64,000 nt of DNA from a bacterium (lineage in GTDB: Bacteria > Krumholzibacteriota > Krumholzibacteriia > G020349025): assembly GCA_031362565.1 (NCBI GenBank), contig JANLSU010000067.1:32001-96000 (forward strand), in the 5' to 3' direction. The translations under genes were made by a program, and so were the position numbers. The stretch's first letter is position 1. Each line of letters starts with the position of its first letter. The notes below the pieces were generated by a model that worked only from the letters and a program-made list of their open reading frames with translations, was not told where the DNA came from and ran no database searches. Below, piece by piece: positions 1 through 64,000 of this stretch.

Positions 1-2
1 CG

Positions 3-2693
3 CAGGACGTCGGTACCGTGACCGGTGTCGTCGTCGATTCGACGACCGCGAAACCCTTGCCATTCGCGAATGTCATCTTGGTGGACACGCGCCTGGGTGC
101 CAACGCGAAGATGGACGGCACTTTCGAAATCCGCAGCGTGCCGCCCGGCGAGTACCGGGCCCGCGGCACGTATTTGGGATACGAAGCGAGTTTTCGACCG
201 GTCACCGTGACGGCCGGCGGTACCGGCACCTTGCGCTTTACGCTCCGCAAGAAGATCGCCGCCGGTACCACCAAAAAAATCGTCGTGCTCGACACCCGCC
301 CGCTCGTCAACGTGTCGGAGATCTCGACCGTGCGCTCGACGCGCGCCGAAGACATCAGCAAGATGACTGTCGATGAAGTCTCCGGCGTGGTGCAGCGCCA
401 GGTGGGCGTCTCAGGCACCGACGAAGAGATCCATGTGCGCGGCGGGCGCAGCGACGAAACGCTGTTCCGCATCGAAAGTGTCGCGATGAAAAACGTCGTG
501 ACCGGTGCGCCGGTGGGCGGCCAGCTCTCCGCCAAGGCAGTCCAAGAAATCCAAGTCATTACGGGTGGCTACCAGGCCGAGTACGGCCAGGCGATCAGCG
601 GTGTCGTCGACGTCGAGCTACGGGAGCCGGGGCGCGAACGCAAGTCGGCGGTCGAGGTGCAAGGCGGCAGCTTCGGCACCCAGCGGCTCTTCCTGCAGAC
701 CGAAGGCCGCGAACCGTTGTCGGCGCACATCTTGCCGGCCCTCGGCGTGCACGTTCCGGGCACGTTGGGTCTCTTGCTCGGTGTCGACATGCTGTCCACG
801 GACACCTATTTGCCGAGCCAGCGCCGCACGACCAACTTCAGCGGTACGCGGCGCTCGTTGCGTTCGGGGTACGATGCGTCGCTCTTCGGCTTGCAATTCA
901 ACTACGACGATGTCCTGCGCAGCCGCCAGAAGAACAGCCTGAACGGCTATGCCAAAATGACCTGGCGCCCGACGACGCGGCATCGCGTCAACCTGACGCT
1001 CACCAAGTTCGTCGGCATCGACCACGGCTTCGGACGGTTCCGCCTCGGTGACGAAGTCTCCGACGCGTCGTCGACCAGCACGCCGTACCACTTCGAATTC
1101 CGCGACCAAATGGACCAGTACCCGACCTTCACCGAGGAAACCAACGCCCAAATCCTCAACTGGAAATATGCGATCAACGACAAGTCGTTTTCGTCGACGT
1201 CGATTTCGCACTTTTTCAACACCGTGCAGCAGTCGGTCCAGGGCAAGCTGTGGTCGGAATACGACGAGTGGCGTCCGCCGGGCCGCGACCAGTTCTTCAT
1301 CGCCGACGACAACGGCGACTATCCGTTCTTCCAGGACCTGTTCGTGGACCGCTGGAGTGGGAGCGGCAACTTCACGCGCCGCTGGCACGGCCACCACGAA
1401 TTCAAGGCCGGCATCGAGGCCAGCTACTACACGCTGCAAATGATCGAAATACGCAATCCGCGCGAAGGCCCCGCGGGGCTTGGCAGCGTGCGCGACCTGT
1501 ACCGGGTGCACCCGAACGACGGGTCTTTCTACGCCCAAAATCAGTTCAAGTACGAGGGCTTCGTCGGCCACGCCGGCTTGCGCGGCGACTATCTCTTCCT
1601 CGGCAATGAAGCCGACGACGCGGTCGCCGAGCGCCGCAACGGTATGACCGAATCCGTGGCGCAGGCCTATCTGGACGACACGCGGTCGCTGTTCGGACAT
1701 CGCTACAAGATGTTCTTCAGCCCCCGGCTCGGCATCAACCACCCGATCACCGAACGCGATGAAATGCACTTCAACTTCGGGCATTTCATCCAGTGGCCGC
1801 GGCTCGTGTACTACTACGCCAAGATCGGCTCGAACTCGAGCGAGGCCTTTCCGGTGACCGGCAACCTCGACCTCGATCCGCAGCGCTCGGTGCAGTACGA
1901 AGCCGGCGTCAAACATCAGTTTGGCGACAACGACGCCATCGACGCGACGTTCTTCAACAAGGATGTCTACGACTATCCGACGGCGACACGCCCGGTCGAA
2001 GCGGCGGCGCGCCGGCTGGTGTACATCAACGACGATTTTTCGCGCACCCGTGGCTTCGAATTCCAGTACCAGCACCGCGCCAGCAGGCGCCTCTCCGGCA
2101 CCGCGTCCTACGAGTATCAGATCGCGACCGGCAAACCCGCCGATCCGAACCGCATCAAGCAAGTCGATCCCGACGCGCTGGAAACCGGCGACGTGGAGCC
2201 CGACCTGACCGAACAGTTCATGCCGTGGAACCGGCCGCACCGCGTGCAGCTGACGGTGGACTGGCGGTTTGGCAAAGGCGATCGCACCAAACTGGGCGGC
2301 TGGACGCTGCCGGACAACTGGGGCGTGAACGCCTACTACACGCTGCAATCGGGCCGCCCGTATACGCCCACCAACTCGCGTGGCGAGCGCACCGGGAAGA
2401 ACAACTCCAAGAATGCGCCGTTCGAGAATGATCTGGATCTCAAGCTCAACAAACGCTGGGACCTGCGTGCCGGGTCGTGTTTCGGCGTCAATTTCGAAGC
2501 GCGCAACGTCTTCAACACCCAGGTTCTGCGCGTTGTCGATCCGAGCACTGGGGCGAAACCGCAAGTCGGCGTCGGCCGCTACCAGACCCTGACAACCGAT
2601 ACGTCGCGCGCCACGCTTGCCCAGTCGCTGTCGAGTCCCGCCTTCTTCGCCGAAGGCCGCAACCTCCGGCTTGGGTTGGAGGTGACGTTCTGA
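3..2693 (+). CDS. TonB-dependent receptor with N-terminal carboxypeptidase-regulatory-like domain (5'-partial)
   Basis: Frame is open to the window edge (QDVGTVTGVVVD..PLPFANV). Plug motifs HVRGGRSDE and TGGYQAEYGQAISGVV, barrel motifs SPRLG and GNLDLDP, C-terminal ...LGLEVTF (terminal Phe). Confidence 0.92.
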   Translation, partial: QDVGTVTGVVVDSTTAKPLPFANVILVDTRLGANAKMDGTFEIRSVPPGEYRARGTYLGYEASFRPVTVTAGGTGTLRFTLRKKIAAGTTKKIVVLDTRPLVNVSEISTVRSTRAEDISKMTVDEVSGVVQRQVGVSGTDEEIHVRGGRSDETLFRIESVAMKNVVTGAPVGGQLSAKAVQEIQVITGGYQAEYGQAISGVVDVELREPGRERKSAVEVQGGSFGTQRLFLQTEGREPLSAHILPALGVHVPGTLGLLLGVDMLSTDTYLPSQRRTTNFSGTRRSLRSGYDASLFGLQFNYDDVLRSRQKNSLNGYAKMTWRPTTRHRVNLTLTKFVGIDHGFGRFRLGDEVSDASSTSTPYHFEFRDQMDQYPTFTEETNAQILNWKYAINDKSFSSTSISHFFNTVQQSVQGKLWSEYDEWRPPGRDQFFIADDNGDYPFFQDLFVDRWSGSGNFTRRWHGHHEFKAGIEASYYTLQMIEIRNPREGPAGLGSVRDLYRVHPNDGSFYAQNQFKYEGFVGHAGLRGDYLFLGNEADDAVAERRNGMTESVAQAYLDDTRSLFGHRYKMFFSPRLGINHPITERDEMHFNFGHFIQWPRLVYYYAKIGSNSSEAFPVTGNLDLDPQRSVQYEAGVKHQFGDNDAIDATFFNKDVYDYPTATRPVEAAARRLVYINDDFSRTRGFEFQYQHRASRRLSGTASYEYQIATGKPADPNRIKQVDPDALETGDVEPDLTEQFMPWNRPHRVQLTVDWRFGKGDRTKLGGWTLPDNWGVNAYYTLQSGRPYTPTNSRGERTGKNNSKNAPFENDLDLKLNKRWDLRAGSCFGVNFEARNVFNTQVLRVVDPSTGAKPQVGVGRYQTLTTDTSRATLAQSLSSPAFFAEGRNLRLGLEVTF

Positions 2694-3715
2694 TGCGCCG
2701 GCTGCCTACCGCTTCGCAACACCTCGTGACCGGTCTCACGGCGCTCGCGGTTGCCGTGACCGGCGCGCCGCCCGTCGCACGCGCCGCCGAAGAACTGGGC
2801 GCGCAGCGCGTCGCGACCTCCATGTTGACCTTCTTGAAGATCGGCGTCGGCGCCCGCGCCGAGGCCATGGGCGAGGCCTTCGTCCCGGTGGCCGACGACG
2901 CGACGACGTTGCATTGGAATCCCGCCGGCATCGGCGACCTGCCCAAACGCAGCGTGCATGTCTCGCACACGAGCTGGCCGGCCGACATCGACTATCAGAA
3001 CGCTATTTACGTGCAGCCGACGGGGTTTTTCGGCGGCGGTTTCGGCGTCCAGATCGCCTCACTGCGGACGACCCTCGACTACACGACCGAAGCCGAACCG
3101 TTGCCGCACGGCCGCACGTTCGGCTATTCCGACCTGTTGCTCGGCGTCGGCTACTCGCGGCCGTTCACCGACCACTTCACCCTCGGCGTCGGGCTCAAGT
3201 ACCTGCGTGAGGATCTGGGTTCGGACGTCGGCGGCAGCGTGCTCGGCTCCTGGAGCCTCGACATGGGCACGGTTTTCCGCCTGCCGTACCGCGGGTTTCG
3301 CGTCTCGATGGCGTGGACCAACTTCGGGCCGGATTTCAAACCACCGGGTGGGTTCCACAGTGTGGGTCCCAATCCGAGCGACGTGCGCTACGCCAGCTTT
3401 TCGCCGGCCAGCATCTTTGCCTTCGGAGTGGCGCTCGAACCGATCAAGCGCCAGCACTATCGCTTGCTGACCGCATTGCAGTTCGACCATCCGGCCGACG
3501 GCGCGGAACTCGTCAAGGGTGGCGCCGAACTGTGGCTCGACGAAATGCTGGCGCTGCGCGCCGGTTGGAACCCGCGCTCGGCGGAAATGGATTTCTCGAC
3601 CGGAATCGGTCTGCGCGGCGCCTTCTCGGGGCGCGTCGTGCACTTCGACTACGCCTACACCGACGGCAATGCACTCGGGCGCGTCGACCGCTTCAGTGTG
3701 GAGGTCGAGTTCTGA
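2693..3715 (+). CDS. PorV/PorQ-family (FadL-like) outer-membrane beta-barrel protein
   Basis: Signal peptide, then FLKIGVGARAEAMGEAFVPVADDATTLHWNPAG, characteristic of PorV/UPF0164. Ends ...FSVEVEF. The ATG overlaps the upstream TGA (TGATG). Confidence 0.85.
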   Translation: MRRLPTASQHLVTGLTALAVAVTGAPPVARAAEELGAQRVATSMLTFLKIGVGARAEAMGEAFVPVADDATTLHWNPAGIGDLPKRSVHVSHTSWPADIDYQNAIYVQPTGFFGGGFGVQIASLRTTLDYTTEAEPLPHGRTFGYSDLLLGVGYSRPFTDHFTLGVGLKYLREDLGSDVGGSVLGSWSLDMGTVFRLPYRGFRVSMAWTNFGPDFKPPGGFHSVGPNPSDVRYASFSPASIFAFGVALEPIKRQHYRLLTALQFDHPADGAELVKGGAELWLDEMLALRAGWNPRSAEMDFSTGIGLRGAFSGRVVHFDYAYTDGNALGRVDRFSVEVEF

Positions 3716-4746
3716 TGCACCCGACCGCCACCACACGACGGGCGAGCGTGTCACGGCTCGCCTGGTTGATGCTCGCCGCGTCGATGTTCGCTGGACTCGA
3801 CACCGGTTGCGGGCGGCGGCTCGATTTGCCTGCCGAGCCCGATTCGGACGGCGGCCCGGCCGGGGAAGTCGCGTACGTCAAGAAATACGCCTGGGATGGC
3901 TTGCCGGCGCTCACCGATCTCGTGTTGACGCGCGGCCAGCAGCTCTACGGCATCGACCCCGCGGGCCGGGTGCGCAGTTGGTTTTCCGATACCGCGACAC
4001 CGCGCGAGAACACGTCTCGCAACCTGCCGGTCGATGTGATCGTCGGACCGGACACGCTGCGGGCGCCGGTGCAACTCTGTGAGGGCCTGGGCAGCACGCT
4101 GTGGGTGGCGTACTCGCAGCCGCAGCCGACGCTCTTGCAGTGGAATGTCGGTGTCGTGCCGCCGGTGCCAGTCGATTCCGGCGTCGTTCGCGACAACGCG
4201 TTCCGGCGTTTCGGCGGCATCGCCGCCGACCCTGACAGCAATCTCGTCTATGTGGCCGACGACAGCGTCAGCACGATCACCAAGTACGCGCCGTCGCGGA
4301 CCGGCGGCCATCGCATCGCCACCCTCGCCTCGCAGGGCAATGGGGATCATTTCGTTCAGCAGCCGCACGGCTTGTTCGCGTTCGGGGATTCACTCCTGGT
4401 CGCCGACACCGGTAAGAACTGGCTGCAGGTTCTCTCGTCGCGGGTGCCGTTCAGCGGCCGCGGCCAAGTGGAGGGTCCGATCGACCAACCGTTGCAGATG
4501 ATCTTGCCCCGCGACGTGTGGATCGACCCAACCGGCTTTTTCTACGTTACCGACACCGGCAACGCGCGGGTCTTGAAACTCACCCGCCAGGGCCGCATCA
4601 AGGAAATCGTCACCGAGCTGGACGTCGCTGCGGCCGACCATCCGAACACTCTCGCGGCCACCGACACCAAGGTTTGGGTCGTGGATCCCGACCTCGGCCG
4701 GTTGACCATCTATCAATTGAATACGGCGAGTGAGGGATTGCCATGA
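3715..4746 (+). CDS. NHL-repeat / beta-propeller lipoprotein
   Basis: Signal ending ...DTGC. Repeats VYVADD, LLVADTGKN, FYVTDTGNARVLK, VWVVDP. TGATG coupling. Confidence 0.75.
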   Translation: MHPTATTRRASVSRLAWLMLAASMFAGLDTGCGRRLDLPAEPDSDGGPAGEVAYVKKYAWDGLPALTDLVLTRGQQLYGIDPAGRVRSWFSDTATPRENTSRNLPVDVIVGPDTLRAPVQLCEGLGSTLWVAYSQPQPTLLQWNVGVVPPVPVDSGVVRDNAFRRFGGIAADPDSNLVYVADDSVSTITKYAPSRTGGHRIATLASQGNGDHFVQQPHGLFAFGDSLLVADTGKNWLQVLSSRVPFSGRGQVEGPIDQPLQMILPRDVWIDPTGFFYVTDTGNARVLKLTRQGRIKEIVTELDVAAADHPNTLAATDTKVWVVDPDLGRLTIYQLNTASEGLP

Positions 4747-6782
4747 TGCCACAGACACGCCGCCGTACAATCGCCGGTTTCGTGTTGCTCGGCGTGCTTG
4801 CCGCCGGCCTGGGGATCGCGCGCGCCGGCTCGCCGGAACGCGACGCCGTGAACAGCACGCCGGCGCCCCGCGGGCTGACTTTCTCGAGTAGCCGCAGCGG
4901 CGACGAGATCGAAGCGACAAGCTGCCTTTTGACCCCCACCGATATCGGCAATGTCCGCCTGATCGTGTCGAGCAACGGCACGTTCGGCACCGGGTTCTCG
5001 GCGCGCGAAACACCGTCGATGGAATGGCCGGCGCGCTCCGGCATCGACCATATGGTCCGCGCCTCGGTCTGGGTGGGGGCTATCAGTGCTGCCTCGGGTG
5101 ACACCCTGGTCTCGATCGGCGGACGCGACGCGCAATACACCGATGCCATCTGCCAGTACTCCGAGTGGACGCCGGTCGGCGGCCGGCCGCTGGAATTCTC
5201 GCGCCTGCGCACCAGCCCGTTCTACCGCAGCGGCACGGTGTCCGACGAAAATCTGCACACCGTGTACGTCGACTCGGTCCTCGTGCCGCGCACCGGCGCC
5301 GAACCACCGCACCGGCCGCTCGGGGTGCGTCTCGTGCAAGAAACCTATACCTGGGGATTCGACCCGCTCGATGACTTCGTGATCGTCGAGATGAACGTCG
5401 TCAACACCGGCGACATCTCGCTGCAGGACGTGTGGGTCGGCATCTACAGCGAAATGGTCACCAACGACCGGCAAGCCAACTGGCCGACCTGGCCGCCCGG
5501 CGGGCGTTGGTTCGATTTCCAAGCCCCGGAGTGGGATGCCGAACGCCACATGCTGGTCAACCACAACACCGAACGCCGGTTTGTGGGACCGGACGTGCGT
5601 GCGGCCATTAAAGTGCTGGGAACGGGCGGCCAAGGCCCCTTTGGGCGCGGCCCGGACAGCCTGTCGACGAAGCGCATTTCGCTCACGGCCTGGAACTGGA
5701 GCCCGACCCAGTTCCAAACCTGGACCGACGATTCGCTCTACATCCGCATGAGCACCGGGCGGATCACGAATCTCGACTCGACGATTTTCTCACCCGGCAT
5801 CGAAGCGAATCCGGTGACGATCGTTGCGGCGGGGCCGTTCGCGCAACTCGCGCCTGGCGACACCGCGCAAGTCGTGTTCGCGTTCATTGCCGCCGAGAGC
5901 CAAGTGGATCTCGAGAAGAACGCCTTCTGGGCCCAAAAGGCGTACAACGACAAGTACGCGCTGCCGTCGCCCCCCAGTCCGCCGCGGGTGCGCGTCTATC
6001 CGCGCCACAACGAAATCGTGCTGCGCTGGAACAGCGCGCCGGAATCCGAACCCGATCCCGCGACGCATTTGCCCGACTTCCAGGGCTATCGCGTCTACTT
6101 GAGCGAGAGCCCGCTGGCGGCGCGTTTCCAACTCGCACAGCAATACGACGTGCGCGATGGCGTCGGCTTCGATACCGGTTTGGAGGGCGTGCGCTTGCCG
6201 CAGCCCTATATCGATGGCCCCGACACGTTGCAGTACGAGGCACACTTGACCGGCATCCCCGACGGCCAGAAACGCTACGTTGCCGTCACCTCCTACGACT
6301 TCCAACAGGGCGTACCGCCGACTCTCGAGAGCGGTGTCTTGACGAATTCGGTGTACTGCATCACCGGCCCCGATGCCGCCCAAGCGCGCGGCCACAAGGT
6401 GAGCGTGTTCCCGAACCCCTATCGCGGTGAGTCGACCTTCGATGGCCGCGACGCACAGGGTGGCCTGAACCCACGCAAGCGCATCATTTGGTTCGTGAAC
6501 CTGCCGTCGCGGTCGCGGGTGCGCATTTACACCCTGGCCGGCGACCTGGTGCGCAGCTACGAGTACGACGCCGCGACGTATCGCGGCACCGAAGCGCAGG
6601 GGATCAAACCCGACAATGCGGACCTGTCGCAGGGCCGCTATCTGGTGACGGGCGGCACCATGGTCGCCTTCGATTTGCTGAGCGAGAACCGGCAGGAAAT
6701 CGCCACCGGCCTCTATCTGTTCTCGGTCAAGGACCTGGCGAACGGCGACACGCAGCAGGGCAAGTTCTTGGTGCTCAAGTAA
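4743..6782 (+). CDS. Secreted protein with FN3-like domain and C-terminal T9SS-CTD/FlgD-like sorting domain
   Basis: Signal peptide. PSPPSPP linker followed by LRWN...DFQGYRVY...YVAVTSYD (FN3-like). Terminal KVSVFPNPY...VRIYTLAGDLVR...ATGLYLFSV...GKFLVLK. Confidence 0.75.
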   Translation: MMPQTRRRTIAGFVLLGVLAAGLGIARAGSPERDAVNSTPAPRGLTFSSSRSGDEIEATSCLLTPTDIGNVRLIVSSNGTFGTGFSARETPSMEWPARSGIDHMVRASVWVGAISAASGDTLVSIGGRDAQYTDAICQYSEWTPVGGRPLEFSRLRTSPFYRSGTVSDENLHTVYVDSVLVPRTGAEPPHRPLGVRLVQETYTWGFDPLDDFVIVEMNVVNTGDISLQDVWVGIYSEMVTNDRQANWPTWPPGGRWFDFQAPEWDAERHMLVNHNTERRFVGPDVRAAIKVLGTGGQGPFGRGPDSLSTKRISLTAWNWSPTQFQTWTDDSLYIRMSTGRITNLDSTIFSPGIEANPVTIVAAGPFAQLAPGDTAQVVFAFIAAESQVDLEKNAFWAQKAYNDKYALPSPPSPPRVRVYPRHNEIVLRWNSAPESEPDPATHLPDFQGYRVYLSESPLAARFQLAQQYDVRDGVGFDTGLEGVRLPQPYIDGPDTLQYEAHLTGIPDGQKRYVAVTSYDFQQGVPPTLESGVLTNSVYCITGPDAAQARGHKVSVFPNPYRGESTFDGRDAQGGLNPRKRIIWFVNLPSRSRVRIYTLAGDLVRSYEYDAATYRGTEAQGIKPDNADLSQGRYLVTGGTMVAFDLLSENRQEIATGLYLFSVKDLANGDTQQGKFLVLK

Positions 6783-6798
6783 CGGGAGCGGTGGTGCC

Positions 6799-8334
6799 TT
6801 GAGATTCGAGCCCGCACAGACAGGGTTGCGCCGGGGGCGGCGCGGCACGGCTGGGATCGTGCTTTTGGCCGCGCTCGCGCTGGGGCTGGGCCTCGGTGGG
6901 CCGGGCTGCGACGACTCGATCGACCCCAAGCCCCCCAAGGAAGGCAACCTGGCGCCGGAGACCTTCCTGCTGGTGCGCGCCGACAGCGTCGCGCCGCAGT
7001 TCTACAAGCTGCCTTTGGCCTGGCTCGGCACGGATCCCGATGGCCGGGTGGCGGGCTACAACGTTCGCTGGCAGTGCATCACCACCCCGGGCATCGCCTG
7101 CACCGATCCGGTAGCATGGTCGTTCACCACCGCGACCCGTGACACGTTTATCCTCCAGGTTCCGCAAGGCACCGCCACCTATCGCTTCGACGTCGCAGCC
7201 GTAGATGACCAGGGGGCGGTGGACCCGACCCCGGCGAGCCAGGTGGTCCGCTTCTACAACGCCGCGCCGATCGTGGCTTTTCAGGCTTCGACGACCCCGA
7301 CGCGCACTCTGCCGGCGGTGACCTTTTACGCCGAGGCGGTCGACCCGGACAGCTCCGTCAACCCCAACGACCACGACGCGGCGGGAACGATTGCGCAATA
7401 TCGCGCCTGGCTGGATGGCAACGAAGCCGCGGCCCATACGGTCCCCGCGGCAGCGGCCGGCGTGACGTTCCGTCCCGAAGACTTCCAGGGGCGTTTCGGC
7501 TCCCGCACCGTGTTTCTGCAGGCGATCGATACGGGCGGCCAATCCAGTGCGCTGGTGCAACATACCTGGCAAGTCGACGCGCCGCCCGATCAGGGGATTC
7601 TGCTCGTCGACGACTGCCGCATGGGCGGGTTCCTGGAACAGTTTTCGGATACTTCGTACCGCAATGCACTGACCGCCGCCGCCCCGGGGCGTCCGGTCGT
7701 GATGGACGTCGAGACCATTCCGCGCCTCGGCAGGGCAGATCTGGAAGCGACACTCTCGCTCTTCCATGACGTCGTCTGGTATACTGACGCCGATACGGTT
7801 TCATCCGGGGCGCTCGAATTGGCGCGGGCCGGCCTCGATTCGCTGCTCAGCCGCGGCGGCAACATGCTGCTGGTGACTGGGTTGGCGTTCGGCACGCGTG
7901 GTGCGTTCGGGCCCGAAGAGCCGCGTTTCCGCGACTTCTTCGGAATCGAAACGGTGTTCCGGGGTCCGAACGGCAGCACGAATTTCGCGCTCAGCCTGAC
8001 GGACTCGGTACGCGCGGTGGTAACGCCCGCCGTCACGCAGTTCCACTTCTTGAGCTTCGGATTGGGCGCAGTGATGGAGTGCTTCGGGTCGCGGCAGGAC
8101 GCCGCAACGCAGAGCCTCTATTTCTACCCGGAATCGACGTTCGTGCGCGGCGACAGTCTGACCCCCTTCGCGAACACCGTCCAGTTCGACGTCGGGGTGC
8201 AGCACCAGGTAGCCGCGGGCGGGCACGCCATTTACGTGAGTTTCCCGCTCGGGGTGCCGATCAACGACGTCCTGTCGGGCGAGAACGAGGCCGAGATCCG
8301 CGAGCTCCTGCGACTTGCGGGCATGGTCCCTTGA
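6799..8334 (+). CDS. Hypothetical lipoprotein (Ig-like N-terminal domains, alpha/beta C-terminal domain)
   Basis: TTG start after GGAG. Hydrophobic signal ending GPGC. APETFL...GTDPDGRVAGY...AVDDQGAVDPTPA Ig-like pattern. Confidence 0.7.
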   Translation: MRFEPAQTGLRRGRRGTAGIVLLAALALGLGLGGPGCDDSIDPKPPKEGNLAPETFLLVRADSVAPQFYKLPLAWLGTDPDGRVAGYNVRWQCITTPGIACTDPVAWSFTTATRDTFILQVPQGTATYRFDVAAVDDQGAVDPTPASQVVRFYNAAPIVAFQASTTPTRTLPAVTFYAEAVDPDSSVNPNDHDAAGTIAQYRAWLDGNEAAAHTVPAAAAGVTFRPEDFQGRFGSRTVFLQAIDTGGQSSALVQHTWQVDAPPDQGILLVDDCRMGGFLEQFSDTSYRNALTAAAPGRPVVMDVETIPRLGRADLEATLSLFHDVVWYTDADTVSSGALELARAGLDSLLSRGGNMLLVTGLAFGTRGAFGPEEPRFRDFFGIETVFRGPNGSTNFALSLTDSVRAVVTPAVTQFHFLSFGLGAVMECFGSRQDAATQSLYFYPESTFVRGDSLTPFANTVQFDVGVQHQVAAGGHAIYVSFPLGVPINDVLSGENEAEIRELLRLAGMVP

Positions 8335-8368
8335 AGTAAGCGAGTCGCAGGCAAAGGGGAGGAACCGC

Positions 8369-10324
8369 ATGAAACACATCCTTCGGGTGCTCACGGTGGG
8401 CGCCGTGGCGGTGCTGCTCGCCGCGAGCGGTGCGTTCGCCGTCGACACCACCATCTACAACATTCAGCAGGGCCTGCATTTGTCCGGTGCGGCGGTGAAG
8501 GTCCTCAGTGTCGTGATCATCGGCGTCGACGTGAAGCCGAGCACCTACGGCGTGTACGTCCAGGAATCGGCCGGCGGTGCCTATAGCGGTATCCTGGCGT
8601 TCACAGGTTCGACTTTCCCCGCCTACACGCCGGTATCGACGGTGCCCGCGGTCGGTGACGTGGTCAATGTCGAGGGGCTCTACACGGAATTCAGCGGCCT
8701 GTCGGAAATCACCAACCCGATCTTCACCAAGATCGGCACGACGACACCGCTCGTGCCGATCAAGCTGCCCGTCGACTCCCTGAAGGTCAACTATGCGGGC
8801 TCCGAACGCTGGGAAGGCGTGCTCGTTCGCGTCGACTCGGTGATCGTGACGTCGCTCAACGGTTTCAACGACTGGCGCGTGCATCACTTCAACGGTCCCG
8901 TCGGCGGGCGCGTCGATAGCCTCGTGGGCTACGAAAAGATGGTCGCCGGCCAGGTGGTGCCGGAAGTCACCGACAAGCTGAACGTCATCGGCGTCGCTGA
9001 TTTCGCCTTCTCGGAACGCCGCATCGCGCCGCGCAACGACGCCGACATCACGTTTCTGACCCCGGGTCCGGCGGCGGTGCCCAATCTGTGTTACTCGCCG
9101 GCCGAGAACAAGATCAAGGTGCGGTTCAACGTCGCGTTGAACGCCGCCGACGCCCAGACGACGTCGAAGTATTCTCTGAGTACGCTGACGCCGATCACGA
9201 GCGCCGTGTATACGGCCGCCACCAAGACCGTCCTCTTGACGACGTCCGTGAACCTGACGCCGTCGGTCACGCCGCACGTCCTGTCGATCAGCGGCATCCG
9301 CAACAGCCAGGGCACGCCGATGGTGGATCCGCAGACCATCAGCTTCATCGGCGGTGTCACGACGATCCCGTTCATTCAGACGCCGAAGTCGGCGACCAAT
9401 GACACGAGCCAAGTCGTCGGCCAGCAGGTGTCGTTCCGCGGCGTGTGCACCGGCAGTACCGCGGGTGCGTCGCCGGACTTCCCGCCGAGCATCGGTGGGT
9501 TCTACGTCCAGCAGCGTAGCGCGACCCAGTACGGCGGCATCTTCGTCTTCGGTTCACCGTCGACGCCGGCGCGCGGCGACAGCGTGTTCCTGAGCGGGCT
9601 CCTGACCGAGTTCGGGGTGGGCCCCGAGACCGAGTTGACGAGTGTCGACGAAATGACCGTACTCGGTACGAACCGTCCGCCGATCACGCCACCCGTGGTG
9701 TCGCTCTTGAACGCCAGCGGGACGATCCCGGCCGAGGCCGAGAAGTACGAAAGCATGCTCATCAAGATTCCGAACGTCTTCTCGCTCTTCACGGGCACGT
9801 TTGGTACGTCGTTCAATGTCTCGCAGAGCTTGGCCGGCGGCGATACGCTCCGAGTCGACAACTTCGCGATCAACGACCAGCAGTACGCGCCCTGGCGCGG
9901 CGATAACGACGACATCACCGGGATCATCCGGTTCAGCGGCACGGCGCCTTTCCGCCGCATCGAACCGCGCAACTGGTCCGAGCCACCGACGGGTGACATC
10001 CACGTCATCGCCAAGGCCAACGTGTCCGACGCGCCGCCCACGGCACTCCGGACGCAGTTGCTGCAGAATCAGCCGAATCCGTTCAACCCGACGACCCGTA
10101 TCGACTTCACCCTGGAACACGCGGGTCCGGTCGCGGTGCGGATCTACGATCCGGCCGGCAAGCTCGTCCGCACGGTCTTCTCGGGCGAGAAGGCGGCCGG
10201 CTTGAATAGCGTCACGTGGGACGGCAAGAACGACCAGGGCCGCCAGGCCGGTACGGGCCTCTACCTGTATCGCCTCGCCGCCGGTACCTTCACTCAAACC
10301 CGCAAGATGATGCTGCTCAAGTAA
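8369..10324 (+). CDS. Secreted tandem OB-fold protein with C-terminal FlgD-Ig/T9SS-type domain
   Basis: SD GGGGAGG and signal peptide (AFA). Two copies of TIxxIQ...[VF]YVQ...Y[SG]GI..F...GD.V...G..TEF...E.[WY]E..L.[RK]. C-terminus LLQNQPNPFNPTTRI...IYDPAGKLVR...WDGKNDQG...GLYLYRL...RKMMLLK. Confidence 0.8.
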   Translation: MKHILRVLTVGAVAVLLAASGAFAVDTTIYNIQQGLHLSGAAVKVLSVVIIGVDVKPSTYGVYVQESAGGAYSGILAFTGSTFPAYTPVSTVPAVGDVVNVEGLYTEFSGLSEITNPIFTKIGTTTPLVPIKLPVDSLKVNYAGSERWEGVLVRVDSVIVTSLNGFNDWRVHHFNGPVGGRVDSLVGYEKMVAGQVVPEVTDKLNVIGVADFAFSERRIAPRNDADITFLTPGPAAVPNLCYSPAENKIKVRFNVALNAADAQTTSKYSLSTLTPITSAVYTAATKTVLLTTSVNLTPSVTPHVLSISGIRNSQGTPMVDPQTISFIGGVTTIPFIQTPKSATNDTSQVVGQQVSFRGVCTGSTAGASPDFPPSIGGFYVQQRSATQYGGIFVFGSPSTPARGDSVFLSGLLTEFGVGPETELTSVDEMTVLGTNRPPITPPVVSLLNASGTIPAEAEKYESMLIKIPNVFSLFTGTFGTSFNVSQSLAGGDTLRVDNFAINDQQYAPWRGDNDDITGIIRFSGTAPFRRIEPRNWSEPPTGDIHVIAKANVSDAPPTALRTQLLQNQPNPFNPTTRIDFTLEHAGPVAVRIYDPAGKLVRTVFSGEKAAGLNSVTWDGKNDQGRQAGTGLYLYRLAAGTFTQTRKMMLLK

Positions 10325-10352
10325 GCTGCATCGTTTCAAGGGTCTAGATCCC

Positions 10353-10389
10353 AAACGGGGTGCTCCTGCGGGGGCACCCCGTTTTACTT
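10353..10389 (+). terminator. Rho-independent terminator
   Basis: 14-bp hairpin AAACGGGGTGCTCC-tgcg-GGGGCACCCCGTTT running into a T-rich tail. Confidence 0.85.
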
Positions 10390-10416
10390 GGTGGGAGCGC
10401 CACCCTGGCGGGCCCC

Positions 10417-10446
10417 TTGACGCCTGGCCCCCCAGACCGGTAGCCT
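10417..10446 (+). promoter_or_regulatory. sigma70-like promoter of rplM operon
   Basis: TTGACG-N18-TAGCCT upstream of rplM. Confidence 0.55.
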
Positions 10447-10489
10447 CCCGGTTTGCTGTGTCCGATTCAGAGGTTCCGGAGGATTTGCA

Positions 10490-10921
10490 ATGAAAACCCA
10501 CGTGGTCAAGGCGCGCGAAGTCGAGCGCGGTTGGGTGCACATCGACGCCGATGGCCAGATTGTGGGCCGGCTCGCGACGCGGGTCGCCGATATTCTGCGC
10601 GGCAAGGACAAGCCCACCTTCACGCCGTACATGGACTTGGGCGATTTCGTGATCATCACGAATTGCGCCAAGGTCAAGTTCACCGGCCGCAAGCTCGAGC
10701 AACGTACTTTTTCGAAGTACTCGGGCTGGCAGGGTGGTCTGAAGACCAAGTCGCTGCAAGAGATATTCGATAAGCATCCCGATGAAGTCGTGTACGAGGC
10801 GGTGCGCGGCATGCTGCCGCACACCAAGCTCGGCCGCGCCCAAATCAAGAAGTTACGCGTCTTCGCCGGTGCGGAGCATCCGCACAGCGCGCAGCAGCCT
10901 GAAGTTCGCAAGCTCGGCTGA
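10490..10921 (+). CDS. rplM: 50S ribosomal protein L13
   Basis: WVHIDADGQIVGRLAT...LRGKDKPTFTP...VRGMLP; SD GGAGG. Confidence 0.98.
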   Translation: MKTHVVKAREVERGWVHIDADGQIVGRLATRVADILRGKDKPTFTPYMDLGDFVIITNCAKVKFTGRKLEQRTFSKYSGWQGGLKTKSLQEIFDKHPDEVVYEAVRGMLPHTKLGRAQIKKLRVFAGAEHPHSAQQPEVRKLG

Positions 10922-10984
10922 TGCCAGAGCCGTGGTGCGCCGCGGCGCGCCGTTCGTACACTCTCGACGATGGAAGGAGGGACA

Positions 10985-11380
10985 ATGCCTCAACCGACCG
11001 CGTATATGGCGACCGGCCGCCGCAAGGAAGCCGTCGCCCGGGTTCGTATCGTCAGCGGAACCGGCCAGCAAATTGTCAATGGCCGCCCGATGCGTGAATA
11101 TTTGTGCCGTGACTCGCTCGTCCGTCAGGTGCTGCAACCGCTCGAGGTTGCGCAAACCGCCATGACGTTCGATCTCCGTGCCAACGTGCACGGTGGCGGT
11201 GTGACGGGCCAGGCCGGCGCGATTCGCCTCGGACTGGCACGCGCGCTCTTGGTCTACGACGCCGAACTGCGCAAAGCCTTGCGCCGCGCCGGACTGCTCA
11301 CCCGTGATCCACGGATGAAGGAACGCAAGAAGTACGGTCTGCGTGGTGCTCGCCGCGCCTTCCAGTTCTCCAAGCGCTAA
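10985..11380 (+). CDS. rpsI: 30S ribosomal protein S9
   Basis: [12 protein letters not shown]...[12 protein letters not shown]...[28 protein letters not shown]. Confidence 0.98.
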
Positions 11381-11450
11381 GTCTGGGTTGCTCGTTTGTC
11401 GCGCGAACGGTGCTCGGCGCCGCTCGCTTCCTCGCGCCACGGCGCGAGGC

Positions 11451-11534
11451 ATTTCACACGGCGCCCAACCAGCCGTGTCCCGTGGTGCCGCTCTTTGGAG
11501 CGGTTGGGATACGGCGGACGCCGGAGGCACAACC
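11451..11534 (+). ncRNA. rpsB 5' leader (t44 / S2 autoregulatory RNA-like)
   Basis: CACAC...GGTGCC...GGGATACG...GGAGGCACAACC mirrors the conserved elements of the E. coli rpsB leader. Stems CCGTGTCCC/GGGATACGG and CCGCTC/GAGCGG. Confidence 0.7.
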
Positions 11535-11549
11535 TCGGAGGCTCCGTTC

Positions 11550-12440
11550 ATGGCTGCAAAACTCAGCGTCAAGGACTTGCTCGAGTCCGGCGCGCACTTT
11601 GGTCACCAGACTCGCCGTTGGAATCCGAAGATGAAGCCGTTCATCTTCATCGAACGCAACGGCATCCATATCATCGATTTGCAGAAGACTCTCGACTGCT
11701 CCAACCGGGCTTACGAAGCGGTCAAGAAAGTCGTCGAGAAGGGCGACAGCGTGCTCTTCGTCGGCACCAAGAAGCAGGCGAAGACGGTGGTCGAGGAAGA
11801 AGCCGCGCGTTGCGGCCAGTACTACGTCACCGAGCGCTGGCTGGGCGGCATGCTCACCAATTTTCAGACGATCCGCAAGAGTCTGAACCGGATGAAGGAA
11901 CTGCAGGCGCTGACCGCCGAAGGTGGCGGCTCCGAGCGCTTGAACAAGAAGGAGCGCATCCGCGTCGGTAAAGAGCTCGAGAAGCTCGAAGCGGTGCTCA
12001 CCGGTATCGCCGATCTGGACCGCGTCCCCGGGATGATCTACGTCATCGACACCAAGAAGGAAGAGATCGCGGTCAAGGAAGCCAACAAACTCGGGATTCC
12101 GGTCGTCGGCATCGCCGACACCAACGCCGACCCCGACATGATCGACTATCCGATCCCGGGTAACGACGATGCGATTCGCGCCATCCGTCTGTTCACCGCC
12201 ATGGTGGCCGACGCGGTGCTCGAAGGCCGCGAGCGTTCGCTCGAAGGCCGCGAGGCGGAGCGCAACGCCGAGGGTGCTGCCGGCAAGATCGCCCAGGAAC
12301 AGTCCGACGATCGTGACGACCGGGCGCGCCGCACCGGACGCCCGCGTCCGAGGCGCGAGGACGAGGTTGCTGCGGCACCCGCGCCCACGCCACCGCCGGT
12401 CAGCGGCCAGGTGCCGCTCGTCGACCGCTCGAACGCCTGA
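11550..12440 (+). CDS. rpsB: 30S ribosomal protein S2
   Basis: LLESGAHFGHQTRRWNPKM...RWLGGMLTNF...PIPGNDDAIRAI, with a C-terminal low-complexity tail. Confidence 0.98.
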   Translation: MAAKLSVKDLLESGAHFGHQTRRWNPKMKPFIFIERNGIHIIDLQKTLDCSNRAYEAVKKVVEKGDSVLFVGTKKQAKTVVEEEAARCGQYYVTERWLGGMLTNFQTIRKSLNRMKELQALTAEGGGSERLNKKERIRVGKELEKLEAVLTGIADLDRVPGMIYVIDTKKEEIAVKEANKLGIPVVGIADTNADPDMIDYPIPGNDDAIRAIRLFTAMVADAVLEGRERSLEGREAERNAEGAAGKIAQEQSDDRDDRARRTGRPRPRREDEVAAAPAPTPPPVSGQVPLVDRSNA

Positions 12441-12473
12441 CGCCGCGCAACAACAACGATCTGTGGAGGAGTC

Positions 12474-13079
12474 ATGAGCGAGATACCTGCGACGGTCGTC
12501 CGCGATTTGCGCGACAAGACGGGCGCCGGAATGATGGACTGCAAGAAGGCCCTGGGCGAAGTCGGCGGCGACCTGGACAAGGCCGTCGACTGGTTGCGCA
12601 CCAAGGGCCTGGCGTCGGCGTCGAAACGCGCCGATCGCGCCACCAACGAGGGCCTCGTGCACTCGTACATTCACCCGGGCGGCCGCGTCGGGGTGCTCCT
12701 CGAAGTCAACTGCGAGTCGGACTTCGTAGCGCGCACCGAGGACTTCCAGGAACTGTGCAAGGACCTGTGCTTGCAAATCGCCGCCGCCAGCCCGACCTGC
12801 GTGCGGCGCGAGGAATTCCCGGCCGCACTCTTGGCGCGTGAAACCGGCATCTTCAACACTCAAGCACAAGAGTCCGGGAAGCCGGCCGTGGTCATCGAGA
12901 AGATGGTCGCCGGGCGCATCGAGAAGCTCTACAAGGAGTCGGTGTTGCTCGAGCAGGCGTTCGTGAAGGACCCCAACATGACGGTCGAAGAGCGGGTCAA
13001 GGCGGGCATCGCCAAGCTCGCCGAAAACATCACGGTGCGCCGGTTCGTGCGGTTCCAGCTCGGCGAAACCGTCGCGTAA
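12474..13079 (+). CDS. tsf: Elongation factor Ts (short ~200 aa type)
   Basis: LRDKTGAGMMDCKKAL...EVNCESDFVAR...RRFVRFQLGE. Confidence 0.97.
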   Translation: MSEIPATVVRDLRDKTGAGMMDCKKALGEVGGDLDKAVDWLRTKGLASASKRADRATNEGLVHSYIHPGGRVGVLLEVNCESDFVARTEDFQELCKDLCLQIAAASPTCVRREEFPAALLARETGIFNTQAQESGKPAVVIEKMVAGRIEKLYKESVLLEQAFVKDPNMTVEERVKAGIAKLAENITVRRFVRFQLGETVA

Positions 13080-13114
13080 CACCTGTCGCACGGCGCTGCC
13101 TTGGAGCCAACGCA

Positions 13115-13840
13115 ATGCAACTGAAGTACCGACGCATCCTGCTCAAGATGAGCGGCGAATTGCTGGGCGGCGCCGCGGAATCCGGCATCAGTGTGGAGCG
13201 CGTGCACACCCTCGCCGAGGATTTGCAGGTGCTGCACCAATTGGGTGTGCAGATCGGCCTCGTGGTGGGTGGCGGCAATATTTTTCGGGGCTCGATCGGC
13301 GAGACGCGCGGCATCGACCGCGTGTCGGGTGACCACATGGGAATGCTGGCCACGGTCATCAATTCGCTGGCCGTACAGGACGCGCTCGAGAAGCACGGCG
13401 TGCCGGCCAGCGTCATGTCGGCGCTGCGAATCGAGTCGGTGGCCGAGCCGTACGTGCGGCGCGACGCGCTCCGCCGCCTCGACGCCGGCCAAGTCGTCAT
13501 CGTCGCCGCCGGCACCGGCAATCCGTTCTTCACGACCGACACGGCCGGCGTGTTGCGCGCCATCGAGCTGGGTGCCGAGGTGCTGTTGAAGGGGACCAAG
13601 GTCGACGGCGTCTACGACGACGATCCGGCCAAGAATCCCGCCGCCAAACGCTTTAACACGCTGACGTATCGCGAAGTCCTCAACCGTGATCTCAAGGTCA
13701 TGGACGCAACGGCTATTTCACTGTCCCGGGAAAATGAACTGCCGATCATCGTCTTCGACATCAGCCGGAGAGGCGACTTGCTGCGCATCGTGCAGGGCGA
13801 ATCGGTAGGCACCTGGGTCGGGAAGGGGGAGAACACATGA
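13115..13840 (+). CDS. pyrH: UMP kinase
   Basis: RILLKMSGE...GGGNIFRG...GTGNPFFTTDT...KVMDATA. Confidence 0.97.
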   Translation: MQLKYRRILLKMSGELLGGAAESGISVERVHTLAEDLQVLHQLGVQIGLVVGGGNIFRGSIGETRGIDRVSGDHMGMLATVINSLAVQDALEKHGVPASVMSALRIESVAEPYVRRDALRRLDAGQVVIVAAGTGNPFFTTDTAGVLRAIELGAEVLLKGTKVDGVYDDDPAKNPAAKRFNTLTYREVLNRDLKVMDATAISLSRENELPIIVFDISRRGDLLRIVQGESVGTWVGKGENT

Positions 13841-14400
13841 GCGCTCAAGATCTCGTCCGCGAAGCTCAGGACCACATGGAAAAATCACTCGACGCAACCA
13901 AGCGCGAGTTGTCGGGCTTGCGCACCGGCAAGGCCTCGGCGGGCTTGCTCGACACCGTCAAGGTGGACTACTACGGCACCCACATGCCGCTCAAACAGAT
14001 CGCCAACGTCTCGGCGCCCGAAGCCCGGCTGCTCACCGTGCAGCCTTTCGACAAGGGCGCCGGCGCCGCGATCGAGAAGGCGATCCGCGACTCGGGCCTG
14101 GGCCTCAACCCGCAGTCCTCCGATGGCGGCATCATTCGGATTCCGCTTCCGACCTTGACCGAAGACCGGCGCAAGGAACTCGCCAAGGTCCTGCGCGGCA
14201 TGGTCGAACACGGCCGCGTCGCGGTGCGCAACATCCGCCATCACACCAACGACCACCTGAAGCAGCTCGAGAAGGAGGGCACGATCACCGAGGACGAGCA
14301 CAAGCGCGAAGCCAAGCGCGTCCAGGACATGACCGACGCCCACATCAAGAAGCTCGACGACCTGCTGAAGGTCAAAGAAGCCGAGATCATGGAAGTCTGA
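13837..14400 (+). CDS. frr: Ribosome recycling factor
   Basis: LRTGKAS..LLD.VKVDYYG...GLGLNP...LTEDRRKEL...AVRNIR...KEAEIMEV. Confidence 0.97.
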   Translation: MSAQDLVREAQDHMEKSLDATKRELSGLRTGKASAGLLDTVKVDYYGTHMPLKQIANVSAPEARLLTVQPFDKGAGAAIEKAIRDSGLGLNPQSSDGGIIRIPLPTLTEDRRKELAKVLRGMVEHGRVAVRNIRHHTNDHLKQLEKEGTITEDEHKREAKRVQDMTDAHIKKLDDLLKVKEAEIMEV

Positions 14401-14461
14401 TCCCCCCTTTGGGGGCAACCTCTGGCGTTTGTCTCCCAAACGTCTCGGATGCCGCGGGTCG

Positions 14462-14487
14462 GGAACAATCCACCCCCCCTGTCCGTT
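14462..14487 (+). promoter_or_regulatory. Putative ECF-sigma promoter
   Basis: GGAAC-N17-CGTT. The predicted start site coincides with the 5' end of the structured element at ~14492. Confidence 0.5.
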
Positions 14488-14490
14488 TCA

Positions 14491-14787
14491 AGGTGTGACG
14501 AGACCGCCAGCGCGGTCGCGAGACAGAGCGGGAGCCGATCGACCGGGCCAAGTCCAAAGGACGAACGCGGGCCCAGGCTGCGGATCCCCCTCCGAGCAGC
14601 CGAGCCCGCGTCCCTTGGATCCGGACGAACGGTGCCCCCCGGTTCTGTCTCAACCCAGGTCGTAGCCTGCCCATGTCCCCGGCAGGAGCGCCCGGTGAGC
14701 CGTGTTCGGCGCCTCGTCGACCTCACCTCTCCTGATGGAGAGTCTCCGCATGAACGGGCCAGCGACGTCGCTGGCCCCGTTTCTTTG
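14491..14787 (+). ncRNA. Candidate novel structured ncRNA (~295 nt)
   Basis: Non-coding gap with nested stems, including a closing stem 14491-14502/14713-14728 and a long arm 14520-14651. Flanked by an ECF-like promoter and an intrinsic terminator. Confidence 0.55.
14752..14787 (+). terminator. Rho-independent terminator
   Basis: AACGGGCCAGCGA/TCGCTGGCCCCGTT hairpin followed by TCTTT. Confidence 0.8.
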
Positions 14788-14861
14788 GTACGCCCCGAAT
14801 TGCCACTCCGTGCGGCCGGTGTCCGAACCCCGCCTCGGGCGCCGCCACCCTGCCTCGTGCC

Positions 14862-14889
14862 TTGACACTGGGTCGCCGCGGAGTAAACT
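14862..14889 (+). promoter_or_regulatory. sigma70 promoter of nuo operon
   Basis: TTGACA-N16-TAAACT. Confidence 0.7.
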
Positions 14890-14902
14890 ATCGAGTCGGT
14901 TT

Positions 14903-14924
14903 GTTTGAGAAATTTTTCTCAAAC
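14903..14924. promoter_or_regulatory. Palindromic operator, Rex-like
   Basis: GTTTGAGAA-ATTT-TTCTCAAAC, compared with the Rex consensus TTGTGAA-N4-TTCACAA. Lies just downstream of the -10. Confidence 0.6.
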
Positions 14925-14977
14925 TCACCCAACTCGAAGTACCACAAGAACTTGGGCGCGTGTGGGGGAGACGGCAC

Positions 14978-15328
14978 GTGAGCTATCTGCCGCTCGCTTT
15001 CGTGATCGGGCTCGCGTGCCTGGTGCCGGTGCTGCTCTTTGGACTGCAGCGGCTCCTGGCGCCACGCCGCCCGAATGTCGCCAAGCTGGAGACTTACGAG
15101 TGCGGGGCGCCCATCATCGGCAGCCCGCACCAGCGCCAGCCGGTCAAGTTCTACATCGTTGCCGTGCTGTTCCTGCTCTTCGACATCGAGACCGTGTTCC
15201 TCTTTCCCTGGTCGGTGCTCTATCGCCGGCTCGGGGTCTTTGGTCTGGTCGAAATGGGCGTTTTCCTCGCGGTGCTGGTGTTCGGCCTGGTCTACGTCTG
15301 GCGCAAGGGCGCCTTGGAGTGGGAATGA
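14978..15328 (+). CDS. nuoA: NADH-quinone oxidoreductase subunit A
   Basis: GTG after [17 protein letters not shown]...[21 protein letters not shown]...WRKGALEWE. Confidence 0.96.
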
Positions 15329-15807
15329 CACGTCCGGCCGGCGGGGACGGCGCGCCGTTCCTCACCACCAAGCTCGAAGGCGCCATCGACTGGGCGCGCA
15401 AGAACTCGCTCTTTCCGATCCCGTTCGGGACCGCCTGCTGTGCGATCGAGTTCATGGGGGTCGTCGGACCGTCGTTCGACATCTCGCGCTTCGGCGCCGA
15501 GGTGGTGCGGTTCTCACCGCGCCAGGCCGATCTCATGATCGTCGCCGGCACCATCGTCTATAAAATGGCGCCGGTTCTGCGCAAGGTCTACGCGCAGATG
15601 GCCGATCCCAAGTGGGTCATTTCGATGGGTGTGTGCGCCAGTTCAGGCGGCTTCTATGACGACTACTGCACGTTGCAGGGCATCGACCAGATCATCCCGG
15701 TGGATATCTACGTGCCTGGGTGCCCGCCGACACCGGATCTCTTCCTCGACGGCTTGTTGAAACTGCAGCAAAAGATCGATCTCGATCGCCGTCTCAGGCT
15801 TGCCTGA
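15325..15807 (+). CDS. nuoB: NADH-quinone oxidoreductase subunit B
   Basis: [10 protein letters not shown]...SPRQAD...[10 protein letters not shown]...YVPGCPP. Confidence 0.96.
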
Positions 15808-15817
15808 AAGGACGCTC

Positions 15818-17557
15818 GTGCCGGCTCTGGATCTCGAACGCGTCCGCGGGCTCGTCGGCGACGATTTCGTTGCGGACCGTTCCTCGCATGGCGACCATGC
15901 CTATGTCGTGCGCCCGGCCGGTGTGCGCCGGATCTTGACCGCGCTGCGCGACGACCCGGTGCTGCAGTTCGACATGCTGATGGACCTGACGGCCGCCGAT
16001 CGCAGCCTCTTGCCGCCCAAGGACCGCACCGAGCGTTACGAAGTCATCTACAACCTGTACTCGCTGTGGAACGGCTGGCGGCTGCGGCTTCTGGCGCCGG
16101 TTCCCGAATCCGACCCGACGCTGCCCAGTGTGCACGACCTGTGGAAGGCCGCCAACTGGGCCGAGCGCGAAGTCTGGGACATGTACGGGATTCGCTTTGC
16201 CGGCCACCCGAATCTCAAACGCATTCTCTGCCACCACGAATTCGTCGGCCATCCGCTCCGTAAGGACTACGACCGCACTCGCGGCCAGTGGTGCTCGGAA
16301 CTGGAGACCCTCGAAGACGAACTCGAGATGGCGCACACCGCCGAACGCCTGCGGGCCCACGAGTCGGGCGCCGATCCGGCGGAATCGGGGATCGGCGAAC
16401 GGATGATCCTCAACATCGGGCCCAGCCATCCGGTGACGCACGGCACGCTCCGGGTGCTCGTCGAACTCGAGGGCGAGATCATCAAGACCGCCATTCCGGA
16501 GATCGGCTACCTGCATCGCGGTTTCGAAAAATGTGCCGAAAAGGGCAGTTGGAACAACGTCATCCCGTATGCCAGCCGCCTGAACTACGTGTCGGCGCTC
16601 GCCAACGATGTCGCCTACGTGAAGGCGGTCGAGAAGCTGGCCGGCATCGAGGTGCCGGACCGCTGCAAGTACATCCGCGTCATCGTCACCGAGCTGGCGC
16701 GCATCATGGATCATTGCGTCTGCAACGGCGCCAACATCGTCGACTTGGGCGCCCTCACCAACTTTTGGTACCTGTTCAGCGCCCGCGAAAAGATCTACAC
16801 GATCGTCGAGAAGCTGACCGGCATCCGGCTCACGACCGCGTACACGCGGGTCGGCGGGCTGTCGCACGACTTGTACGACGGCTTTGCGGATGAATGCCGG
16901 GCCATGCTCAAGGAAATCGTCCCGTTCGTGACCGACGTTATCAAGCTCGTGAAGAAGAACCGCATCTTCATGGAGCGCACCGTCGGCATCGGCGCCATCA
17001 CTTCCGAGCAGGCGATCTCCTACGGCTGGACCGGACCGTGCCTGCGCGCCACCGGCGTGCCGCTCGACGCCCGCAAGCGCGACGGGTACTACTTCTACGA
17101 TACGTTCGATTTCGACGTGCCGGTGGGCGAGAACGGTGACAGCTACGACCGCATCATGGTGCGCTTCGAGGAGATCTTCCAGAGCATCCGCATCATCGAG
17201 CAGGCGCTCGACAAGTTGCCGGGCGGGCCGGTCAACACCGACAACAACAAGTTCTTCCTGCCGCCGAAACAGGAGTTGTACCGCGACATCGAGCCGCTCA
17301 TGAACCACTTCATGATCGTCATGTTCGGAACCCCGGTGCCGGCGGGCGAAACCTACGATTCGTTCGAGGTCACGAACGGCGAGCTGGGTTTCTATCTGAT
17401 CAGCGACGGCAAGGGCAAACCGTATCGCTTGCGGGTCCGCCCGCCGTGCTTCTACATCTATCAGGCGTACACGTCGATGATCGAAAACGGCATGTTGGCG
17501 GACATGGCGGCCATTCTCGGCAGCCTGAACATCGTGGCCGGGGAACTGGACCGCTAG
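15818..17557 (+). CDS. nuoCD: Fused NADH-quinone oxidoreductase subunit C/D
   Basis: NuoC motifs AEREVWDMYGI.F.GHP and GHPLRKDY, then NuoD NIGPSHPVTHGTLR...GYLHRGFEK...GELDR. GTG start chosen after AAGGA (alternative TTG 15800). Confidence 0.95.
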   Translation: MPALDLERVRGLVGDDFVADRSSHGDHAYVVRPAGVRRILTALRDDPVLQFDMLMDLTAADRSLLPPKDRTERYEVIYNLYSLWNGWRLRLLAPVPESDPTLPSVHDLWKAANWAEREVWDMYGIRFAGHPNLKRILCHHEFVGHPLRKDYDRTRGQWCSELETLEDELEMAHTAERLRAHESGADPAESGIGERMILNIGPSHPVTHGTLRVLVELEGEIIKTAIPEIGYLHRGFEKCAEKGSWNNVIPYASRLNYVSALANDVAYVKAVEKLAGIEVPDRCKYIRVIVTELARIMDHCVCNGANIVDLGALTNFWYLFSAREKIYTIVEKLTGIRLTTAYTRVGGLSHDLYDGFADECRAMLKEIVPFVTDVIKLVKKNRIFMERTVGIGAITSEQAISYGWTGPCLRATGVPLDARKRDGYYFYDTFDFDVPVGENGDSYDRIMVRFEEIFQSIRIIEQALDKLPGGPVNTDNNKFFLPPKQELYRDIEPLMNHFMIVMFGTPVPAGETYDSFEVTNGELGFYLISDGKGKPYRLRVRPPCFYIYQAYTSMIENGMLADMAAILGSLNIVAGELDR

Positions 17558-17569
17558 AGGAGGCGCGCC

Positions 17570-18094
17570 GTGGAGTCCAAGGTGGAATTCCGTCCCGCGC
17601 CGCTGCGGGTGCCGGAGGGCGAGCCGTTCCGCTTGTCCGATGCGGCGCTTGCCGAGATCGAGCGCCTGGCGCCGCGCTACGCGACGCGTGCCGCGCTGCT
17701 CTTGCCGGCGCTCTGGATGGTGCAGCGCCAGCAGGGCTATATCTCGGAAGCCTCCATGCGCCATGTCGCCGCAGTCCTCGGCGTTTCGCCGGTCAAGGTC
17801 TACAGCGTCGTGACGTTCTATCACATGTACCACGAGAGCCCACCCGGGCGCTGGAACATCCAGGTGTGTCACAACCTGTCGTGTTCGCTCCTGGGTGCCG
17901 AAAAATTGCTCGACCTGCTGCATGCCAAGCTGGGCGTCGGCGAAGACGAGCCGACGGCCGATGGCCGTTTCATGATCCAACGGGTCGAATGCCTGGGCGC
18001 CTGCGAGCATGCGCCGGTCTGCCAGATCAACGACGACTTTGTGTTCGACGTGACGCCCAAAGATCTCGAGCGCAAGCTTGACGAATTGAAGTGA
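17570..18094 (+). CDS. nuoE: NADH-quinone oxidoreductase subunit E
   Basis: VVTFYHMY, CHNLSC...ECLGAC 2Fe-2S ligands. Confidence 0.95.
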   Translation: MESKVEFRPAPLRVPEGEPFRLSDAALAEIERLAPRYATRAALLLPALWMVQRQQGYISEASMRHVAAVLGVSPVKVYSVVTFYHMYHESPPGRWNIQVCHNLSCSLLGAEKLLDLLHAKLGVGEDEPTADGRFMIQRVECLGACEHAPVCQINDDFVFDVTPKDLERKLDELK

Positions 18095-18101
18095 AGGACC
18101 G

Positions 18102-19382
18102 ATGGCCGACGTCATTCTGACAAGCCGCTTCGCGACCAAGGACTCGCACACGCTCGCGTCCTATGTGGCGGATGGCGGCTATGGCGCTGCCAAGAAGGCG
18201 CTCGCCATGACGCCCGAGCAAGTGCTGGAGGAGGTCAAGAAGTCGGGCCTGCGAGGCCGGGGCGGCGCCGGGTTCCCGACCGGCATGAAGTGGGGCTTCA
18301 TCCCCAAGTCCGACAAACCGGTCTACCTGTGCATCAACGCCGACGAGAGCGAGCCCGGGACCTTCAAGGACCGCTACCTGATGGACCTCGACCCGCACCT
18401 GCTGATCGAGGGCATCATCATCTCGTGCTGGGCGATCCGTTCGCACGATTGCTACATCTATATCCGCGGCGAGTACCACTCGACGTACGACGTCATGCAG
18501 AAGGCGCTCGACGAGGCGTATGCGGCGGGTTACCTCGGCGACGACGTCGCCGGCACAGGCTTCCGGTTGCACTGCACGATGCACAAGGGCGCCGGCGCCT
18601 ACATTTGCGGCGAGGAAACCGGCCTCATCGAGTCGCTGGAAGGCAAGAAGGGCGAGCCGCGCATCAAGCCGCCCTTTCCGGCCATCGTCGGCCTGTTCGG
18701 TTGCCCGACCATCGTCAACAACGTCGAAACCATCACCTGCGTGCCGTGGATCATCGAGCATGGCGGCGAGGCGTACGCCAAGATCGGCGTCGGCAAGAGC
18801 ACCGGCACCAAGCTCTGGTGCGTGAGCGGCCACGTCAAGAAGCCCGGGCTTCTCGAGCTGCCGCTCGGCCTACCGTTCAAGACCATGCTCGAGGAACATT
18901 GCGGCGGCATGCGTGACCCGAAGCGGCCGCTGAAGGCGGTCATCCCGGGCGGTTCTTCGGTGCCGGTGTTGACCGCCGCCGAGATGATGGACTGCAACTT
19001 GGATTACGAGTCGATCGCCGCCAAGGGTTCCATGCTGGGATCGGCCGGCATGATCGTCATCGAAGAGGGCACCTGCATGGTGTGGACGCTGGCGATTCTG
19101 ACCCGCTTCTACGCCGACGAATCGTGCGGCCAGTGCACGCCGTGCCGTGAGGGCACGAGCTGGGTGAACGACATCCTGTGGAGGATCGAGCGCGGCGGTG
19201 CGACGCCGAAGGACATCGACTTGCTGCACAATCTGTGCGACAACATGATGGGCAAGACGATTTGCGTGCTGGCCGATGCGTGCGTCATGCCGGTGCGCAG
19301 TTTCTTGGAGAAATTCGGCGCCGAATTCCAGGCCCACTTCGAGCACGGGAGTTGCCCGCAGGCGGAGCCGGTACACATCTGA
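18102..19382 (+). CDS. nuoF: NADH-quinone oxidoreductase subunit F
   Basis: GLRGRGGAGFPTGMKW, NADESEPGTFKDR, GAGAYICGEETG, ESCGQCTPCREG. Confidence 0.97.
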   Translation: MADVILTSRFATKDSHTLASYVADGGYGAAKKALAMTPEQVLEEVKKSGLRGRGGAGFPTGMKWGFIPKSDKPVYLCINADESEPGTFKDRYLMDLDPHLLIEGIIISCWAIRSHDCYIYIRGEYHSTYDVMQKALDEAYAAGYLGDDVAGTGFRLHCTMHKGAGAYICGEETGLIESLEGKKGEPRIKPPFPAIVGLFGCPTIVNNVETITCVPWIIEHGGEAYAKIGVGKSTGTKLWCVSGHVKKPGLLELPLGLPFKTMLEEHCGGMRDPKRPLKAVIPGGSSVPVLTAAEMMDCNLDYESIAAKGSMLGSAGMIVIEEGTCMVWTLAILTRFYADESCGQCTPCREGTSWVNDILWRIERGGATPKDIDLLHNLCDNMMGKTICVLADACVMPVRSFLEKFGAEFQAHFEHGSCPQAEPVHI

Positions 19383-19456
19383 ACGAGGCGAACGATGGGC
19401 CGGGGCTCCGAACGGGCCTTGCCCGCAGCACATCACTGAACACGAAGACGAGCGCG

Positions 19457-21064
19457 ATGCCCAAGATCACCATCGACGACCGCGAGGTCGAGGCCCGGGA
19501 CGGCGAGAACCTCATCGATGCGGCAGCACGCATCGGGGTCAACATCCCGCATTTCTGCTACCACCCCGGACTGAGCGTGGCGGGCAACTGCCGCCAGTGC
19601 CTGGTGGAGCTCGACGGTAATGCCAAGCCGCAGATTGCCTGCAATTTGCCGCTCAAAGACGGCATGAAGATCCGTTGCACGACGCCGGCCATCCAGGAGG
19701 CCCGGCGCGGCGTGCTCGAGTTCCTGCTGCTCAACCATCCCATTGATTGCCCGGTGTGCGACCAAGCGGGCGAGTGCCGCCTGCAGGAGTACTACATGGG
19801 GCACGGGCTGTACGACGCCCGGCGCAACGTCGACAAGGTGCACAAGCCCAAGGTCGTCGATCTGGGGCCCTTGGTCGTACTCGACGCCGAACGCTGTGTC
19901 CTGTGCACGCGCTGCGTGCGTTTCTGCCAAGAGGTCGCCGGCACCGAAGAGTTGTACGTCAAGGAACGCGGCCATCACGCCGAAATCGTCACCTTCCCGG
20001 GCATGCAACTCGACAATCCGTACTCGGGCAATGTCATCGATGTCTGCCCGGTGGGGGCGCTTTTGAACCGCCAGTTCCGGTTCCAGAGCCGCGTCTGGTG
20101 GCTCAAGCAAGCCGACAATGTGTGCTCGAGCTGTGCGCGCGGTTGCAACATCCGCGTCGACCATCACTGGAACAAGGTGCAGCGGCTCGTGCCGCGCCCG
20201 AATCCCGACGTCAACAAGTACTGGATGTGCGATCGCGGCCGAATGAACTTCCAGTCCTACAACGACAACCGCCTGGTGGATGCGCGCGTCGGGGCCCAAG
20301 ACAGTACGCTTCGGGACGCCATCGACACGCTCTGCACGCGCTTGACCGCCGCCGCGGGCGAGGTGGCCGTGTTGCTGTCGCCCAAACTCGCCAACGAGGA
20401 ACTGCTGGTCATGCGCCGGTTGTTCGGCGACCTCTTGCGGGTCAAGGTGCTGGGTGCGGGTTCACTGGAACCGGACCAGCCCGAGGACGACATTCTGCGC
20501 CGCGCGGATCCGCATCCGAATTCGTTCGCGGTGCAGATGCTCGGGCTGCAAGGCGATGTCCGAAAGATCGTTCGCGAGTCGCAAGCGCGCGTTCTGGTCA
20601 TCGTCGGCGACGATCCTCTTGGCTGGGATCCGTCCTTGGCCGAGACGTTCGCACGCTACGAAACGGTCGCCGCCCTGCTCACGAATTCGAACGCGACCGC
20701 CGCGGCCGTCGACGCCGCGGGTGGCATTCTGATACCACTCGCCACCCACTTCGAGTTCGCGGGTTCGTTCACCAACTTCGAGGGACGCGTGCAGGCCTTC
20801 GAACCGGCCTTGGCATCGCCCGGTTCGGCGATGGCCGCCTCCGATCTCGGTATCGAACTCGCACACACCCTGGGTCTGGCCTTCTGGCCGCGCACCGAAC
20901 ACCCGGCGCTCGTTCTCGAAGCCATCTGGTCGGAACTCTTGCCCGCCGGCGTCGCCCTCGCAGCTCCCGGCTGGGGCCAGGTGCCGCAAGACGAACTCGT
21001 TGCTACACCGCGGCCGACCGCGCAGTCGACCACCAAGGGCTACACGCCCAGTGGGACGGTGTGA
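19457..21064 (+). CDS. nuoG: NADH-quinone oxidoreductase subunit G (short form)
   Basis: IPHFCYHP.LS.AGNCRQC, NHPIDCPVCDQAGEC, RCVLCTRCVRFC, plus N7-type CSSCARGC...MCDRGR. Confidence 0.93.
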   Translation: MPKITIDDREVEARDGENLIDAAARIGVNIPHFCYHPGLSVAGNCRQCLVELDGNAKPQIACNLPLKDGMKIRCTTPAIQEARRGVLEFLLLNHPIDCPVCDQAGECRLQEYYMGHGLYDARRNVDKVHKPKVVDLGPLVVLDAERCVLCTRCVRFCQEVAGTEELYVKERGHHAEIVTFPGMQLDNPYSGNVIDVCPVGALLNRQFRFQSRVWWLKQADNVCSSCARGCNIRVDHHWNKVQRLVPRPNPDVNKYWMCDRGRMNFQSYNDNRLVDARVGAQDSTLRDAIDTLCTRLTAAAGEVAVLLSPKLANEELLVMRRLFGDLLRVKVLGAGSLEPDQPEDDILRRADPHPNSFAVQMLGLQGDVRKIVRESQARVLVIVGDDPLGWDPSLAETFARYETVAALLTNSNATAAAVDAAGGILIPLATHFEFAGSFTNFEGRVQAFEPALASPGSAMAASDLGIELAHTLGLAFWPRTEHPALVLEAIWSELLPAGVALAAPGWGQVPQDELVATPRPTAQSTTKGYTPSGTV

Positions 21065-21065
21065 C

Positions 21066-22364
21066 GTGGATCTCGATTCGTTCTGGGGGGTGCAACTGGG
21101 GCGCGTGGTGCTCATGTGGCTTCTGCCGCTCTTGCTGTTGCCGCTCATGATCTGGTTCGAGCGCAAGGCGAGCGCCTTCATGCAGGATCGCACCGGTCCG
21201 AATCGCGCCGCCATCGCCGGCGTCCGCCTGGGCGGCATCATCCACACCATGGCCGACGTGCTCAAACTGCTCAGCAAAGAGGACATCCGGCCGGTGAACG
21301 TCAACGGGTTCTATTTTGCCCTCGCACCGCTCATCGCCATCGTCGTGTCGCAGTTGCTGTTCGTCGTCGTGCCGTTCGGCGACGCGATCGACGTCGGCGG
21401 CCAGACGATTTCGCTGCAAGCCTTGCATCTCGACATCGGCATCCTGTACCCGCTCGCGGTGGGTTCGGTGTATGTGTACTCCATCGTCTTGGCCGGCTGG
21501 GCTTCGAACAACAAGTACGGCATCTTGGGCGGGTTGCGGGCGGCAGCGCAGGTCGTGAGCTACGAAGTCGCGCTCGGGTTGTCGATCGTCGGCGCGCTCA
21601 TGGTGTACGGCACGACCGACTTGAACGAAATGGTGCGCTACCAGGGCGGCCTGCTGTTCGGATTCCTGCCGCGCTGGGGCATTTTCCTGCAGCCGATCGG
21701 GGCCCTGCTCTTCCTCGTCGCGGCGTTCGCCGAAACCAACCGCACGCCGTTCGACTTGCCGGAGCGCGACGCCGAACTGGTCGCCGGCTTCCACACCGAG
21801 TATTCCGCCATGCGCTTCGCGTCCTTCTTCATGGCCGAGTACATCCATATCATCGTTGCTTCAGGGCTCGTCGTGACGCTCTTCTTCGGCGGCTGGCAGA
21901 TCCCGTGGCTCTCGACCGAAACCTTGCGCGCCAATGCCGGTATCGTTCTCGACGTCATGCTGGGCGGCTTGGTCGTGGTGGGCTTCGGTTCCGCGGCGCT
22001 CGCGATGCGTTGGTCACCGTCCCTTATGCGGCAGTTCCAGGATTTGCGCCGCCATGAGGGTAAGGTGCTGGCGACACTGTTCGGCGGCCTTGGCGCCCTC
22101 GGGTTGCTCGGCTTAGGGCTCGTGCACACCCAAGTCGGCGTGCTGCCGGACTGGGCGGCGAGCGCGCTGGCTGCACTGGCGCAATTCAGTGCCTTTACCG
22201 CCAAGACCATGCTCTTCGCGTTCGGGTTCATCTGGGTGCGCTGGACGCTCCCCAGCTTCCGCTACGACCAGCTCATGCGGCTCGGCTGGAAGAACATGAT
22301 GCCCGTGGCTCTCGTGAATGTCGCCTTGACCGGCCTGGTACTGCTCGCAGTGGGAGGCCGCTGA
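21066..22364 (+). CDS. nuoH: NADH-quinone oxidoreductase subunit H (with internal TM insertion)
   Basis: ERK..A.MQDR.GPN, GWASNNKY..LGGLRA.AQ..SYE, ETNRTPFDLPE, RWTLPSFRYDQLMRLGWK. Confidence 0.95.
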   Translation: MDLDSFWGVQLGRVVLMWLLPLLLLPLMIWFERKASAFMQDRTGPNRAAIAGVRLGGIIHTMADVLKLLSKEDIRPVNVNGFYFALAPLIAIVVSQLLFVVVPFGDAIDVGGQTISLQALHLDIGILYPLAVGSVYVYSIVLAGWASNNKYGILGGLRAAAQVVSYEVALGLSIVGALMVYGTTDLNEMVRYQGGLLFGFLPRWGIFLQPIGALLFLVAAFAETNRTPFDLPERDAELVAGFHTEYSAMRFASFFMAEYIHIIVASGLVVTLFFGGWQIPWLSTETLRANAGIVLDVMLGGLVVVGFGSAALAMRWSPSLMRQFQDLRRHEGKVLATLFGGLGALGLLGLGLVHTQVGVLPDWAASALAALAQFSAFTAKTMLFAFGFIWVRWTLPSFRYDQLMRLGWKNMMPVALVNVALTGLVLLAVGGR

Positions 22365-22888
22365 TGGCCATCGATCGGGCCGATCTGTACACGCGTTTGG
22401 GCGTCAAACCGGAAGAGGTCACGGTCGTCCGGCCGGAGCCCAGCATCCTCACGCGCCTGTACATCTTCGAGATCATCAAGGGCATGGGCATCACCATGCG
22501 CCACATGCTCTACAACATGTTCCATCAAGGGCAGATGCCGACGCTGCAGTTTCCGGAACTGCGGCGCACCCTGCCGCCGCGCTTCCGCGGCCGGCACCGG
22601 CTGATGAAGAAGGAAGACGGCACGCCGCGCTGTGTGGCCTGCATGATGTGCCCGACGGCCTGCCCGGCGGATTGCATCCATATCGAGGCGGCCGACAGTC
22701 CGGATCCGCGGGTCGAAAAGATTCCGGTGCGGTTCGAGATCGATCTCATGCGGTGCATCTTCTGCGGTTACTGCGTCGAGGCGTGCCCCAAGGACGCCAT
22801 CCGCATGGACACCGGGCTCTTTACCGACATGGCGGCGACGCGGCGCGAAGATTTCGTTTTGACGATGGACAAAATGCTGTCCGAGTGA
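22364..22888 (+). CDS. nuoI: NADH-quinone oxidoreductase subunit I
   Basis: FRGRH.L, CVACMMCPTACP and CIFCGYCVEACP. Confidence 0.95.
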   Translation: MAIDRADLYTRLGVKPEEVTVVRPEPSILTRLYIFEIIKGMGITMRHMLYNMFHQGQMPTLQFPELRRTLPPRFRGRHRLMKKEDGTPRCVACMMCPTACPADCIHIEAADSPDPRVEKIPVRFEIDLMRCIFCGYCVEACPKDAIRMDTGLFTDMAATRREDFVLTMDKMLSE

Positions 22889-22902
22889 CGAAGCGAGGGG
22901 CC

Positions 22903-23397
22903 TTGGAACGCGTGCTGTTCTATCTGTTCGGCGGGCTCGCCGTACTGTCGAGTCTCTCGATGGTGACGCGGCGCAATCCGCTCGGCAGTGCCCTGTCGCT
23001 CGTCGTGGCATTCCTGTCGCTGGCGGCGCTCTACGCCGTGCTCAAGGCGCATCTCCTGTTCGCGATTCAACTCTGGGTGTACGCCGGCGCGGTCATGGTG
23101 CTGGTGCTCTTCGTCATCATGCTGCTCAACTTGCGGGAAAGCGAATCGCGCCCGCAGCCGCTCGGGTTCGGGCGCTTCGCGATCGCCACCGTAGCGGTGG
23201 CCGGCGTGGGTTGGAAGGCGCTGTCGGTATTCGCCGAACAGACCGGTGACGCGGTCACGGTCGACGACAGCTTCGGCACCGTAGCCGGGGTGGGCGAAGT
23301 GCTGTTCACCCGCTGGGTGTTGCAGTTCGAGGTCGTGTCGATCCTGCTCTTGGCAGTGATCGTGGCCGTCGTGGTGCTCGTCAAACGGCGCGCCTGA
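22903..23397 (+). CDS. nuoJ: NADH-quinone oxidoreductase subunit J
   Basis: [38 protein letters not shown] start after GAGGGG. Confidence 0.92.
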
Positions 23398-23404
23398 GGG
23401 AGCA

Positions 23405-23710
23405 GTGATGGTCGGACTCAACGAATGGCTCATCCTGAGCGGCATCCTGTTCCTGATCGGGGCCGTGGGTGTGCTGACGCGTAGCAACGGGCTCATTCTG
23501 TTCATGTCGCTGGAACTCATGCTGAACGCGGTGAACTTGAGCTTTGTCGCCTTTTCGCGTTTCACCGGCCGCATGGACGGACAGGTGTTCGTGTTCCTGG
23601 TGACGGCCGTCGCGGCCTCCGAGGCGGCGATCGGACTGGCGATTTTCGTGAATCTGTTCCGCCTGCAAAAATCGGTCGACGTGGATCAGTTGAACTCGAT
23701 GGGGGACTAG
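23405..23710 (+). CDS. nuoK: NADH-quinone oxidoreductase subunit K
   Basis: [12 protein letters not shown]...GQVF...[12 protein letters not shown]. Confidence 0.95.
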
Positions 23711-25690
23711 GTGGAGTCCGGGCTCCTGTGGCTCATTCCGGCGGCGCCGCTCGCCGCCTTCGTGGTGAACGGCAGCGTGTCGCTGGCGACGTCGCGCCCG
23801 GGACGGCACGCGCCCCACGGGCTCGTGCACGCCGTCGCGTGTCTGGGACCCGGCATCGCGTTCTTGGTGTCGGTGTGGACTTTCTGGCAGTTGCACGGCA
23901 TGCCCGAAGGCTCGCGGGTCTTGACCCAGCACGTCTACGAGTGGATTTCGTCCGGCAGCCTGCAGATCGATGTCGCCTTCCGGATCGACCCCTTGTCGGG
24001 GTTGATGCTGCTCTTCGTGACCGGCGTCGGGACGCTCATTCACATCTACTCGACGAGTTACATGCACGAAGAGCGCGGCTTCGCGCGCTACTTCACGTAT
24101 CTCAACTTGTTCATGTTCGCGATGCTGATCCTCGTCCTGGCCGACAGCCTGCCGCTCCTCTTCGTGGGTTGGGAAGGCGTCGGGCTCTGTTCGTACTTGC
24201 TCATCGGCTATTGGTACGACGATCCCGAGAAGGCGTCGGCCGGCAAGAAGGCCTTCGTCTTCAACCGCATCGGTGACTTCGGCGTGCTGCTCGCCATGTT
24301 CCTCATTTTCTGGACGCTGTCACGCGCCGGCGCTCCGAGCCTGCGCTTCGAGGACATTCGCGCCCACTTGGACGCTTTCTCCCCCGGTGTTGCGACCGCG
24401 GTGTGTTTGCTGCTCTTCCTGGGCGCGACGGGGAAATCGGCGCAGATTCCGCTCTTCGTGTGGCTGCCGGACGCCATGGCGGGCCCGACACCGGTCTCGG
24501 CGCTCATTCATGCCGCCACCATGGTGACGGCCGGCGTCTATCTCGTGGCGCGGCTCGGCTTCTTGTACGCGCTGGCGCCGATGGCGCTCTCGATCGTGGC
24601 CCTGGTCGGCGCCACGACGGCGGTCGTGGCGGCATCCATTGGTGTGGCGCAGAACGACTTCAAGAAGGTGCTGGCTTACTCGACCGTGAGCCAGCTGGGC
24701 TACATGTTCGTGGGCGTCGGCGTCGGCGCCTACGGCGCCGGTATTTTCCACGTCTTTACCCACGCCTTCTTCAAGGCCTGCTTGTTCCTGGGTTCGGGTT
24801 CGGTCATTCACGCTCTGCACGGTGAACAGGACATTCGCAACATGGGTGGCCTGCGCAAGGTCATGCCGGTCACCTTCTGGACCTTCTTGATCGCGACCTT
24901 GGCGCTCGCCGGCATTCCGCCGCTCGCCGGTTTCTTCAGCAAGGACGCCATCCTGTGGGAAGCGCTATCGCGCCCCAACGTGGTGTGGCCGTGGCTGCCG
25001 AAACTGCTCTGGGCGATGTTGCTCTTGGGAGCGTTCCTGACTGCGTTCTATATGTGGCGTTTGGTGGCGCTGGCTTTCTTCGGCACGTTCCGCGGCACCA
25101 AGGAAAAACTGCATCACGCCCACGAGTCCCCATGGCCGATGGCGATGCCGCTCGTCGTCCTGGCGGCCTGCAGCGTCATCGTTGGATTCTTCGGGGTGCC
25201 GGGGTTCCTGGGCGGTTCGAATGCCATCGATCACTGGCTCGAACCGGCCTTTGTGGCTGAAGGCCATACTGCCGTTGCCGCCGTGGCGGAACACGCGGCG
25301 CATTCCGCCGCCGCCGAGTGGGGTGCGACCGGCGTCGCGATGCTGATGGGGCTCTTGGGGATCGGACTCGGGCACTTGCTCTACGTGCGGCGGCCCGAAC
25401 TCGCGACCCAATTGGCGGCGCGCTTCAGCGGCCTGCGCCGGGTGCTGGCCGCCAAGTACTACGTCGACGAAGCGTACGACGCCGTGGTCGTCCGCCCGGT
25501 GCGCATGCTGTCCGACCGGGTGCTGTGGCGCATCTTCGACGTGCGGATCATCGACGGCATCGTCAACCTTCTCGGCGGGCTCACCAAGGCCTTCTCGTAC
25601 GTGTTCCGGTTCTTCCAGAGCGGCTACGTGCAGACCTACGTCTTCGTCGTGGTCTTGGGCGTGCTCGTCCTGCTCTGGCGCGTGAAGTGA
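23711..25690 (+). CDS. nuoL: NADH-quinone oxidoreductase subunit L
   Basis: GWEGVGLCSYLLIG, GKSAQIPLFVWLPDAMAGPTPVSALIHAATMV, KKVLAYSTVSQLG. Confidence 0.97.
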   Translation: MESGLLWLIPAAPLAAFVVNGSVSLATSRPGRHAPHGLVHAVACLGPGIAFLVSVWTFWQLHGMPEGSRVLTQHVYEWISSGSLQIDVAFRIDPLSGLMLLFVTGVGTLIHIYSTSYMHEERGFARYFTYLNLFMFAMLILVLADSLPLLFVGWEGVGLCSYLLIGYWYDDPEKASAGKKAFVFNRIGDFGVLLAMFLIFWTLSRAGAPSLRFEDIRAHLDAFSPGVATAVCLLLFLGATGKSAQIPLFVWLPDAMAGPTPVSALIHAATMVTAGVYLVARLGFLYALAPMALSIVALVGATTAVVAASIGVAQNDFKKVLAYSTVSQLGYMFVGVGVGAYGAGIFHVFTHAFFKACLFLGSGSVIHALHGEQDIRNMGGLRKVMPVTFWTFLIATLALAGIPPLAGFFSKDAILWEALSRPNVVWPWLPKLLWAMLLLGAFLTAFYMWRLVALAFFGTFRGTKEKLHHAHESPWPMAMPLVVLAACSVIVGFFGVPGFLGGSNAIDHWLEPAFVAEGHTAVAAVAEHAAHSAAAEWGATGVAMLMGLLGIGLGHLLYVRRPELATQLAARFSGLRRVLAAKYYVDEAYDAVVVRPVRMLSDRVLWRIFDVRIIDGIVNLLGGLTKAFSYVFRFFQSGYVQTYVFVVVLGVLVLLWRVK

Positions 25691-25705
25691 AATAAGGGAG
25701 CGTTC

Positions 25706-27268
25706 GTGGGTCTCTTGTCGTCCATCGTGTTCTTGCCGACGGTGTTCGCACTGGCGCTGCTCCTCATGCCGCGCGGCAACGACCGCGCCGTGCGAGTGCT
25801 GGCGCTGGTCGGCATGCTGGTGGATTTCGCGGCCGCTCTGGTGCTCCTGGCCAGATTTGGGACCGGCAGCGGCATGCAGTTCGTCGAACGGGTGCCGTGG
25901 ATCGAACACTTCGGCATCGAGTACCACTTGGGCGTCGATGGGATCAGCCTGTGGCTCGTGGTGCTGACGGGCTTCATCGCGCCGCTCGCCGTGCTCGGTT
26001 CCTGGAAGGGAATCTCCGAGCGGGTGCGCGAGTTCCACGTCCTGTTGCTGCTCTTGCAAACCGGCATGATGGGCGTCTTCATGAGCTTGGATCTCTTCCT
26101 CTTCTACATCTTCTGGGAGATCACCCTCATTCCGATGTACTTCTTGGTCGGGATCTGGGGCCATGAACGGCGCTTGTACGCCGCCATCAAGTTCTTTGTC
26201 TATACGATGGCGGGATCGCTGCTCATGCTGGTGGCGATTCTGGCGCTCGTGCTGCAGCACCAGCAGCAGACCGGCGAGTACACGTTCAACGTGCTGCGCC
26301 TGTACGAGACGCATGTGCCGCAGTCCCAAGCGTTATGGTATTTCGGCGCCTTCGCGGTGGCATTCGCGATCAAGGTGCCCATGTGGCCCCTGCATACCTG
26401 GCTCCCCGATGCGCACGTCGAAGCGCCGACTGCGGGCTCGGTCATCCTGGCGGCTATTCTGCTCAAGATGGGCTGTTACGGGTTCTTGCGCTTTGCGATC
26501 CCGCTCTTCCCCGAAGCCGCCATGGCCATTTTGCCGGTGCTCTTCATCTTGCCGGTCGTGGGGATTGTCTATGGGGCGCTCGTCGCCATGGTGCAACCGG
26601 ATCTCAAGAAACTCGTCGCCTATTCCTCGGTCAGCCACTTGGGCTTCGTCATGCTGGGTCTCTTTGCCTTCAATCGCCAGGGCCTGGAAGGCGCCCTCTA
26701 CCAGATGATCAATCACGGTCTCTCGACCGGCGCCCTCTTCCTCATGGTGGGCATGCTGTACGAGCGCCGGCACACGCGGCAGATCGCGGCGTTCGGCGGC
26801 CTCGCGCAGAGCATGCCGGTGTATTCGACGGTGTTCGTGATCGTCATGCTGTCCTCCATCGGGCTTCCGGGCCTGAACGGCTTCGTCGGTGAGTTCCTGA
26901 TTCTGCTGGGCGCGTTCCACGAGGCGCGGCCGTACGCCATTGTCGCCACGACCGGCGTCATCCTGGGTGCCGTGTACATGCTGTGGGCGACGCAGCGCGT
27001 GTTGTTCGGCAAGCTCGATAAGGACGAGAATCGCAATCTGCCCGACCTCGGCCGGCGCGAACTCGCCGTTTTGGTGCCGCTCGTGGTGATGATTCTGGTG
27101 ATGGGCGTCTATCCGAAACCGTTCTTGTCGCGGATGCACGACGCCGTTGGCGACTTGATGGCGCACGTCGAGTCACGGGTCGAGAACCAGCGCCGGGCTG
27201 ACCTTGCACCTCCGGCCCCCTGGGATGTCGCGCGCCAAGTCGATGCGACTGGAAAGGGGGCGCGATGA
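25706..27268 (+). CDS. nuoM: NADH-quinone oxidoreductase subunit M
   Basis: GVDGIS, FWE..LIPMY, KVPMWPLHTWLPDAHVEAPTAGS, LPGLNGFVGEF. Confidence 0.97.
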   Translation: MGLLSSIVFLPTVFALALLLMPRGNDRAVRVLALVGMLVDFAAALVLLARFGTGSGMQFVERVPWIEHFGIEYHLGVDGISLWLVVLTGFIAPLAVLGSWKGISERVREFHVLLLLLQTGMMGVFMSLDLFLFYIFWEITLIPMYFLVGIWGHERRLYAAIKFFVYTMAGSLLMLVAILALVLQHQQQTGEYTFNVLRLYETHVPQSQALWYFGAFAVAFAIKVPMWPLHTWLPDAHVEAPTAGSVILAAILLKMGCYGFLRFAIPLFPEAAMAILPVLFILPVVGIVYGALVAMVQPDLKKLVAYSSVSHLGFVMLGLFAFNRQGLEGALYQMINHGLSTGALFLMVGMLYERRHTRQIAAFGGLAQSMPVYSTVFVIVMLSSIGLPGLNGFVGEFLILLGAFHEARPYAIVATTGVILGAVYMLWATQRVLFGKLDKDENRNLPDLGRRELAVLVPLVVMILVMGVYPKPFLSRMHDAVGDLMAHVESRVENQRRADLAPPAPWDVARQVDATGKGAR

Positions 27269-28851
27269 TCACCGTCCCGGCCTGGAACTCCGAAGTGTGG
27301 ATGTTGCTCGCGCCCATGGTTGTGGTGTGTCTGACTGCCGTTCTGCAGTTGACACTCGATCTCATGGCCGGCGAGCGCCGCGTGCCGTCGGCATGGATTT
27401 CGATCGGTGGTCTGGCGATTGCAGGCGTGCTCGTGCTCGGGCGCTGGGAAGCGCCGCTCGGCCAGGCCGAGCGTGCCTTGGGCGGCGCCATCCGCATCGA
27501 CAATCTCACCGTCTTCTTGACCGTCCTCATCCTGGGCGGTGCGGCGCTCGCGCTCGCGACCGCCGACGGCTATTTGGACCAGGCGAAGCGCGGCCAGCGC
27601 CCCGAGTTCCATGCGCTGGCCCTCTTTGCCGTCACCGGCATGATGCTGCTGGTCGCCGCCGGCGAACTCATGACGCTCTTCCTGGCGCTCGAGCTCTTGT
27701 CGTTCCCGACCTACGTGCTCTGCGCCTTCCGGCGCGACCAGTTGAAATCGAGCGAGTCGGCTCTCAAGTACTTCGTGCTGGGCTCGTTTGCGTCGTCGAT
27801 CTTCCTCTACGGCGTCGCCCTCATCTGGGGCTCGACGGGCACGACGGTGATCTCGTCGCTGGCGGCGGCTCCCGAGAGTTCGCTCCTGCACTTGGGAACG
27901 CTGCTTCTCGTCGTCGGATTTCTGTTCAAGATTGGCGCGGCGCCATTTCACATGTGGGTGCCGGACGTCTATGAAGGCGCACCGACACCGGTCACGGCCT
28001 TCATGGCGACGACCGTCAAAGTGGCGGCGTTTGGCGCCTTCATCCGGGTCCTCGTCGGCTTTGTGGTGACGCAGTCGATGCCGACCGCGACCGCACTTGC
28101 CGTCATCGCCGGCCTGACGATGATCGTCGGCAATTTGTCGGCGCTCACCCAGGACAACATCAAGCGCATGCTGGCCTTTTCGTCCGTGGCGCATGCGGGC
28201 TACATGCTCGTCGGTCTGGCGGCGGTGGCGCGATCGGGCTGGGATACGGGTGCCGTCGCCGTGCTCTACTACTTGGCGGCGTACGTGTTCATGAACATCG
28301 GCGCCTTCACGGTCGTAACACTCTTGTCGCGGAGCGCCGAAGGCGAACTGCAGTTCGATCGCGACTGGAGCGGGTCGGCCAGGCGTTATCCGTTCCTCGG
28401 CATCGCCATGACCATCTTCATGCTCGGCTTGGGCGGCATTCCGCCGACGGCGGGATTCTTCGGAAAATATTCGTTGTTCAAGGCCGCCATCGACGCCGGG
28501 ATGATGCCGCTCGTCCTCGTTGCGATCCTGAACAGCCTGGTGTCGGTGTACTACTATCTGCGGGTGGTCGTCGCCATGTACATGCGCACCGAACGCACCG
28601 TGATCCCGGGGGTGCTGGAATCGCTCGCGCCGGCCCGCGCCCATGTGCTGCAGGGTCCGGGTGCGATGGCCGCCGAAGAAATGGTCGCACCGCCGCGCAT
28701 GGCCGACGGTCGCGCCTGGATGGCAAACGCCGTCGTCGCCATTTGCCTCTTCGCGACGCTCTGGCTCGGCATCGGCGCCAACCTCGGCGCACTCCCGGGT
28801 GTGTCGCGCGTCATCGATTGGGCGGAACTCGCGGCCTCGGCATTGCGGTAG
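27265..28851 (+). CDS. nuoN: NADH-quinone oxidoreductase subunit N
   Basis: [56 protein letters not shown]. Confidence 0.96.
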
Positions 28852-28904
28852 GCGGCGGGATCCTGAGGCAATGCCGCCCCGGGCTTCCCCCATTGGGGCT
28901 TCAA

Positions 28905-30590
28905 GTGGCCGATCAACCACAACATCCCGCCGCGGGACCCGAATCGCCGCGCGCCCGCTGGGAGCGCGAAGTCTTGGCGCCGTACCTGGCGCGCCACCCC
29001 GAAAGCGCGCCGGAGTTCACCACCGGATCGCGCGCGCCGGTCGAGCGCTTGTACTCCGCCGTTGATCGCAGTGGCGCCGACGAAGAGCGCGATCTGGGCT
29101 ACCCCGGCGCCTATCCCTTCACGCGCGGCCCCTACCCGACGATGTATCGCGGCAAACTCTGGACCATGCGCCAGTACGCCGGCTTCGGCACCGCCGCCGA
29201 GTCGAATCGCCGCTATCACTACTTGCTGGGGCAAGGCCAGACCGGCCTCTCGGTTGCCTTCGATCTCTGCACCCAAATTGGCTATGACTCCGACCATGCG
29301 ATGGCGCGCGGTGAAGTCGGCAAGGTGGGCGTCGCGATCTCGACCATCGAAGACATGGAGACACTGCTCGCGGGGCTGCCGCTCGAGACCATCTCGACCT
29401 CGATGACGATCAATTCGACGGCGTCGACGTTGCTGGCGTTGTATCTCGTGGTGGCGCGCCGCCGTGGCGTCGCCTGGACGGCACTTCGCGGCACGGTGCA
29501 GAACGACATTTTGAAGGAATACGTGGCGCGCGGCACCTACATCTATCCGCCCGGGCCGTCGATGCGGCTCATCACCGATATGTTCGCGTTCTGCGCCAAG
29601 GAAGTGCCGGAGTGGAACCCGATCAGCATTTCCGGCTATCACATTCGCGAAGCGGGCTCGACGGCGGCGCAAGAGATCGCCTTTACGCTCGCCGACGGGA
29701 TCGCCTACGTGCAGGCCGCGCTCGACGCCGGACTCGACATCGATGCCTTCGCGGGCCGGCTGTCGTTCTTTTTCAACGCTCACAATGATCTCTTGGAGGA
29801 AGTCGCCAAGTTCCGCGCCGCCAGGCGCCTGTGGGCGCAGATCATGCGCGAGCGCTTCGGCGCCAAAAGGCCGGCGTCGTGGGCGCTCCGCTTTCATGCC
29901 CAGACGGCGGGCGTGACGCTGACCGCGCAGCAACCGGAAAACAACGTCGTCCGCGTAACGATTCAGGCGCTGGCCGCCGTCTTGGGCGGTGCCCAGAGCT
30001 TGCACACGAACTCGCGTGACGAAGCGCTGTCGTTGCCGACCGAAGAAGCGGCGCGCATCGCGCTTCGCACTCAGCAGATCCTGGCGCACGAATCAGGCGT
30101 CGCGCACACGATCGATGCGCTCGGCGGCTCGTACGCCATCGAAACGCTCACCGACCGGCTCGATGCCGAAGCCCGCGCCCTCATCGCCGCCGTCGATGCG
30201 CGGGGCGGCATGGTGGGTGCCATCGAGCAAGGCTGGGTCCAGCGTCAAATTCAAGACGCGGCGTACGACTTGCAGAAGGAAATCGATACCGGGGCGCGCG
30301 TCGTCGTCGGGGTCAACCGGTATCGCGACGACACAGCGAACGGTGTACCGATCATGCGCGTCGATCCGAAGCTCGAACGCGAGCAGGTGGAGCGGGTGCG
30401 CCGTTTCCGCGCCCAGCGTGAGCCCGGTGCGGTCCGCGCTTCGCTCGACTGGCTGCGGCGCGCTGCCGTCTCGGATGAGAACCTCATGCCGGCCCTCGTC
30501 GAATGCGTCGATCGGAACGTCACGCTGGGCGAGATCGCCGACGCGCTGCGCGAGATCTTCGGCGAGTATCATGAAAACGTCGTCGTCTAA
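28905..30590 (+). CDS. Methylmalonyl-CoA mutase, substrate-binding (large) subunit
   Basis: [65 protein letters not shown]. No B12-binding domain. Confidence 0.92.
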
Positions 30591-30605
30591 GGCGGAGGAC
30601 GCAGT

Positions 30606-31013
30606 GTGACTTCAGAAGCGCGGCGCATCCGGGTGCTCGTCGCCAAACCCGGCCTGGACGGCCACGACCGGGGCGCCAAGTTCATCGCGCGGGCTTTCAA
30701 GGAAGCCGGCATGGAAGTCATTTATACCGGTATTCGCCAAACCCCCGAGGCCATCGTCACGGCCGCGATCCAGGAGGACGTCGACGCCATCGGGCTCTCG
30801 ATCCTCTCGGGCGCCCACCGGGAATTGTTTCCGGATATCATGCAGCGCCTGCGCGACCAGGGCGCCGGCGACATTCTGGTGTTCGCGGGCGGCGTGATCC
30901 CGGACGAAGACCGGGAGTTTTGTCGGAAGCTCGGCGTTGGCGCCGTCTTCGGCCCGGGGACTTCGGCGGACGAAGCGATCGAATTCGTACGGACACACGT
31001 GCGCCCCGCGTGA
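30606..31013 (+). CDS. Methylmalonyl-CoA mutase cobalamin-binding (small) subunit
   Basis: [13 protein letters not shown] (DxHxxG), SILSGAH, GGVIP, FGPGT. Confidence 0.95.
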
Positions 31014-31042
31014 CGGCGCGGCGCACCTTGAAGGGAACGGCT

Positions 31043-31498
31043 GTGAACGATCAGATGCCGAGTGTGGGCGTCGAAGTATTGCCGCATGGCGCCGGGTTGC
31101 CGCCTTTGGCGCCGATGACCGGTGGCGCCGCGGGCTACGACCTACGCGCCGCGGTGACGGAAGATCTCGTACTCGAGCCGGGCGAGGCGAGGCTCGTGCC
31201 GACCGGCGTGCGGCTCGAGATCCCGGTGGGGTTCGAAGCGCAAGTGCGGCCGCGGAGTGGTCTCGCGCTCCGCGACCGCATCGGCGTCCTCAACAGTCCA
31301 GGAACGATCGATAGCGATTATCGCGGCGAGGTGCAGGTCATTCTGTTCAACTTCAGCACCACTGCCTATCGCGTCACCCGCGGCGCCCGCGTCGCGCAAC
31401 TTGTCTTCGGGCGCGTCTTCCGGCCCGAACTCGAACCACGCGTGTTGGCGGAAACGGAACGCGGCGGCGGCGGTTTCGGTTCGACCGGAGCGAAGTGA
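31043..31498 (+). CDS. dut: dUTP diphosphatase
   Basis: AAGYDL, QVRPRSGLA, NSPGTIDSDYRGE, RVAQL, RGGGGFGSTG. Confidence 0.96.
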   Translation: MNDQMPSVGVEVLPHGAGLPPLAPMTGGAAGYDLRAAVTEDLVLEPGEARLVPTGVRLEIPVGFEAQVRPRSGLALRDRIGVLNSPGTIDSDYRGEVQVILFNFSTTAYRVTRGARVAQLVFGRVFRPELEPRVLAETERGGGGFGSTGAK

Positions 31499-32328
31499 AC
31501 CGAGCGGTTGGCGCCGCGCCGGATGCCATGCAGACGTTCCCAGCCATACTCGCGTACCACAAAGTCGGCACCCCGGAGATGGGCGGCACCTGGTGCACGC
31601 GCCGGCAGTTGCGCGCCCAGTTGGCGGCACTCACCGCCGGCGGCTGGGCGTTCGTGGACGCGGCGACTTTCGAGCGCCGCATCGACGCCGGTACATTTCC
31701 ATCCGCCGCCCATGAAGTCCTGATGACCTTCGACGATGCCTTTGCGAGCTTCGGCGCCCACGCCTGGCCCGAACTCGAGCGCGCCGGCGCGCCGGCGATC
31801 GTTTTCGTCGTGAGCGAGTTCGTTGGGCAGCGCTCGTCGTGGGACTGGCCGCTCCCGGGACGGCGGGTGCCGCATCTCGATTGGGCGGAACTTCGCGCCC
31901 TGGCCGCCGCCGGCGTCACGATCGGCGCGCACAGCGCGACGCATCGCGACCTGCGGCGTCTCGATGATCACGATCTCGACGCCGAATTGCGCGGTGCCCG
32001 CATCCGTCTCGAAGATGGACTCGGTGTCGCGATCCGGAGCGTCGCCTATCCCTTCGGCCGTTCGGATGCGCGCGTGCATGCGGCAACGCGCGCCGCCGGC
32101 TACACGCTCGGTTTCTCCATGTGTCCACCGACTGGGACCGCCGATCGCTGGGCGCTCCGCCGGCACGGCGTATATGTCATCGATTCACCCCGCACCGTCC
32201 TCGACAAGGTCGACGCCGCGCGCCCGGGCCACGCCTGGCAAGATCGCACCGAGCGCGCCATCAACGCCTGCGCGGCGCTGGTGAGCGGCACAGTCGGCAG
32301 GCCACGGCGGACGGAGAGTGTCCTTTGA
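31495..32328 (+). CDS. Polysaccharide deacetylase (CE4/NodB-like)
   Basis: ILAYHKV, TFDDA, HSATH, AYPFG motifs. Start may instead be ATG 31528. Confidence 0.88.
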   Translation: MNRAVGAAPDAMQTFPAILAYHKVGTPEMGGTWCTRRQLRAQLAALTAGGWAFVDAATFERRIDAGTFPSAAHEVLMTFDDAFASFGAHAWPELERAGAPAIVFVVSEFVGQRSSWDWPLPGRRVPHLDWAELRALAAAGVTIGAHSATHRDLRRLDDHDLDAELRGARIRLEDGLGVAIRSVAYPFGRSDARVHAATRAAGYTLGFSMCPPTGTADRWALRRHGVYVIDSPRTVLDKVDAARPGHAWQDRTERAINACAALVSGTVGRPRRTESVL

Positions 32329-32361
32329 CCACGGTGCGATTCCAGGCGTAGTATCCCCAGT

Positions 32362-34077
32362 GTGGTGACGAACTCCTTACTGCAACGCCTGGCTGCGGCG
32401 TGTCGTTTCGCCGTTCTTGCGGGCGCGCTTTTGGTCTTTGGGTTGGGCGGTTGCGGGAACCAGACCCCGGACGGCTCTCGGGTCATCCTGATCGACAATA
32501 TTCACGCCAGCAAACAGGCGCCCGAGTTCGGGATGCCGTGGAACGACTACCGGTATAGCAGGCTGAACGGGGAGAAGCGCCTCTTCGACTTCCTCGGTGC
32601 CAACGGCTATCCGCATCGCTATGTGACGCGCTCGGATGCCGTCAAGCTGACACCGGAGGTCCTGCGCGGCGTGCGTATTTTGATGGTGGACCTCATCGAC
32701 CCGCAGTGCTTCGATTTCGCACCGGATGAAATTGAAACGGTGCGTAAATTCGTCAACGGTGGCGGCAGCCTGCTGGTGATTGCGGACCACACCAATGTCT
32801 ACGACCACGCCCGCCGTTCGAATGCTCTGCTCAAACCGATGGGCGTCGAGATCGACTACGGCTCGGGCATCGAGCGGGATCCGGACTTGGCGACGGCGGA
32901 CGGCTACTGGATCCATGTCCGGTCGTTCACCGACCATCCGGTGACCCGCGAAGTCGAGGCCATCTTCTTCCAAACCGGGGCCACGCTCAGCACTACGCAC
33001 GGCATCGCCTGCCTCTCGCCACGCGGTTTCCGGGATGACTGGTACCCGAACCGCAAACATCCGAGCAAGCTCGGCAACGGACTGTTCGAGGTCGGCGAGA
33101 AGGCGGGCGCCCTGCCGCTCGTTGCGGCGGGCAACTACGGGCGTGGCCGGTTCGCCGTGCTGGGCGACGAGAATCTCCTCGGCAACTCGCACTTGTTTGT
33201 GGCCAACACCTTCGAGTTCGCCGCCAATCTGTTCGAATGGCTGGCGGGCGCCGAGGCCTCGGTGCCGCCACTGCGAGCCCGCCTCCAGACGTCGCTACGA
33301 GTCGCGTTCGATCTCGAACACTCGCACTGGAACATCACCGGCAACGACTGCGACCGGTATCATCCCTTCTACATCGATTTCAATCGCGCGCCTGGAATGG
33401 TATCGCGCGGCCTGATCGCACTCCGCGGCAAGTGGGATGTGCTGGTGTTCACGGATCCTGATACGCCGTTTACGGCCGACGAACTGGCCTACGTGCGGGC
33501 GCATGCCGAGAACGGCGGCACGGTGATCGTGTTGACCGACGTGCGGCGGGCGCGGCCCGGCGCGCGGCAACTCCTGTCGGAACTTATTCCGGGTATCGTT
33601 CTCAAGGGACGGCGGACATTCGGGCTGGCTCAATTGCCGGCCGGCGACGAACTCGTGGCCACGGTCACGGCGGCGAATGAATTTCCTCTCGTCTCGCCGA
33701 CGCTGGCGGTTCAAGGCCTGCACATGGCCGGACACTCGTATGCGAATGGCGCTCGCTGTGTACTCGACGTCGACAAATCACAACCCTACTTGGTCCAAGT
33801 CACGGCTTCCGGCGGCCAGCCGCTGTTGCAGGCGCAAGTGGGTCAGGCCGTTGTGGACTTGGCGCGCGTCTATCCGCTGGGCAAGGGCCGCGTCGTGGCG
33901 TTCTTCCAGGATGGCTTCTTCCGCAACGAAACCATGGGATTGGAAGAGCACGCACCGGCGGCACGCACCGCCGACTCCCATCGCGTGGTGTATGAACTCG
34001 TGCGCTGGCTGCTGCAACTGTACAGTGCACCGGGAGCGACACAGACCGAAGCAGACGAGCTCAAACCCACATTCTAG
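32362..34077 (+). CDS. Hypothetical lipoprotein with class-I glutamine-amidotransferase-like (DUF4350/GldG-like) domains
   Basis: Lipobox LGGC. FAPDEIETVRKFVNGGGSLLVIADH, DHPVTREV, YGRGRFAVLGD, and a second FTADELAYVRAHAENGGTVIVL...GKGRVVAFFQ. Confidence 0.65.
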   Translation: MVTNSLLQRLAAACRFAVLAGALLVFGLGGCGNQTPDGSRVILIDNIHASKQAPEFGMPWNDYRYSRLNGEKRLFDFLGANGYPHRYVTRSDAVKLTPEVLRGVRILMVDLIDPQCFDFAPDEIETVRKFVNGGGSLLVIADHTNVYDHARRSNALLKPMGVEIDYGSGIERDPDLATADGYWIHVRSFTDHPVTREVEAIFFQTGATLSTTHGIACLSPRGFRDDWYPNRKHPSKLGNGLFEVGEKAGALPLVAAGNYGRGRFAVLGDENLLGNSHLFVANTFEFAANLFEWLAGAEASVPPLRARLQTSLRVAFDLEHSHWNITGNDCDRYHPFYIDFNRAPGMVSRGLIALRGKWDVLVFTDPDTPFTADELAYVRAHAENGGTVIVLTDVRRARPGARQLLSELIPGIVLKGRRTFGLAQLPAGDELVATVTAANEFPLVSPTLAVQGLHMAGHSYANGARCVLDVDKSQPYLVQVTASGGQPLLQAQVGQAVVDLARVYPLGKGRVVAFFQDGFFRNETMGLEEHAPAARTADSHRVVYELVRWLLQLYSAPGATQTEADELKPTF

Positions 34078-34973
34078 ATCGGCGCCGGCTTGGATGCGCC
34101 TGATCGGAGGGCCGGATAGGCGAGATCGAATCGCCGCCGATAGTAGATGCGTGTCGCGGCCACGAGCGCGCCCAGCGCGAGTCCGTACGCTGGCGCCACC
34201 TGTGCGGCTGCAAGCGCGTAGGCCGCGGTGCCGCCGACGCACACCACCTGGCTCGACACGCGCCGCGGCAGGCAGGCGTTCGCGGCCACGAGCGCGCCCA
34301 CGACGCCGGTGGCCGTTACGAGCGGCATGCTCCGGTACGGTGCCACCAATCCGACCGCACCGGCCGCCAAGGCGAGCGCCAACAGACGCGACAGGCGCGG
34401 TCCGAGCGCGACACCGATCGTGCGCTTGCCGGTGTGCGCGTCGCCTTCCAGGTCGAGGAGTGTCGTGTGAACGAAGACCGCCGCGACGGCGAGCCCCGTA
34501 CCCAGCCACGCCCAAGTGGGCTTCGCATCACCGGCACCGATCCACAACGCCAACACCCCATAACCCGCCGCATTGGCGACCAGGTCGAGTCCGGCGCGCG
34601 CCGCCAACCGCACCGGCGGCACGCTGTACGCGAATCCTAAGAGCGCCGCCACGAGGATCCGCCGCGGCGCCGCATCGCCCCATACCGCCACGCCCAGTCC
34701 AACCACGGTCAGCACCGCCGCCGCGATCGTGTACGTGCGCGGCGTGAACAAACCTCTTTGCAGGAAGAACCCCTTGCCGTTCAGGCGATCCGTTTCGCGA
34801 TCGACGATCTGATTCGCCAGATAGGCGCCGGCGAGCACCAGGGACAGGGCGGCGAAACGCCCGGCCGGAAACGGCTCCGACGGCGCGTACAAGCGCCAAC
34901 CGAGCACGAAAAAACTCCATGCCGGAATGAGCACCAAGGGGCGAAGCGCGAAACAGAAGTCGAGCAGACGCAT
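34074..34973 (-). CDS. UbiA-family prenyltransferase
   Basis: LRP N-terminus, NQIVDRETDRLN, YSVPPVRL, LDLEGD...KRT; multi-TM. Confidence 0.85.
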   Translation of the reverse strand: MRLLDFCFALRPLVLIPAWSFFVLGWRLYAPSEPFPAGRFAALSLVLAGAYLANQIVDRETDRLNGKGFFLQRGLFTPRTYTIAAAVLTVVGLGVAVWGDAAPRRILVAALLGFAYSVPPVRLAARAGLDLVANAAGYGVLALWIGAGDAKPTWAWLGTGLAVAAVFVHTTLLDLEGDAHTGKRTIGVALGPRLSRLLALALAAGAVGLVAPYRSMPLVTATGVVGALVAANACLPRRVSSQVVCVGGTAAYALAAAQVAPAYGLALGALVAATRIYYRRRFDLAYPALRSGASKPAPI

Positions 34974-35005
34974 GCCCGCACAGTACGCGACGCGCGGGCA
35001 AGCTG

Positions 35006-36121
35006 TCAGTGGGCCGGGCGTGCCACCGACACGGCGTTCGAGAGTTCGAAGCCAGTGCCGCCGCCTTGCGCGACGTAGCGGAGTGGACCGGCACGCCGCA
35101 ACAGTTCGGGGCTCGCGAGATCGTCTTGCGCGAGGGCGGTCAGGGTCGCCGGGTAGCGTCCGTGCAAGGCCCGGTACACTTCGATGCTCTGCCGCACGGC
35201 TTCACGGGCCGATTCCATCTCCAGTTCGACCGCGGCGCGCCCGGCCGAGGCGCTCGTCACCGCCGGCCCCAACCACAATGCCGCGAGGAGCGAGCCGACG
35301 CACACTGCGACCGTCACCATCCAACTGACCGGGCGCGGCAACGACCAGAGGTCGCGAATCGACGAGCGCCGCACGAACGCCGGGCGGACGGTGCCAAAGT
35401 CGGCAACCGCACGCAACGGCTCCGGCCGCTCGAGAATCCGCACCACGCCGGCGTCGGCGCCCTGCGCTACGATCTCGTAGGTCTCGTACTCCGGCACCTT
35501 CGCGACTCGCACCAGGTCGCCCAGCCGCATCGCACCCTGCACCAGGTTCAGCACGCCGTGGCCGCGGGGGCCCAAGATCGAGGTCGGCGCGCCGCTTAGA
35601 TCCAGCACGACATCCGGCCCGGGCAGCTTCTCCAAGAGACGCGGCCATTCGTCGGCGCGCCGCGCGCCTTCCATCAGAATGGAGTCGATCTTGAGCTGGA
35701 TGCGGTTGCGAAGTCCGGCGAGTGCTTCCTCGCCGCTCACGAACTGATAGGTTCCCTCGCGCCATCCGAAGGTCGTGTGCACGAGTTCCTGCGCCAAGTC
35801 CTCGAGTGCCGCGTGCAGATCCTCTTCGGTCATGTAACGATCGGCAACGATGATGTCGGCGAGATCCTCGCGCGATTCCTCGATCCGCGTCCGCAGGAAG
35901 CCGCCGGTTTCGGGGTGGATCCAACCGACGCGCAAGAGATAGTCGAGCAGCGGGTCGTACGCCATGTGGCGGCGGTCGCGGGTGGCGATGAGCCCGCCGC
36001 GTTCGAAGTACAACGTCACGGTCTTGGTGCTCTGGCTCAGACGCAGGAGCCCCGTCTTTTGCTGGACGGCGACCAGCTGGAGAATCTCGGCGAGCCGGAA
36101 CTCGCTCAACGATCCCTGCAT
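35006..36121 (-). CDS. DUF4388 (PATAN-like) protein with TM and pseudopilin-like C-terminal domain
   Basis: MQGSLSEFRLAEILQLVAVQQKTGLL...FGWREGTYQF...ILMEGARRADEW, then one TM, then IEVYRALHGRYPATLTAL. Confidence 0.8.
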   Translation of the reverse strand: MQGSLSEFRLAEILQLVAVQQKTGLLRLSQSTKTVTLYFERGGLIATRDRRHMAYDPLLDYLLRVGWIHPETGGFLRTRIEESREDLADIIVADRYMTEEDLHAALEDLAQELVHTTFGWREGTYQFVSGEEALAGLRNRIQLKIDSILMEGARRADEWPRLLEKLPGPDVVLDLSGAPTSILGPRGHGVLNLVQGAMRLGDLVRVAKVPEYETYEIVAQGADAGVVRILERPEPLRAVADFGTVRPAFVRRSSIRDLWSLPRPVSWMVTVAVCVGSLLAALWLGPAVTSASAGRAAVELEMESAREAVRQSIEVYRALHGRYPATLTALAQDDLASPELLRRAGPLRYVAQGGGTGFELSNAVSVARPAH

Positions 36122-36124
36122 GGT

Positions 36125-37960
36125 TCACACTCCCGGTTGCGGCGTACGCCGCATGACGCGGCTGTCGCGTTCACGATTGCGGAGCCGCAAGAGCCCCGGC
36201 AACCACAAGAATCCGAGCATCAGGGCGCCGATCTGCAGGACGCGGATGTCGGCCGCGACGTACCAAGGATCACTGCGTAAGCGCGCCACGTCGACGGCGT
36301 GCGCCACGATGAGCAGGGCGCACCAGGCGCAAGCCGTTGCCAATGCCGCCGGCACCGATGCACCGCGCACCAGATCGGCGGCGCCGGGGAAGAGCGGCGC
36401 GATCCATCGCCCCGTCGCCAAGGAGACGCGCCGCCGCCGGTCGGGCGCGATCATCTCCTCGCCCGGCACCCGCGAGCGCGGTGCGGCGATCTGACACGGG
36501 TTGCAGCGATCGTCGACCGGTGATTGCGCGACGCAGTGCGTACAGAGCACCGTGCCGCAAGCCGGGCACGGCACCGCGACGCGCCGCAAACGCGGCCCGT
36601 ACAAGAGCCAGCCGGCCATCGCCGCCAAGAGCCAGATGCTGAGTCCCGGACGCAAGCCGCGCCACGGGCTCGAGCGCCACGTTTGCACGCTGGCTTCGCG
36701 GTGGGCGGGTTGGCGGCGGATCTCGTCGCGCGCCTGTCGCAGGAGCGTCGCACGCGGCAGCGTCGCATCGAACACCGGCTCCGACTCGTCCCGCCACAAA
36801 GCCCGCCGGCGGGCGATGTCGGCCATTCCATGCGCCGCCGCGGCGCGCAGTTCACGGTCCGATTCGCTGTAGTGCGTGACGCGGATGTAGGTCTGCGCCA
36901 GGTTGGCGTACGCCACCGCCAGTGTCGGGTCGAGTGCCTCGGCAGCGCGATAGCCGGTGGCAGCTCGCTCGTAGTCGCCGGCGCGGAAGAACAGATTCGC
37001 GAGGTTCACATACGCCGGCGCCGCCGTCGAATCGGCGCGCAATGCCGCCACGAAATGCGCCTGGGCGGCGGCGGTATCGCCGCGGCGCCGCGCCTGCAAT
37101 CCCAGTACGAGTTCGATATCGGACGATGGACGCGTGTTGCCCGCCAGGATGCGCTGGAGGGCCGCATCGTGTCCGGCGTCGTTCAAATGGGCGATTTGGG
37201 CCGCCTGGGTGCGCGGATCGAGAAGCATCGCGTGGGGCGCGCAGAATCGCAACCCGAACTCGAGCCCGGCCAGAGCCACGCAGAGCATCGCCAGTGTCCG
37301 GCACTCACCACGTCGCAGGAACGGCGCCACCGCGGCCAACAAGACGAGGGTGCCGACGGCCGGCGACACCAGCCACGCCGACGCCAGCGGGACGATCAAG
37401 AGCAGCGTCGCACCGGAGGTCGTTCCGAGAGCTTCACCAAGCGCGTGACGCGCCAGGCGCAGAGCGCGCAGTGCCAGCAGGAGCGCCAGTGTCATCAGGG
37501 TCGCGGTGAACAGGGTGTGCAGTGCGTGCACGCCGCTCTGCATCCAGCGTGCTTCCTCGCGCGGATCGAGCCGCAACGCGTGCCACGCATCGGCGATCGC
37601 CGCGCACACGCCGGCGACGTCGCCGTGACGTATTGCATCGCGCGCCCGGCGGAGATGCGGTTCGGTGAGCGCCGGGTCCGCCTGCGCCGCCAGTGCGAGC
37701 AGTCCGGCGCGGCGCGGTTCGGGAGTGCGCGCCGCGATCCACAACAGGGCCCGCGACAGCGGCTCGGAGCGTTCGGCGCCCGCCTCTCGCTCGCCCTCGA
37801 AGTAGGCCCGCACGGCCGCCGTCGGCAACGCCACCGGCGCCGGCGCGACGTGGCTCGTGCCCGGCGTGGATGGAGCACTCGCGCCATCGCCGGCGGCGCC
37901 GGCCGTGGTGCTTGCGCAGCCGATCCACGCGGCGATCGCGATGGCGTTCCAGACCCGCAT
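36125..37960 (-). CDS. Membrane protein with TPR repeats and Cys-rich Zn-finger-like motif
   Basis: Signal peptide and TM segments. TPRs ([32 protein letters not shown]). [12 protein letters not shown]...CNPC. Confidence 0.72.
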
Positions 37961-38010
37961 TCCCACGAACTCCCGAGAGTGTGTTGGCGCGCTTTTCCCC
38001 CCATGCATTT

Positions 38011-38027
38011 GCGCAAGGATCGTGCCC
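38011..38027 (-). promoter_or_regulatory. Putative sigma54 (-24/-12) promoter
   Basis: Minus strand reads GGGCACGATCCTTGCG (GG-N10-GC), ~50 nt upstream of the TPR gene. Confidence 0.55.
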
Positions 38028-38103
38028 TTGCAAAGCGGCTACCGGCGCGGCTAGTCTGGAGTTTCTTTGGGCGCGGCGGACCGCGCATCTCCCAGGAGCA
38101 CGC

Positions 38104-39399
38104 ATGCAGAACACAACGATCGCCGCGATCGGGCAGCACGTCGGGACGACCGTCCAGTTGCAGGGCTGGGTGTACAACGCGCGCACCGGCGGCAAGCTGT
38201 TCTTCCTGATGCTGCGCGACGGGACTGGAATCATGCAGGTCGTCGGATTCAAGCCCGAGCTTGGTGACGAGCGCTTCGCCGAACTCCAGACCCTGACCCA
38301 GGAGTCGTCCGTCCGCGTCTGGGGCGCGGTGCGTGAGGATGCGCGGGCTCCCGGCGGTTACGAAATGGGCATGCAGGGCTTCGAGATCGTGCAGGTCGCG
38401 GCCGAGTTCCCAATCACTCCGAAGGAACATGGCTCGCAGTTCCTGCTCGATCATCGCCACTTGTGGCTGCGCAGCAAGCGGCAGTTCGCGATTCTCAAGA
38501 TCCGGGCGCGCACCAAGAAGGCGATTCACGATTTTTTCGACGGGCGCGGCTTCACCCTGCTCGATACGCCCATCTTCACGCCCAACGCCTGCGAAGGCAC
38601 GACGACGCTCTTCGAGACGGAGTATTTCGGCACCAAGGCCTATCTCACCCAGAGCGGCCAGTTGTACAACGAGGCGACCGCGGCGGCGTTCCGCAATGTC
38701 TACACGTTTGGCCCGACGTTTCGCGCCGAAAAATCCAAGACGCGCCGGCATCTCACCGAGTTCTGGATGGTGGAACCGGAGATGGCCTGGGCGCATCTCG
38801 AAGACGTCATGCAGCTCGGCGAAGCGATGTTGCTGTATGTCATCGAACAGGTGCTGAACGACTGCCGCCCGCTGTTGGTGGAGGGGCTCGAGCGCGACGT
38901 GACGAAGCTCGAGGCGGTGCGAAGCCCGTTTCCGCGCCTGCACTACGATGACGCGGTGAAGGAGATCCAAGCCGCCGGTCAGCCGTTCGAATGGGGTGCC
39001 GATTTTGGCGCCCCGGACGAGACACTCCTGGGCCAGAACCACACGAGCCCGGTCCTCGTGCACCATTTCCCGACCGCGATGAAAGCCTTCTACATGCGGC
39101 CGGATCCGGAGAGTCCGAAGCACTGTTTCTCGGTGGATTTCCTGGCCCCCGAAGGCTACGGCGAGATCATCGGTGGCGGCGAACGCGTCTACGATCTCGA
39201 ATACCTCCAGGCCCAGCTGCACAAGCACGGCCTGCCGGAAGAAGCGTTCGGGTGGTACCTCGACCTGCGCCGCTATGGTGCCTTCCCGCACGCCGGGTTC
39301 GGACTCGGGCTCGAACGCACGGTGGCGTGGCTTTGTGGCCTCACGCACTTGCGCGAAGCCATTCCGTTCCCGCGTACCATTCAACGTTTAACGCCCTAA
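38104..39399 (+). CDS. asnS: Asparagine--tRNA ligase
   Basis: GWV...[74 protein letters not shown]. Confidence 0.96.
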
Positions 39400-39480
39400 C
39401 GGGCCGCGACCGGAACGTTTCCGGACACGTGCACGCGTCTTGCACGACGGGGTCCAGACCCGTCTTCGCAGGAGGCGCTT

Positions 39481-39606
39481 GTGCACCGCGGATTACGAAT
39501 TGTCGTTGCCGTCGTCTCGATGGCGATCGCCGTCGCGTGTGTTCTCGAGGGCACTCGGAAGAACGACGTGGCGCCGGAGTCGGTGCGTGTCGCGACGCCC
39601 TTCTGA
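39481..39606 (+). CDS. Small hypothetical membrane/secreted protein (41 aa)
   Basis: Perfect SD AGGAGG 5 nt before GTG. Product MHRGLRIVVAVVSMAIAVACVLEGTRKNDVAPESVRVATPF. Confidence 0.5.
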   Translation: MHRGLRIVVAVVSMAIAVACVLEGTRKNDVAPESVRVATPF

Positions 39607-39631
39607 GGCCGCGCCCCGCACCGTTTCAGAT

Positions 39632-41125
39632 TTAGATATCGCCGCGCACGATGACGTCGCGGGCCCCATCCCAGCTCCATAAACGAAACCGTTGGAGTGG
39701 TGGCGCCGGTTCGCCGGGCGGCGGCGTGTCTTCCTGCACCCACCACAGTTCGAAACTCGAAAGCCGGTGATCGGGCGGCGTGGGGCGCGAAAGCCCGGCG
39801 AGCCAATGCGAGAAGTAGATCCAGTAGGGCCGGTTGGCCGGCAAGCTCAGCACGAAGAGGTACATCCGCCACATGGGCGAGCGGACCGTCGACAATCCCG
39901 CCGGCTTGTCCCAAACCGGCGCGCGCCCGGTGAGTGGATCGAACGGTTGGCCCAACTCGGTGACACCCTGTACGACCCACCATCCATCGTGCCGCAACGG
40001 ATCCGGCGCGAACATGCGCCAGCCTTGGCGAAGGTCGAGCACGATCGACGGTGCTTGCAGCCACAACGGCACCGCCGCCGGCTTGGACCCCGCCAGCCTG
40101 CCGAACGTCACCGCGTAACTGTTGGCGATCATGCTGGTGAGCAAGATCGCCGTGACGCCGTTGAAGATGTGTTCTTGCACCCCGCCCGGCGCGATGTGTG
40201 CGGCGCTCTTCGCCTTGCCGGCGGTGCGCCGCGCCGGCCGGCCCCAGCGTGAGCTCACCCGCGCCAGCCAGCGCCAATCGTCATCGCCCAGGAGCAACGC
40301 GTAGCCGATGATCATGACGAACGGAAACGTACTCAAAACAAGCGCTACGGCGGTGCCCAGGTGAAAGGTGACCAGCGCCACGATCGCAATGCGCCGCAGA
40401 AGCGGTTGCGGGCGCGGCAAGAAGAAGAACAGCAGCACGCTGTACTCGAGTCCGAGCGTCGCCCAGGTCAAGAACTTCAGGACCGGCAGCGGCCAGCGGC
40501 CGATGGCGAGTCCAAGCGGCGTCGCGAATTGGTCGAGGTGGAGAACGTAGTAGATCGCCGTACCTTCGCCGTGCCACGTCACGCCCGATTTCGCGACCGC
40601 GGTCGTGAAGTAGATGAAGCCAATTTGGAAGATGATCGCGAAAGCCGCCAGCGACGGCCGGCAGCGCTCGGGCGGCGGCGATCCGCCGTGCCGCGCGGCG
40701 CGCCGTGCGTCCAGTGACCAGCGCGCGCCGAGCGGCACGAACCACGTCCAAACCGCGAGCGCCGTCAGCACGCCGTCGCCGCCGTGCGACATGAGCGGAT
40801 TCCGGCTCCGGGCGCTCACCAGAAAGATCAAACTTCCGAGATGCACCCAGCGCGTTCGCCAGCCGAGGAGCAGCGCCACGTGGCACGCCGCTCCGCAGAT
40901 GAATGCGAGCCGGGCGGCGCCGGCCGTCTTGATCAAGTCGAAGAGCGAAAAATGCAGCGGTGCGAAGGCCGGCACCGGCAGGACGCCCGAAACGGTGTAG
41001 AACGCCTCGATGTTGACCCAGCGTTCGCCGAGGTCGTACAGGAGGACCAATGCGAGGAGAATCCGAAACAGTGCCAGCGACCGCGTGTCAATCGTGAACC
41101 AGAAGTCTCGCAGGGAAGAGCGCAT
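39632..41125 (-). CDS. HTTM-domain membrane protein (vitamin K-dependent gamma-carboxylase-like family)
   Basis: [22 protein letters not shown]....[12 protein letters not shown]...IYF.T...[13 protein letters not shown]. Confidence 0.8.
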
Positions 41126-41214
41126 GTGGCGCAGTATACCATGCTCGACAGTCCCCGGCGCGCCGCTGCCGGGTTCGCCTGTGGCGTGTGACGCGCTCAG
41201 TGACCCGGAGCCCG

Positions 41215-41243
41215 TTCCAAGGCCTGTCGCGATCCATTAGAAT
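41215..41243 (+). promoter_or_regulatory. sigma70-like promoter of uvrA
   Basis: TTCCAA-N17-TAGAAT. Confidence 0.5.
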
Positions 41244-41310
41244 GTGGGCCTTGATTCGCTGGCCTGATCCCCGACGGCCACAGGGTTCATTGCGAACGGC
41301 AGGTGCTTCC

Positions 41311-44193
41311 GTGTCGGTTCAAGATCGTCGCGTCGTAACCAAGGTGACTCCGAAGGCGGCGGCGCCGCGGCGGCCGGCCGGCGCTGATGAACGCCCGATC
41401 ATCGTGCGCGGTGCGCGCGAGCACAATTTGAAGAACGTCGACGTGGTGTTGCCGCGCAACGCCTTCATCGTCATTACCGGGCTGTCGGGATCGGGGAAAT
41501 CGTCGCTCGCCTTCGACACGATCTACGCCGAGGGCCAGCGCCGCTATGTGGAGTCGTTGTCGGCCTATGCGCGCCAATTCCTCGGCCAGATGGAAAAGCC
41601 CGATGTCGACCGCATCGAAGGGTTGTCGCCGGCCATTTCGATCGAACAGCGGACGACGTCCCACAACCCGCGCTCGACGGTTGGCACGACCACCGAAATC
41701 TACGATTATTTGCGGCTCCTCTACGCGCGCATCGGCACGCCGCACTGCTATCAGTGCGGCGCCGAAATTCGCCAGCAATCCATCGCCCAGATGGTGGAGC
41801 AGGTGCTGCGCCTGCCGGCCGGCACGCGCATTCTGGTGCTGGCGCCCATCGTCCGCGGCCGCAAGGGCGAACACCGCAAAGTGTTCTCGGACCTCGAGCA
41901 GCAGGGCTTCGTGCGCATGCGGGTCAACGGCGACATCGTGCCGGTCGACACCGAGGTCAGGCTCGAGCGCAACAAGAAACACAACGTCGAGGTCGTCGTG
42001 GACCGGCTCGTGGTCGACCCCAAGTCGCAGCGGCGGCTGGCCGATTCGCTCGAGACCGCGGTGCGCGTCGGCGGCGGCATCGCCCTCGTCGAGACCGGCG
42101 GCAAGGAAATGCTCTTCAGCCAGCTCTACGCCTGTGCCGACTGCGGCACGTCGTTCGAAGAATTGGCGCCGCGCATGTTCTCGTTCAACAGCCCCTACGG
42201 CGCGTGCCCCGAATGCAACGGCTTGGGCCGCAAACGTGAAATCAGCATCGATCTCTTGGTGCCCGATCCCGCCAAGTCGATTCGCGACGGCGCCATTCAG
42301 AGCCAAGGCGCTCTCCAAGGGACGTGGGCCGGCACACTCATCACGAGCGTGGCGCGCGAACACAAGATCGACCTCGATAAACCGTTCAAGAAACTCACCA
42401 AGAAAGAACGCAGCCTGCTCCTGTACGGCACCGAGGAACGCGTCAAGGTGCGCTATGAGAGCGCGCACGGCAAAGCGGAGTTCCAGGCGAAGTTCGAAGG
42501 CTTGGTGCCGCGCCTCCTGCGCCGGTACCGGGAGACCAACTCGGACGAGATCCGCACCTGGATCGAATCCTTCATGCGCCTCGAAGATTGTCCGGCCTGC
42601 GAGGGGCGGCGCCTGCGCCCCGAAAGCTTGGCAGTGCGCGTCGGCGGCATCGATATCGGCGCCTTCTGCGATCGATCGATCAAGGAAGCGCTGGCCTTCG
42701 TCGACCAACTCCAATTGCAAGGCAATCAAGAAATCATCGGCGGCCTGATCCTGCGCGAAGTGCGGGCCCGGCTGGGGTTCCTGAACGACGTCGGCTTGGC
42801 GTATCTCGCCCTGTCGCGTTCGGCCGACAGTTTGTCGGGCGGCGAGGCGCAGCGCATCCGGCTCGCCACCCAAATCGGCTCCAAGTTGGTCGGCGTCCTG
42901 TACATCCTGGACGAGCCGAGCATCGGCTTGCACCATCGCGACAACCAACGGCTCATCGCCACGCTCCGCGAACTGCAGCGCGGCGGCAACACGGTCATCG
43001 TCGTCGAGCACGACAAAGACACCATCTTGGCCGCCGACCATGTCGTGGATTTGGGTCCCGGGGCCGGCGAACATGGCGGGTATATCGTCGCGAGCGGCAC
43101 GCCGGCCGCGATCGTCGCCAATCCGAACAGCCTGACCGGCCAGTACTTGTCGGGGAAGCGCCGGATTCCGGTGCCGGAAACGGCTAGGCCCGGCAACGGC
43201 CGGGCGATCGTGGTGCGCGGCGCGCGCGCCAACAACCTGCGCGGCATCGACATCGCCATTCCGCTCGGCAAGTTGGTGGCGGTGACCGGCGTTTCGGGTT
43301 CCGGCAAATCGACCTTCGTGAACGACATTTTGTACCGCGCCCTGGCCCAGCACTTTCACAACGCCAAGGAAGCGCCGGGCCCGCATGCTGGGATCGACGG
43401 GCTCGAACACATCGACAAGGTCATCGACATCGACCAATCACCCATCGGGCGGACGCCGCGTTCGAATCCCGCCACCTACACCGGCGCCTTCACTTTGGTG
43501 CGGGATTTGTTCGGGCAACTGCCCGAATCGAAAGTGCGGGGCTACAAACCCGGCCGTTTCAGCTTCAATGTCAAGGGCGGCAGGTGCGAGGCCTGCGAAG
43601 GCGACGGCATCAAGAAGATCGAAATGCACTTCCTGCCCGACGTCTACGTGAAGTGCGAAGTGTGCAAAGGGCAACGCTACAACCGCGAAACACTCGAGGT
43701 GGCATACCGCGGCAAGAACATCGCCGACGTGCTCGACATGACGGTCGAAGAGGCCCATCAGTTCCTGCAGAACGTGCCGACGATCCGCCGCAAGATGGAG
43801 ACCCTGGAAAGCGTCGGGCTGGGTTACATCCGGCTCGGCCAGCAAGCGACGACGCTGTCGGGCGGCGAGGCGCAGCGGGTCAAGCTGGCGACCGAACTTT
43901 CCAAGATGGGCACCGGGCGGACGTTGTACCTGCTCGACGAGCCGACCACCGGGCTGCACTTCGAGGATGTGCGCATGCTGCTCTTGGTGCTGAACCGGCT
44001 CGTCGACAAGGGCAACACCGTGCTGGTGATCGAGCACAATCCCGACATGATCAAGACCGCCGACCACATCATCGATTTGGGCCCTGAAGGCGGCGGCGAG
44101 GGCGGGGCGTTGGTCGCGCAAGGCACGCCGCGCGAAGTGGCGCGTGTCGGCGCCTCGTACACCGGCGCGATGCTGCGCGAAGTGCTCGATTGA
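41311..44193 (+). CDS. uvrA: Excinuclease ABC subunit A
   Basis: [32 protein letters not shown], two ABC domains, LSGGEAQR, Zn fingers. Start chosen at GTG after GCAGGT. Confidence 0.97.
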
Positions 44194-44197
44194 CGGT

Positions 44198-45916
44198 TCA
44201 GGGCGTGCGGCACGCCGCGAGCTTCGCCTGCAATGCCGGCCGTGCTGCCGCCGGCGCATAGACGAGCGCGGCTTCGTAGTGCCGGGCTGCCACGTCGAGG
44301 CGTTCCCGATCGTGTTCGAGATCGCCGGCCAGTTCGTGGCAATACAGCAGTTCCTCACTGGATGGCAAACCGGTGCGCGCCGCCTCAGCATGCAGCGCGC
44401 GCAAGACGCGCCCGAGCGCTGCAAGCGCCGGTTCAATACGGCCGCGTGCCGCCTCGGTGTTGGCAATGTTGATGTCGACCCGCCAGGCGTCGGGCGATGC
44501 GGCGCGCACCGCTTCGAACTCGCGCAATGCCTCGTCATAGCGCCCGGCCTGGAAGAACATTTCGCCGGTGTTGACTCGCAGCACCACTGGGTCACGCGGC
44601 ACCCGCGCCAGCGACGTGAGCCCGGCAAAGGCCGCGACGGCGATCGAGCCGGCTGCAACCGGACGCCAGGCGCGGGCGCGCCAGTGCACGAAGGCCCTTT
44701 CGCACCCCGCCGCGGCAAACGGCACCGCCAGCGCCACGACATGCAATCGAAACCGCTCGAACAGGAAGAACGGCACGATCGCCGCCGCGCTGGCGCCGAG
44801 CGCCACATGCAGCGGCCACAACTCGCGCCGCCGCCTTGTTGCGAAGAGACCAACGAATGCGAGCGGCAAAATGAGCGCCGGGCCGCAGAGTGGATTCCGC
44901 AACCCACGCACCCAGCGGCCGGCCTCTGCCGTCGACAGCACGTCGGCCAATTCCCACGGGCCGCACAACAGTCCAACCTTGCGGACGAAGAGCCGGGCGG
45001 CAGCCGCCGGTTGGTCGCGCCACCAGGCCCAGCCTTGGCCGCTCCAGTAACGCGTCACTTCCGAAGGGCGCGCCGCGTGTCCGAGGCCGAGGCTCGCGAG
45101 CTGCACTGCATCCGCTTCTTCTTGCGCCGGGTCGAAGCGATCCGGCCGCAACGGCACATAGCTGCCGTCCGCACCCGCATGATTGCCGATATAGAAGTTG
45201 GTGCCGCCACCGAATGCGAACGGCACCGGGTCACCGCTCCAGGCGCGGTTCTGCAGCGTCGGCAGTGCGATCGCGATCGCGAGCCCGACGACGATCGCCA
45301 CCGGCCCCCACGTCACCGGTGCACCGGGCCACCGCCGCGCTCGCGCCACGAGTCCTGCACCCGCAAGCGCCACGCCGACCAAGACCAGTTCACCGCGCAA
45401 CAGGGTTGCCGCAGCGAGCCAGAGTGCTGCCGCACACCAGCGGCGTCCCGGTGCCACGCCTGCCGCGGTGCGATCGGGCAACAGGCGATCCAGCGCCGCG
45501 AGCACCGCGAGCGTCGCAAACGATGTTTTCAACAGCAGAAGCTCTTGTAGGAGCGCCACCGGTGCGATCGCGAACATCCCGGCCGCGATGCCGGCCGCGA
45601 CACGGCCGGCGACCTGGCGTCCGATTCGCCACACGAGCCACGCACTCGTTGCGCCGGCCACGAGCTGCAGCAGCTTGATCGTCGCCGGATTCGCACCGAG
45701 CGCCATGAGCCCCGCGAGCACGTACGCATAGCCCGGCGCCACGTACCACGCACCGTGCGCGGGAGCGGCGTGCGCCAAGAGCCGGCGCGCCAGATCGAGG
45801 TAGGCGCTCTCGTCCACCAACGGCACGGTCCAGAACGGCGCGTCGCGCGCCTCGAGGAACACGACACCGCGGACGGCGACCGCGAGTGCCAGCACGCCCA
45901 GTGCATCGCGCTTCAC
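44198..45916 (-). CDS. GT-C (GT39/ArnT-like) membrane glycosyltransferase with C-terminal TPRs
   Basis: PLVDESAY, PGY.Y.LA, multi-TM, GGTNFYIGNH, ERFRL, C-terminal TPRs. GTGA overlap with the upstream gene. Confidence 0.75.
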   Translation of the reverse strand: MKRDALGVLALAVAVRGVVFLEARDAPFWTVPLVDESAYLDLARRLLAHAAPAHGAWYVAPGYAYVLAGLMALGANPATIKLLQLVAGATSAWLVWRIGRQVAGRVAAGIAAGMFAIAPVALLQELLLLKTSFATLAVLAALDRLLPDRTAAGVAPGRRWCAAALWLAAATLLRGELVLVGVALAGAGLVARARRWPGAPVTWGPVAIVVGLAIAIALPTLQNRAWSGDPVPFAFGGGTNFYIGNHAGADGSYVPLRPDRFDPAQEEADAVQLASLGLGHAARPSEVTRYWSGQGWAWWRDQPAAAARLFVRKVGLLCGPWELADVLSTAEAGRWVRGLRNPLCGPALILPLAFVGLFATRRRRELWPLHVALGASAAAIVPFFLFERFRLHVVALAVPFAAAGCERAFVHWRARAWRPVAAGSIAVAAFAGLTSLARVPRDPVVLRVNTGEMFFQAGRYDEALREFEAVRAASPDAWRVDINIANTEAARGRIEPALAALGRVLRALHAEAARTGLPSSEELLYCHELAGDLEHDRERLDVAARHYEAALVYAPAAARPALQAKLAACRTP

Positions 45917-47634
45917 GATCCGCCTCCCGGTTCGCTTGCCGCGGCACGGGCGCGCGCCCGCACCAAGCGCGGATCGCGCGTGCCGCGCAACACGCGCCCG
46001 AGCGCCGCCCAACGCCCCGGGGCAAACAACGGCGCGCGCGTCACGAGCGCGACGTCATCCCAGTAGGGCGCGAGATCGGGATCGGCAAGGTGGTTCGTAC
46101 CGGTCAGCAGAGTCGCGAAATAGCCTTCGGGCAGGCGGCGGACGTAGTGGCCGGCGCGAAACCGCAGCGCTGCCAGGCGTGGCGCGAAGCGCGCCAACAA
46201 TGGATCGGGATCGAGGGCCGGAAGGCGCGCCAACAGTGGATCGCCGAGCCCGTAGAGATCCACGACATGTAAGCCCGGGCCCGCATACCAGCCGTACACG
46301 CCAACCGCCGGAGCGAGCACGACGGGGCGCAGCCGGCCGGCCGCGACCGCTTGCTCGGCGCCTGCCGGCAATGCGTCGCCCTCGGGCACGATGCCGATCG
46401 TGCGGCACAGATCGACGAGCGGATCTACGGCCCACGATTGCCGCGCCTCGGCCACGGCGCCCGCGGTCGCCGGATCGGGCCACGGGGTCGTGCCGCGCTC
46501 GGCCCGCCAACTCGTGAGCGGCGCATAGAAGGCGCGTTCGTCGGCGATGCCGCGCGCATCGATGGTGCGCTCGAGACGCGAGGCGCGCGGGTCGGTGCGA
46601 TGCAGCCATCCACCGGGTGCGAAGAGCGCAAGGAGGACGCAAGCCGGGGCCCACACCGCGGCCTGCCGGCGTGTCCAGTTGTGCCGCGCGACGATCGCCG
46701 CGCTCGCGACAATGCAGGTGGTGACGAAGCGGCCGCGCATGAAATCGCCGCCGACCAGCACCACGGTCACGAGATGCAGCACGATCCCGAGCCCGAGAGC
46801 GCTTTCGGGCGTCAAGGCGCGGGCTCTTTGAACGGCGCGCCAAGCGATGAAAATTGCGCCGCCGACTGCGATCGCGCCGACCGGATCGCCGGTGAACGAA
46901 CTCACGAGCGTGCCGAACCCGTGGGCGGCAAGAATTCCGGCGCCGAAACCGCTCGTCAGCTTCGCGACCGCACTGTTCGGCAGCCAGGAGCCGTAGTAGA
47001 AAGCGGCGAACAGTTCCCAGGCGATCAGTGGCAGCGCGCCCAGACCGAGCGCCTTGAGCGCGGCGCGCCGCGGCGTCCGTGCTGCGCACCAGGCAAGCGC
47101 CGGCGCCAAGAGCACGATGCCGTCCAGCCGGGTGCAAGCGGCAAGGCTGGCGGCGAGCGCCAGGACGCGCAAGCGTGGGGTGGGGGATGCGAGGAGCTCG
47201 GCCGCGAACCACACGACGCACAGGTGGGCGAGCGGATTCTCGAGGCCCGATGTCGCATAGTCGGTACAGGCGCTGGAGAGCGCGAGGATCGTGGCGGCGG
47301 CTGCCGCGCCGCTCGCCGACCGCGCGACGCGGCGAACGAGAACCACCGCCATGATCCCCGACACCAGAAGGCCGAGAAGCATGGTCGAGTGGTAGTCCTC
47401 GCGCGTCACGGTGGTCGTGGCGGTGAGTGCGAGCATCCAGAGTGGATGGGTGAAGGTCTGCACGCGCTCGGCAGCATTCCAGCGCGGTCCCAGGCCGTGG
47501 CGCAGATTGTCGACGCTGCGCAGCGTGATGAACGCATCGTCGCAAACCCACGCCTTCGCGGCCGCGAGTGCGAGGAAGAGGACGAGCAAGAGCCAAGGGC
47601 TCGACGCCGCGGCACGGCCGCTCAGAGAACGCAT
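45913..47634 (-). CDS. AftB-like arabinofuranosyltransferase-family GT-C protein
   Basis: WVCDDAFITLRSVDN...G.RWNA.ERVQ.FTHPLW, YATSGLENPL, TRLD, YYG..LPN....K, GGDFM.GRF, D..GL.DP..ARLP, RAGH..R. Confidence 0.8.
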   Translation of the reverse strand: MRSLSGRAAASSPWLLLVLFLALAAAKAWVCDDAFITLRSVDNLRHGLGPRWNAAERVQTFTHPLWMLALTATTTVTREDYHSTMLLGLLVSGIMAVVLVRRVARSASGAAAAATILALSSACTDYATSGLENPLAHLCVVWFAAELLASPTPRLRVLALAASLAACTRLDGIVLLAPALAWCAARTPRRAALKALGLGALPLIAWELFAAFYYGSWLPNSAVAKLTSGFGAGILAAHGFGTLVSSFTGDPVGAIAVGGAIFIAWRAVQRARALTPESALGLGIVLHLVTVVLVGGDFMRGRFVTTCIVASAAIVARHNWTRRQAAVWAPACVLLALFAPGGWLHRTDPRASRLERTIDARGIADERAFYAPLTSWRAERGTTPWPDPATAGAVAEARQSWAVDPLVDLCRTIGIVPEGDALPAGAEQAVAAGRLRPVVLAPAVGVYGWYAGPGLHVVDLYGLGDPLLARLPALDPDPLLARFAPRLAALRFRAGHYVRRLPEGYFATLLTGTNHLADPDLAPYWDDVALVTRAPLFAPGRWAALGRVLRGTRDPRLVRARARAAASEPGGGS

Positions 47635-47675
47635 TGCCAGGACGTTATCGGCCCAACCGTGCCGTGGTCAATCGC

Positions 47676-48302
47676 TCACGCTTGGCGGGCGCCAAGTTCC
47701 GGGTCGAATTCCGGTGCGAGCCCGGAGCCGGGCGCTACGAGCTGCCGCGCGGCAGCGGCGATGGCGCCGAACTCGCACGCGAATTGGGCGTGATGGTGGG
47801 TGCTGGTGCCGGCGATCCAGAGATCGAAAGTGGCGCCGTCGTGACTCGGCCACGCGACGAGCCAGATATGCTTGCGCGCCGACCGGCTGAGAAGGAATCC
47901 GCTCAAGAGAGCGCCGGCGCTGGCGGCAACCGCCGGGGCGCGTGCCGCGAGGGCAAAAATGAAGACGGCGACGTTCATCACGTCGCCGTCCCACGAACGC
48001 TGGCGGAGGTCGCGCCCCAGCTCACTTCCCACCAGCGTCGCAATCGACAATCCAACGAGGCCCAAGACCATGAGTCGGCGCGCCAAACGTGGCGATGGTC
48101 CTTGGCGCAGACTCGCACTCCGAACCCCGTCTTGCGTCCCGGCCGGCCCGTCGAAAAGGCGCAATCGCAAGTAGCGGTGGAGTGCGTCGAAAACCGTCGC
48201 GTCGGCAGCGCGCAGGAGCGCGTGGTGCCGGAAGTCACACGGCACGGACGGAGCGGCCGTCCATGGCCCGCGGCGCTGGCAATTCAAGTCACGATCGTGC
48301 AT
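47676..48302 (-). CDS. Hypothetical membrane protein
   Basis: 3' part of the long minus ORF, lying in otherwise empty space. AGGA precedes ATG 48302, there are two hydrophobic segments, and a sigma54-like motif sits upstream. Confidence 0.45.
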   Translation of the reverse strand: MHDRDLNCQRRGPWTAAPSVPCDFRHHALLRAADATVFDALHRYLRLRLFDGPAGTQDGVRSASLRQGPSPRLARRLMVLGLVGLSIATLVGSELGRDLRQRSWDGDVMNVAVFIFALAARAPAVAASAGALLSGFLLSRSARKHIWLVAWPSHDGATFDLWIAGTSTHHHAQFACEFGAIAAAARQLVAPGSGLAPEFDPELGARQA

Positions 48303-48360
48303 CGCCCAGGGTCCTGCTCGCTCGTGTGCGCGTGCGCCGTCTAAGTCCTGTATTCCACCA

Positions 48361-48376
48361 TGCGATTCCAGTGCCA
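48361..48376 (-). promoter_or_regulatory. Putative sigma54 promoter
   Basis: Minus strand reads TGGCACTGGAATCGCA, versus consensus TGGCAC-N5-TTGCA. Confidence 0.55.
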
Positions 48377-48608
48377 TCGCGATCGCACCCCGCGCCGGGC
48401 GTGGCGTTGAACGCCGGAAGCCGTTGTCCGGCAATCGCCTCGGGGCCCGGCTTGGGCGCCGGCCGGGCGCACCGGATGCGGGCCGATGCGGTGTCGATTG
48501 ACAAAATGGCCCGGGGCTTGGGGCGCGGGGCCGTTTGGCGCGACAAGTTGTCGCCACCGCCGCGTGCCGGGGAAGCCCGAGGATGGCACGCGATGGGCGG
48601 GGCGCGGG

Positions 48609-48637
48609 TTTACGGACGGGCGGCGGAACTGTATGAT
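48609..48637 (+). promoter_or_regulatory. sigma70 promoter of gcv operon
   Basis: TTTACG-N17-TATGAT. Confidence 0.6.
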
Positions 48638-48713
48638 GCCGCGGTCGCGCGCCCAAAGCGCATTCCTCGCGCCGCACTTCCGCGCCGGCATCCACCGGAG
48701 GGCTTAGGTTCCC

Positions 48714-49832
48714 TTGAACGCCAATCCGCAGCGCACCCCGCTGTACGACCGCCATGTTGCGCTCGGCGCCAAGATGGTCGACTTTGCCGGCTGGGCGATG
48801 CCGGTCCAATATGACGGCTTGATCGCCGAACACCGCCGCGTTCGCACCACGGTCGGGATCTTCGACGTCAGCCACATGGGGGAGTTGTATTTCGAGGGCC
48901 CGGGCGCCTTGGCGACCCTCGACAACATGGCCACCAATGACGTCGCGGCGCTGGTCGACGGCCAAGTTCTGTATACGGCGCTCTGCAATGCGGCCGGCGG
49001 CGTTCGCGATGACGCCCTCGTGTATCGGGTCTCGGCGACCCAGTTCATGCTCGTCGTGAATGCTTCGAACACCGCTAAGATCGCCGCTTGGTCGCGCGAC
49101 AACTTGGGCGCCGAGACGCGAATGACCGATGTCTCGGACCGCACGGCGCTCATCGCCGTGCAGGGACCGCGGAGCCGCGAAGTCCTCGAAGGCTGCCGGA
49201 CGTTGGGACCTCTGAGTGGCCGCCTGGGTGATCTCCAGTACTACCACTTCGCCGCCGGCGACGTCGCGGGCGCCCCGATGGTGGCGTCGCGCACCGGCTA
49301 TACGGGTGAAGTCGGCTACGAAATCTTCCTTGCCCCGGAGCGCGCCGGCGACCTCTGGGACGAAGTGATGCAACGGGCCGGCCAGGTGGACGGCGGGCCG
49401 ACCGGCCTGGGAGCGCGCGACACGCTGCGCTTCGAAGTTTGTTTCTGCTTGTACGGACACGAATTGCTCGAAGACGTGAGCCCGCTCGAAGCCGGGATCG
49501 GCTGGACCGTGAAGCTCAAGAAGCCGCGCTTCATTGGCCAGGAGGTGCTGGTACGCCAGAAACAGCAAGGCGTGCCGCGCAAACTGCTGGGCTTCGAACT
49601 GGCGGCGGACGAGCGCGCCATCGCACGCCAAGGCTATGAGATTCGCGCCGGCGGCCGCGCGGTTGGCGCGGTGACGAGCGGCACGTGGTCGCCGACCCTC
49701 GAACGCAGTCTGTGCCTCGGGCTCGTCGAATCCGCAGCGGCCGCTTTGCCGCTGACTGTCGTCGTGCGGGGCCGCGAAGTGCCGCTCCGCAGCGTCCCGA
49801 TTCCGTTCCACAAACCCGTGTCGCGCGACTGA
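48714..49832 (+). CDS. gcvT: Glycine cleavage system aminomethyltransferase T
   Basis: RTPLYD.H..LGAKMVDFAGW.MPVQY, FDVSHMGE, RTGYTGE.GYE, GLGARDTLR.E. Confidence 0.96.
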   Translation: MNANPQRTPLYDRHVALGAKMVDFAGWAMPVQYDGLIAEHRRVRTTVGIFDVSHMGELYFEGPGALATLDNMATNDVAALVDGQVLYTALCNAAGGVRDDALVYRVSATQFMLVVNASNTAKIAAWSRDNLGAETRMTDVSDRTALIAVQGPRSREVLEGCRTLGPLSGRLGDLQYYHFAAGDVAGAPMVASRTGYTGEVGYEIFLAPERAGDLWDEVMQRAGQVDGGPTGLGARDTLRFEVCFCLYGHELLEDVSPLEAGIGWTVKLKKPRFIGQEVLVRQKQQGVPRKLLGFELAADERAIARQGYEIRAGGRAVGAVTSGTWSPTLERSLCLGLVESAAAALPLTVVVRGREVPLRSVPIPFHKPVSRD

Positions 49833-49890
49833 AGATGCGCGGCGCGGCTTTTCGTTGGCGCGCTTTCTCTGACGAAGGAGTATCGAAGCC

Positions 49891-50286
49891 ATGGCGCAGA
49901 TCCCGAAAGACCTCAAGTACACCGAGGAACACGAATGGGTGCATCTCTCGGACGACGGCACCGAGGCCACGGTGGGGATCACCGACTTCGCCCAGCACGA
50001 GCTCGGTGACATCGTGTACGTCGAGTTGCCCAAAGAAGGCGACCACATGTCGCACATGGACGTCTTCGGCACCATCGAAGCCGTGAAGACGGTCGCCGAA
50101 CTCTTTGCGCCGGTCTCGGGCGAAGTGATCGAGGTCAACGCCCAACTCGAGGACAGCCCAACGCTCGTCAACGAGAGTCCTTATGAGGATGGTTGGATCG
50201 TGCGCGTCCGCGTCGAGAACAAAGCCGAGTACGATTCGCTGCTGTCACCGGACGACTACAAGGCGCGCATTTCAGAAGGAGCGTAA
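49891..50286 (+). CDS. gcvH: Glycine cleavage system H protein
   Basis: YTEEHEW, GITDFAQ.ELGDIVYVELP, IEAVKT (lipoyl Lys), VNESPYEDGW. Confidence 0.97.
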   Translation: MAQIPKDLKYTEEHEWVHLSDDGTEATVGITDFAQHELGDIVYVELPKEGDHMSHMDVFGTIEAVKTVAELFAPVSGEVIEVNAQLEDSPTLVNESPYEDGWIVRVRVENKAEYDSLLSPDDYKARISEGA

Positions 50287-51659
50287 TGCCGTACGTCCAG
50301 CACACCGCCGAGGACCAGCAGGAGATGCTGCGGGCGATCGGCGTTCGCCGCATCGAGGATTTGTTCGAGTCGATTCCCGAGAGCATTCGCCTGCGGGAGC
50401 CGCTCGGCATCGCCCGCGGCCGTTCCGAATACGAAGTCATGCGCGACATGGCGGCACTCGGAGCGCGGAACCGGCCGGCCGGCGCGCTGACGAGCTTTCT
50501 CGGTGCGGGCGTGTACGACGGTGTGATCCCGTCGGTGGTCGGGGCGATTTTGTCGCGCTCCGAGTTCTATACCGCCTACACGCCGTACCAGCCCGAGGTC
50601 AGCCAGGGGACGCTGCAGACCATCTTCGAATTCCAAACGATGGTCGCGCGCTTGATGGGCATGGATCTCGCGAACGCCTCCATGTACGACGGTGCGACGG
50701 CGCTCGCCGAGTGCTCGATGCTGATGACCGACGGCGCCAAAGACCGGCGCGTTGTCGTCCCGGCTGCTTTGCACCCGCGGTATCGCGCCGTGCTCGAGAC
50801 CTACGCCGCGGACGTCGACCTCGAAATTGTGCCGGTGCCCTGTGCGCCGGACGGCCGCATCGACATCGCGGCAATGACCGCCGCCTGCCAAGGCGGCGGG
50901 GTGCTCGTGGTGCAGCAGCCTAATTTCTTCGGCATCGTCGAGGACGTGGTGGAGATTCGCCGCGCCCTCGATACGGTGCCGGCCGCGAACCGCCCCGAAC
51001 TCGTGGCGTGCGTCGAGCCGGTGTCGCTCGGCATGCTCGTGCCGCCGGGCGCCTACGGCGCGGCGATCGCCGTCGGTGAGGGACAATCGCTCGGCCTGCC
51101 GCCGATGTTCGGCGGCCCGTACGTCGGGCTCGTGGCGTGCGCCAAAGCGCACGTGCGCAAGATTCCGGGCCGCCTGGTCGGCGCGACCGTCGATGTCGAC
51201 GGCCGCCGCGGCTACGTGCTGACGTTGCAAACCCGCGAACAGCACATCCGGCGCGAGAAGGCGACCTCCAACATCTGCACCAATCAGGCGCTCTTGGCTC
51301 TGGCGGTCACCGTGTACCTGTCGTCGCTCGGCGAGAGCGGTTTCCGTGAGCTGTCGCACATGTGCTTGGTGAACGCCCACCGGCTGGCCACCGCGATCGG
51401 CCGCCTGCCGGGCTATGCGCTGCGCTTTCCGGCGCCGTTCTTTCGCGAGTTCGTGGTGCGCTGTCCGCGTCCGGCGCGCGCCATCATCGAGGCGGCCAAA
51501 GCCGAAGGTGTGGTCGCCGGCCTGGCGGTCGCGGCGCGTTTCCCGGGCTGCTTCCCGGATGTGGACGAACGCGATCTCTTGGTCGCAGTCACCGAAAAAC
51601 GCACCGCCGCCGAACTCGACGCGTTCGCGTCACTTCTTGGCCGCTTGGGAGGCCGCTGA
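50286..51659 (+). CDS. gcvPA: Glycine dehydrogenase subunit 1
   Basis: SFLGAGVY, RSEFYTAYTPYQPEVSQGTLQ, NASMYDG, QTREQHIRREKATSNICTNQ. Confidence 0.96.
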   Translation: MPYVQHTAEDQQEMLRAIGVRRIEDLFESIPESIRLREPLGIARGRSEYEVMRDMAALGARNRPAGALTSFLGAGVYDGVIPSVVGAILSRSEFYTAYTPYQPEVSQGTLQTIFEFQTMVARLMGMDLANASMYDGATALAECSMLMTDGAKDRRVVVPAALHPRYRAVLETYAADVDLEIVPVPCAPDGRIDIAAMTAACQGGGVLVVQQPNFFGIVEDVVEIRRALDTVPAANRPELVACVEPVSLGMLVPPGAYGAAIAVGEGQSLGLPPMFGGPYVGLVACAKAHVRKIPGRLVGATVDVDGRRGYVLTLQTREQHIRREKATSNICTNQALLALAVTVYLSSLGESGFRELSHMCLVNAHRLATAIGRLPGYALRFPAPFFREFVVRCPRPARAIIEAAKAEGVVAGLAVAARFPGCFPDVDERDLLVAVTEKRTAAELDAFASLLGRLGGR

Positions 51660-53191
51660 TGGAACCGACGGTTTCGACGCCGGTGAAAGCGCCCCTTGCC
51701 GGCGTGGTGCCGGCGGCCCGCGCCAACGGCACGACGCCGACGCTGTTCGAGAAGAGCCGCGCCGGACGCCGCGCCTACCGCTTGCCGGCTTGGGAAGGCC
51801 ATGACACGCGTCCGGAGGAATTGCTGCCGGCGCATCTCGTCCGCCAGGGCTCGATCGGCCTGCCGGAAGTCGGTGAGCCGCAGCTCGTGCGGCACTTCAT
51901 CGAGTTGTCGGTGAAGAACCACCACATCGACAAGGCGTTCTATCCGCTCGGCAGTTGCACGATGAAGTACAACCCGAAGATCAACGAGGACGTGGCGCGG
52001 CTCGATGCCTTTCGCGGCATGCACCCGCTGCAGGACGATGAGGATTCGCAAGGTGTCCTGGAGGTCCTGTGGCAGTTGCGTGAAGCGCTGCAGGAAGTCA
52101 CCGGTATGGAAGAGGTCTGTCTCCTGCCGGCGGCGGGTGCGCACGGCGAGTACTTGGCGATGAAGATGATTCGCCGCCATTTCATCGCCACCGGCCATCC
52201 GGAGCGCGACCTGGTGATCATCCCGGACTCGGCGCATGGCACCAATCCGGCGAGCGTTCGCATGGCCGGCATGCGCACGGTGCAATTGGCGTCCGGCGCC
52301 GACGGCCTGCTCGATGTCGAGAAGCTGAAGGCGCTGCTCGACGATCGTGTCGCGGCCATCATGATCACCAATCCGACGACCGTCGGCTTGTTCGAGGCGC
52401 GGATCGTCGAGGTCAACGCGCTCGTGCACGCCGCCGGCGCTTTCGTCTACATGGACGGCGCCAATATGAATGCTCTGGTGGGCGTGGCGCGTCCCGGCGA
52501 CATGGGCTTCGACATCATGCACCTCAATTTGCACAAGACGTTCTCGACGCCGCATGGCGGCGGCGGCCCGGGCGCCGGCCCAATCGGCGTGCGGGGTGTC
52601 CTGCGGCGCTACATTCCCGGGCCGCGCATCGAGCGTGATGCGGGCGGCCGCTTCTGCTGGGGCCCGGCGCCGGATGGCGCCGTCGGTTCGATTCATTCGT
52701 ACTGGGGCAACTTCGGCATCCTGCTGCGGGCGCTCACGTACGTGAAGTCGAACGGTTCGGACGGATTGCGGCGCATCGCCGAAAACGCCGTGCTGAACGC
52801 CAACTACCTGCGCGCCAAACTGCGCCATGCCTACGACGTCAAATACGAACGCCCGTGCATGCACGAGGTCGTGTTGCGCGGCACCGGTTTCCGCAAGTTC
52901 GGCGTCAAGACGCTCGACGTCGCCAAGCGGCTCATGGACTACGGGATTCATCCGCCGACGATCTATTTCCCGCTCATCGTCGAAGATGCGCTGATGATCG
53001 AGCCGACGGAATGCGAGACGCTCGAGACGCTCGACCAATTTGTGGACGCGATGCTGGAGATTCGCCGCGAGATGGAAGAAAATCCCGAGGTCATTCTGCA
53101 GGCCCCGCACACGACGATCGTCCGGCGCTTGGACGAAGGCCTGGCGGCGCGCAATCTCGAACTGACGTGGGGCGGCGAAACACGCTCGTGA
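51659..53191 (+). CDS. gcvPB: Glycine dehydrogenase subunit 2
   Basis: YPLGSCTMKYNP, PDSAHGTNPAS, YMDGANMNA, HLNLHKTFSTPHGGGGPG, MIEPTE. Confidence 0.96.
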   Translation: MEPTVSTPVKAPLAGVVPAARANGTTPTLFEKSRAGRRAYRLPAWEGHDTRPEELLPAHLVRQGSIGLPEVGEPQLVRHFIELSVKNHHIDKAFYPLGSCTMKYNPKINEDVARLDAFRGMHPLQDDEDSQGVLEVLWQLREALQEVTGMEEVCLLPAAGAHGEYLAMKMIRRHFIATGHPERDLVIIPDSAHGTNPASVRMAGMRTVQLASGADGLLDVEKLKALLDDRVAAIMITNPTTVGLFEARIVEVNALVHAAGAFVYMDGANMNALVGVARPGDMGFDIMHLNLHKTFSTPHGGGGPGAGPIGVRGVLRRYIPGPRIERDAGGRFCWGPAPDGAVGSIHSYWGNFGILLRALTYVKSNGSDGLRRIAENAVLNANYLRAKLRHAYDVKYERPCMHEVVLRGTGFRKFGVKTLDVAKRLMDYGIHPPTIYFPLIVEDALMIEPTECETLETLDQFVDAMLEIRREMEENPEVILQAPHTTIVRRLDEGLAARNLELTWGGETRS

Positions 53192-54069
53192 ACCGGGCGC
53201 CAAGCATCGCAACGCAGGTGGCCGCCGCACTGCTCGGTGCGACGCTCGTGCGTGCGGGCGGCCCAGGGCTTCCCACCGAGCCGCCGGAAATCTTCTATCG
53301 CATCAACATTGCGGAACCGCGCACCAACCACGTCGATTGCGAAACGTGGTCGCAGTACGCCCGGCCGGATTCGCTCGATCTTTGGCGCTGGGCGCCGTCC
53401 TTCGCACGGATCCAGCGTGTCGAAGCCCATGTCTCGGCGGAAGGCCTGGTGCTCAACCCGCGGGGCGCACAAGAACGGCGCTATCGCGTCGAGGTGCCGC
53501 GCGGCGCACCGTTGAAATGGGAATACACCGCCGAGCTTGCGCCTGCGGATTCCATGCCGCACGCCTTTGGGCCCGCGTTCACCTGTTTTTGGCTCGGGAG
53601 TGTTCTCCTGGCTCCGGCGCGCTCGGATGTGCCGGACACTCCGGCCGTCGTGAAGGTGCTGCTCGATGCCCGATTGCCACATCATTGGAAAACCGCCGGT
53701 CCCTGGCCGGTCACCAACGGCATGTATACGGCGGCCACCGTCGGTGATTTGCTCGACGCGTTTCTGGGCTGCGGCATTTTCACGACTCGCGAGACATTGG
53801 TCGCGGCGGCCGCCTGCACGTTGCAAGTCGCGACGGCGCCGCCCCTCGTCGACAATCTCGGTGCGGAGCAATGCGCGGCACTCGCCGCCCGTTTCGGCCC
53901 CGGCCGCGCGACGGTGTTCGTCGTGCCCGGCAAGGGTGCGCCGCGCGCCTTCGTCGCGCACCGTTCGGCGCTTGTGGTCTGCCCCGCCGACGCGGCGGCG
54001 GGGTTCACGGCCGCCTGGCCGCACGCACGGAACTCGGCCGGTTGGCACGCAGGCGCGCCGTCCCAATGA
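53188..54069 (+). CDS. Hypothetical secreted protein, M61-peptidase N-terminal-like, no HEXXH
   Basis: GTGA coupling and signal-like N-terminus. YRINIAEPRTNHVD, LP.HWKTA.P, YTAATVGDLLDA resemble the M61 N-domain. Confidence 0.5.
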   Translation: MNRAPSIATQVAAALLGATLVRAGGPGLPTEPPEIFYRINIAEPRTNHVDCETWSQYARPDSLDLWRWAPSFARIQRVEAHVSAEGLVLNPRGAQERRYRVEVPRGAPLKWEYTAELAPADSMPHAFGPAFTCFWLGSVLLAPARSDVPDTPAVVKVLLDARLPHHWKTAGPWPVTNGMYTAATVGDLLDAFLGCGIFTTRETLVAAAACTLQVATAPPLVDNLGAEQCAALAARFGPGRATVFVVPGKGAPRAFVAHRSALVVCPADAAAGFTAAWPHARNSAGWHAGAPSQ

Positions 54070-54114
54070 TGATCGCGGTGGCAGGCCCTATTTGCTGCAA
54101 CTCGGCAAACCGGT

Positions 54115-54900
54115 CTATTTGAGTTTGGCGATGATTCCGGCCGCGACATCGTCCTGAGGTTCGGGCCGCAGGTCGAGTTCGGTACAGAAGCCGTGCACTA
54201 GAGCTGCAACCAGTGCCGGGTAGGACGGCGCCGATCCCAGGACATCGGCGAGGGTCGTGGTTTCGCGCCGCAAGCGTTCTTGCAGAGCCTTGCCCAGTGC
54301 GGGGTCGCGGCGCGTATCGGCGAGCAATTCCACCAGGCGCTCGTGCGCCCGGCCGGCCAAGAGTGAACCGTGCTGCAGAAAGGCATCACGGCTGCGGCGT
54401 TGTGCGCTGCCCACCAGCTTGCGGCCATCCACCAAGAGTTCAGCGCGGCCGGGTGACACGAAGCACGGGGCGCGCAAGAGGCGCCGTTCGGGATCGAGCG
54501 CCGGCCGCGACAATGCCGCGTCGACCCCGAGTTCGCGGAGTGCACTCGCCAGGCAGGCCCCGATGCGCGCTTGCGTCGCCGCTAAGTTGGCGCCGAAACG
54601 GGCGTCGCCGGTCGCCGCGACGATAGCGTAGGTGATCTCTTCCCAATGCAAGATGGCTCGTCCACCGGTCGGCCGGCGCACGACATCGATCCCCGCCGCG
54701 CGGCATGCTTCGAGGTCCAGCAAGTCCTCGGCCCGCTGCATGAACCCCACCGAGACCGCGGCTGGACTCCACGTGTACAAGCGCAGCGTTGGCGCCGTGT
54801 CACTCCGATGCGCCGCTAACAGCTCCGCATCGCGCCCCATGTGCGTCGCGCCGTCCAGGCCCGGCTCGCATCGAATGTGCAGTACGGTCGGAAATCCCAT
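54115..54900 (-). CDS. Lipoate-protein ligase / octanoyltransferase (LplA/LipM family)
   Basis: PTLRLYTW...VS.GFMQ, VVRRPTGGRAILH, CF......EL..DGRKLVGSAQRR, LQHGSL. Confidence 0.9.
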   Translation of the reverse strand: MGFPTVLHIRCEPGLDGATHMGRDAELLAAHRSDTAPTLRLYTWSPAAVSVGFMQRAEDLLDLEACRAAGIDVVRRPTGGRAILHWEEITYAIVAATGDARFGANLAATQARIGACLASALRELGVDAALSRPALDPERRLLRAPCFVSPGRAELLVDGRKLVGSAQRRSRDAFLQHGSLLAGRAHERLVELLADTRRDPALGKALQERLRRETTTLADVLGSAPSYPALVAALVHGFCTELDLRPEPQDDVAAGIIAKLK

Positions 54901-55006
54901 GGACCCAGCCTAGCACGCCGGCGCCGCGCAACCGTGGCGTGCACCGTCGTCGCGCGGTGCGCCCAGGGTGGTGCACCGGCAGGCGGAATTCGGCTAGCAT
55001 GCGCGC

Positions 55007-56566
55007 ATGGTGCGATTCACGACCGAGCGTTCAGGGTGGGCTTCGCAGTGCGCCATGGTCGTATTGCTCCTCGCCGGGTGCGGGCGTCGCGCCGCACCTC
55101 CGGTGCCGGAGTCCGGCGGCACGGTGCGCATCGCCGTGTTCCATCCACTCGACTCACCGGCGCCCGTCGCGGCGCTCGATCCGACGACAACCCAATTGCT
55201 CGAACACGTGCTGCCGCCGCTCGGGCGCATCGACGAGATCGGCAACGCCAAGGTCTACTTGGCGCGCCAGATCATCGATACCGGGGGCAGCGTCGAATTC
55301 ACCCTGCGGCATGTGCGCTGGGATGACGGGCAGCCGGTGACACCCGCGGACTTCGTGCTGGCGGCGACGTTGCTCGCCGATCCAAAGGGCGGCGAGCGGG
55401 CGCGCGTCGAGTTGCTGCGCGCCGCGACCGCCGTCAATGATTCGACGCTCCGGCTCGAGTACCTGACGATGTACGGGCGGCGCTTGCGCCATTCGTTGCT
55501 CGCCCCGGTGCCATCGCACTTGTGGACCGCGACGCAAGAACCGGCGCGCTGGGCGCCGCGCCTGGCGTGCGGCCCCTACAAGGTGGTTGGATCGGCCGGC
55601 GACCGGCTGGCGCTGGTTCGCAACGACGTGTCCGGGTTTCCACCGGCACGGCTCGATTCGGTGCAGGTCGAAGTGATGTCGCCCGACGAAGCGGTGCGGC
55701 GCTTTCTGCACGGCAGCATCGACGCCATCGAGGATCTGCCGGTGACTCTGGTCGAAAAGGTTCGGCACCACGCCAACGTCGTGGCGCTCGTCGGCCGGTC
55801 GTATGTGTTCATGGGATGGAACTTGCACGACGCGCGCTTCGGCATGCCGGTGGTGCGGCGGGCGGCGGCGCAGGCAGTCGACATGCAGCGGATCCTGCAC
55901 GACTGGACGTTGGGGTTTGGCGATCCGTCGCGCGGACCACTCGTTCCGGCGCAAGCCTTCGCCGATACGAACTCGGTGTTGCCCTACGATCCGGCGGCGG
56001 CGGCACGGGCCCTCGAAGCCGCCGGTTGGATCGACTCCGACCGTGACGGGGTGCGTGATCGCAACGGCGCGCGGCTGGCGTTTCATCTTCTGGTGCCGGA
56101 CGGCGACCCGCTGCGGGCCGGTATTGCCCGGTGTGTGTCGGACGATTTGAAAAGAGTCGGAATCGCGGCCGAAGTTCGCATGCTCTCGACCCGGGAGTTG
56201 TTGCAACGGTTGCAGAGCCGCAGTTTCGAGGCGTTCATGGGCCAGTGGTATCCCGATCCCGGGCTCGATCTCGACCCCGTCTGGCGCTCGGATTCCGGCG
56301 ATCGCCACAACTATGTCGGCTACGAGAGTCCCGTGGCGGACAGTTTGTTGACCCGCATGTGGCACGAACGGTCGGACGAAGAGCGCGCCGATGTGCTGGC
56401 ACACTTCCAGGCGCGCGTCTATGCCGACCAGCCTTATCTCTTCCTGGTCGAGCAGCCGCATTTCTTGGTGCTCGCACGGCGGATTCGCGGCGCCGAGCCC
56501 AATGTCATCTCGCCGTACTGGAACCTGCCGCAATGGTGGATTCCACGCGGTGAGCGGCAGCGTTGA
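55007..56566 (+). CDS. ABC transporter substrate-binding lipoprotein (family 5, Opp/Dpp/App-like)
   Basis: Lipobox LAGC. FTLR..RW.DG.PVT..D, GPYK, VRRA...AVD, YDP..A...LEAAGW.DSDRDGVR, NY.GY....D.L. Confidence 0.85.
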   Translation: MVRFTTERSGWASQCAMVVLLLAGCGRRAAPPVPESGGTVRIAVFHPLDSPAPVAALDPTTTQLLEHVLPPLGRIDEIGNAKVYLARQIIDTGGSVEFTLRHVRWDDGQPVTPADFVLAATLLADPKGGERARVELLRAATAVNDSTLRLEYLTMYGRRLRHSLLAPVPSHLWTATQEPARWAPRLACGPYKVVGSAGDRLALVRNDVSGFPPARLDSVQVEVMSPDEAVRRFLHGSIDAIEDLPVTLVEKVRHHANVVALVGRSYVFMGWNLHDARFGMPVVRRAAAQAVDMQRILHDWTLGFGDPSRGPLVPAQAFADTNSVLPYDPAAAARALEAAGWIDSDRDGVRDRNGARLAFHLLVPDGDPLRAGIARCVSDDLKRVGIAAEVRMLSTRELLQRLQSRSFEAFMGQWYPDPGLDLDPVWRSDSGDRHNYVGYESPVADSLLTRMWHERSDEERADVLAHFQARVYADQPYLFLVEQPHFLVLARRIRGAEPNVISPYWNLPQWWIPRGERQR

Positions 56567-56674
56567 GGGTGGCTTGGCACCGCCGGCTTGCCGTTGCGCT
56601 TGCCGGGCAGGGCGGCGGCGCGCATATTCGCCGCCGGCGGCCGCATGGTTGCGGCGGCTGGTCCTGGAGGCGAC

Positions 56675-57658
56675 GTGCTGCGCTTGATCCTGCGCCGGTT
56701 GGTGCTGGCACCGGTTCTGGTGTTCGGCGTCGCGACCGTGGTGTTCTTCACCGCCCGGCTCCTGCCGGGTGATCCGTTGGAAGGGCTCGCGACCCCCGAC
56801 ACGGATCCGCAATACGTGCCGCGAATGCGCCACCAGCTCGGGCTCGACCGGCCGCTCCCGGAACAATACGCCCGCTGGATGCAAGCGTGCCTGCTGCATG
56901 GCGATCTCGGCACCAGCCTCATCGCGCGTCGCCCGGTGCGCGACCTCTTGCGCGAAGCATTGCCCAATACGTTACGTCTGACCACCCTGGCTTTGGCATT
57001 GCGCTGGACGCTCGCGCTGACGCTCGGCATCGCGTCGGCATTGCGCCGCGGGCGCCGCGCCGAAACCGGGGTGCGGGTGCTGACCTTGGTCGTCGATGCC
57101 ATGCCGGGCTTCGTTCTGGGCGTTCTCCTGCAACTATTGTTCGCGTACAAGTTGCGTTGGCTGCCGCCGGAAGGCATGGCTTCGGTCGACGCGGCATCGA
57201 TGCCGGCGCTCGAACGCTGCGGCGATGCGCTCGCGCACTTGGCGCTGCCGGTCTTGGTGCTCGGGGTCGATGGCGTCGCGGTGCTGTCGCGCCACGTGCG
57301 GGCCAGCGTGCTGGAAGCGCTGGGCCGCGACCACGTGCGGGCGGCGCGGGCCCGCGGTCTCGACGAACGCGCCGTCGTGTGGCGGCATGGCATCCGGAAC
57401 GGCATCGCGCCGATCGTCACCTTGCTCGGCCTCTCGTTGCCCGGACTCGTCGCTGGGTCGCTGCTCATCGAAGCGATCTTCTCGTGGCCCGGCATGGGGT
57501 GGCTGACGATTCACGCCGCCCTGACGCGTGACCAACCGGTTCTGCTGGCGACGACATTGCTTGCGGCCAGCCTCGTCGTGATCGGCAATCTCGCTGCCGA
57601 TGTCGCGGCCGCGACCGCCGATCCGCGGACCCGCGAGCCGGGTGGGGCACACCCGTGA
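56675..57658 (+). CDS. Peptide ABC transporter permease (OppB/DppB-like)
   Basis: SD GGAGG. ILRRL, LPGDP, GLDRPL..QY, GDLGTS, ARARGL, IEAIFSWPGMG, DPR. Confidence 0.9.
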   Translation: MLRLILRRLVLAPVLVFGVATVVFFTARLLPGDPLEGLATPDTDPQYVPRMRHQLGLDRPLPEQYARWMQACLLHGDLGTSLIARRPVRDLLREALPNTLRLTTLALALRWTLALTLGIASALRRGRRAETGVRVLTLVVDAMPGFVLGVLLQLLFAYKLRWLPPEGMASVDAASMPALERCGDALAHLALPVLVLGVDGVAVLSRHVRASVLEALGRDHVRAARARGLDERAVVWRHGIRNGIAPIVTLLGLSLPGLVAGSLLIEAIFSWPGMGWLTIHAALTRDQPVLLATTLLAASLVVIGNLAADVAAATADPRTREPGGAHP

Positions 57659-58512
57659 CTGCACGCCCGACATCGAAACCGGCCCGCGCCCGCCGGCGCG
57701 CCCTGCGTGCCGCTCTCGCCTGCGCCGCGGTTGGCGTCTTGGTTGCCTTGCTGGCGCCGCGGTTGGCCCCGTACGATCCGTCGGCAGTCGGCGATCTCGT
57801 GCATGGCTACGGTGCACCGAGCCACGCCCATTGGCTGGGCACCGATGAGTTTGGGCGCGACGTCTTGTCGCGCCTCTTGTGGGGCGCGCGCGTCTCGCTG
57901 ACGATCGGTGGCCTGACGGCGCTCTTGGCCGGGACCCTCGGTGGGCTCGTGGGACTCGCGGCCGGGCTGCGGCCGGGGCCGGTCGACGCGATCCTGATGC
58001 GCGGCGTCGATCTCCTCTCGGCGTTGCCGCGCACGTACCTTGTCGTTCTCGTCGCCGGGCTCTTGCGGCCGTCGCTGCCGACGTTGGTCGTGGTCTTGGC
58101 GACGACCGGTTGGTTGCGCACCGCGCGTCTGGTGCGGGCCCAAGTGCACGGCGTGGCGCGCGGGCCGTACGTCGAAGCGGCGCGCGCCCTCGGCTTGTCG
58201 CCGTGGCGCATCGCGCTGCGGCACGTGTTGCCGAATGCCGCGGCGCCGCTCATCGTGTCGGTGACGGCGATGGTGGGCAACACGATTCTGGTCGAAAGTG
58301 GCCTGTCGTTTCTGGGTCTCGGCGTGCAAGTGCCGACGCCGAGTTGGGGCGCGATGGTGCAAGAAGGGCGCAAGGTGTTTCCGGAGCTGTGGTGGGTCGC
58401 GATCACTCCGAGCATCGCGATCACCTGCACCGTCTTGGCGTGCAACCTGCTCGGCGACGCGTTACGCGACGCACTCGACCCACGCTCGGCATCCACCGAA
58501 GGAGTGTCTTGA
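57655..58512 (+). CDS. Peptide ABC transporter permease (OppC/DppC-like)
   Basis: HWLGTDEFGRDVLSRL..GAR.SL, YVEAARALG, ESGLSFLGLG, GDALRDALDPR. Confidence 0.92.
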   Translation: MTARPTSKPARARRRALRAALACAAVGVLVALLAPRLAPYDPSAVGDLVHGYGAPSHAHWLGTDEFGRDVLSRLLWGARVSLTIGGLTALLAGTLGGLVGLAAGLRPGPVDAILMRGVDLLSALPRTYLVVLVAGLLRPSLPTLVVVLATTGWLRTARLVRAQVHGVARGPYVEAARALGLSPWRIALRHVLPNAAAPLIVSVTAMVGNTILVESGLSFLGLGVQVPTPSWGAMVQEGRKVFPELWWVAITPSIAITCTVLACNLLGDALRDALDPRSASTEGVS

Positions 58513-59513
58513 AGCCGCCACTTCTCGAAGTGCGTGATCTCCGCGTCCGGTTCGAAACCGAACGCGGCCCGGCGGATGTCGTGAACGGCATGTCGTTCAC
58601 CATCGCCGCGGGCGAGACCTTGGCGCTGGTCGGCGAATCGGGTTGTGGCAAGACGGTAACGGCGCTGGCGATCTTGCGTCTGCTGGGTGCGGCCGGCCGC
58701 ATTGTCGGCGGCGAGGTGCGTTTCGACGGCCGGAACGTGCTCGACCTGGCGCCGCGCGAGCTGCGCGCGTTGCGCGGCCGCGCCATCGGCATGGTGTTCC
58801 AAGATCCGGTCGCGTCGTTGAATCCCGTTTTGTCGTGTGGCGATCAGATCGCCGAGGTGGTGCGGGCGCATGCGGCCTGCAGCCGCCTGGAGGCCCGGGC
58901 GCGGGCCCTCGAATTGTTGCGCCGGGTGCGCCTGCCGGATCCGGAACGGCAAGCGCGCGCCTATCCGCATCAGATGTCCGGTGGCATGTGCCAACGGGTC
59001 GGCATCGCGCTGGCGCTCGCCGGCGCGCCGCGATTGCTCATCGCCGATGAACCGACGACCGCCCTCGATGTCACCGTGCAGGCACAACTGTGCGATTTGC
59101 TGCGCGAACTGCAGGCCGAAACCGGCATGGCGCTCTTGCTTGTGAGCCACGACCTCGGGCTGGTGGCAGGGCTCGCCGACCGCGTCGCCATCGCCTATGC
59201 CGGGCACGTCGTCGAAAGCGCGCCGGTGGAGCGTTTGTTCGCGGCGCCGCAACATCCCTACACGCGCGGCCTGTTGCGCGCACTGCCCGACATCGAAGCC
59301 GGGGCGCGGCCTTTCACCGCGATTCCGGGCAGCGTGCCGCACCCCGCCGAGGTGCCGCCGTACTGCCGGTTTCAGCCGCGCTGCACGCACCGCATCGCAG
59401 TGTGTGGTCGCGAGGATCCGGCGCCGCGCGCCGTCCAGCCCGAGCACTGGGTCGCCTGTTGGGTCGATGTCGGGGCCACCGAGCCTTGGACACCGCCGGG
59501 AGGCCGGGCGTGA
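58509..59513 (+). CDS. Peptide ABC transporter ATPase (OppD/DppD-like)
   Basis: [46 protein letters not shown]. Confidence 0.93.
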
Positions 59514-60520
59514 CGACACCACTGCTCGAAGCCCGCGATCTCGAACGGCACTTCACGGTGTCGCAGGGCTTTGGCCGGCCGTCCCTTTGGGTGCGCGCCG
59601 TGGCGGGTGTGTCGCTCACCGTCCTGCCGGGAGAAACCCTGGGTGTCGTGGGTGAGTCCGGTTGCGGCAAGTCGACTCTGGCGCGTTTGCTGGCGCGTTT
59701 GCTCGATCCGAGCGCCGGACAACTGTTGTACGACGGACACGACGCGCTGGCGATTCGCGGCGCCGCGCTGCGCGAGTGGCGGCGCCAGGTGCAGATCGTG
59801 TTTCAGGATCCGCTCGGCGCTCTCAACCCCCGCATGACCGTGGGGAGCGCCGTCGAAGAAGCGCTGACCGCGCATCGCCTTGCGCGCGGCCGGGCGGCCG
59901 GCGACCGGGTGGCGGCGCTCTTCGAGCAGGTGGGACTCGCGGCCGACCAAGTGAGCCGCTACCCACACGAGTTGTCCGGCGGGCAACGCCAGCGGGTGGG
60001 GATCGCCCGGGCGCTCGCCGTCGAGCCCCGTTTGCTGATCTGTGACGAGCCGGTCTCGGCGCTCGACGTGTCGGTGCAAGCGCAAATCTTGAATCTCTTG
60101 CGCGAACTGCAGGCGACGCTCGGCCTCTCGCTCGTCTTCATTTCGCATGACTTGCGCGTCGTGCGTTCGATGTGCACCCGCGTCGCGGTCTTGTACCTGG
60201 GGCGCGTCGTCGAGACGGCGCCGGCGGCGGATCTCTATGCCACGCCACAGCATCCGTACACCCGGGCGCTCTTGGCGGCGGTGCCGCGGCCGGTACCGCA
60301 CGCGCGCCCCGTGGCGGGGGCGCCGGGCGAGCCGCCGAGTCCGGTGCACGTGCCTCCCGGCTGCGCGTTTCATCCGCGCTGCCCCGAGCGCCGCGCCGAA
60401 TGCGACCGCGACCGGCCCGATCTGCGCCCGACCGGGCCCCTCCATGACGTGGCGTGCGTACTTTATCCCCTTGCCGCGGCTCCCGCCGGGGCCGCCCGCG
60501 TACCGCGTCTGGATCCGTAA
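59510..60520 (+). CDS. Peptide ABC transporter ATPase (OppF/DppF-like)
   Basis: GESGCGKST, YPHELSGGQRQR, ICDEPVSALDVSVQAQ, PQHPYT, GCAFHPRC. Confidence 0.93.
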   Translation: MTTPLLEARDLERHFTVSQGFGRPSLWVRAVAGVSLTVLPGETLGVVGESGCGKSTLARLLARLLDPSAGQLLYDGHDALAIRGAALREWRRQVQIVFQDPLGALNPRMTVGSAVEEALTAHRLARGRAAGDRVAALFEQVGLAADQVSRYPHELSGGQRQRVGIARALAVEPRLLICDEPVSALDVSVQAQILNLLRELQATLGLSLVFISHDLRVVRSMCTRVAVLYLGRVVETAPAADLYATPQHPYTRALLAAVPRPVPHARPVAGAPGEPPSPVHVPPGCAFHPRCPERRAECDRDRPDLRPTGPLHDVACVLYPLAAAPAGAARVPRLDP

Positions 60521-60541
60521 GCCCTTGGCAAGGCAAGCCGA

Positions 60542-60570
60542 TTGACACGTCGCCGGGGGCCTTCTATATT
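60542..60570 (+). promoter_or_regulatory. Near-consensus sigma70 promoter
   Basis: TTGACA-N17-TATATT. Confidence 0.8.
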
Positions 60571-60574
60571 GCAC

Positions 60575-60742
60575 CTGCCACTCGCGGCTGAGTCCGTTGA
60601 TCGCGCACGTCGCTCGCCCGACGCGGCAGGGCACACGGAGAGTTCGATCGCCGACCCCCACCGGTGACGGACCGTGGAAGGGTTGCATCGTCTCTCCATT
60701 TGCGTTTGGAGCGACGCGCGGGCTCATAACGCCATTTTGCGA
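60575..60742 (+). promoter_or_regulatory. Structured 5' leader (candidate cis-regulatory RNA)
   Basis: Nested pairings TGAGTCCG/CGGGCTCA, CGTCGCTC/GAGCGACG, GGAGAG/CTCTCC, CGACCC/GGGTTG. Confidence 0.45.
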
Positions 60743-60776
60743 CACACGACCGGATCTCGAAGGGGGAGTGAGGACT

Positions 60777-63700
60777 TTGAAGTCCAGAGTTTGTGGCACG
60801 TTGCGTGAACGTGTGCGCCCCCTGGCGCAGCTCTGGTTCGTGGTCGCGTCGCTCGCGGCGTCTGTGGCGTTCGCGCAACAGACGACGCCGTATGGCTCGG
60901 TCACGGGCAAGGTCGTCGACAAGGACTCGGGCGCACCGCTCAATTTCGCCAACGTTGTGATTGTCGGCACCTCGATGGGTGCGAACGCGCGTAACGGCGG
61001 TTTGTTCAACATCGCCATCGTTCCCGTCGGCACCTACAATTTGAAGGCATCGTACGTCGGCTACGATGCGCAGACCCTCGTCAACGTGCGGGTCGACGCC
61101 GGCAAGCCGCTGGTGCTCGAGTTCCGGCTCAAAAAGGGCAGCGGGACAATGCTCGATGCCGTCAAGGTCACGGGCAAAGTCAAACAGATCGACGTCAAGT
61201 CGTCCGACGTGTCGCACGTGCAGACCGACAAGGAGTTCTTGTCGTTGCCGGTGGAAAGCGTCACCGAAGCGGTGGCACTCAACACGGGTGTCGTGGTGCA
61301 AGGCGGCGAGTTGCACGTCCGCGGCGGCCGGTCGAACGAAGTCTCGGTGCGCATCGACGGGGTGCCGGTCGACGATCCGCTTTCCGGCGGCAGTGTCGAC
61401 TTGGGATTGCTCTCCGTGGCGCAGTCCGAACTCATCACCGGCGGAATGGATGCCGAATACGGCAATGCCTCGTCGGCGATCATCAACTTCACGACCAAGT
61501 CCGGCGGCCGGAACTTCGAAGGCAATTTCCGCTATACGACCGACGACTATGGGCGCGCCGACAAAACCTTCACGAACTACGACCGGCTGTCGCTCGGGAT
61601 GGGCGGGCCGACACCGTTCAACGATCTGACGTACTACGTCTCGGGTGAGGCCACGTTCCAAGACGGCGAAGTGCTGTCCGTGCGCCGCTACCCCGAACAC
61701 GAGTACCTGAACGGCTTCCTGAAGTTCAAGGAACGCGCCGACACCAATTTCCGCACCCAGGCGCGGCTCGACTGGAAGGTCAGCAAGGGCGTCAAGATGT
61801 CGGGTGAGATGACGCTCGACAAGACGTCGTCCGATCCGTACATCCACAACTACAACACGTCCGGCCAAGTCTCGCGGATCATGATCTTCCCGGAGTTTCG
61901 CCGCAACCGATTCGCACCCCAGGAACCGTGGTATGCGATTCAGTCGCAGGTCATCATGTACTCGGGGTCGTGGTATCAGAAGGCGCTGAAGGCGACCTAT
62001 GTCGATATCCGCGACGATCCGAGTTGCCAGTACTGCCTGCTGCCGGTTTCCGACAACCAGACGCAGCGCGCGGTACGCGTCGTCGATTTCCAAGGCCGCG
62101 GGTCGGAACCGACCCTGCCGCCGGCTCTCGGCGGCCGGCTGGCCGTGTACGCGTACATCGACTTCATCATCTTCGACGGCTTCCAGAATCCGATCTCGAC
62201 GTGGGTGCCCGAAGTGGGGTCGGCCGCGGCCGACACCAACAAGGCGGAGTTCAACGCCGCCGAACACGTGTGGACCAACAAGAACCTGAGCTACCAGTTC
62301 AAATGGTCGATGACCCATACCCTGTCGCCCAGGAGCTTTTACGAAGTCAAGTTGTCGCGCCTCAGTTTCGACGTGCTGAGTAGCGTCAACGACCAGACGC
62401 CTGGCGAGTACGCGACGGCGGGCAAGTTCCTGTGGGTGCCCGGCCGCGGTCCGATCACCGTCGGCAACGTCGACTTCTACACCGATCCGGAAGTGCCATT
62501 CTTCGCGACGGCTTACGATTACCAGCGCTACTCGCGCCGGAACAGCGCCACGTACTTGATGCGTTCCGACATCACGACGCAACGTTGGAAGAACCACAAG
62601 ATGAAGGGCGGCTTGCTCGTCCAGTACAACGATCTGGATAATGCGACGTTCACCGGCCCCGGACGCCAGCGCCAATTCCGGGAGTCGTACGGGTTCAGCG
62701 GCAACGTCTTCCACAATTTCAATCCGGAAGGTTCGTTTTACGTCCAGGATCAGTGGCAGTACGAGGGCATGGTCGTCAACGGCGGCGCGCGTTACGACTT
62801 CTTCTCGCCGGGATCCGGCGTCGGGGTCGAGGTCAACAGCAGCCAGATCCAGCGCGACATCGACCGCTGGAAGACGCAGTTGAGCCCGCGACTGGGGCTC
62901 TCGTTCCCGATCACCGATCGCGACAACTTCCACTTCCACTACGGCCGCTTCATCCAGTTCCCGGAGAAGAACCTCATCTTCGCGACTCAGGATGTGAACG
63001 GCGGCCTCGGGACGCTCGGCAATCCGAACTTGGATCCCGAGACGTCGATTTCGTACCAGGCCGGCATCAAACATCAGTTCTCAACCGACGTGTCCGGGCA
63101 GTTCGCGCTGTTCAACAAGGACTACTACGGCCTGGTGTCGTCGATCGAGATCACGGACGACTCCACGGGCACCCAGAACACGCGCTACATCAACAAGGCG
63201 TACGCCAGCAGCCGCGGCGTCGAGTTGCAGCTCAACAAGGACTTCAGCCGCAACTTCGCCTTCGATCTCGCCTATACGTTCTCGTTCGCGGACGGTGTGG
63301 CGTCGAACGCCGACTTCGGCGTTCAAGCCCAGGGCTTGTCGCACTTGCCGACCGGTGAGCTGCCGCTCGATTGGGACCAGCGGCACACGTTCAACGCGAC
63401 CCTGTCGATCGCCCGCGCCGGCGACTGGTCGGCCACGACGGTCTATCAGTACACGAGTGGACTGCCTTGGACGCCGTTCTTCCGGTTCGAAAAGCGGCAG
63501 GATCCGGTTCTGGAGAACTCCCGCCGGTTTCCAAAGCAGCACCTCGTCAACTTCCGCGGCGAAAAGTTCTTCAAAATCTACGGCCAGGACTTGCGGCTGT
63601 TCTTCGATGGCCGCAATTTGCTGGACGAGAAGGTGATCGCGGACTTGAGCCCGTTGGTCTATCCGGGGCTCCGCAACGCCACCGACGGCTACGTGTCGTA

Positions 63701-63842
63701 CGCCACGGAGCAAAACCGTTTTGGCGGCGCCTACTTGCTCGACAGTGACGGCGACGGCCGCGATGAGTTCTTCCCGGTCAACGACCCGCGCGTCTTCGGA
63801 CAGCGCCGCTTATTCCGTATCGGACTCGGATTCGAATTCTGA
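60777..63842 (+). CDS. TonB-dependent receptor (paralog of the first)
   Basis: TTG after SD GGGGGAG (alternative GTG 60768). Signal AFA-QQ, GSVTGKVVD...PL.FANV, LHVRGGRSNE, TGGMDAEYGNA, LSPRLG, GNPNLDPE, ...IGLGFEF. Confidence 0.92.
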   Translation: MKSRVCGTLRERVRPLAQLWFVVASLAASVAFAQQTTPYGSVTGKVVDKDSGAPLNFANVVIVGTSMGANARNGGLFNIAIVPVGTYNLKASYVGYDAQTLVNVRVDAGKPLVLEFRLKKGSGTMLDAVKVTGKVKQIDVKSSDVSHVQTDKEFLSLPVESVTEAVALNTGVVVQGGELHVRGGRSNEVSVRIDGVPVDDPLSGGSVDLGLLSVAQSELITGGMDAEYGNASSAIINFTTKSGGRNFEGNFRYTTDDYGRADKTFTNYDRLSLGMGGPTPFNDLTYYVSGEATFQDGEVLSVRRYPEHEYLNGFLKFKERADTNFRTQARLDWKVSKGVKMSGEMTLDKTSSDPYIHNYNTSGQVSRIMIFPEFRRNRFAPQEPWYAIQSQVIMYSGSWYQKALKATYVDIRDDPSCQYCLLPVSDNQTQRAVRVVDFQGRGSEPTLPPALGGRLAVYAYIDFIIFDGFQNPISTWVPEVGSAAADTNKAEFNAAEHVWTNKNLSYQFKWSMTHTLSPRSFYEVKLSRLSFDVLSSVNDQTPGEYATAGKFLWVPGRGPITVGNVDFYTDPEVPFFATAYDYQRYSRRNSATYLMRSDITTQRWKNHKMKGGLLVQYNDLDNATFTGPGRQRQFRESYGFSGNVFHNFNPEGSFYVQDQWQYEGMVVNGGARYDFFSPGSGVGVEVNSSQIQRDIDRWKTQLSPRLGLSFPITDRDNFHFHYGRFIQFPEKNLIFATQDVNGGLGTLGNPNLDPETSISYQAGIKHQFSTDVSGQFALFNKDYYGLVSSIEITDDSTGTQNTRYINKAYASSRGVELQLNKDFSRNFAFDLAYTFSFADGVASNADFGVQAQGLSHLPTGELPLDWDQRHTFNATLSIARAGDWSATTVYQYTSGLPWTPFFRFEKRQDPVLENSRRFPKQHLVNFRGEKFFKIYGQDLRLFFDGRNLLDEKVIADLSPLVYPGLRNATDGYVSYATEQNRFGGAYLLDSDGDGRDEFFPVNDPRVFGQRRLFRIGLGFEF

Positions 63843-63906
63843 GTCCAAGCCCATGTTCTCGCAGGTGGCGCACGCAGGCGGCGGGGCGCCTGGAAAGGCT
63901 GAGGCA

Positions 63907-64000
63907 ATGCGCAGAGGAATCACCAGAGCAATCACCGGACTGCTCCTGGGGTTCGCGGTCGCCGTGCTGCGGCCGGTCCCGGTTGTGGCGCGTAGCAATA
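63907..64000 (+). CDS. Start of secreted protein (3'-partial)
   Basis: GAGG then ATG. MRRGITRAITGLLLGFAVAVLRPVPVVARSN is a signal peptide open to the window end. Confidence 0.6.
   Translation, partial: MRRGITRAITGLLLGFAVAVLRPVPVVARSN

Follow-up and report, generated by a model that had tools for sequence, protein, structure and literature searches.

The six genes examined here (g1 to g6; table 1), which open a 64,000-nucleotide stretch of bacterial DNA (the window; GCA_031362565.1 JANLSU010000067.1:32001-96000), are predicted to encode a TonB-dependent importer in which a secreted protein, g4, is held by an outer-membrane barrel in the place of SusD, and which probably imports DNA or RNA fragments; in this combined model we place about as much belief as doubt.

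Layout, transporter and lipoproteins

The six open reading frames are co-oriented, with TGATG overlaps at g1/g2 and g2/g3, an ATGA overlap at g3/g4, a gap of 16 bases before g5 and one of 34 bases, with a strong RBS, before g6. The start codon of g1 lies 94 bases 5' of the window (C83:31907), and the full product of 928 aa has an N-terminus resembling a signal peptide. At the other end, positions 10335-10400 fold at -32.9 kcal/mol (z -3.3; 1 of 200 shuffles equally good); the hairpin (~10353-10385, then U residues) was also picked up by a terminator consensus scan, which is weak on its own because its 5 sites fall below the shuffled mean of 8.5. The first-pass annotation had described six co-oriented genes, the first four coupled by overlaps, closed by a strong terminator, and these junctions and the fold bear it out. 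A sigma-70 promoter scan of positions 1-11000 gave no site, the region upstream of the operon lying outside the window. Pfam and NCBIfam searches of g1-g6 returned no nuclease catalytic domain and no GH, PL or CE family, in keeping with the earlier statement that the six proteins include no recognisable CAZyme.

Table 1. Features of the operon, in window coordinates
Feature	Position	Strand	Reading
g1	3..2693	+	TonB-dependent transporter: CarboxypepD_reg N-domain, plug, barrel; not SusC
g2	2693..3715	+	PorV/PorQ-family outer-membrane barrel, operon-specific paralogue; predicted g4 anchor
g3	3715..4746	+	Predicted lipoprotein, NHL repeats
g4	4743..6782	+	Secreted protein, unnamed family; three predicted domains
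g4 predicted beta-supersandwich	~4908-5951	+	AF2 model, pLDDT 89.5
g4 FN3-like domain	~5964-6371	+	Predicted
g4 variant T9SS C-terminal domain	~6390-6779	+	Tail homologous to g6 tail
g5	6799..8334	+	Predicted lipoprotein, Ig-Ig-GATase/ThuA-like; not SusD
g6	8369..10324	+	Secreted; two OB-fold pairs, Ig domain, ordinary type A/FlgD-like tail
g6 OB-fold pairs	~8441-9049 and ~9353-9997	+	Resemble extracellular DNase modules
Terminator-like hairpin + U tail	10353..10386	+	Fold z -3.3, consensus scan; before rplM-rpsI

The product of g1 matches CarboxypepD_reg (PF13715/PF13620), the plug domain (PF07715, at cut-off) and the barrel (PF00593, 70 bits), and its profile search matches Cir, PirA and PhuR. 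It had been called SusC-like, a label that must be dropped: the residues encoded in the window score 25.7 bits against the SusC/RagA family model TIGR04056, whose cut-off is 368.25. TonB, ExbB and ExbD genes are present in the genome (on C2). We consider it highly probable that the operon encodes a TonB-dependent importer, a reading favoured by the catabolic settings of related triads, by an annotated Rhodothermus marinus triad and by the layout of g5 (all below). No SusD (PF07980, PF14322) was found in the genome, with the Bacteroides thetaiotaomicron control matched, and neither lipoprotein resembles SusD, so the reported lack of SusD holds. The first of them, g3, matches NHL repeats (PF01436, E 3e-11), and a lipobox-like motif occurs in 21 of 27 of its homologue matches; this agrees with the earlier description as a beta-propeller lipoprotein, the propeller itself being predicted from the family. 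The only Pfam match of g5 is fn3 (E 0.045). Its AF2 model (pLDDT 84.3) has two Ig domains followed by a GATase-like end domain, and a Cys lies near the N-terminus in 28/28 homologues; the annotated "Ig-like lipoprotein" was right as to the Ig domains but overlooked the predicted end domain. Foldseek aligned g5 with 8aa2_G over 511 columns (E 6e-8), and VIA Z was 15.5 to 3rht and 11.3 to 8aa2_G; from the numbering to residue 438, we take chain G to be Bt1761 of the levan utilisome. No SusD structure is listed among the g5 fold matches, which alone is insufficient to exclude SusD. A role of g5 as an amidotransferase was rejected, the GATase-like domain having no Cys/His conserved in at least 60% of 29 aligned rows.

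The predicted cargo g4 and its putative barrel partner

Pfam and NCBIfam searches gave no match for g4. A structure search with its model found 9ju0 (Z 19.1, rmsd 3.3, 261 aligned), with similar scores against the N-terminal domains of GH15/GH94/GH116 enzymes, the searches being filled by supersandwich matches. We discarded g4 as a glycoside hydrolase, because its model lacks the catalytic barrel of helices that its fold matches possess. For the g4 and g5 profiles alike, PDB sequence searches returned nothing significant and the ESM Atlas only unnamed clusters, the nearest named family of g5 being DUF4960 at 0.90; at an E-value of at most 1e-10, the unnamed g4 family comprises 5,998 clusters. 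Either protein may carry an unrecognised enzymatic activity. The g4 tail aligns with that of g6 (HHalign 96%, E 3e-9); TIGR04183 gave no match on g4 itself and weak ones in 19/68 homologues (best E 6e-4), so that the tail is best read as a variant type IX secretion (T9SS) tail. Of the annotated "FN3+CTD protein", the FN3-like domain and the tail survive in this variant form; the largest domain, the predicted supersandwich of the AF2 model, had been missed. The commonest NCBIfam match of the family is the PorZ model, weakly matched by 42/68 homologues.

Of the secretion system assumed for these tails, SprA (TIGR04189, 448.9 vs 200) and PorU (NF033707, 534.8 vs 420) are present, and TIGR04183 gave 149 matches among 150 scored candidates in the genome. 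GldM and GldN were not found, in searches without a positive control.

The barrel g2 passes the PorV/PorQ family model (NF033709, 147.5 bits, cut-off 90) and its profile matches PorV 6h3i_F (E 4e-15), as its description as a PorV-like barrel implied. It falls below the equivalog cut-offs for PorV or PorQ proper (NF033710, 45.1 vs 250; NF033711, 61.3 vs 220), whereas a PorU-adjacent barrel on C85 scores higher than g2 on the PorV model (114.5) and branches apart. The genome holds three triads of transporter, barrel and g4-type protein. In separate trees of transporter, barrel, g4 and g4 tail, built from 81 triads, all four split into the same three clades (A, B and C; support 0.945-1.0), distances correlating between the trees at 0.82-0.90 overall and at 0.74-0.83 inside clade A, and the PorU-adjacent PorV falls outside the three. 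The proposal of a dedicated PorV paralogue is thereby supported: g2 sits in its own clade and tracks the transporter and g4. Matching trees of triad members are also expected from operon co-inheritance. The triads of clades B and C consist of three genes and have no g3 or g5 homologue, so that the constant partners of the barrel are the transporter and g4.

Within the genome, 5 proteins bear the g4-type tail, of which 3 belong to triads, and 201 bear the ordinary tail seen in g6, so g4 is the only plausible private client. The barrel had been proposed as a private anchor for the CTD proteins of the operon; this can stand for g4, but g6, with its ordinary tail, was ruled out. Binding of g4 by g2 is a prediction that we consider likely. 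Alternatively, g2 might shuttle g4 alone, in the way that SprF serves SprB, or be a lipoprotein platform, as in BamG-BamH, with no standing anchor and with g4 lying apart from the pore or being an assembly factor. In 6/10 genomes of family f6, g4 is encoded outside the g5-g1-g2-g3 block, so that the barrel stays with transporter and lipoproteins while g4 departs, and the accessible parts of the sources describe PorP/SprF as cargo-specific barrels (PMC10202324) and BamG, of the FadL family, as binding BamA and a lipoprotein (PMC12578637). Yet clade B and C triads have no lipoprotein of the g3 or g5 kind to carry, and the barrel and tail trees agree; we regard this explanation as quite unlikely, and retain g2 as the predicted anchor of g4.

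Gene neighbourhood and probable substrate

The gene linkage, on which the first-pass annotation had made its reading depend, is conserved in many little-studied bacteria: the five-gene core was found in 27/40 class loci (all six genes in 15/40), and transporter, PorV and g4 in 29/34 metagenome loci of at least 12 kb (all six in 20/34), these loci having a GC content of 0.41-0.71 and two main gene orders. A single-sequence scan of contigs reached 3 loci, and the named taxonomic range is thin. In 16/40 g4-paralogue loci the transporter-PorV pair is absent, 7 of those 16 adjoining g5-like lipoproteins, which, like the displaced g4 of the f6 genomes, tells against a strict form of the proposal. 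In 11/11 f2 loci g6 is missing from the fetched stretch. The operon belongs to clade A; clade B lies beside peptide ABC transporters (oligopeptide ABC ATPases in 6/10 loci, ExbB in 9/10) and clade C in a glycan locus (a PF10091 glycoside hydrolase in 13/13 loci, most of which also have LacI and CBM9 genes). The clade A transporter is essentially single-copy and present in 86/151 genomes of the class (f1 3/4, f2 61/67, f5 11/11, f6 10/10); it was not found in 58 genomes from five other families. A core-like distribution of this kind would also suit a transporter-like barrel working in export or envelope upkeep, and a TonB-dependent transporter, Oar, is reportedly required for secretion of PopC. 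We find this barely credible: SprA already supplies a translocon, the paralogous triads sit in catabolic loci, and five families of the class have no detected copy.

What the clade A importer would carry is suggested by g6 and by the neighbours. The families of g6 are Big_5 and FlgD_ig/TIGR04183 (33.7 vs cut-off 23); it also matches the N-terminal part of the ExeM/NucH model twice, weakly (E 4.5e-12), and its profile matches the N-terminus of the EEP-domain proteins 9sf8/9sf9 (E 5e-9), which agrees with its annotation as an OB-fold and FlgD/CTD protein. No catalytic domain was found in g6. DUF5689, absent in the window's g6, is weakly matched in 6/19 and 7/28 homologues, most scores lying under the cut-off and the 28-homologue set including a single PLD fusion that is not part of a complete cassette. 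In the accessible parts of the sources this is a domain of DdbD (bioRxiv 10.1101/2025.03.18.642099) and of a Riemerella DNA-uptake protein (PMC8459023). A deoxynucleoside kinase, adenosine deaminase or nucleoside phosphorylase gene adjoins the cassette in 8/11 f2 and 5/6 split f6 loci; in the metagenomes, salvage or EEP-family genes do so in 6/40 loci and other phosphoesterase/PLD genes in 4/40. In 23 control loci of clades B and C, with 89 neighbours in all, none of these salvage or nuclease families occurred. Neither the window's locus nor the three other f1 loci have a nuclease or salvage gene. The f2 and f6 salvage neighbours may trace to one ancestral event. An AP_endonuc_2 TIM-barrel gene following the cassette in f5 loci resembles endonuclease IV, but the two copies tested do not match the NCBIfam model of that family, and for that reason it was left out of the nucleotide counts. 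On balance, we favour, somewhat above even, the prediction that the clade A copy imports nucleic-acid (DNA or RNA) fragments.

The same chassis may instead serve another substrate (a glycan, a peptide or another polymer), the OB pairs being generic Ca2+-stabilised binding or spacer modules. By fold, g4 resembles the N-terminal domains found in glycoside hydrolases and phosphorylases, and g5 a levan SGBP; we counted these carbohydrate-related matches against the nucleic-acid reading, and the window's locus has no nucleotide gene. Both OB pairs have a net negative charge (-6 and -7 in the window's g6, -4 to -29 in its homologues) and in this differ from a simple surface for DNA binding. The supersandwich, however, is no substrate marker, since its family is common to all three clades, and of the 106 class and 81 metagenome neighbours scanned only 1 (GHL15, L046) is glycoside-hydrolase-like, whereas clade C has its enzyme in every locus; another substrate is, in our judgment, unlikely. 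The cassette might also take up DNA for natural transformation instead of as food, as the accessible part of PMC8459023 describes for a Riemerella pair of TonB-type barrel and DUF5689 protein. The core-like, essentially single-copy transporter, the position beside rplM-rpsI in the window's genome and several f5 loci, the lack of a nuclease in the operon and the presence of ComEC in the genome all fit. ComEC discriminates little, because it was also matched in 10/14 control genomes, and the neighbouring salvage enzymes and nuclease-family genes fit degradation, so that transformation seems decidedly unlikely. For the preferred reading, import of fragments, an LTD-OB-PLD-CTD protein on C50 is a candidate nuclease encoded away from the operon; the match between its OB domains and those of g6 is an HMM match (E 5e-13), HHalign having returned the tail only.

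Known systems and proposed mechanism

Bacteroidia capture polymers via SusCD. Like SusC/SusD utilisomes (levan Bt1760-63), the operon combines a TonB-dependent transporter with surface partners, and g5, as modelled, shares with 8aa2 chain G both fold and a two-Ig-plus-globular layout; the operon differs in that g1 fails the SusC model, the genome has no SusD, a T9SS cargo accompanied by its own barrel takes the part of constant partner, and the locus includes no hydrolase. In the accessible parts of their sources, the six-gene ddbABCDEF of B. thetaiotaomicron and Riemerella RA0C_RS04915/04920 combine, like the operon, a SusD-less TonB-type transporter with a DUF5689/OB-type partner, here of OB type with DUF5689 weakly matched in some homologues, and have a link to nucleic acids, which here is predicted. 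In the operon, by contrast, the OB protein has a T9SS tail, the description of ddb offers no counterpart for g2, g3, g4 or g5, and no nuclease is encoded, whereas secreted nucleases characterise the ddb locus. Barrels dedicated to one retained-tail cargo are described in the accessible part of PMC10202324 (PorZ-PorQ, PorU-PorV, PorP/SprF with type B cargo), but their functions are secretion, attachment or gliding, and they are not tied, as here, to a TonB-dependent transporter; the weak PorZ matches of the g4 family recall PorZ-PorQ, although g2 is neither PorV nor PorQ by equivalog score. BamG-BamH, in the accessible part of PMC12578637, likewise has a FadL-family barrel that packs on a larger one and carries surface proteins, with BamA as partner, lipoproteins as clients and assembly rather than uptake as function. 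The chu_1276-1280 atypical PUL of Cytophaga hutchinsonii (PMC12016534) resembles the operon as a SusD-less transporter-like locus with SGBP-like proteins; it concerns cellulose, includes an endoglucanase, and its text has 0 occurrences of PorV. Our literature search found no description of the present architecture, only an annotated triad in the alginate PUL of Rhodothermus marinus (tonB-hypA-hypB; PMC9530828, Fig. 2 legend): a TonB receptor, a T9SS type A sorting-domain protein and a PorV/PorQ family protein. The cargo there is alginate and the triad is known from annotation only, the text naming PorV and PorQ once each and SusD never.

In the mechanism that we propose, g4 and g6 would exit through SprA; g6, with its ordinary tail, would follow the general PorV/PorU route, and the variant tail of g4 would keep it attached to g2, in the way that PorZ remains on PorQ. 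The g2-g4 pair may then dock on the transporter, placing the supersandwich above the pore, and the lipoproteins g5 and g3 may sit around its rim in the manner of the accessory proteins of a utilisome. The OB pairs of g6 would collect nucleic acid outside the cell, to be cut by a nuclease from another locus, for which the C50 protein is the candidate, and the fragments would be imported for salvage. That g4 acts as a lid on the transporter is a hypothesis as easily doubted as believed. More tentatively, and a little short of even confidence, transporter, variant-tail cargo and private PorV may form a third outer-membrane uptake design, a T9SS-built counterpart of SusCD in SusD-less FCB lineages, in which one chassis would have yielded nucleic-acid (clade A locus), peptide and glucan importers in a single genome, each barrel reading only the tail of its own cargo and clamping it as a lid. 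If true, this T9SS-TonB import module would explain how SusD-less relatives feed on large molecules, and would give a role to the unnamed g4 family, with its thousands of clusters, and to extra PorV paralogues; cultured R. marinus, with its annotated triad, would be a place to test the design. If clade A does import nucleic acid, it would offer a widespread means of recycling DNA or RNA from outside the cell.

Architecture and conservation of the operon

The six open reading frames, gene junctions and terminator described in the first-pass annotation were recovered in full by ORF, junction and fold analysis, with the start of the first gene (g1) lying 94 bases upstream of the window. The operon is self-contained, since ordinary genes precede it on the contig and rplM-rpsI-rpsB, identified from translations, follow. 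The product of g1 is a TonB-dependent transporter, but not the SusC-like one proposed, the SusC model scoring 25.7 against a cut-off of 368. The barrel, g2, exceeds the cut-off of the PorV/PorQ family model and passes neither equivalog model; its closest named relatives occur in two Candidatus Krumholzibacteriia MAGs (64-67% identity). NHL repeats and a lipobox-like motif characterize g3. For g4, which matched nothing in a family-model search, the AlphaFold model (pLDDT 89.5, built with 68 sequences) retains the FN3-like domain and tail of the original reading, yet places a large beta-supersandwich before them. Structure comparison of this predicted model shows resemblance of the supersandwich to N-terminal domains of GH15/GH94/GH116 enzymes (Z <= 19), and the model holds no helical catalytic barrel. 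By HHalign (96%), the g4 tail shares homology with the ordinary T9SS tail that g6 carries; the PorZ model is weakly matched by 42 of 68 g4 homologues, a match that probably falls in the tail. The predicted lipoprotein g5 is modelled as Ig-Ig-GATase-like (pLDDT 84.3), and among the Foldseek matches listed the highest query TM-score, a low 0.28, belongs to levan utilisome chain G, in agreement with the published domain arrangement of Bt1761, the levan-binding protein. Finally, in g6 an Ig domain accompanies two pairs of OB folds, and the tail is of type A.

Forty class loci were fetched at the highest-scoring matches to g4 in related genomes. Locus choice follows g4 similarity and the relatives are non-independent; L002-L004, possible duplicates of already counted genomes, were left out of the conservation counts. 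The expected linkage is conserved: g1-g5 occur together in 27/40 loci and all six genes in 15/40. The remaining 13 comprise six split-operon genomes of family f6, six f3/f4 loci with distant g4 paralogues only, and one truncated contig. Families f1 and f5 share the gene order of the operon under study, and f2 and f6 show the order (g6)-g4-g5-g1-g2-g3. The transporter of this operon's clade (A) is present, essentially as a single copy, in 86/151 class genomes, and 58 genomes from five other families yielded no copy. Of 549 metagenome loci 80 were kept, and among the 34 of at least 12 kb (GC 0.41-0.71) g1, g2 and g4 co-occur in 29 and all six genes in 20. At an E-value of 1e-10 or lower, the g4 family comprises 5,998 clusters, with named members, taken as single proteins irrespective of gene surroundings, in Ignavibacteria, WOR-3 and Zixibacteria. 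Five related metagenome loci (L158, L163, L165, L167, L169) show a second PorV-like ORF (282 aa, weak match) upstream of the cassette.

Predicted pairing of the barrel with its secreted partner

The genome, rated 100% complete, encodes SprA, sought at the suggestion of the first-pass annotation, together with PorU, about 150 type A tails, and TonB, ExbB and ExbD; two PorU-like genes are present. SusD models found no match in it while the control was positive, in keeping with the SusD-less reading. GldM and GldN were not matched in a search run without a positive control, and the T9SS possibly operates without the canonical motor. The occurrence of T9SS genes outside Bacteroidota is acknowledged in the literature. 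Seven PorV-family proteins exceed the cut-off, three of them encoded after a transporter and a homologue of g4 (loci A, B and C), and the g4-type tail occurs in five proteins versus 201 with the ordinary tail.

Trees of the transporter, barrel, g4 and g4 tail from 81 such triads (57 from clade A, 11 from B and 13 from C) each divide into the same three clades. Five further PorV-family barrels of the genome, including the PorU-adjacent one, fall outside them. The matching sequence trees fit cognate pairing as well as plain co-inheritance. Among 40 g4-paralogue loci, 24 are triads, seven lie beside g5-like lipoproteins and nine have neither; where the f6 operon is split (six genomes), g2 remains with g5, g1 and g3 and g4 lies elsewhere. 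Because of these paralogues outside triads and the split genomes, the tie between g2 and g4 at gene level is strong, not absolute. The predicted role of g2 as a private barrel for g4 is moderately supported. Neither transporter nor PorV was seen at the C8 locus of tandem g5-like lipoproteins; the orphan transporter and orphan g4 paralogue may represent a split fourth unit.

Locations of related features in the genome (G000; C, contig) and in fetched loci (L)
Feature	Location	Observation
Clade B triad, second in genome (L077)	G000:C83:92597-99545, from window 60597-64000 onward	Transporter, 946-aa g4 paralogue, PorV-family barrel; then GWxTD protein, then ExbB
Clade C triad, third in genome (L076)	G000:C86:21044-32250	Within LacI-family regulator, CBM9-like, PF10091 hydrolase locus
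OB-pair protein with T9SS-type tail, LTD-OB-PLD-PLD	G000:C50:26257-29568 (L088:6261-9569)	Candidate secreted nuclease
OB-pair protein with T9SS-type tail, LTD-OB	G000:C18:17328-19409 (L087:7329-9407)	Without catalytic domain
Tandem g5-like lipoproteins (L090)	G000:C8:363-8148	Then protein with g4-type tail; genome's best deoxynucleoside kinase match about 1.1 kb beyond it
Tandem g5-like lipoproteins (L089)	G000:C43:12904-17889	
Orphan transporter	G000:C110:29027-32080	Close to triad transporters
Orphan g4 paralogue	G000:C2:25534-29058	
PorV-family barrel with long C-terminal extension	G000:C63:1754-12690	Immediately after giant (about 3,000 aa) protein ending CTD-like
PorV-family barrel with long C-terminal extension	G000:C123:75704-91519	Immediately after giant (about 3,000 aa) protein ending CTD-like
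T9SS components	G000:C38:43628-50284 and whole genome	SprA, two PorU-like genes, about 150 type A tails
g6 homologue	L167:12127-15057	Cytochrome c-like domain at N-terminus

Substrate of the system

A nucleic-acid substrate is a reasoned proposal. Two EEP-domain structures are matched by the g6 profile in their N-terminal part (E 5e-9), and the protein itself matches the start of the ExeM/NucH model; DUF5689, weakly detected in 6/19 and 7/28 g6 homologues, is a domain of DdbD, the transporter's partner in the Bacteroides DNA-utilisation (ddb) locus (bioRxiv 10.1101/2025.03.18.642099), and occurs in a Riemerella transformation protein (PMC8459023). We scanned 106/124 class neighbours from 28 loci (the 18 omitted being mostly ribosomal-protein block repeats) and 81/91 clustered metagenome neighbours from 40 loci (omitting three ribosomal-block genes and seven short ORFs). 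Deoxynucleoside kinase, adenosine deaminase or nucleoside phosphorylase genes adjoin 8/11 f2 loci, a staphylococcal-nuclease domain gene adjoins 1/4 intact f6 loci, and an HNH gene lies two ORFs upstream of one f5 locus; split f6 loci have deoxynucleoside kinase in 5/6, with adenosine deaminase too in 3/3 scanned. Metagenome loci contribute salvage genes (L095, L108), EEP-family genes (L119, L147, L148, L159) and phosphoesterase or PLD genes of other kinds (L098, L106, L143, L171). Around 23 clade B/C loci, a control of two related sets, the 89 neighbours include none of these nucleic-acid-related genes. The C50 PLD protein, which contains two HKD motifs and weakly matches NucT, is a candidate nuclease acting in trans. 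Against this reading, however, the operon under study has no salvage or nuclease neighbour, nor do the three f1 loci scanned; the g6 OB pairs are acidic, g6 is not nearby in f2 loci, EEP and PLD families include non-nucleases, and the modelled folds of g4 and g5 resemble carbohydrate proteins.

Clade B loci neighbour oligopeptide ABC ATPases in 6/10 cases and ExbB in 9/10; homologous loci often come after the ATPases, suggesting peptide uptake. All 13 clade C loci adjoin a PF10091 hydrolase, which we take to be a GH144 beta-1,2-glucanase, mostly with LacI and CBM9 genes; the clade C locus is a SusD-less PUL kept in 13 related loci.

Proposed mechanism and relation to known systems

We propose that SprA most likely exports g4 and g6. 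The g4 tail would stay on g2, by analogy with PorZ, whose tail is kept on PorQ (PMC10202324), and g2-g4 would sit beside the transporter as BamG, of the FadL family, does beside BamA (PMC12578637). Accessory surface functions would fall to g3 and g5, g6 would collect nucleic acid, and TonB energy would drive fragment import. SusD-less loci are known in Cytophaga (PMC12016534) and, with ddb, in Bacteroides (bioRxiv 10.1101/2025.03.18.642099), and the triad appears, by annotation, in the legend to Fig. 2 of a Rhodothermus marinus alginate paper (PMC9530828); a description of the transporter-cargo-PorV unit was not found in full-text literature, supplements and most subscription papers aside. The predicted lid role of g4 is reasoned, and the import role of the operon is well supported by context. 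Overall, the operon is a real, conserved variant of the utilisome design, apparently undescribed, in which known parts enter a new combination.

Follow-up and report, generated by a model that had tools for sequence, protein, structure and literature searches.

A candidate Y-shaped noncoding RNA with conserved C-rich loops between frr and the nuo operon of a Krumholzibacteria-like bacterium

The window analyzed here is a stretch of 64,000 nucleotides from an uncultured Krumholzibacteria-like bacterium. A candidate noncoding RNA (ncRNA) gene lies at positions 14462-14786 on the plus strand, between frr and the nuo (complex I) operon. The identities of the flanking genes, as given in a preliminary description of this DNA, agree with their Pfam matches. 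The features of the locus, in window coordinates, are the following.

13837-14400: frr (Pfam RRF)
14462-14466, plus strand: -35-like box GGAAC; GGAAY in all ten copies
14484-14487, plus strand: -10-like box CGTT (GTT at 14485-14487); GTT in all ten copies
~14492 to ~14786, plus strand: ncRNA of ~290 nt, predicted ends
14491-14519, plus strand: 5' strand of the closing stem in the minimum-energy fold (AGGU 14491-94, GACGAG 14497-502, extension or local hairpin 14502-17)
14520-14651, plus strand: arm 1, a long interrupted stem; a branch in 8/8 folds, 59-132 nt long
14658-14693, plus strand: arm 2 hairpin (CCUGCC 14666-71 / GGCAGG 14681-86) with a C-rich loop, 14672-14680 (CAUGUCCCC); in 8/8 folds
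14694-14723, plus strand: 3' strand of the closing stem (CUCGUC 14713-18, ACCU 14720-23)
14724-14742, plus strand: 3' hairpin, CACCUCUCC (like the 16S rRNA 3' tail) paired with GGAGAG (Shine-Dalgarno-like), loop UGAU
14756-14786, plus strand: intrinsic terminator, a 9-bp G+C-rich stem (14756-14777), then CGTTTCTTT / CGUUUCUUU
from 14960/14979: nuoA (Pfam Oxidored_q4)

Does the element encode a protein? Five open reading frames overlap it, none with a Pfam family and none conserved, in keeping with the earlier judgment that no credible ORF is present. A small-protein reading was rejected: a 52-codon frame that starts from the ATG at 14750, just behind GGAGAG, extends across both the terminator and the nuo promoter and lacks a counterpart in the other homologues. 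Read by eye, none of these has a start codon after its GGAGG-like strand. The two closest full copies, those of the window and of contig L045, differ by indels of 1, 1, 4, 2, 3, 2 and 1 nt; together with the missing start codon and the lack of a Pfam-supported ORF, this pattern argues that the element is noncoding. The element had also been described as unlike known RNA families, and the Rfam/Infernal scan proposed as a check bears this out. A cmscan search with all 4227 families (Ms1 being covered if release 15 includes it) gave no match anywhere in the 64-kb window at the gathering score, and only chance-level hits to Scr3202 (17 bits vs a cut-off of 52) and MIR1437 in 14350-15000 at E <= 10.

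Relatives were found through synteny and covariance models; a BLAST-type DNA search in 40 relatives, with the entire element as query, returned nothing because the homology is too weak for that type of search. Nine homologues were recovered: genomes of the same family hold three, and the other six come from metagenome contigs. With the window's own this makes ten copies. Eight are full-length, L045 being the closest of these to the window, and L040 is truncated. Four (G000, G002, G003 and G004) were found without any search pattern and form an independent set. Homologues at the same site are present in three of the six other genomes of the family, and the RNA gene occurs once per genome. It was not found in three genomes of genus g2 (100, 97 and 86% complete) and is therefore dispensable there. 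With covariance model R1, 30 of 151 genomes had matches at E <= 1; among the three inspected (G071, G001 and G004) only G004 proved homologous, and the remaining weak ones have E >= 0.03. Model R2 gave matches at E <= 0.05 in 8 of 151 genomes. The two inspected, G068 and G087, were rejected as homologues since they sit in coding-like sequence; G142 and G024 are further matches.

Upstream of the RNA, all homologues keep a bipartite motif. It had been proposed as an ECF-sigma promoter, GGAAC-N17-CGTT (equivalently GGAAC-N18-GTT), and the boxes have stood up in all ten copies. The spacer between GGAAC and GTT is 18 nt in the window; in the four independently found copies it is exactly 18 nt and free in sequence. 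An RNA contig from a relative carries base changes beside and within the spacer and leaves both boxes unchanged. Copies with GGAAC mostly have cGTT (3/4), and those with GGAAT all have tGTT (6/6). The same promoter word is found in proven promoters of the ECF sigma factors sigmaH and sigmaE of Corynebacterium glutamicum and mycobacteria: in C. glutamicum, sigmaE/sigmaH promoters read GGAAC-N17-18-cGTT, with GGAAT-N18-19-GTT for sigmaH (PMC10012870). These belong to another phylum. GGAAY-N17-19-GTT occurs 666 times on the two strands of the genome, so that the word carries weight because it is conserved, not because it is rare. We conclude that the ncRNA gene probably has an independent ECF-type promoter, with a predicted transcription start at ~14492-14496. 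The promoter word alone suggests dependence on such a sigma factor and control by stress.

Which sigma factor might read this promoter? There are 34 matches to ECF-type sigma genes, and 30 such genes were examined. GGAAY-N16-19-GTT lies upstream of one, itself a below-cut-off match; none of the 30 was convincing as an autoregulated gene with the same promoter word, and no sigma factor could be assigned. Autoregulation of sigH is seldom found (PMC10012870). A position-weight scan of the genome brought out no clear regulon; its matrix included the first bases of the RNA and is biased for that reason. One of its top sites, with the same promoter word, precedes a dsbD-like gene. The others lie before unnamed ORFs, a GDSL-like hydrolase and what by eye is a toxin-antitoxin-like pair.

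The predicted transcript is highly structured. The minimum free energy of 14488-14790 on the plus strand is -163.4 kcal/mol vs -127.8 +/- 5.0 for 100 dinucleotide shuffles, none of which folds as well (z = -7.14). Homologues have plus-strand z-scores of -1.85 to -6.8, modest (-1.85 to -2.8) in four of them, and in 8/8 the value is at or below that of the minus strand. All eight full-length copies fold alike, with a long closing stem and a two-arm junction resembling a Y. They share an arm tipped GCUGCG-..CCCCUCCG-CGCAG, a UCCCC(CC)-loop hairpin, a CCUCCC/GGGAGG hairpin and the terminator. In arm 1 the apical helix GGCUGC 14576-81 / GCAGCC 14596-601 closes a loop (14582-14595) containing CCCCCUCC. 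This hairpin is invariant in the four independently found copies, with CCCCUCCG inside the loop in 4/4; CCCCUCC is present in the loop of all ten copies (four of them found without the pattern), and the C-run is partly paired in four of the eight minimum-energy folds. The stem of arm 2 differs in every lineage, and its loop, which was part of no search pattern, ends in a C-rich run in 8/8 (CCCC(C) in seven, CCUCC in L041).

The strands of the interrupted arm are complementary as described earlier from the window's sequence alone (GAGACAGAGC from 14520 with GTTCTGTCTC to 14651; GTCCAA 14552-57 with TTGGAT 14615-20; GGCTGC 14576-81 with GCAGCC 14596-601), as are those of the former P4, CCTGCC 14666-71 / GGCAGG 14681-86, now the arm 2 hairpin of the window's copy. 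Complementarity likewise holds for GACGAG 14497-502 / CTCGTC 14713-18 and for the outer helix AGGTG 14491-95 / CACCT 14724-28, although for the latter L045 favors an alternative register, AGGT 14491-94 / ACCT 14720-23. The proposed P2 (GACCGC 14502-07 / GCGGTC 14512-17), also complementary, is kept in L045 and, by eye, in L040; P5 is not predicted there. Across the family the place of P2 is taken by the long closing stem.

Sequence alignments of the eight whole-length copies (MAFFT with RNAalifold) recover only three sequence-conserved hairpins, and arm 2 alone yields no pairs. Since MAFFT was unable to align the variable helices, these were assessed by anchored flank-swap tests, in which the windows were set by alignment anchors and the two flanks of each helix were compared as own and swapped combinations over 40000 random assignments. 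For the closing stem, own flanks gave -30.3 vs -23.4 kcal/mol when swapped, with 12/40000 assignments as low; arm 1 (30-nt windows) gave -27.0 vs -20.4 kcal/mol (3/40000) and arm 2 -18.1 vs -10.7 kcal/mol (0/40000). An initial version, which took arm limits from each sequence's own fold, is biased toward own flanks and was not relied upon. The closing stem also changes from GGU/ACC to GGG/CCC in L045. Among seven aligned homologues, the four core pairs of the 3' hairpin are always paired, as are eight stem pairs of the terminator, five with compensatory changes. For these two hairpins combined, 84/84 cells are paired and 5/12 pairs are compensatory, a result reached by 0/500 shuffles. The preliminary description had called for homologues and covariation; nine relatives were collected, and in the flank-swap tests the variable helices co-vary. 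The intrinsic terminator it had noticed is present, with stem and U-run.

RNA contigs 95-99% alike to the element were assembled in four metatranscriptome runs from three studies. They span 14505-14748, 14424-14751, 14540-14749 and 14528-14759, covering the ncRNA and not nuoA, and show neither strand nor ends. In run X7 the ncRNA contig has a depth of 22.3; the one frr contig that is about as alike reaches 3. This ncRNA contig begins ~70 nt upstream of the predicted transcription start, an extension that may stem from transcription continuing out of frr, from processing or from DNA present in the library. No RNA contig covers 14789-15100, a gap that is no evidence of silence. One contig of run X20 joins 14601 to 14754, and related sequence is found in soil, freshwater and ice RNA libraries. 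We are confident, on this body of evidence, that the element between frr and nuoA is a real RNA gene on the plus strand. The earlier proposal of an independently transcribed stress RNA gains support for its independence from the conserved promoter motif, the terminator and the RNA contigs; for stress it has the promoter word alone.

What might such an RNA do? Transcription would begin at GGAAC-N18-GTT, with an ECF-type (group 4) sigma factor on the polymerase, and stop at the G+C-rich hairpin and the U-run behind it. In the fold shown by comparison, both arms of the Y end in hairpin loops with cytosine runs (..CCCCUCCG and ..UCCCC), and the third small hairpin pairs a copy of the 16S-tail motif (CACCUCC-like) with a GGAGG-like strand. 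The exposed loops could pair with G-rich Shine-Dalgarno regions of mRNAs and so block binding of the 30S subunit. In the manner of 6C, RoxS/RsaE and the sigmaE-dependent small RNAs, the RNA would then serve a stress-sigma regulon as its repressing arm. Tentatively, then, we favor base-pairing by an anti-Shine-Dalgarno mechanism through the C-rich loops. One of the two functions first suggested, a base-pairing small RNA, fits these conserved loops; the other, an RNA polymerase-binding RNA of the Ms1/6S kind, does not. A target search with the loop seeds over 6032 crudely defined translation start regions did no better than one with reversed seeds (mean duplex values of -14.9 vs -14.6 and -10.7 vs -11.4 for the two loops), and nuoA ranks an unremarkable 497th and 571st of 7662.

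Known regulators offer parallels to this mechanism. Covariance models for 6C and RsaE/RoxS found no match in the window, nor in 14350-15000 at E <= 10. 6C RNA is short, with two hairpins. The present RNA resembles it in its G+C-rich host, in hairpin loops with conserved C-runs and in its terminator, a likeness in working and not in membership. It differs in its size of ~290 nt, its closing stem, three-way junction and extra CCUCCC/GGGAGG hairpin, its unrelated phylum and its ECF-type promoter. RoxS/RsaE of the Firmicutes has several C-rich motifs that pair with Shine-Dalgarno regions and is linked to redox and respiration, with Rex controlling RoxS in Bacillus. C-rich motifs are shared with the RNA described here, which also adjoins a nuo operon with a Rex-like operator; however, it is much larger, folds otherwise, and the operator goes with the nuo promoter rather than with that of the RNA. 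In Enterobacteria, the sigmaE-dependent MicA, RybB and MicL form the repressing arm of a stress regulon, depend on Hfq and use 5' or A/U-rich seeds. The likeness to them lies in a predicted ECF-sigma promoter as the only recognizable control element, while sequence and fold are unrelated.

Could the RNA act through a protein instead? It might be a sponge or scaffold whose invariant hairpins (GCUGCG..CCCCUCCG..CGCAG, CCUCCC/GGGAGG and the terminator stem) bind one or more proteins recognizing C-rich strands, with the variable arms as spacers. The stem sequence of the arm 1 apical helix is fixed as well as its loop, and the terminator stem reads GGGCCAG/CUGGCCC in 7/8, an invariance greater than a pairing seed would require and one that also suits a protein partner. 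The arms vary in length with fixed tips, the recovery of contigs from four RNA libraries suggests that the RNA is abundant and stable, and no target signal rises above the reversed-seed control. No candidate protein gene is linked, however, the neighbors being housekeeping genes and variable, and loops of the same type are proven pairing seeds in actinobacterial 6C RNA (B11), where conserved cytosine runs bind several mRNAs (PMC6486639); we regard a protein-binding role as doubtful. In a quite improbable alternative, stress would induce an RNA that imitates the 3' tail of 16S rRNA: its two to three anti-Shine-Dalgarno (CCUCC-type) copies would titrate Shine-Dalgarno sequences in bulk, or its SD:anti-SD-like hairpin would dock on the 30S subunit, and initiation would be braked in general instead of at a few targets. 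Such a decoy would be to the ribosome what 6S RNA is to RNA polymerase. The 16S rRNA of this genome ends in GAUCACCUCCUUUCU, and its CACCUCC recurs in the 5' strand of the 3' hairpin in 5/8 homologues (UCACCUC in the window); CCUCC is also contained in the arm 1 loop, contig depth in environmental RNA is high, and loop complementarity is generic to start regions (mean duplex ~-15 kcal/mol over 6032 sites). Yet the 7-nt match is short and paired within a hairpin, C-rich motifs are common at 64% G+C, and reversed seeds bind start regions equally well, so the complementarity of the loops is not specific evidence.

The remaining alternatives concern the origin of the RNA and its neighbors. It might be processed from the 3' UTR or read-through of an rpsB-tsf-pyrH-frr transcript, with GGAAY-N18-GTT conserved for another reason: frr lies directly upstream in five contexts (G000, G002, L041, L042 and L043), the hairpin that follows frr is poor in its U-run, and the X7 contig reaches 14424, upstream of the motif. 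We consider this improbable. In G003 and L045 frr is not directly upstream (the upstream flank of G004 was left out), and RNA and motif are still kept; the sequence from frr to the motif is unconserved between genera, a fixed spacing with a free spacer marks a two-box site for a protein and not an RNA, and depth in X7 favors the ncRNA over frr. Binding to RNA polymerase, as by 6S RNA or Ms1, would suit an RNA of 200-300 nt that is structured, seems abundant and has its ends paired, and Ms1 is close to ~290 nt in size. The fold and the conserved elements differ, however: all eight homologues form a three-way junction with conserved apical loops in place of a rod with a large conserved central bubble, which in 6S RNA mimics an open promoter. 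Neither the 6S model (RF00013) nor, if it is in release 15, Ms1 matched in the window at the gathering score or in 14350-15000 at E <= 10, and a canonical 6S RNA is encoded elsewhere in the genome (C15:1885-2063; 71.4 bits, cut-off 46.4). Given this 6S RNA and the Y-shaped fold, such a role is very unlikely. Least probable of all is a cis-acting leader or attenuator of the nuo operon. Although nuoA lies downstream in six of eight contexts with a readable downstream flank, the RNA has its own terminator ~75 nt before a separate, conserved sigma-70-type nuo promoter (TTGACA-16-TAAACT) and operator; L042 has no nuoA within ~600 nt downstream, and the nuo promoter and operator are retained in genus g2, where the RNA is missing.

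Our best reading is of an ECF-sigma-type stress RNA that pairs through its C-rich loops, a new family of a known kind of regulator, so far confined to one family of Candidatus Krumholzibacteriia; as the RNA may well mask ribosome-binding sites, it would therefore be a new example of that kind. The part of the literature on this taxon and small RNA that was covered by our search contained no description of a regulatory RNA in Candidatus Krumholzibacteriia, work on CsrA apart. Its promoter is conserved, its helices co-vary and RNA libraries contain it; the element would be a well-supported new family and a possible Rfam seed. To the small RNAs with C-rich, anti-Shine-Dalgarno loops, which occur in many unrelated G+C-rich lineages, it would add a large, Y-shaped form with multiple loops. 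Its occurrence in environmental RNA from several habitats means that it could be used as a marker of activity or stress in these bacteria. Finally, as the same word stands before the dsbD-like gene, the promoter of this RNA offers a way into an ECF-sigma regulon of a phylum that is uncultured.

The gap between frr and nuoA in the window holds an RNA gene of about 290 nt (14462-14786, + strand), of which the source genome (G000) carries one copy by genome search. The preliminary description had named a promoter motif, GGAAC-N17-CGTT, a set of helices and an intrinsic terminator. The motif is seen at 14462-14487, every listed helix was found at its given place, and the terminator is borne out by a terminator scan.

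Features of the frr-nuoA region, in window coordinates
rpsB, tsf, pyrH, then frr at 13837-14400: genes, by Pfam
560-580 nt: frr-nuoA gap, followed by nuoA and further nuo genes, by Pfam
14462-14466, +: GGAAC, read from the sequence
18 nt, +: spacer between GGAAC and GTT, read from the sequence
14485-14487 (CGTT from 14484), +: GTT, read from the sequence
About 295 nt 3' of the promoter motif, +: helix-rich stretch, read from the sequence
14756-14777, +: 9-bp G+C-rich stem, then CGTTTCTTT; scored terminator-like
14862-14889: sigma-70-type nuo promoter, TTGACA-16-TAAACT, ~75 nt past the RNA's terminator
14905-14922: perfect palindrome TTGAGAA-N4-TTCTCAA, just 5' of nuoA

Consistent with the proposal of a novel RNA outside known ncRNA families, Rfam gave no match at gathering score across the entire window and, at E <= 10, only two matches in the frr-nuoA gap, both at chance level. 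The element is best read as non-coding, as had been proposed: ORFs overlapping it have no Pfam family, the closest full copies (G000 and metagenome contig L045) differ by indels of 1, 1, 4, 2, 3, 2 and 1 nt, and an ATG at 14750, 3' of GGAGAG, has by eye no counterpart in the other homologues.

How widely is this RNA distributed? Since a BLAST-type search of 40 relatives returned no matches, relatives were sought by synteny. G002, a genome of the same family, has a ~470-nt spacer 3' of frr; aligned with the element, this spacer shows 73-74% column identity. Elsewhere in the family, frr runs directly to the nuo promoter in G001 and G005, with the element absent between them, and in G003 a different ORF lies directly 3' of frr. 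This ORF of 388 codons (L012:1850-3100) separates frr from the RNA and has, by eye, a GDS motif of SGNH/GDSL-hydrolase-like type. In G006 an unrelated, nearly perfect inverted repeat (L009:2059-2230; ~30 nt per arm, ~70-nt spacer) lies between frr and the nuo promoter. A covariance model (R1), built on the element's 3' part and scanned against 151 genomes of the class, detected G003 at 40.6 bits and, weakly, G004 at 20.3 bits; both copies prove clearly homologous on reading, and both sit just 5' of the nuo promoter. The other weak R1 matches inspected were unrelated or coding-like sequence and were rejected. A strict pattern, combining the promoter word with the arm-1 apical hairpin, matched six metagenome contigs, all six of them homologues, and three records of a one-genome-per-species collection, labelled as MAGs of Candidatus Krumholzibacteriia or Latescibacterota. 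Homologue collection thus yielded G002, G003, G004 and six metagenome contigs. A second model, R2, built on 7 sequences and run over the same 151 genomes, placed four family genomes on top at 65-93 bits, by construction, because those sequences trained it; its next-best match (30.9 bits) and one other inspected were coding-like sequence. A relaxed hairpin pattern was found in four of seven family genomes and in none of the three of genus g2. So far, then, the RNA has been seen in four out of the five genera that make up one family, and in environmental contigs. The neighbours of the RNA gene vary: frr immediately precedes it in five contexts and does not in G003 or L045 (the G004 flank lies outside this count), and nuoA follows it in six but not in contig L042.

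Is the fold conserved? The sequence at 14488-14790 (+) folds at -163.4 kcal/mol against -127.8 +/- 5.0 for 100 dinucleotide shuffles (z = -7.14); the opposite strand gives z = -5.15. Each folded alone, all eight full-length homologues share one plan, in which both ends make a closing stem (GGGA..GACGRG with CUCGUC..UCCC plus an extension), the junction above it carries arm 1 (59-132 nt) and arm 2 (33-48 nt), with an additional 13-nt hairpin in G004, and a small hairpin and then the terminator follow 3' of the stem. The arm-1 tip is always GCUGCG, a loop ending in CCCCUCCG, and CGCAG(C). The arm-2 loop always has 7-10 nt with a C-rich 3' end (CCCC(C) in 7/8, CCUCC in contig L041); its stem differs by lineage (CCUGCC/GGCAGG, CGCAG/CUGCG, GGUC/GACC, GCGACCGCC/GGCGGUCGC). 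For comparison, the loop letters of a putative Zixibacteria sRNA are CCCCCUCC. The MFE z-scores of the eight + strands against dinucleotide shuffles are -6.3, -2.7, -2.7, -2.8, -3.5, -4.3, -1.85 and -6.8, in every case no higher than that of the minus strand. The local P2 hairpin of the preliminary description is retained in L045 and readable by eye in the truncated contig L040; elsewhere it is part of the closing stem.

Because MAFFT fails to align the variable helices, covariation was tested without a structural alignment. Sequence anchors from alignments A7 and A10 set the windows. Each homologue's 5' flank was paired with its own 3' flank and with those of the seven remaining homologues, the duplex energies were compared, and the own-pairing sum was ranked among 40000 random assignments, in which the identity assignment is itself expected about once. 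An earlier version with fold-chosen limits was set aside as biased.

Flank-swap test (own and swapped duplex energy; random assignments as low)
Arm 1 beyond the conserved apical helix, 30-nt windows: -27.0 and -20.4 kcal/mol; 3/40000
Arm 1, 20-nt windows: -18.0 and -14.3 kcal/mol; 23/40000
Arm 1, 40-nt windows: -35.8 and -28.6 kcal/mol; 6/40000
Closing stem: -30.3 and -23.4 kcal/mol; 12/40000
Arm 2, 16-nt windows: -18.1 and -10.7 kcal/mol; 0/40000

Own flanks pair better than swapped ones, which shows covariation of the variable helices. For the 3' hairpin and terminator, in an alignment of 7 sequences that was fitted to the model and in which one sequence supplies most compensatory changes, 84/84 cells are paired and 5/12 pairs are changed on both sides; this level is not attained in any of 500 shuffles, and slid partners pair 43-67% of cells. 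RNAalifold keeps 66 pairs between G000 and L045, 4 with both sides changed, including GGU/ACC to GGG/CCC in the outer helix and A-U to G-C at the arm-1 base. The terminator stem GGGCCAG/CUGGCCC (14756-14777) is identical in 7/8 homologues despite completely diverged arms, a conservation beyond what termination alone requires.

What drives transcription? In the four genomes found without a pattern (G000, G002, G003 and G004), GGAAY is followed by exactly 18 unconserved nt and GTT; the six pattern-found homologues share this word by construction. GGAAC variants mostly have cGTT, GGAAT variants tGTT. Constant spacing with a free spacer sequence has the look of a two-box protein site. According to PMC10012870, experimentally defined Corynebacterium glutamicum promoters have the same words, GGAAT-N18-19-GTT for sigmaH and GGAAC-N17-18-cGTT for sigmaE/sigmaH, and sigH autoregulation is described as rare. 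Of the roughly 30 ECF-type sigma genes in G000 (34 matches), 30 were examined, and the word lies upstream of only one, itself a below-cut-off match. In its minimal form the word is present 666 times in G000. One GGAAT-N18-GTT lies 68 nt 5' of a 601-aa gene (G000:C27:8614-8682, minus strand) with DsbD_N, DsbD_TM and thioredoxin-like domains. This dsbD-like gene may share the RNA's sigma regulon, and its site, a single case, would be in keeping with a regulon for thiol or envelope stress.

The element also occurs in environmental RNA libraries. By index search, all or part of the stretch is present in 20 public runs from 16 studies, six of them RNA libraries. Contigs from four metatranscriptomes of three studies (freshwater, soil twice, ice) were compared with 14200-15100, and each run gave one short contig, 95-99% alike and almost wholly within the element, although assembled contigs reveal no strand, ends or level and RNA libraries may contain DNA.

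Metatranscriptome contigs
X4: 14505-14748, 246 nt
X7: 14424-14751, 372 nt
X12: 14540-14749, 215 nt
X20: 14528-14759, 234 nt

No RNA contig in the four runs falls on 14789-15100. The frr pieces are short, mostly under 90-95% alike and continue into unlike sequence; they are from other organisms. In X7 the depth is 22.3 over the element versus 3 for the sole frr piece of like similarity. G14610A, C14614T and one additional G after 14558 are common to the four contigs; by our own reading these changes keep an alternative helix, AAGGGA/UCCUUU; the upstream changes of X7 lie beside and inside the spacer and leave both promoter boxes intact. The X7 contig starts ~70 nt 5' of the predicted transcription start, which speaks for some read-through or counts against the predicted 5' end. 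All four end at 14748-14759, just short of the terminator stem, which could reflect either 3'-end processing or an effect of coverage; the X7 sequence right after 14751, which we take to be Illumina adapter, hints that the molecule ends at this point, a few nt 5' of the stem. In one X20 contig (depth 16.7), 14601 is followed directly by 14754, with the 152 nt between them missing and 26 letters on the shorter side; its source may be a relative that carries a deletion, or the join may be an assembly artefact.

Is the RNA simply a leader of nuo? The palindrome 5' of nuoA is almost unchanged in every family genome and metagenome contig having the site, and TTGAGAA-N4-TTCTCAA resembles the Rex operator, TTGTGAA-N4-TTCACAA. 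Among the proteins of G000 is one of Rex type (PF06971, 60.6 bits, C61), and a further palindrome site, with one mismatch, lies at C123:22376; NADH-sensing control of complex I seems likely. A leader role is very unlikely, since the RNA terminates ahead of the separate nuo promoter, genus g2 retains that promoter and operator without the RNA, and L042 has the RNA without nuoA in the ~600 nt downstream. The RNAP-binding, 6S/Ms1-like role offered in the preliminary description is unlikely, because G000 has a canonical 6S RNA elsewhere (C15:1885-2063; 71.4 bits, cut-off 46.4) and the conserved fold is no rod with a central bubble.

What, then, does the RNA do? Its conserved, exposed parts are cytosine runs, and CCCCUCC includes the anti-Shine-Dalgarno core CCUCC. 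C-rich loops are proven pairing seeds in RoxS/RsaE. The loops of the element also resemble those of 6C RNA, in which C-rich hairpin loops are proven pairing seeds (PMC6486639). As the best reading we tentatively propose an sRNA whose transcription would be driven by a stress sigma factor and whose C-rich loops, two or perhaps three, would mask G-rich ribosome-binding sites of mRNAs. A crude genome-wide duplex scan with the loops scored no better than one with reversed seeds; nuoA, the adjacent gene, ranked 497th and 571st of 7662. The unchanging stem sequences of the arm tip and the terminator might instead point to a protein partner, which we regard as unlikely. In the 3' hairpin, the 5' strand has CACCUCC (UCACCUC in the window) in common with the G000 16S rRNA end GAUCACCUCCUUUCU; such mimicry of the 16S tail would suit a global, ribosome-directed role, an improbable one in our judgement, and this strand pairs with a GGAGG-like strand of the hairpin. 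A literature search on this taxon and small RNA found no description of a regulatory RNA. sRNAs with C-rich loops are a known kind, of which the element is a new family, unusually large and Y-shaped, from a phylum with no regulatory RNA described in the literature searched.
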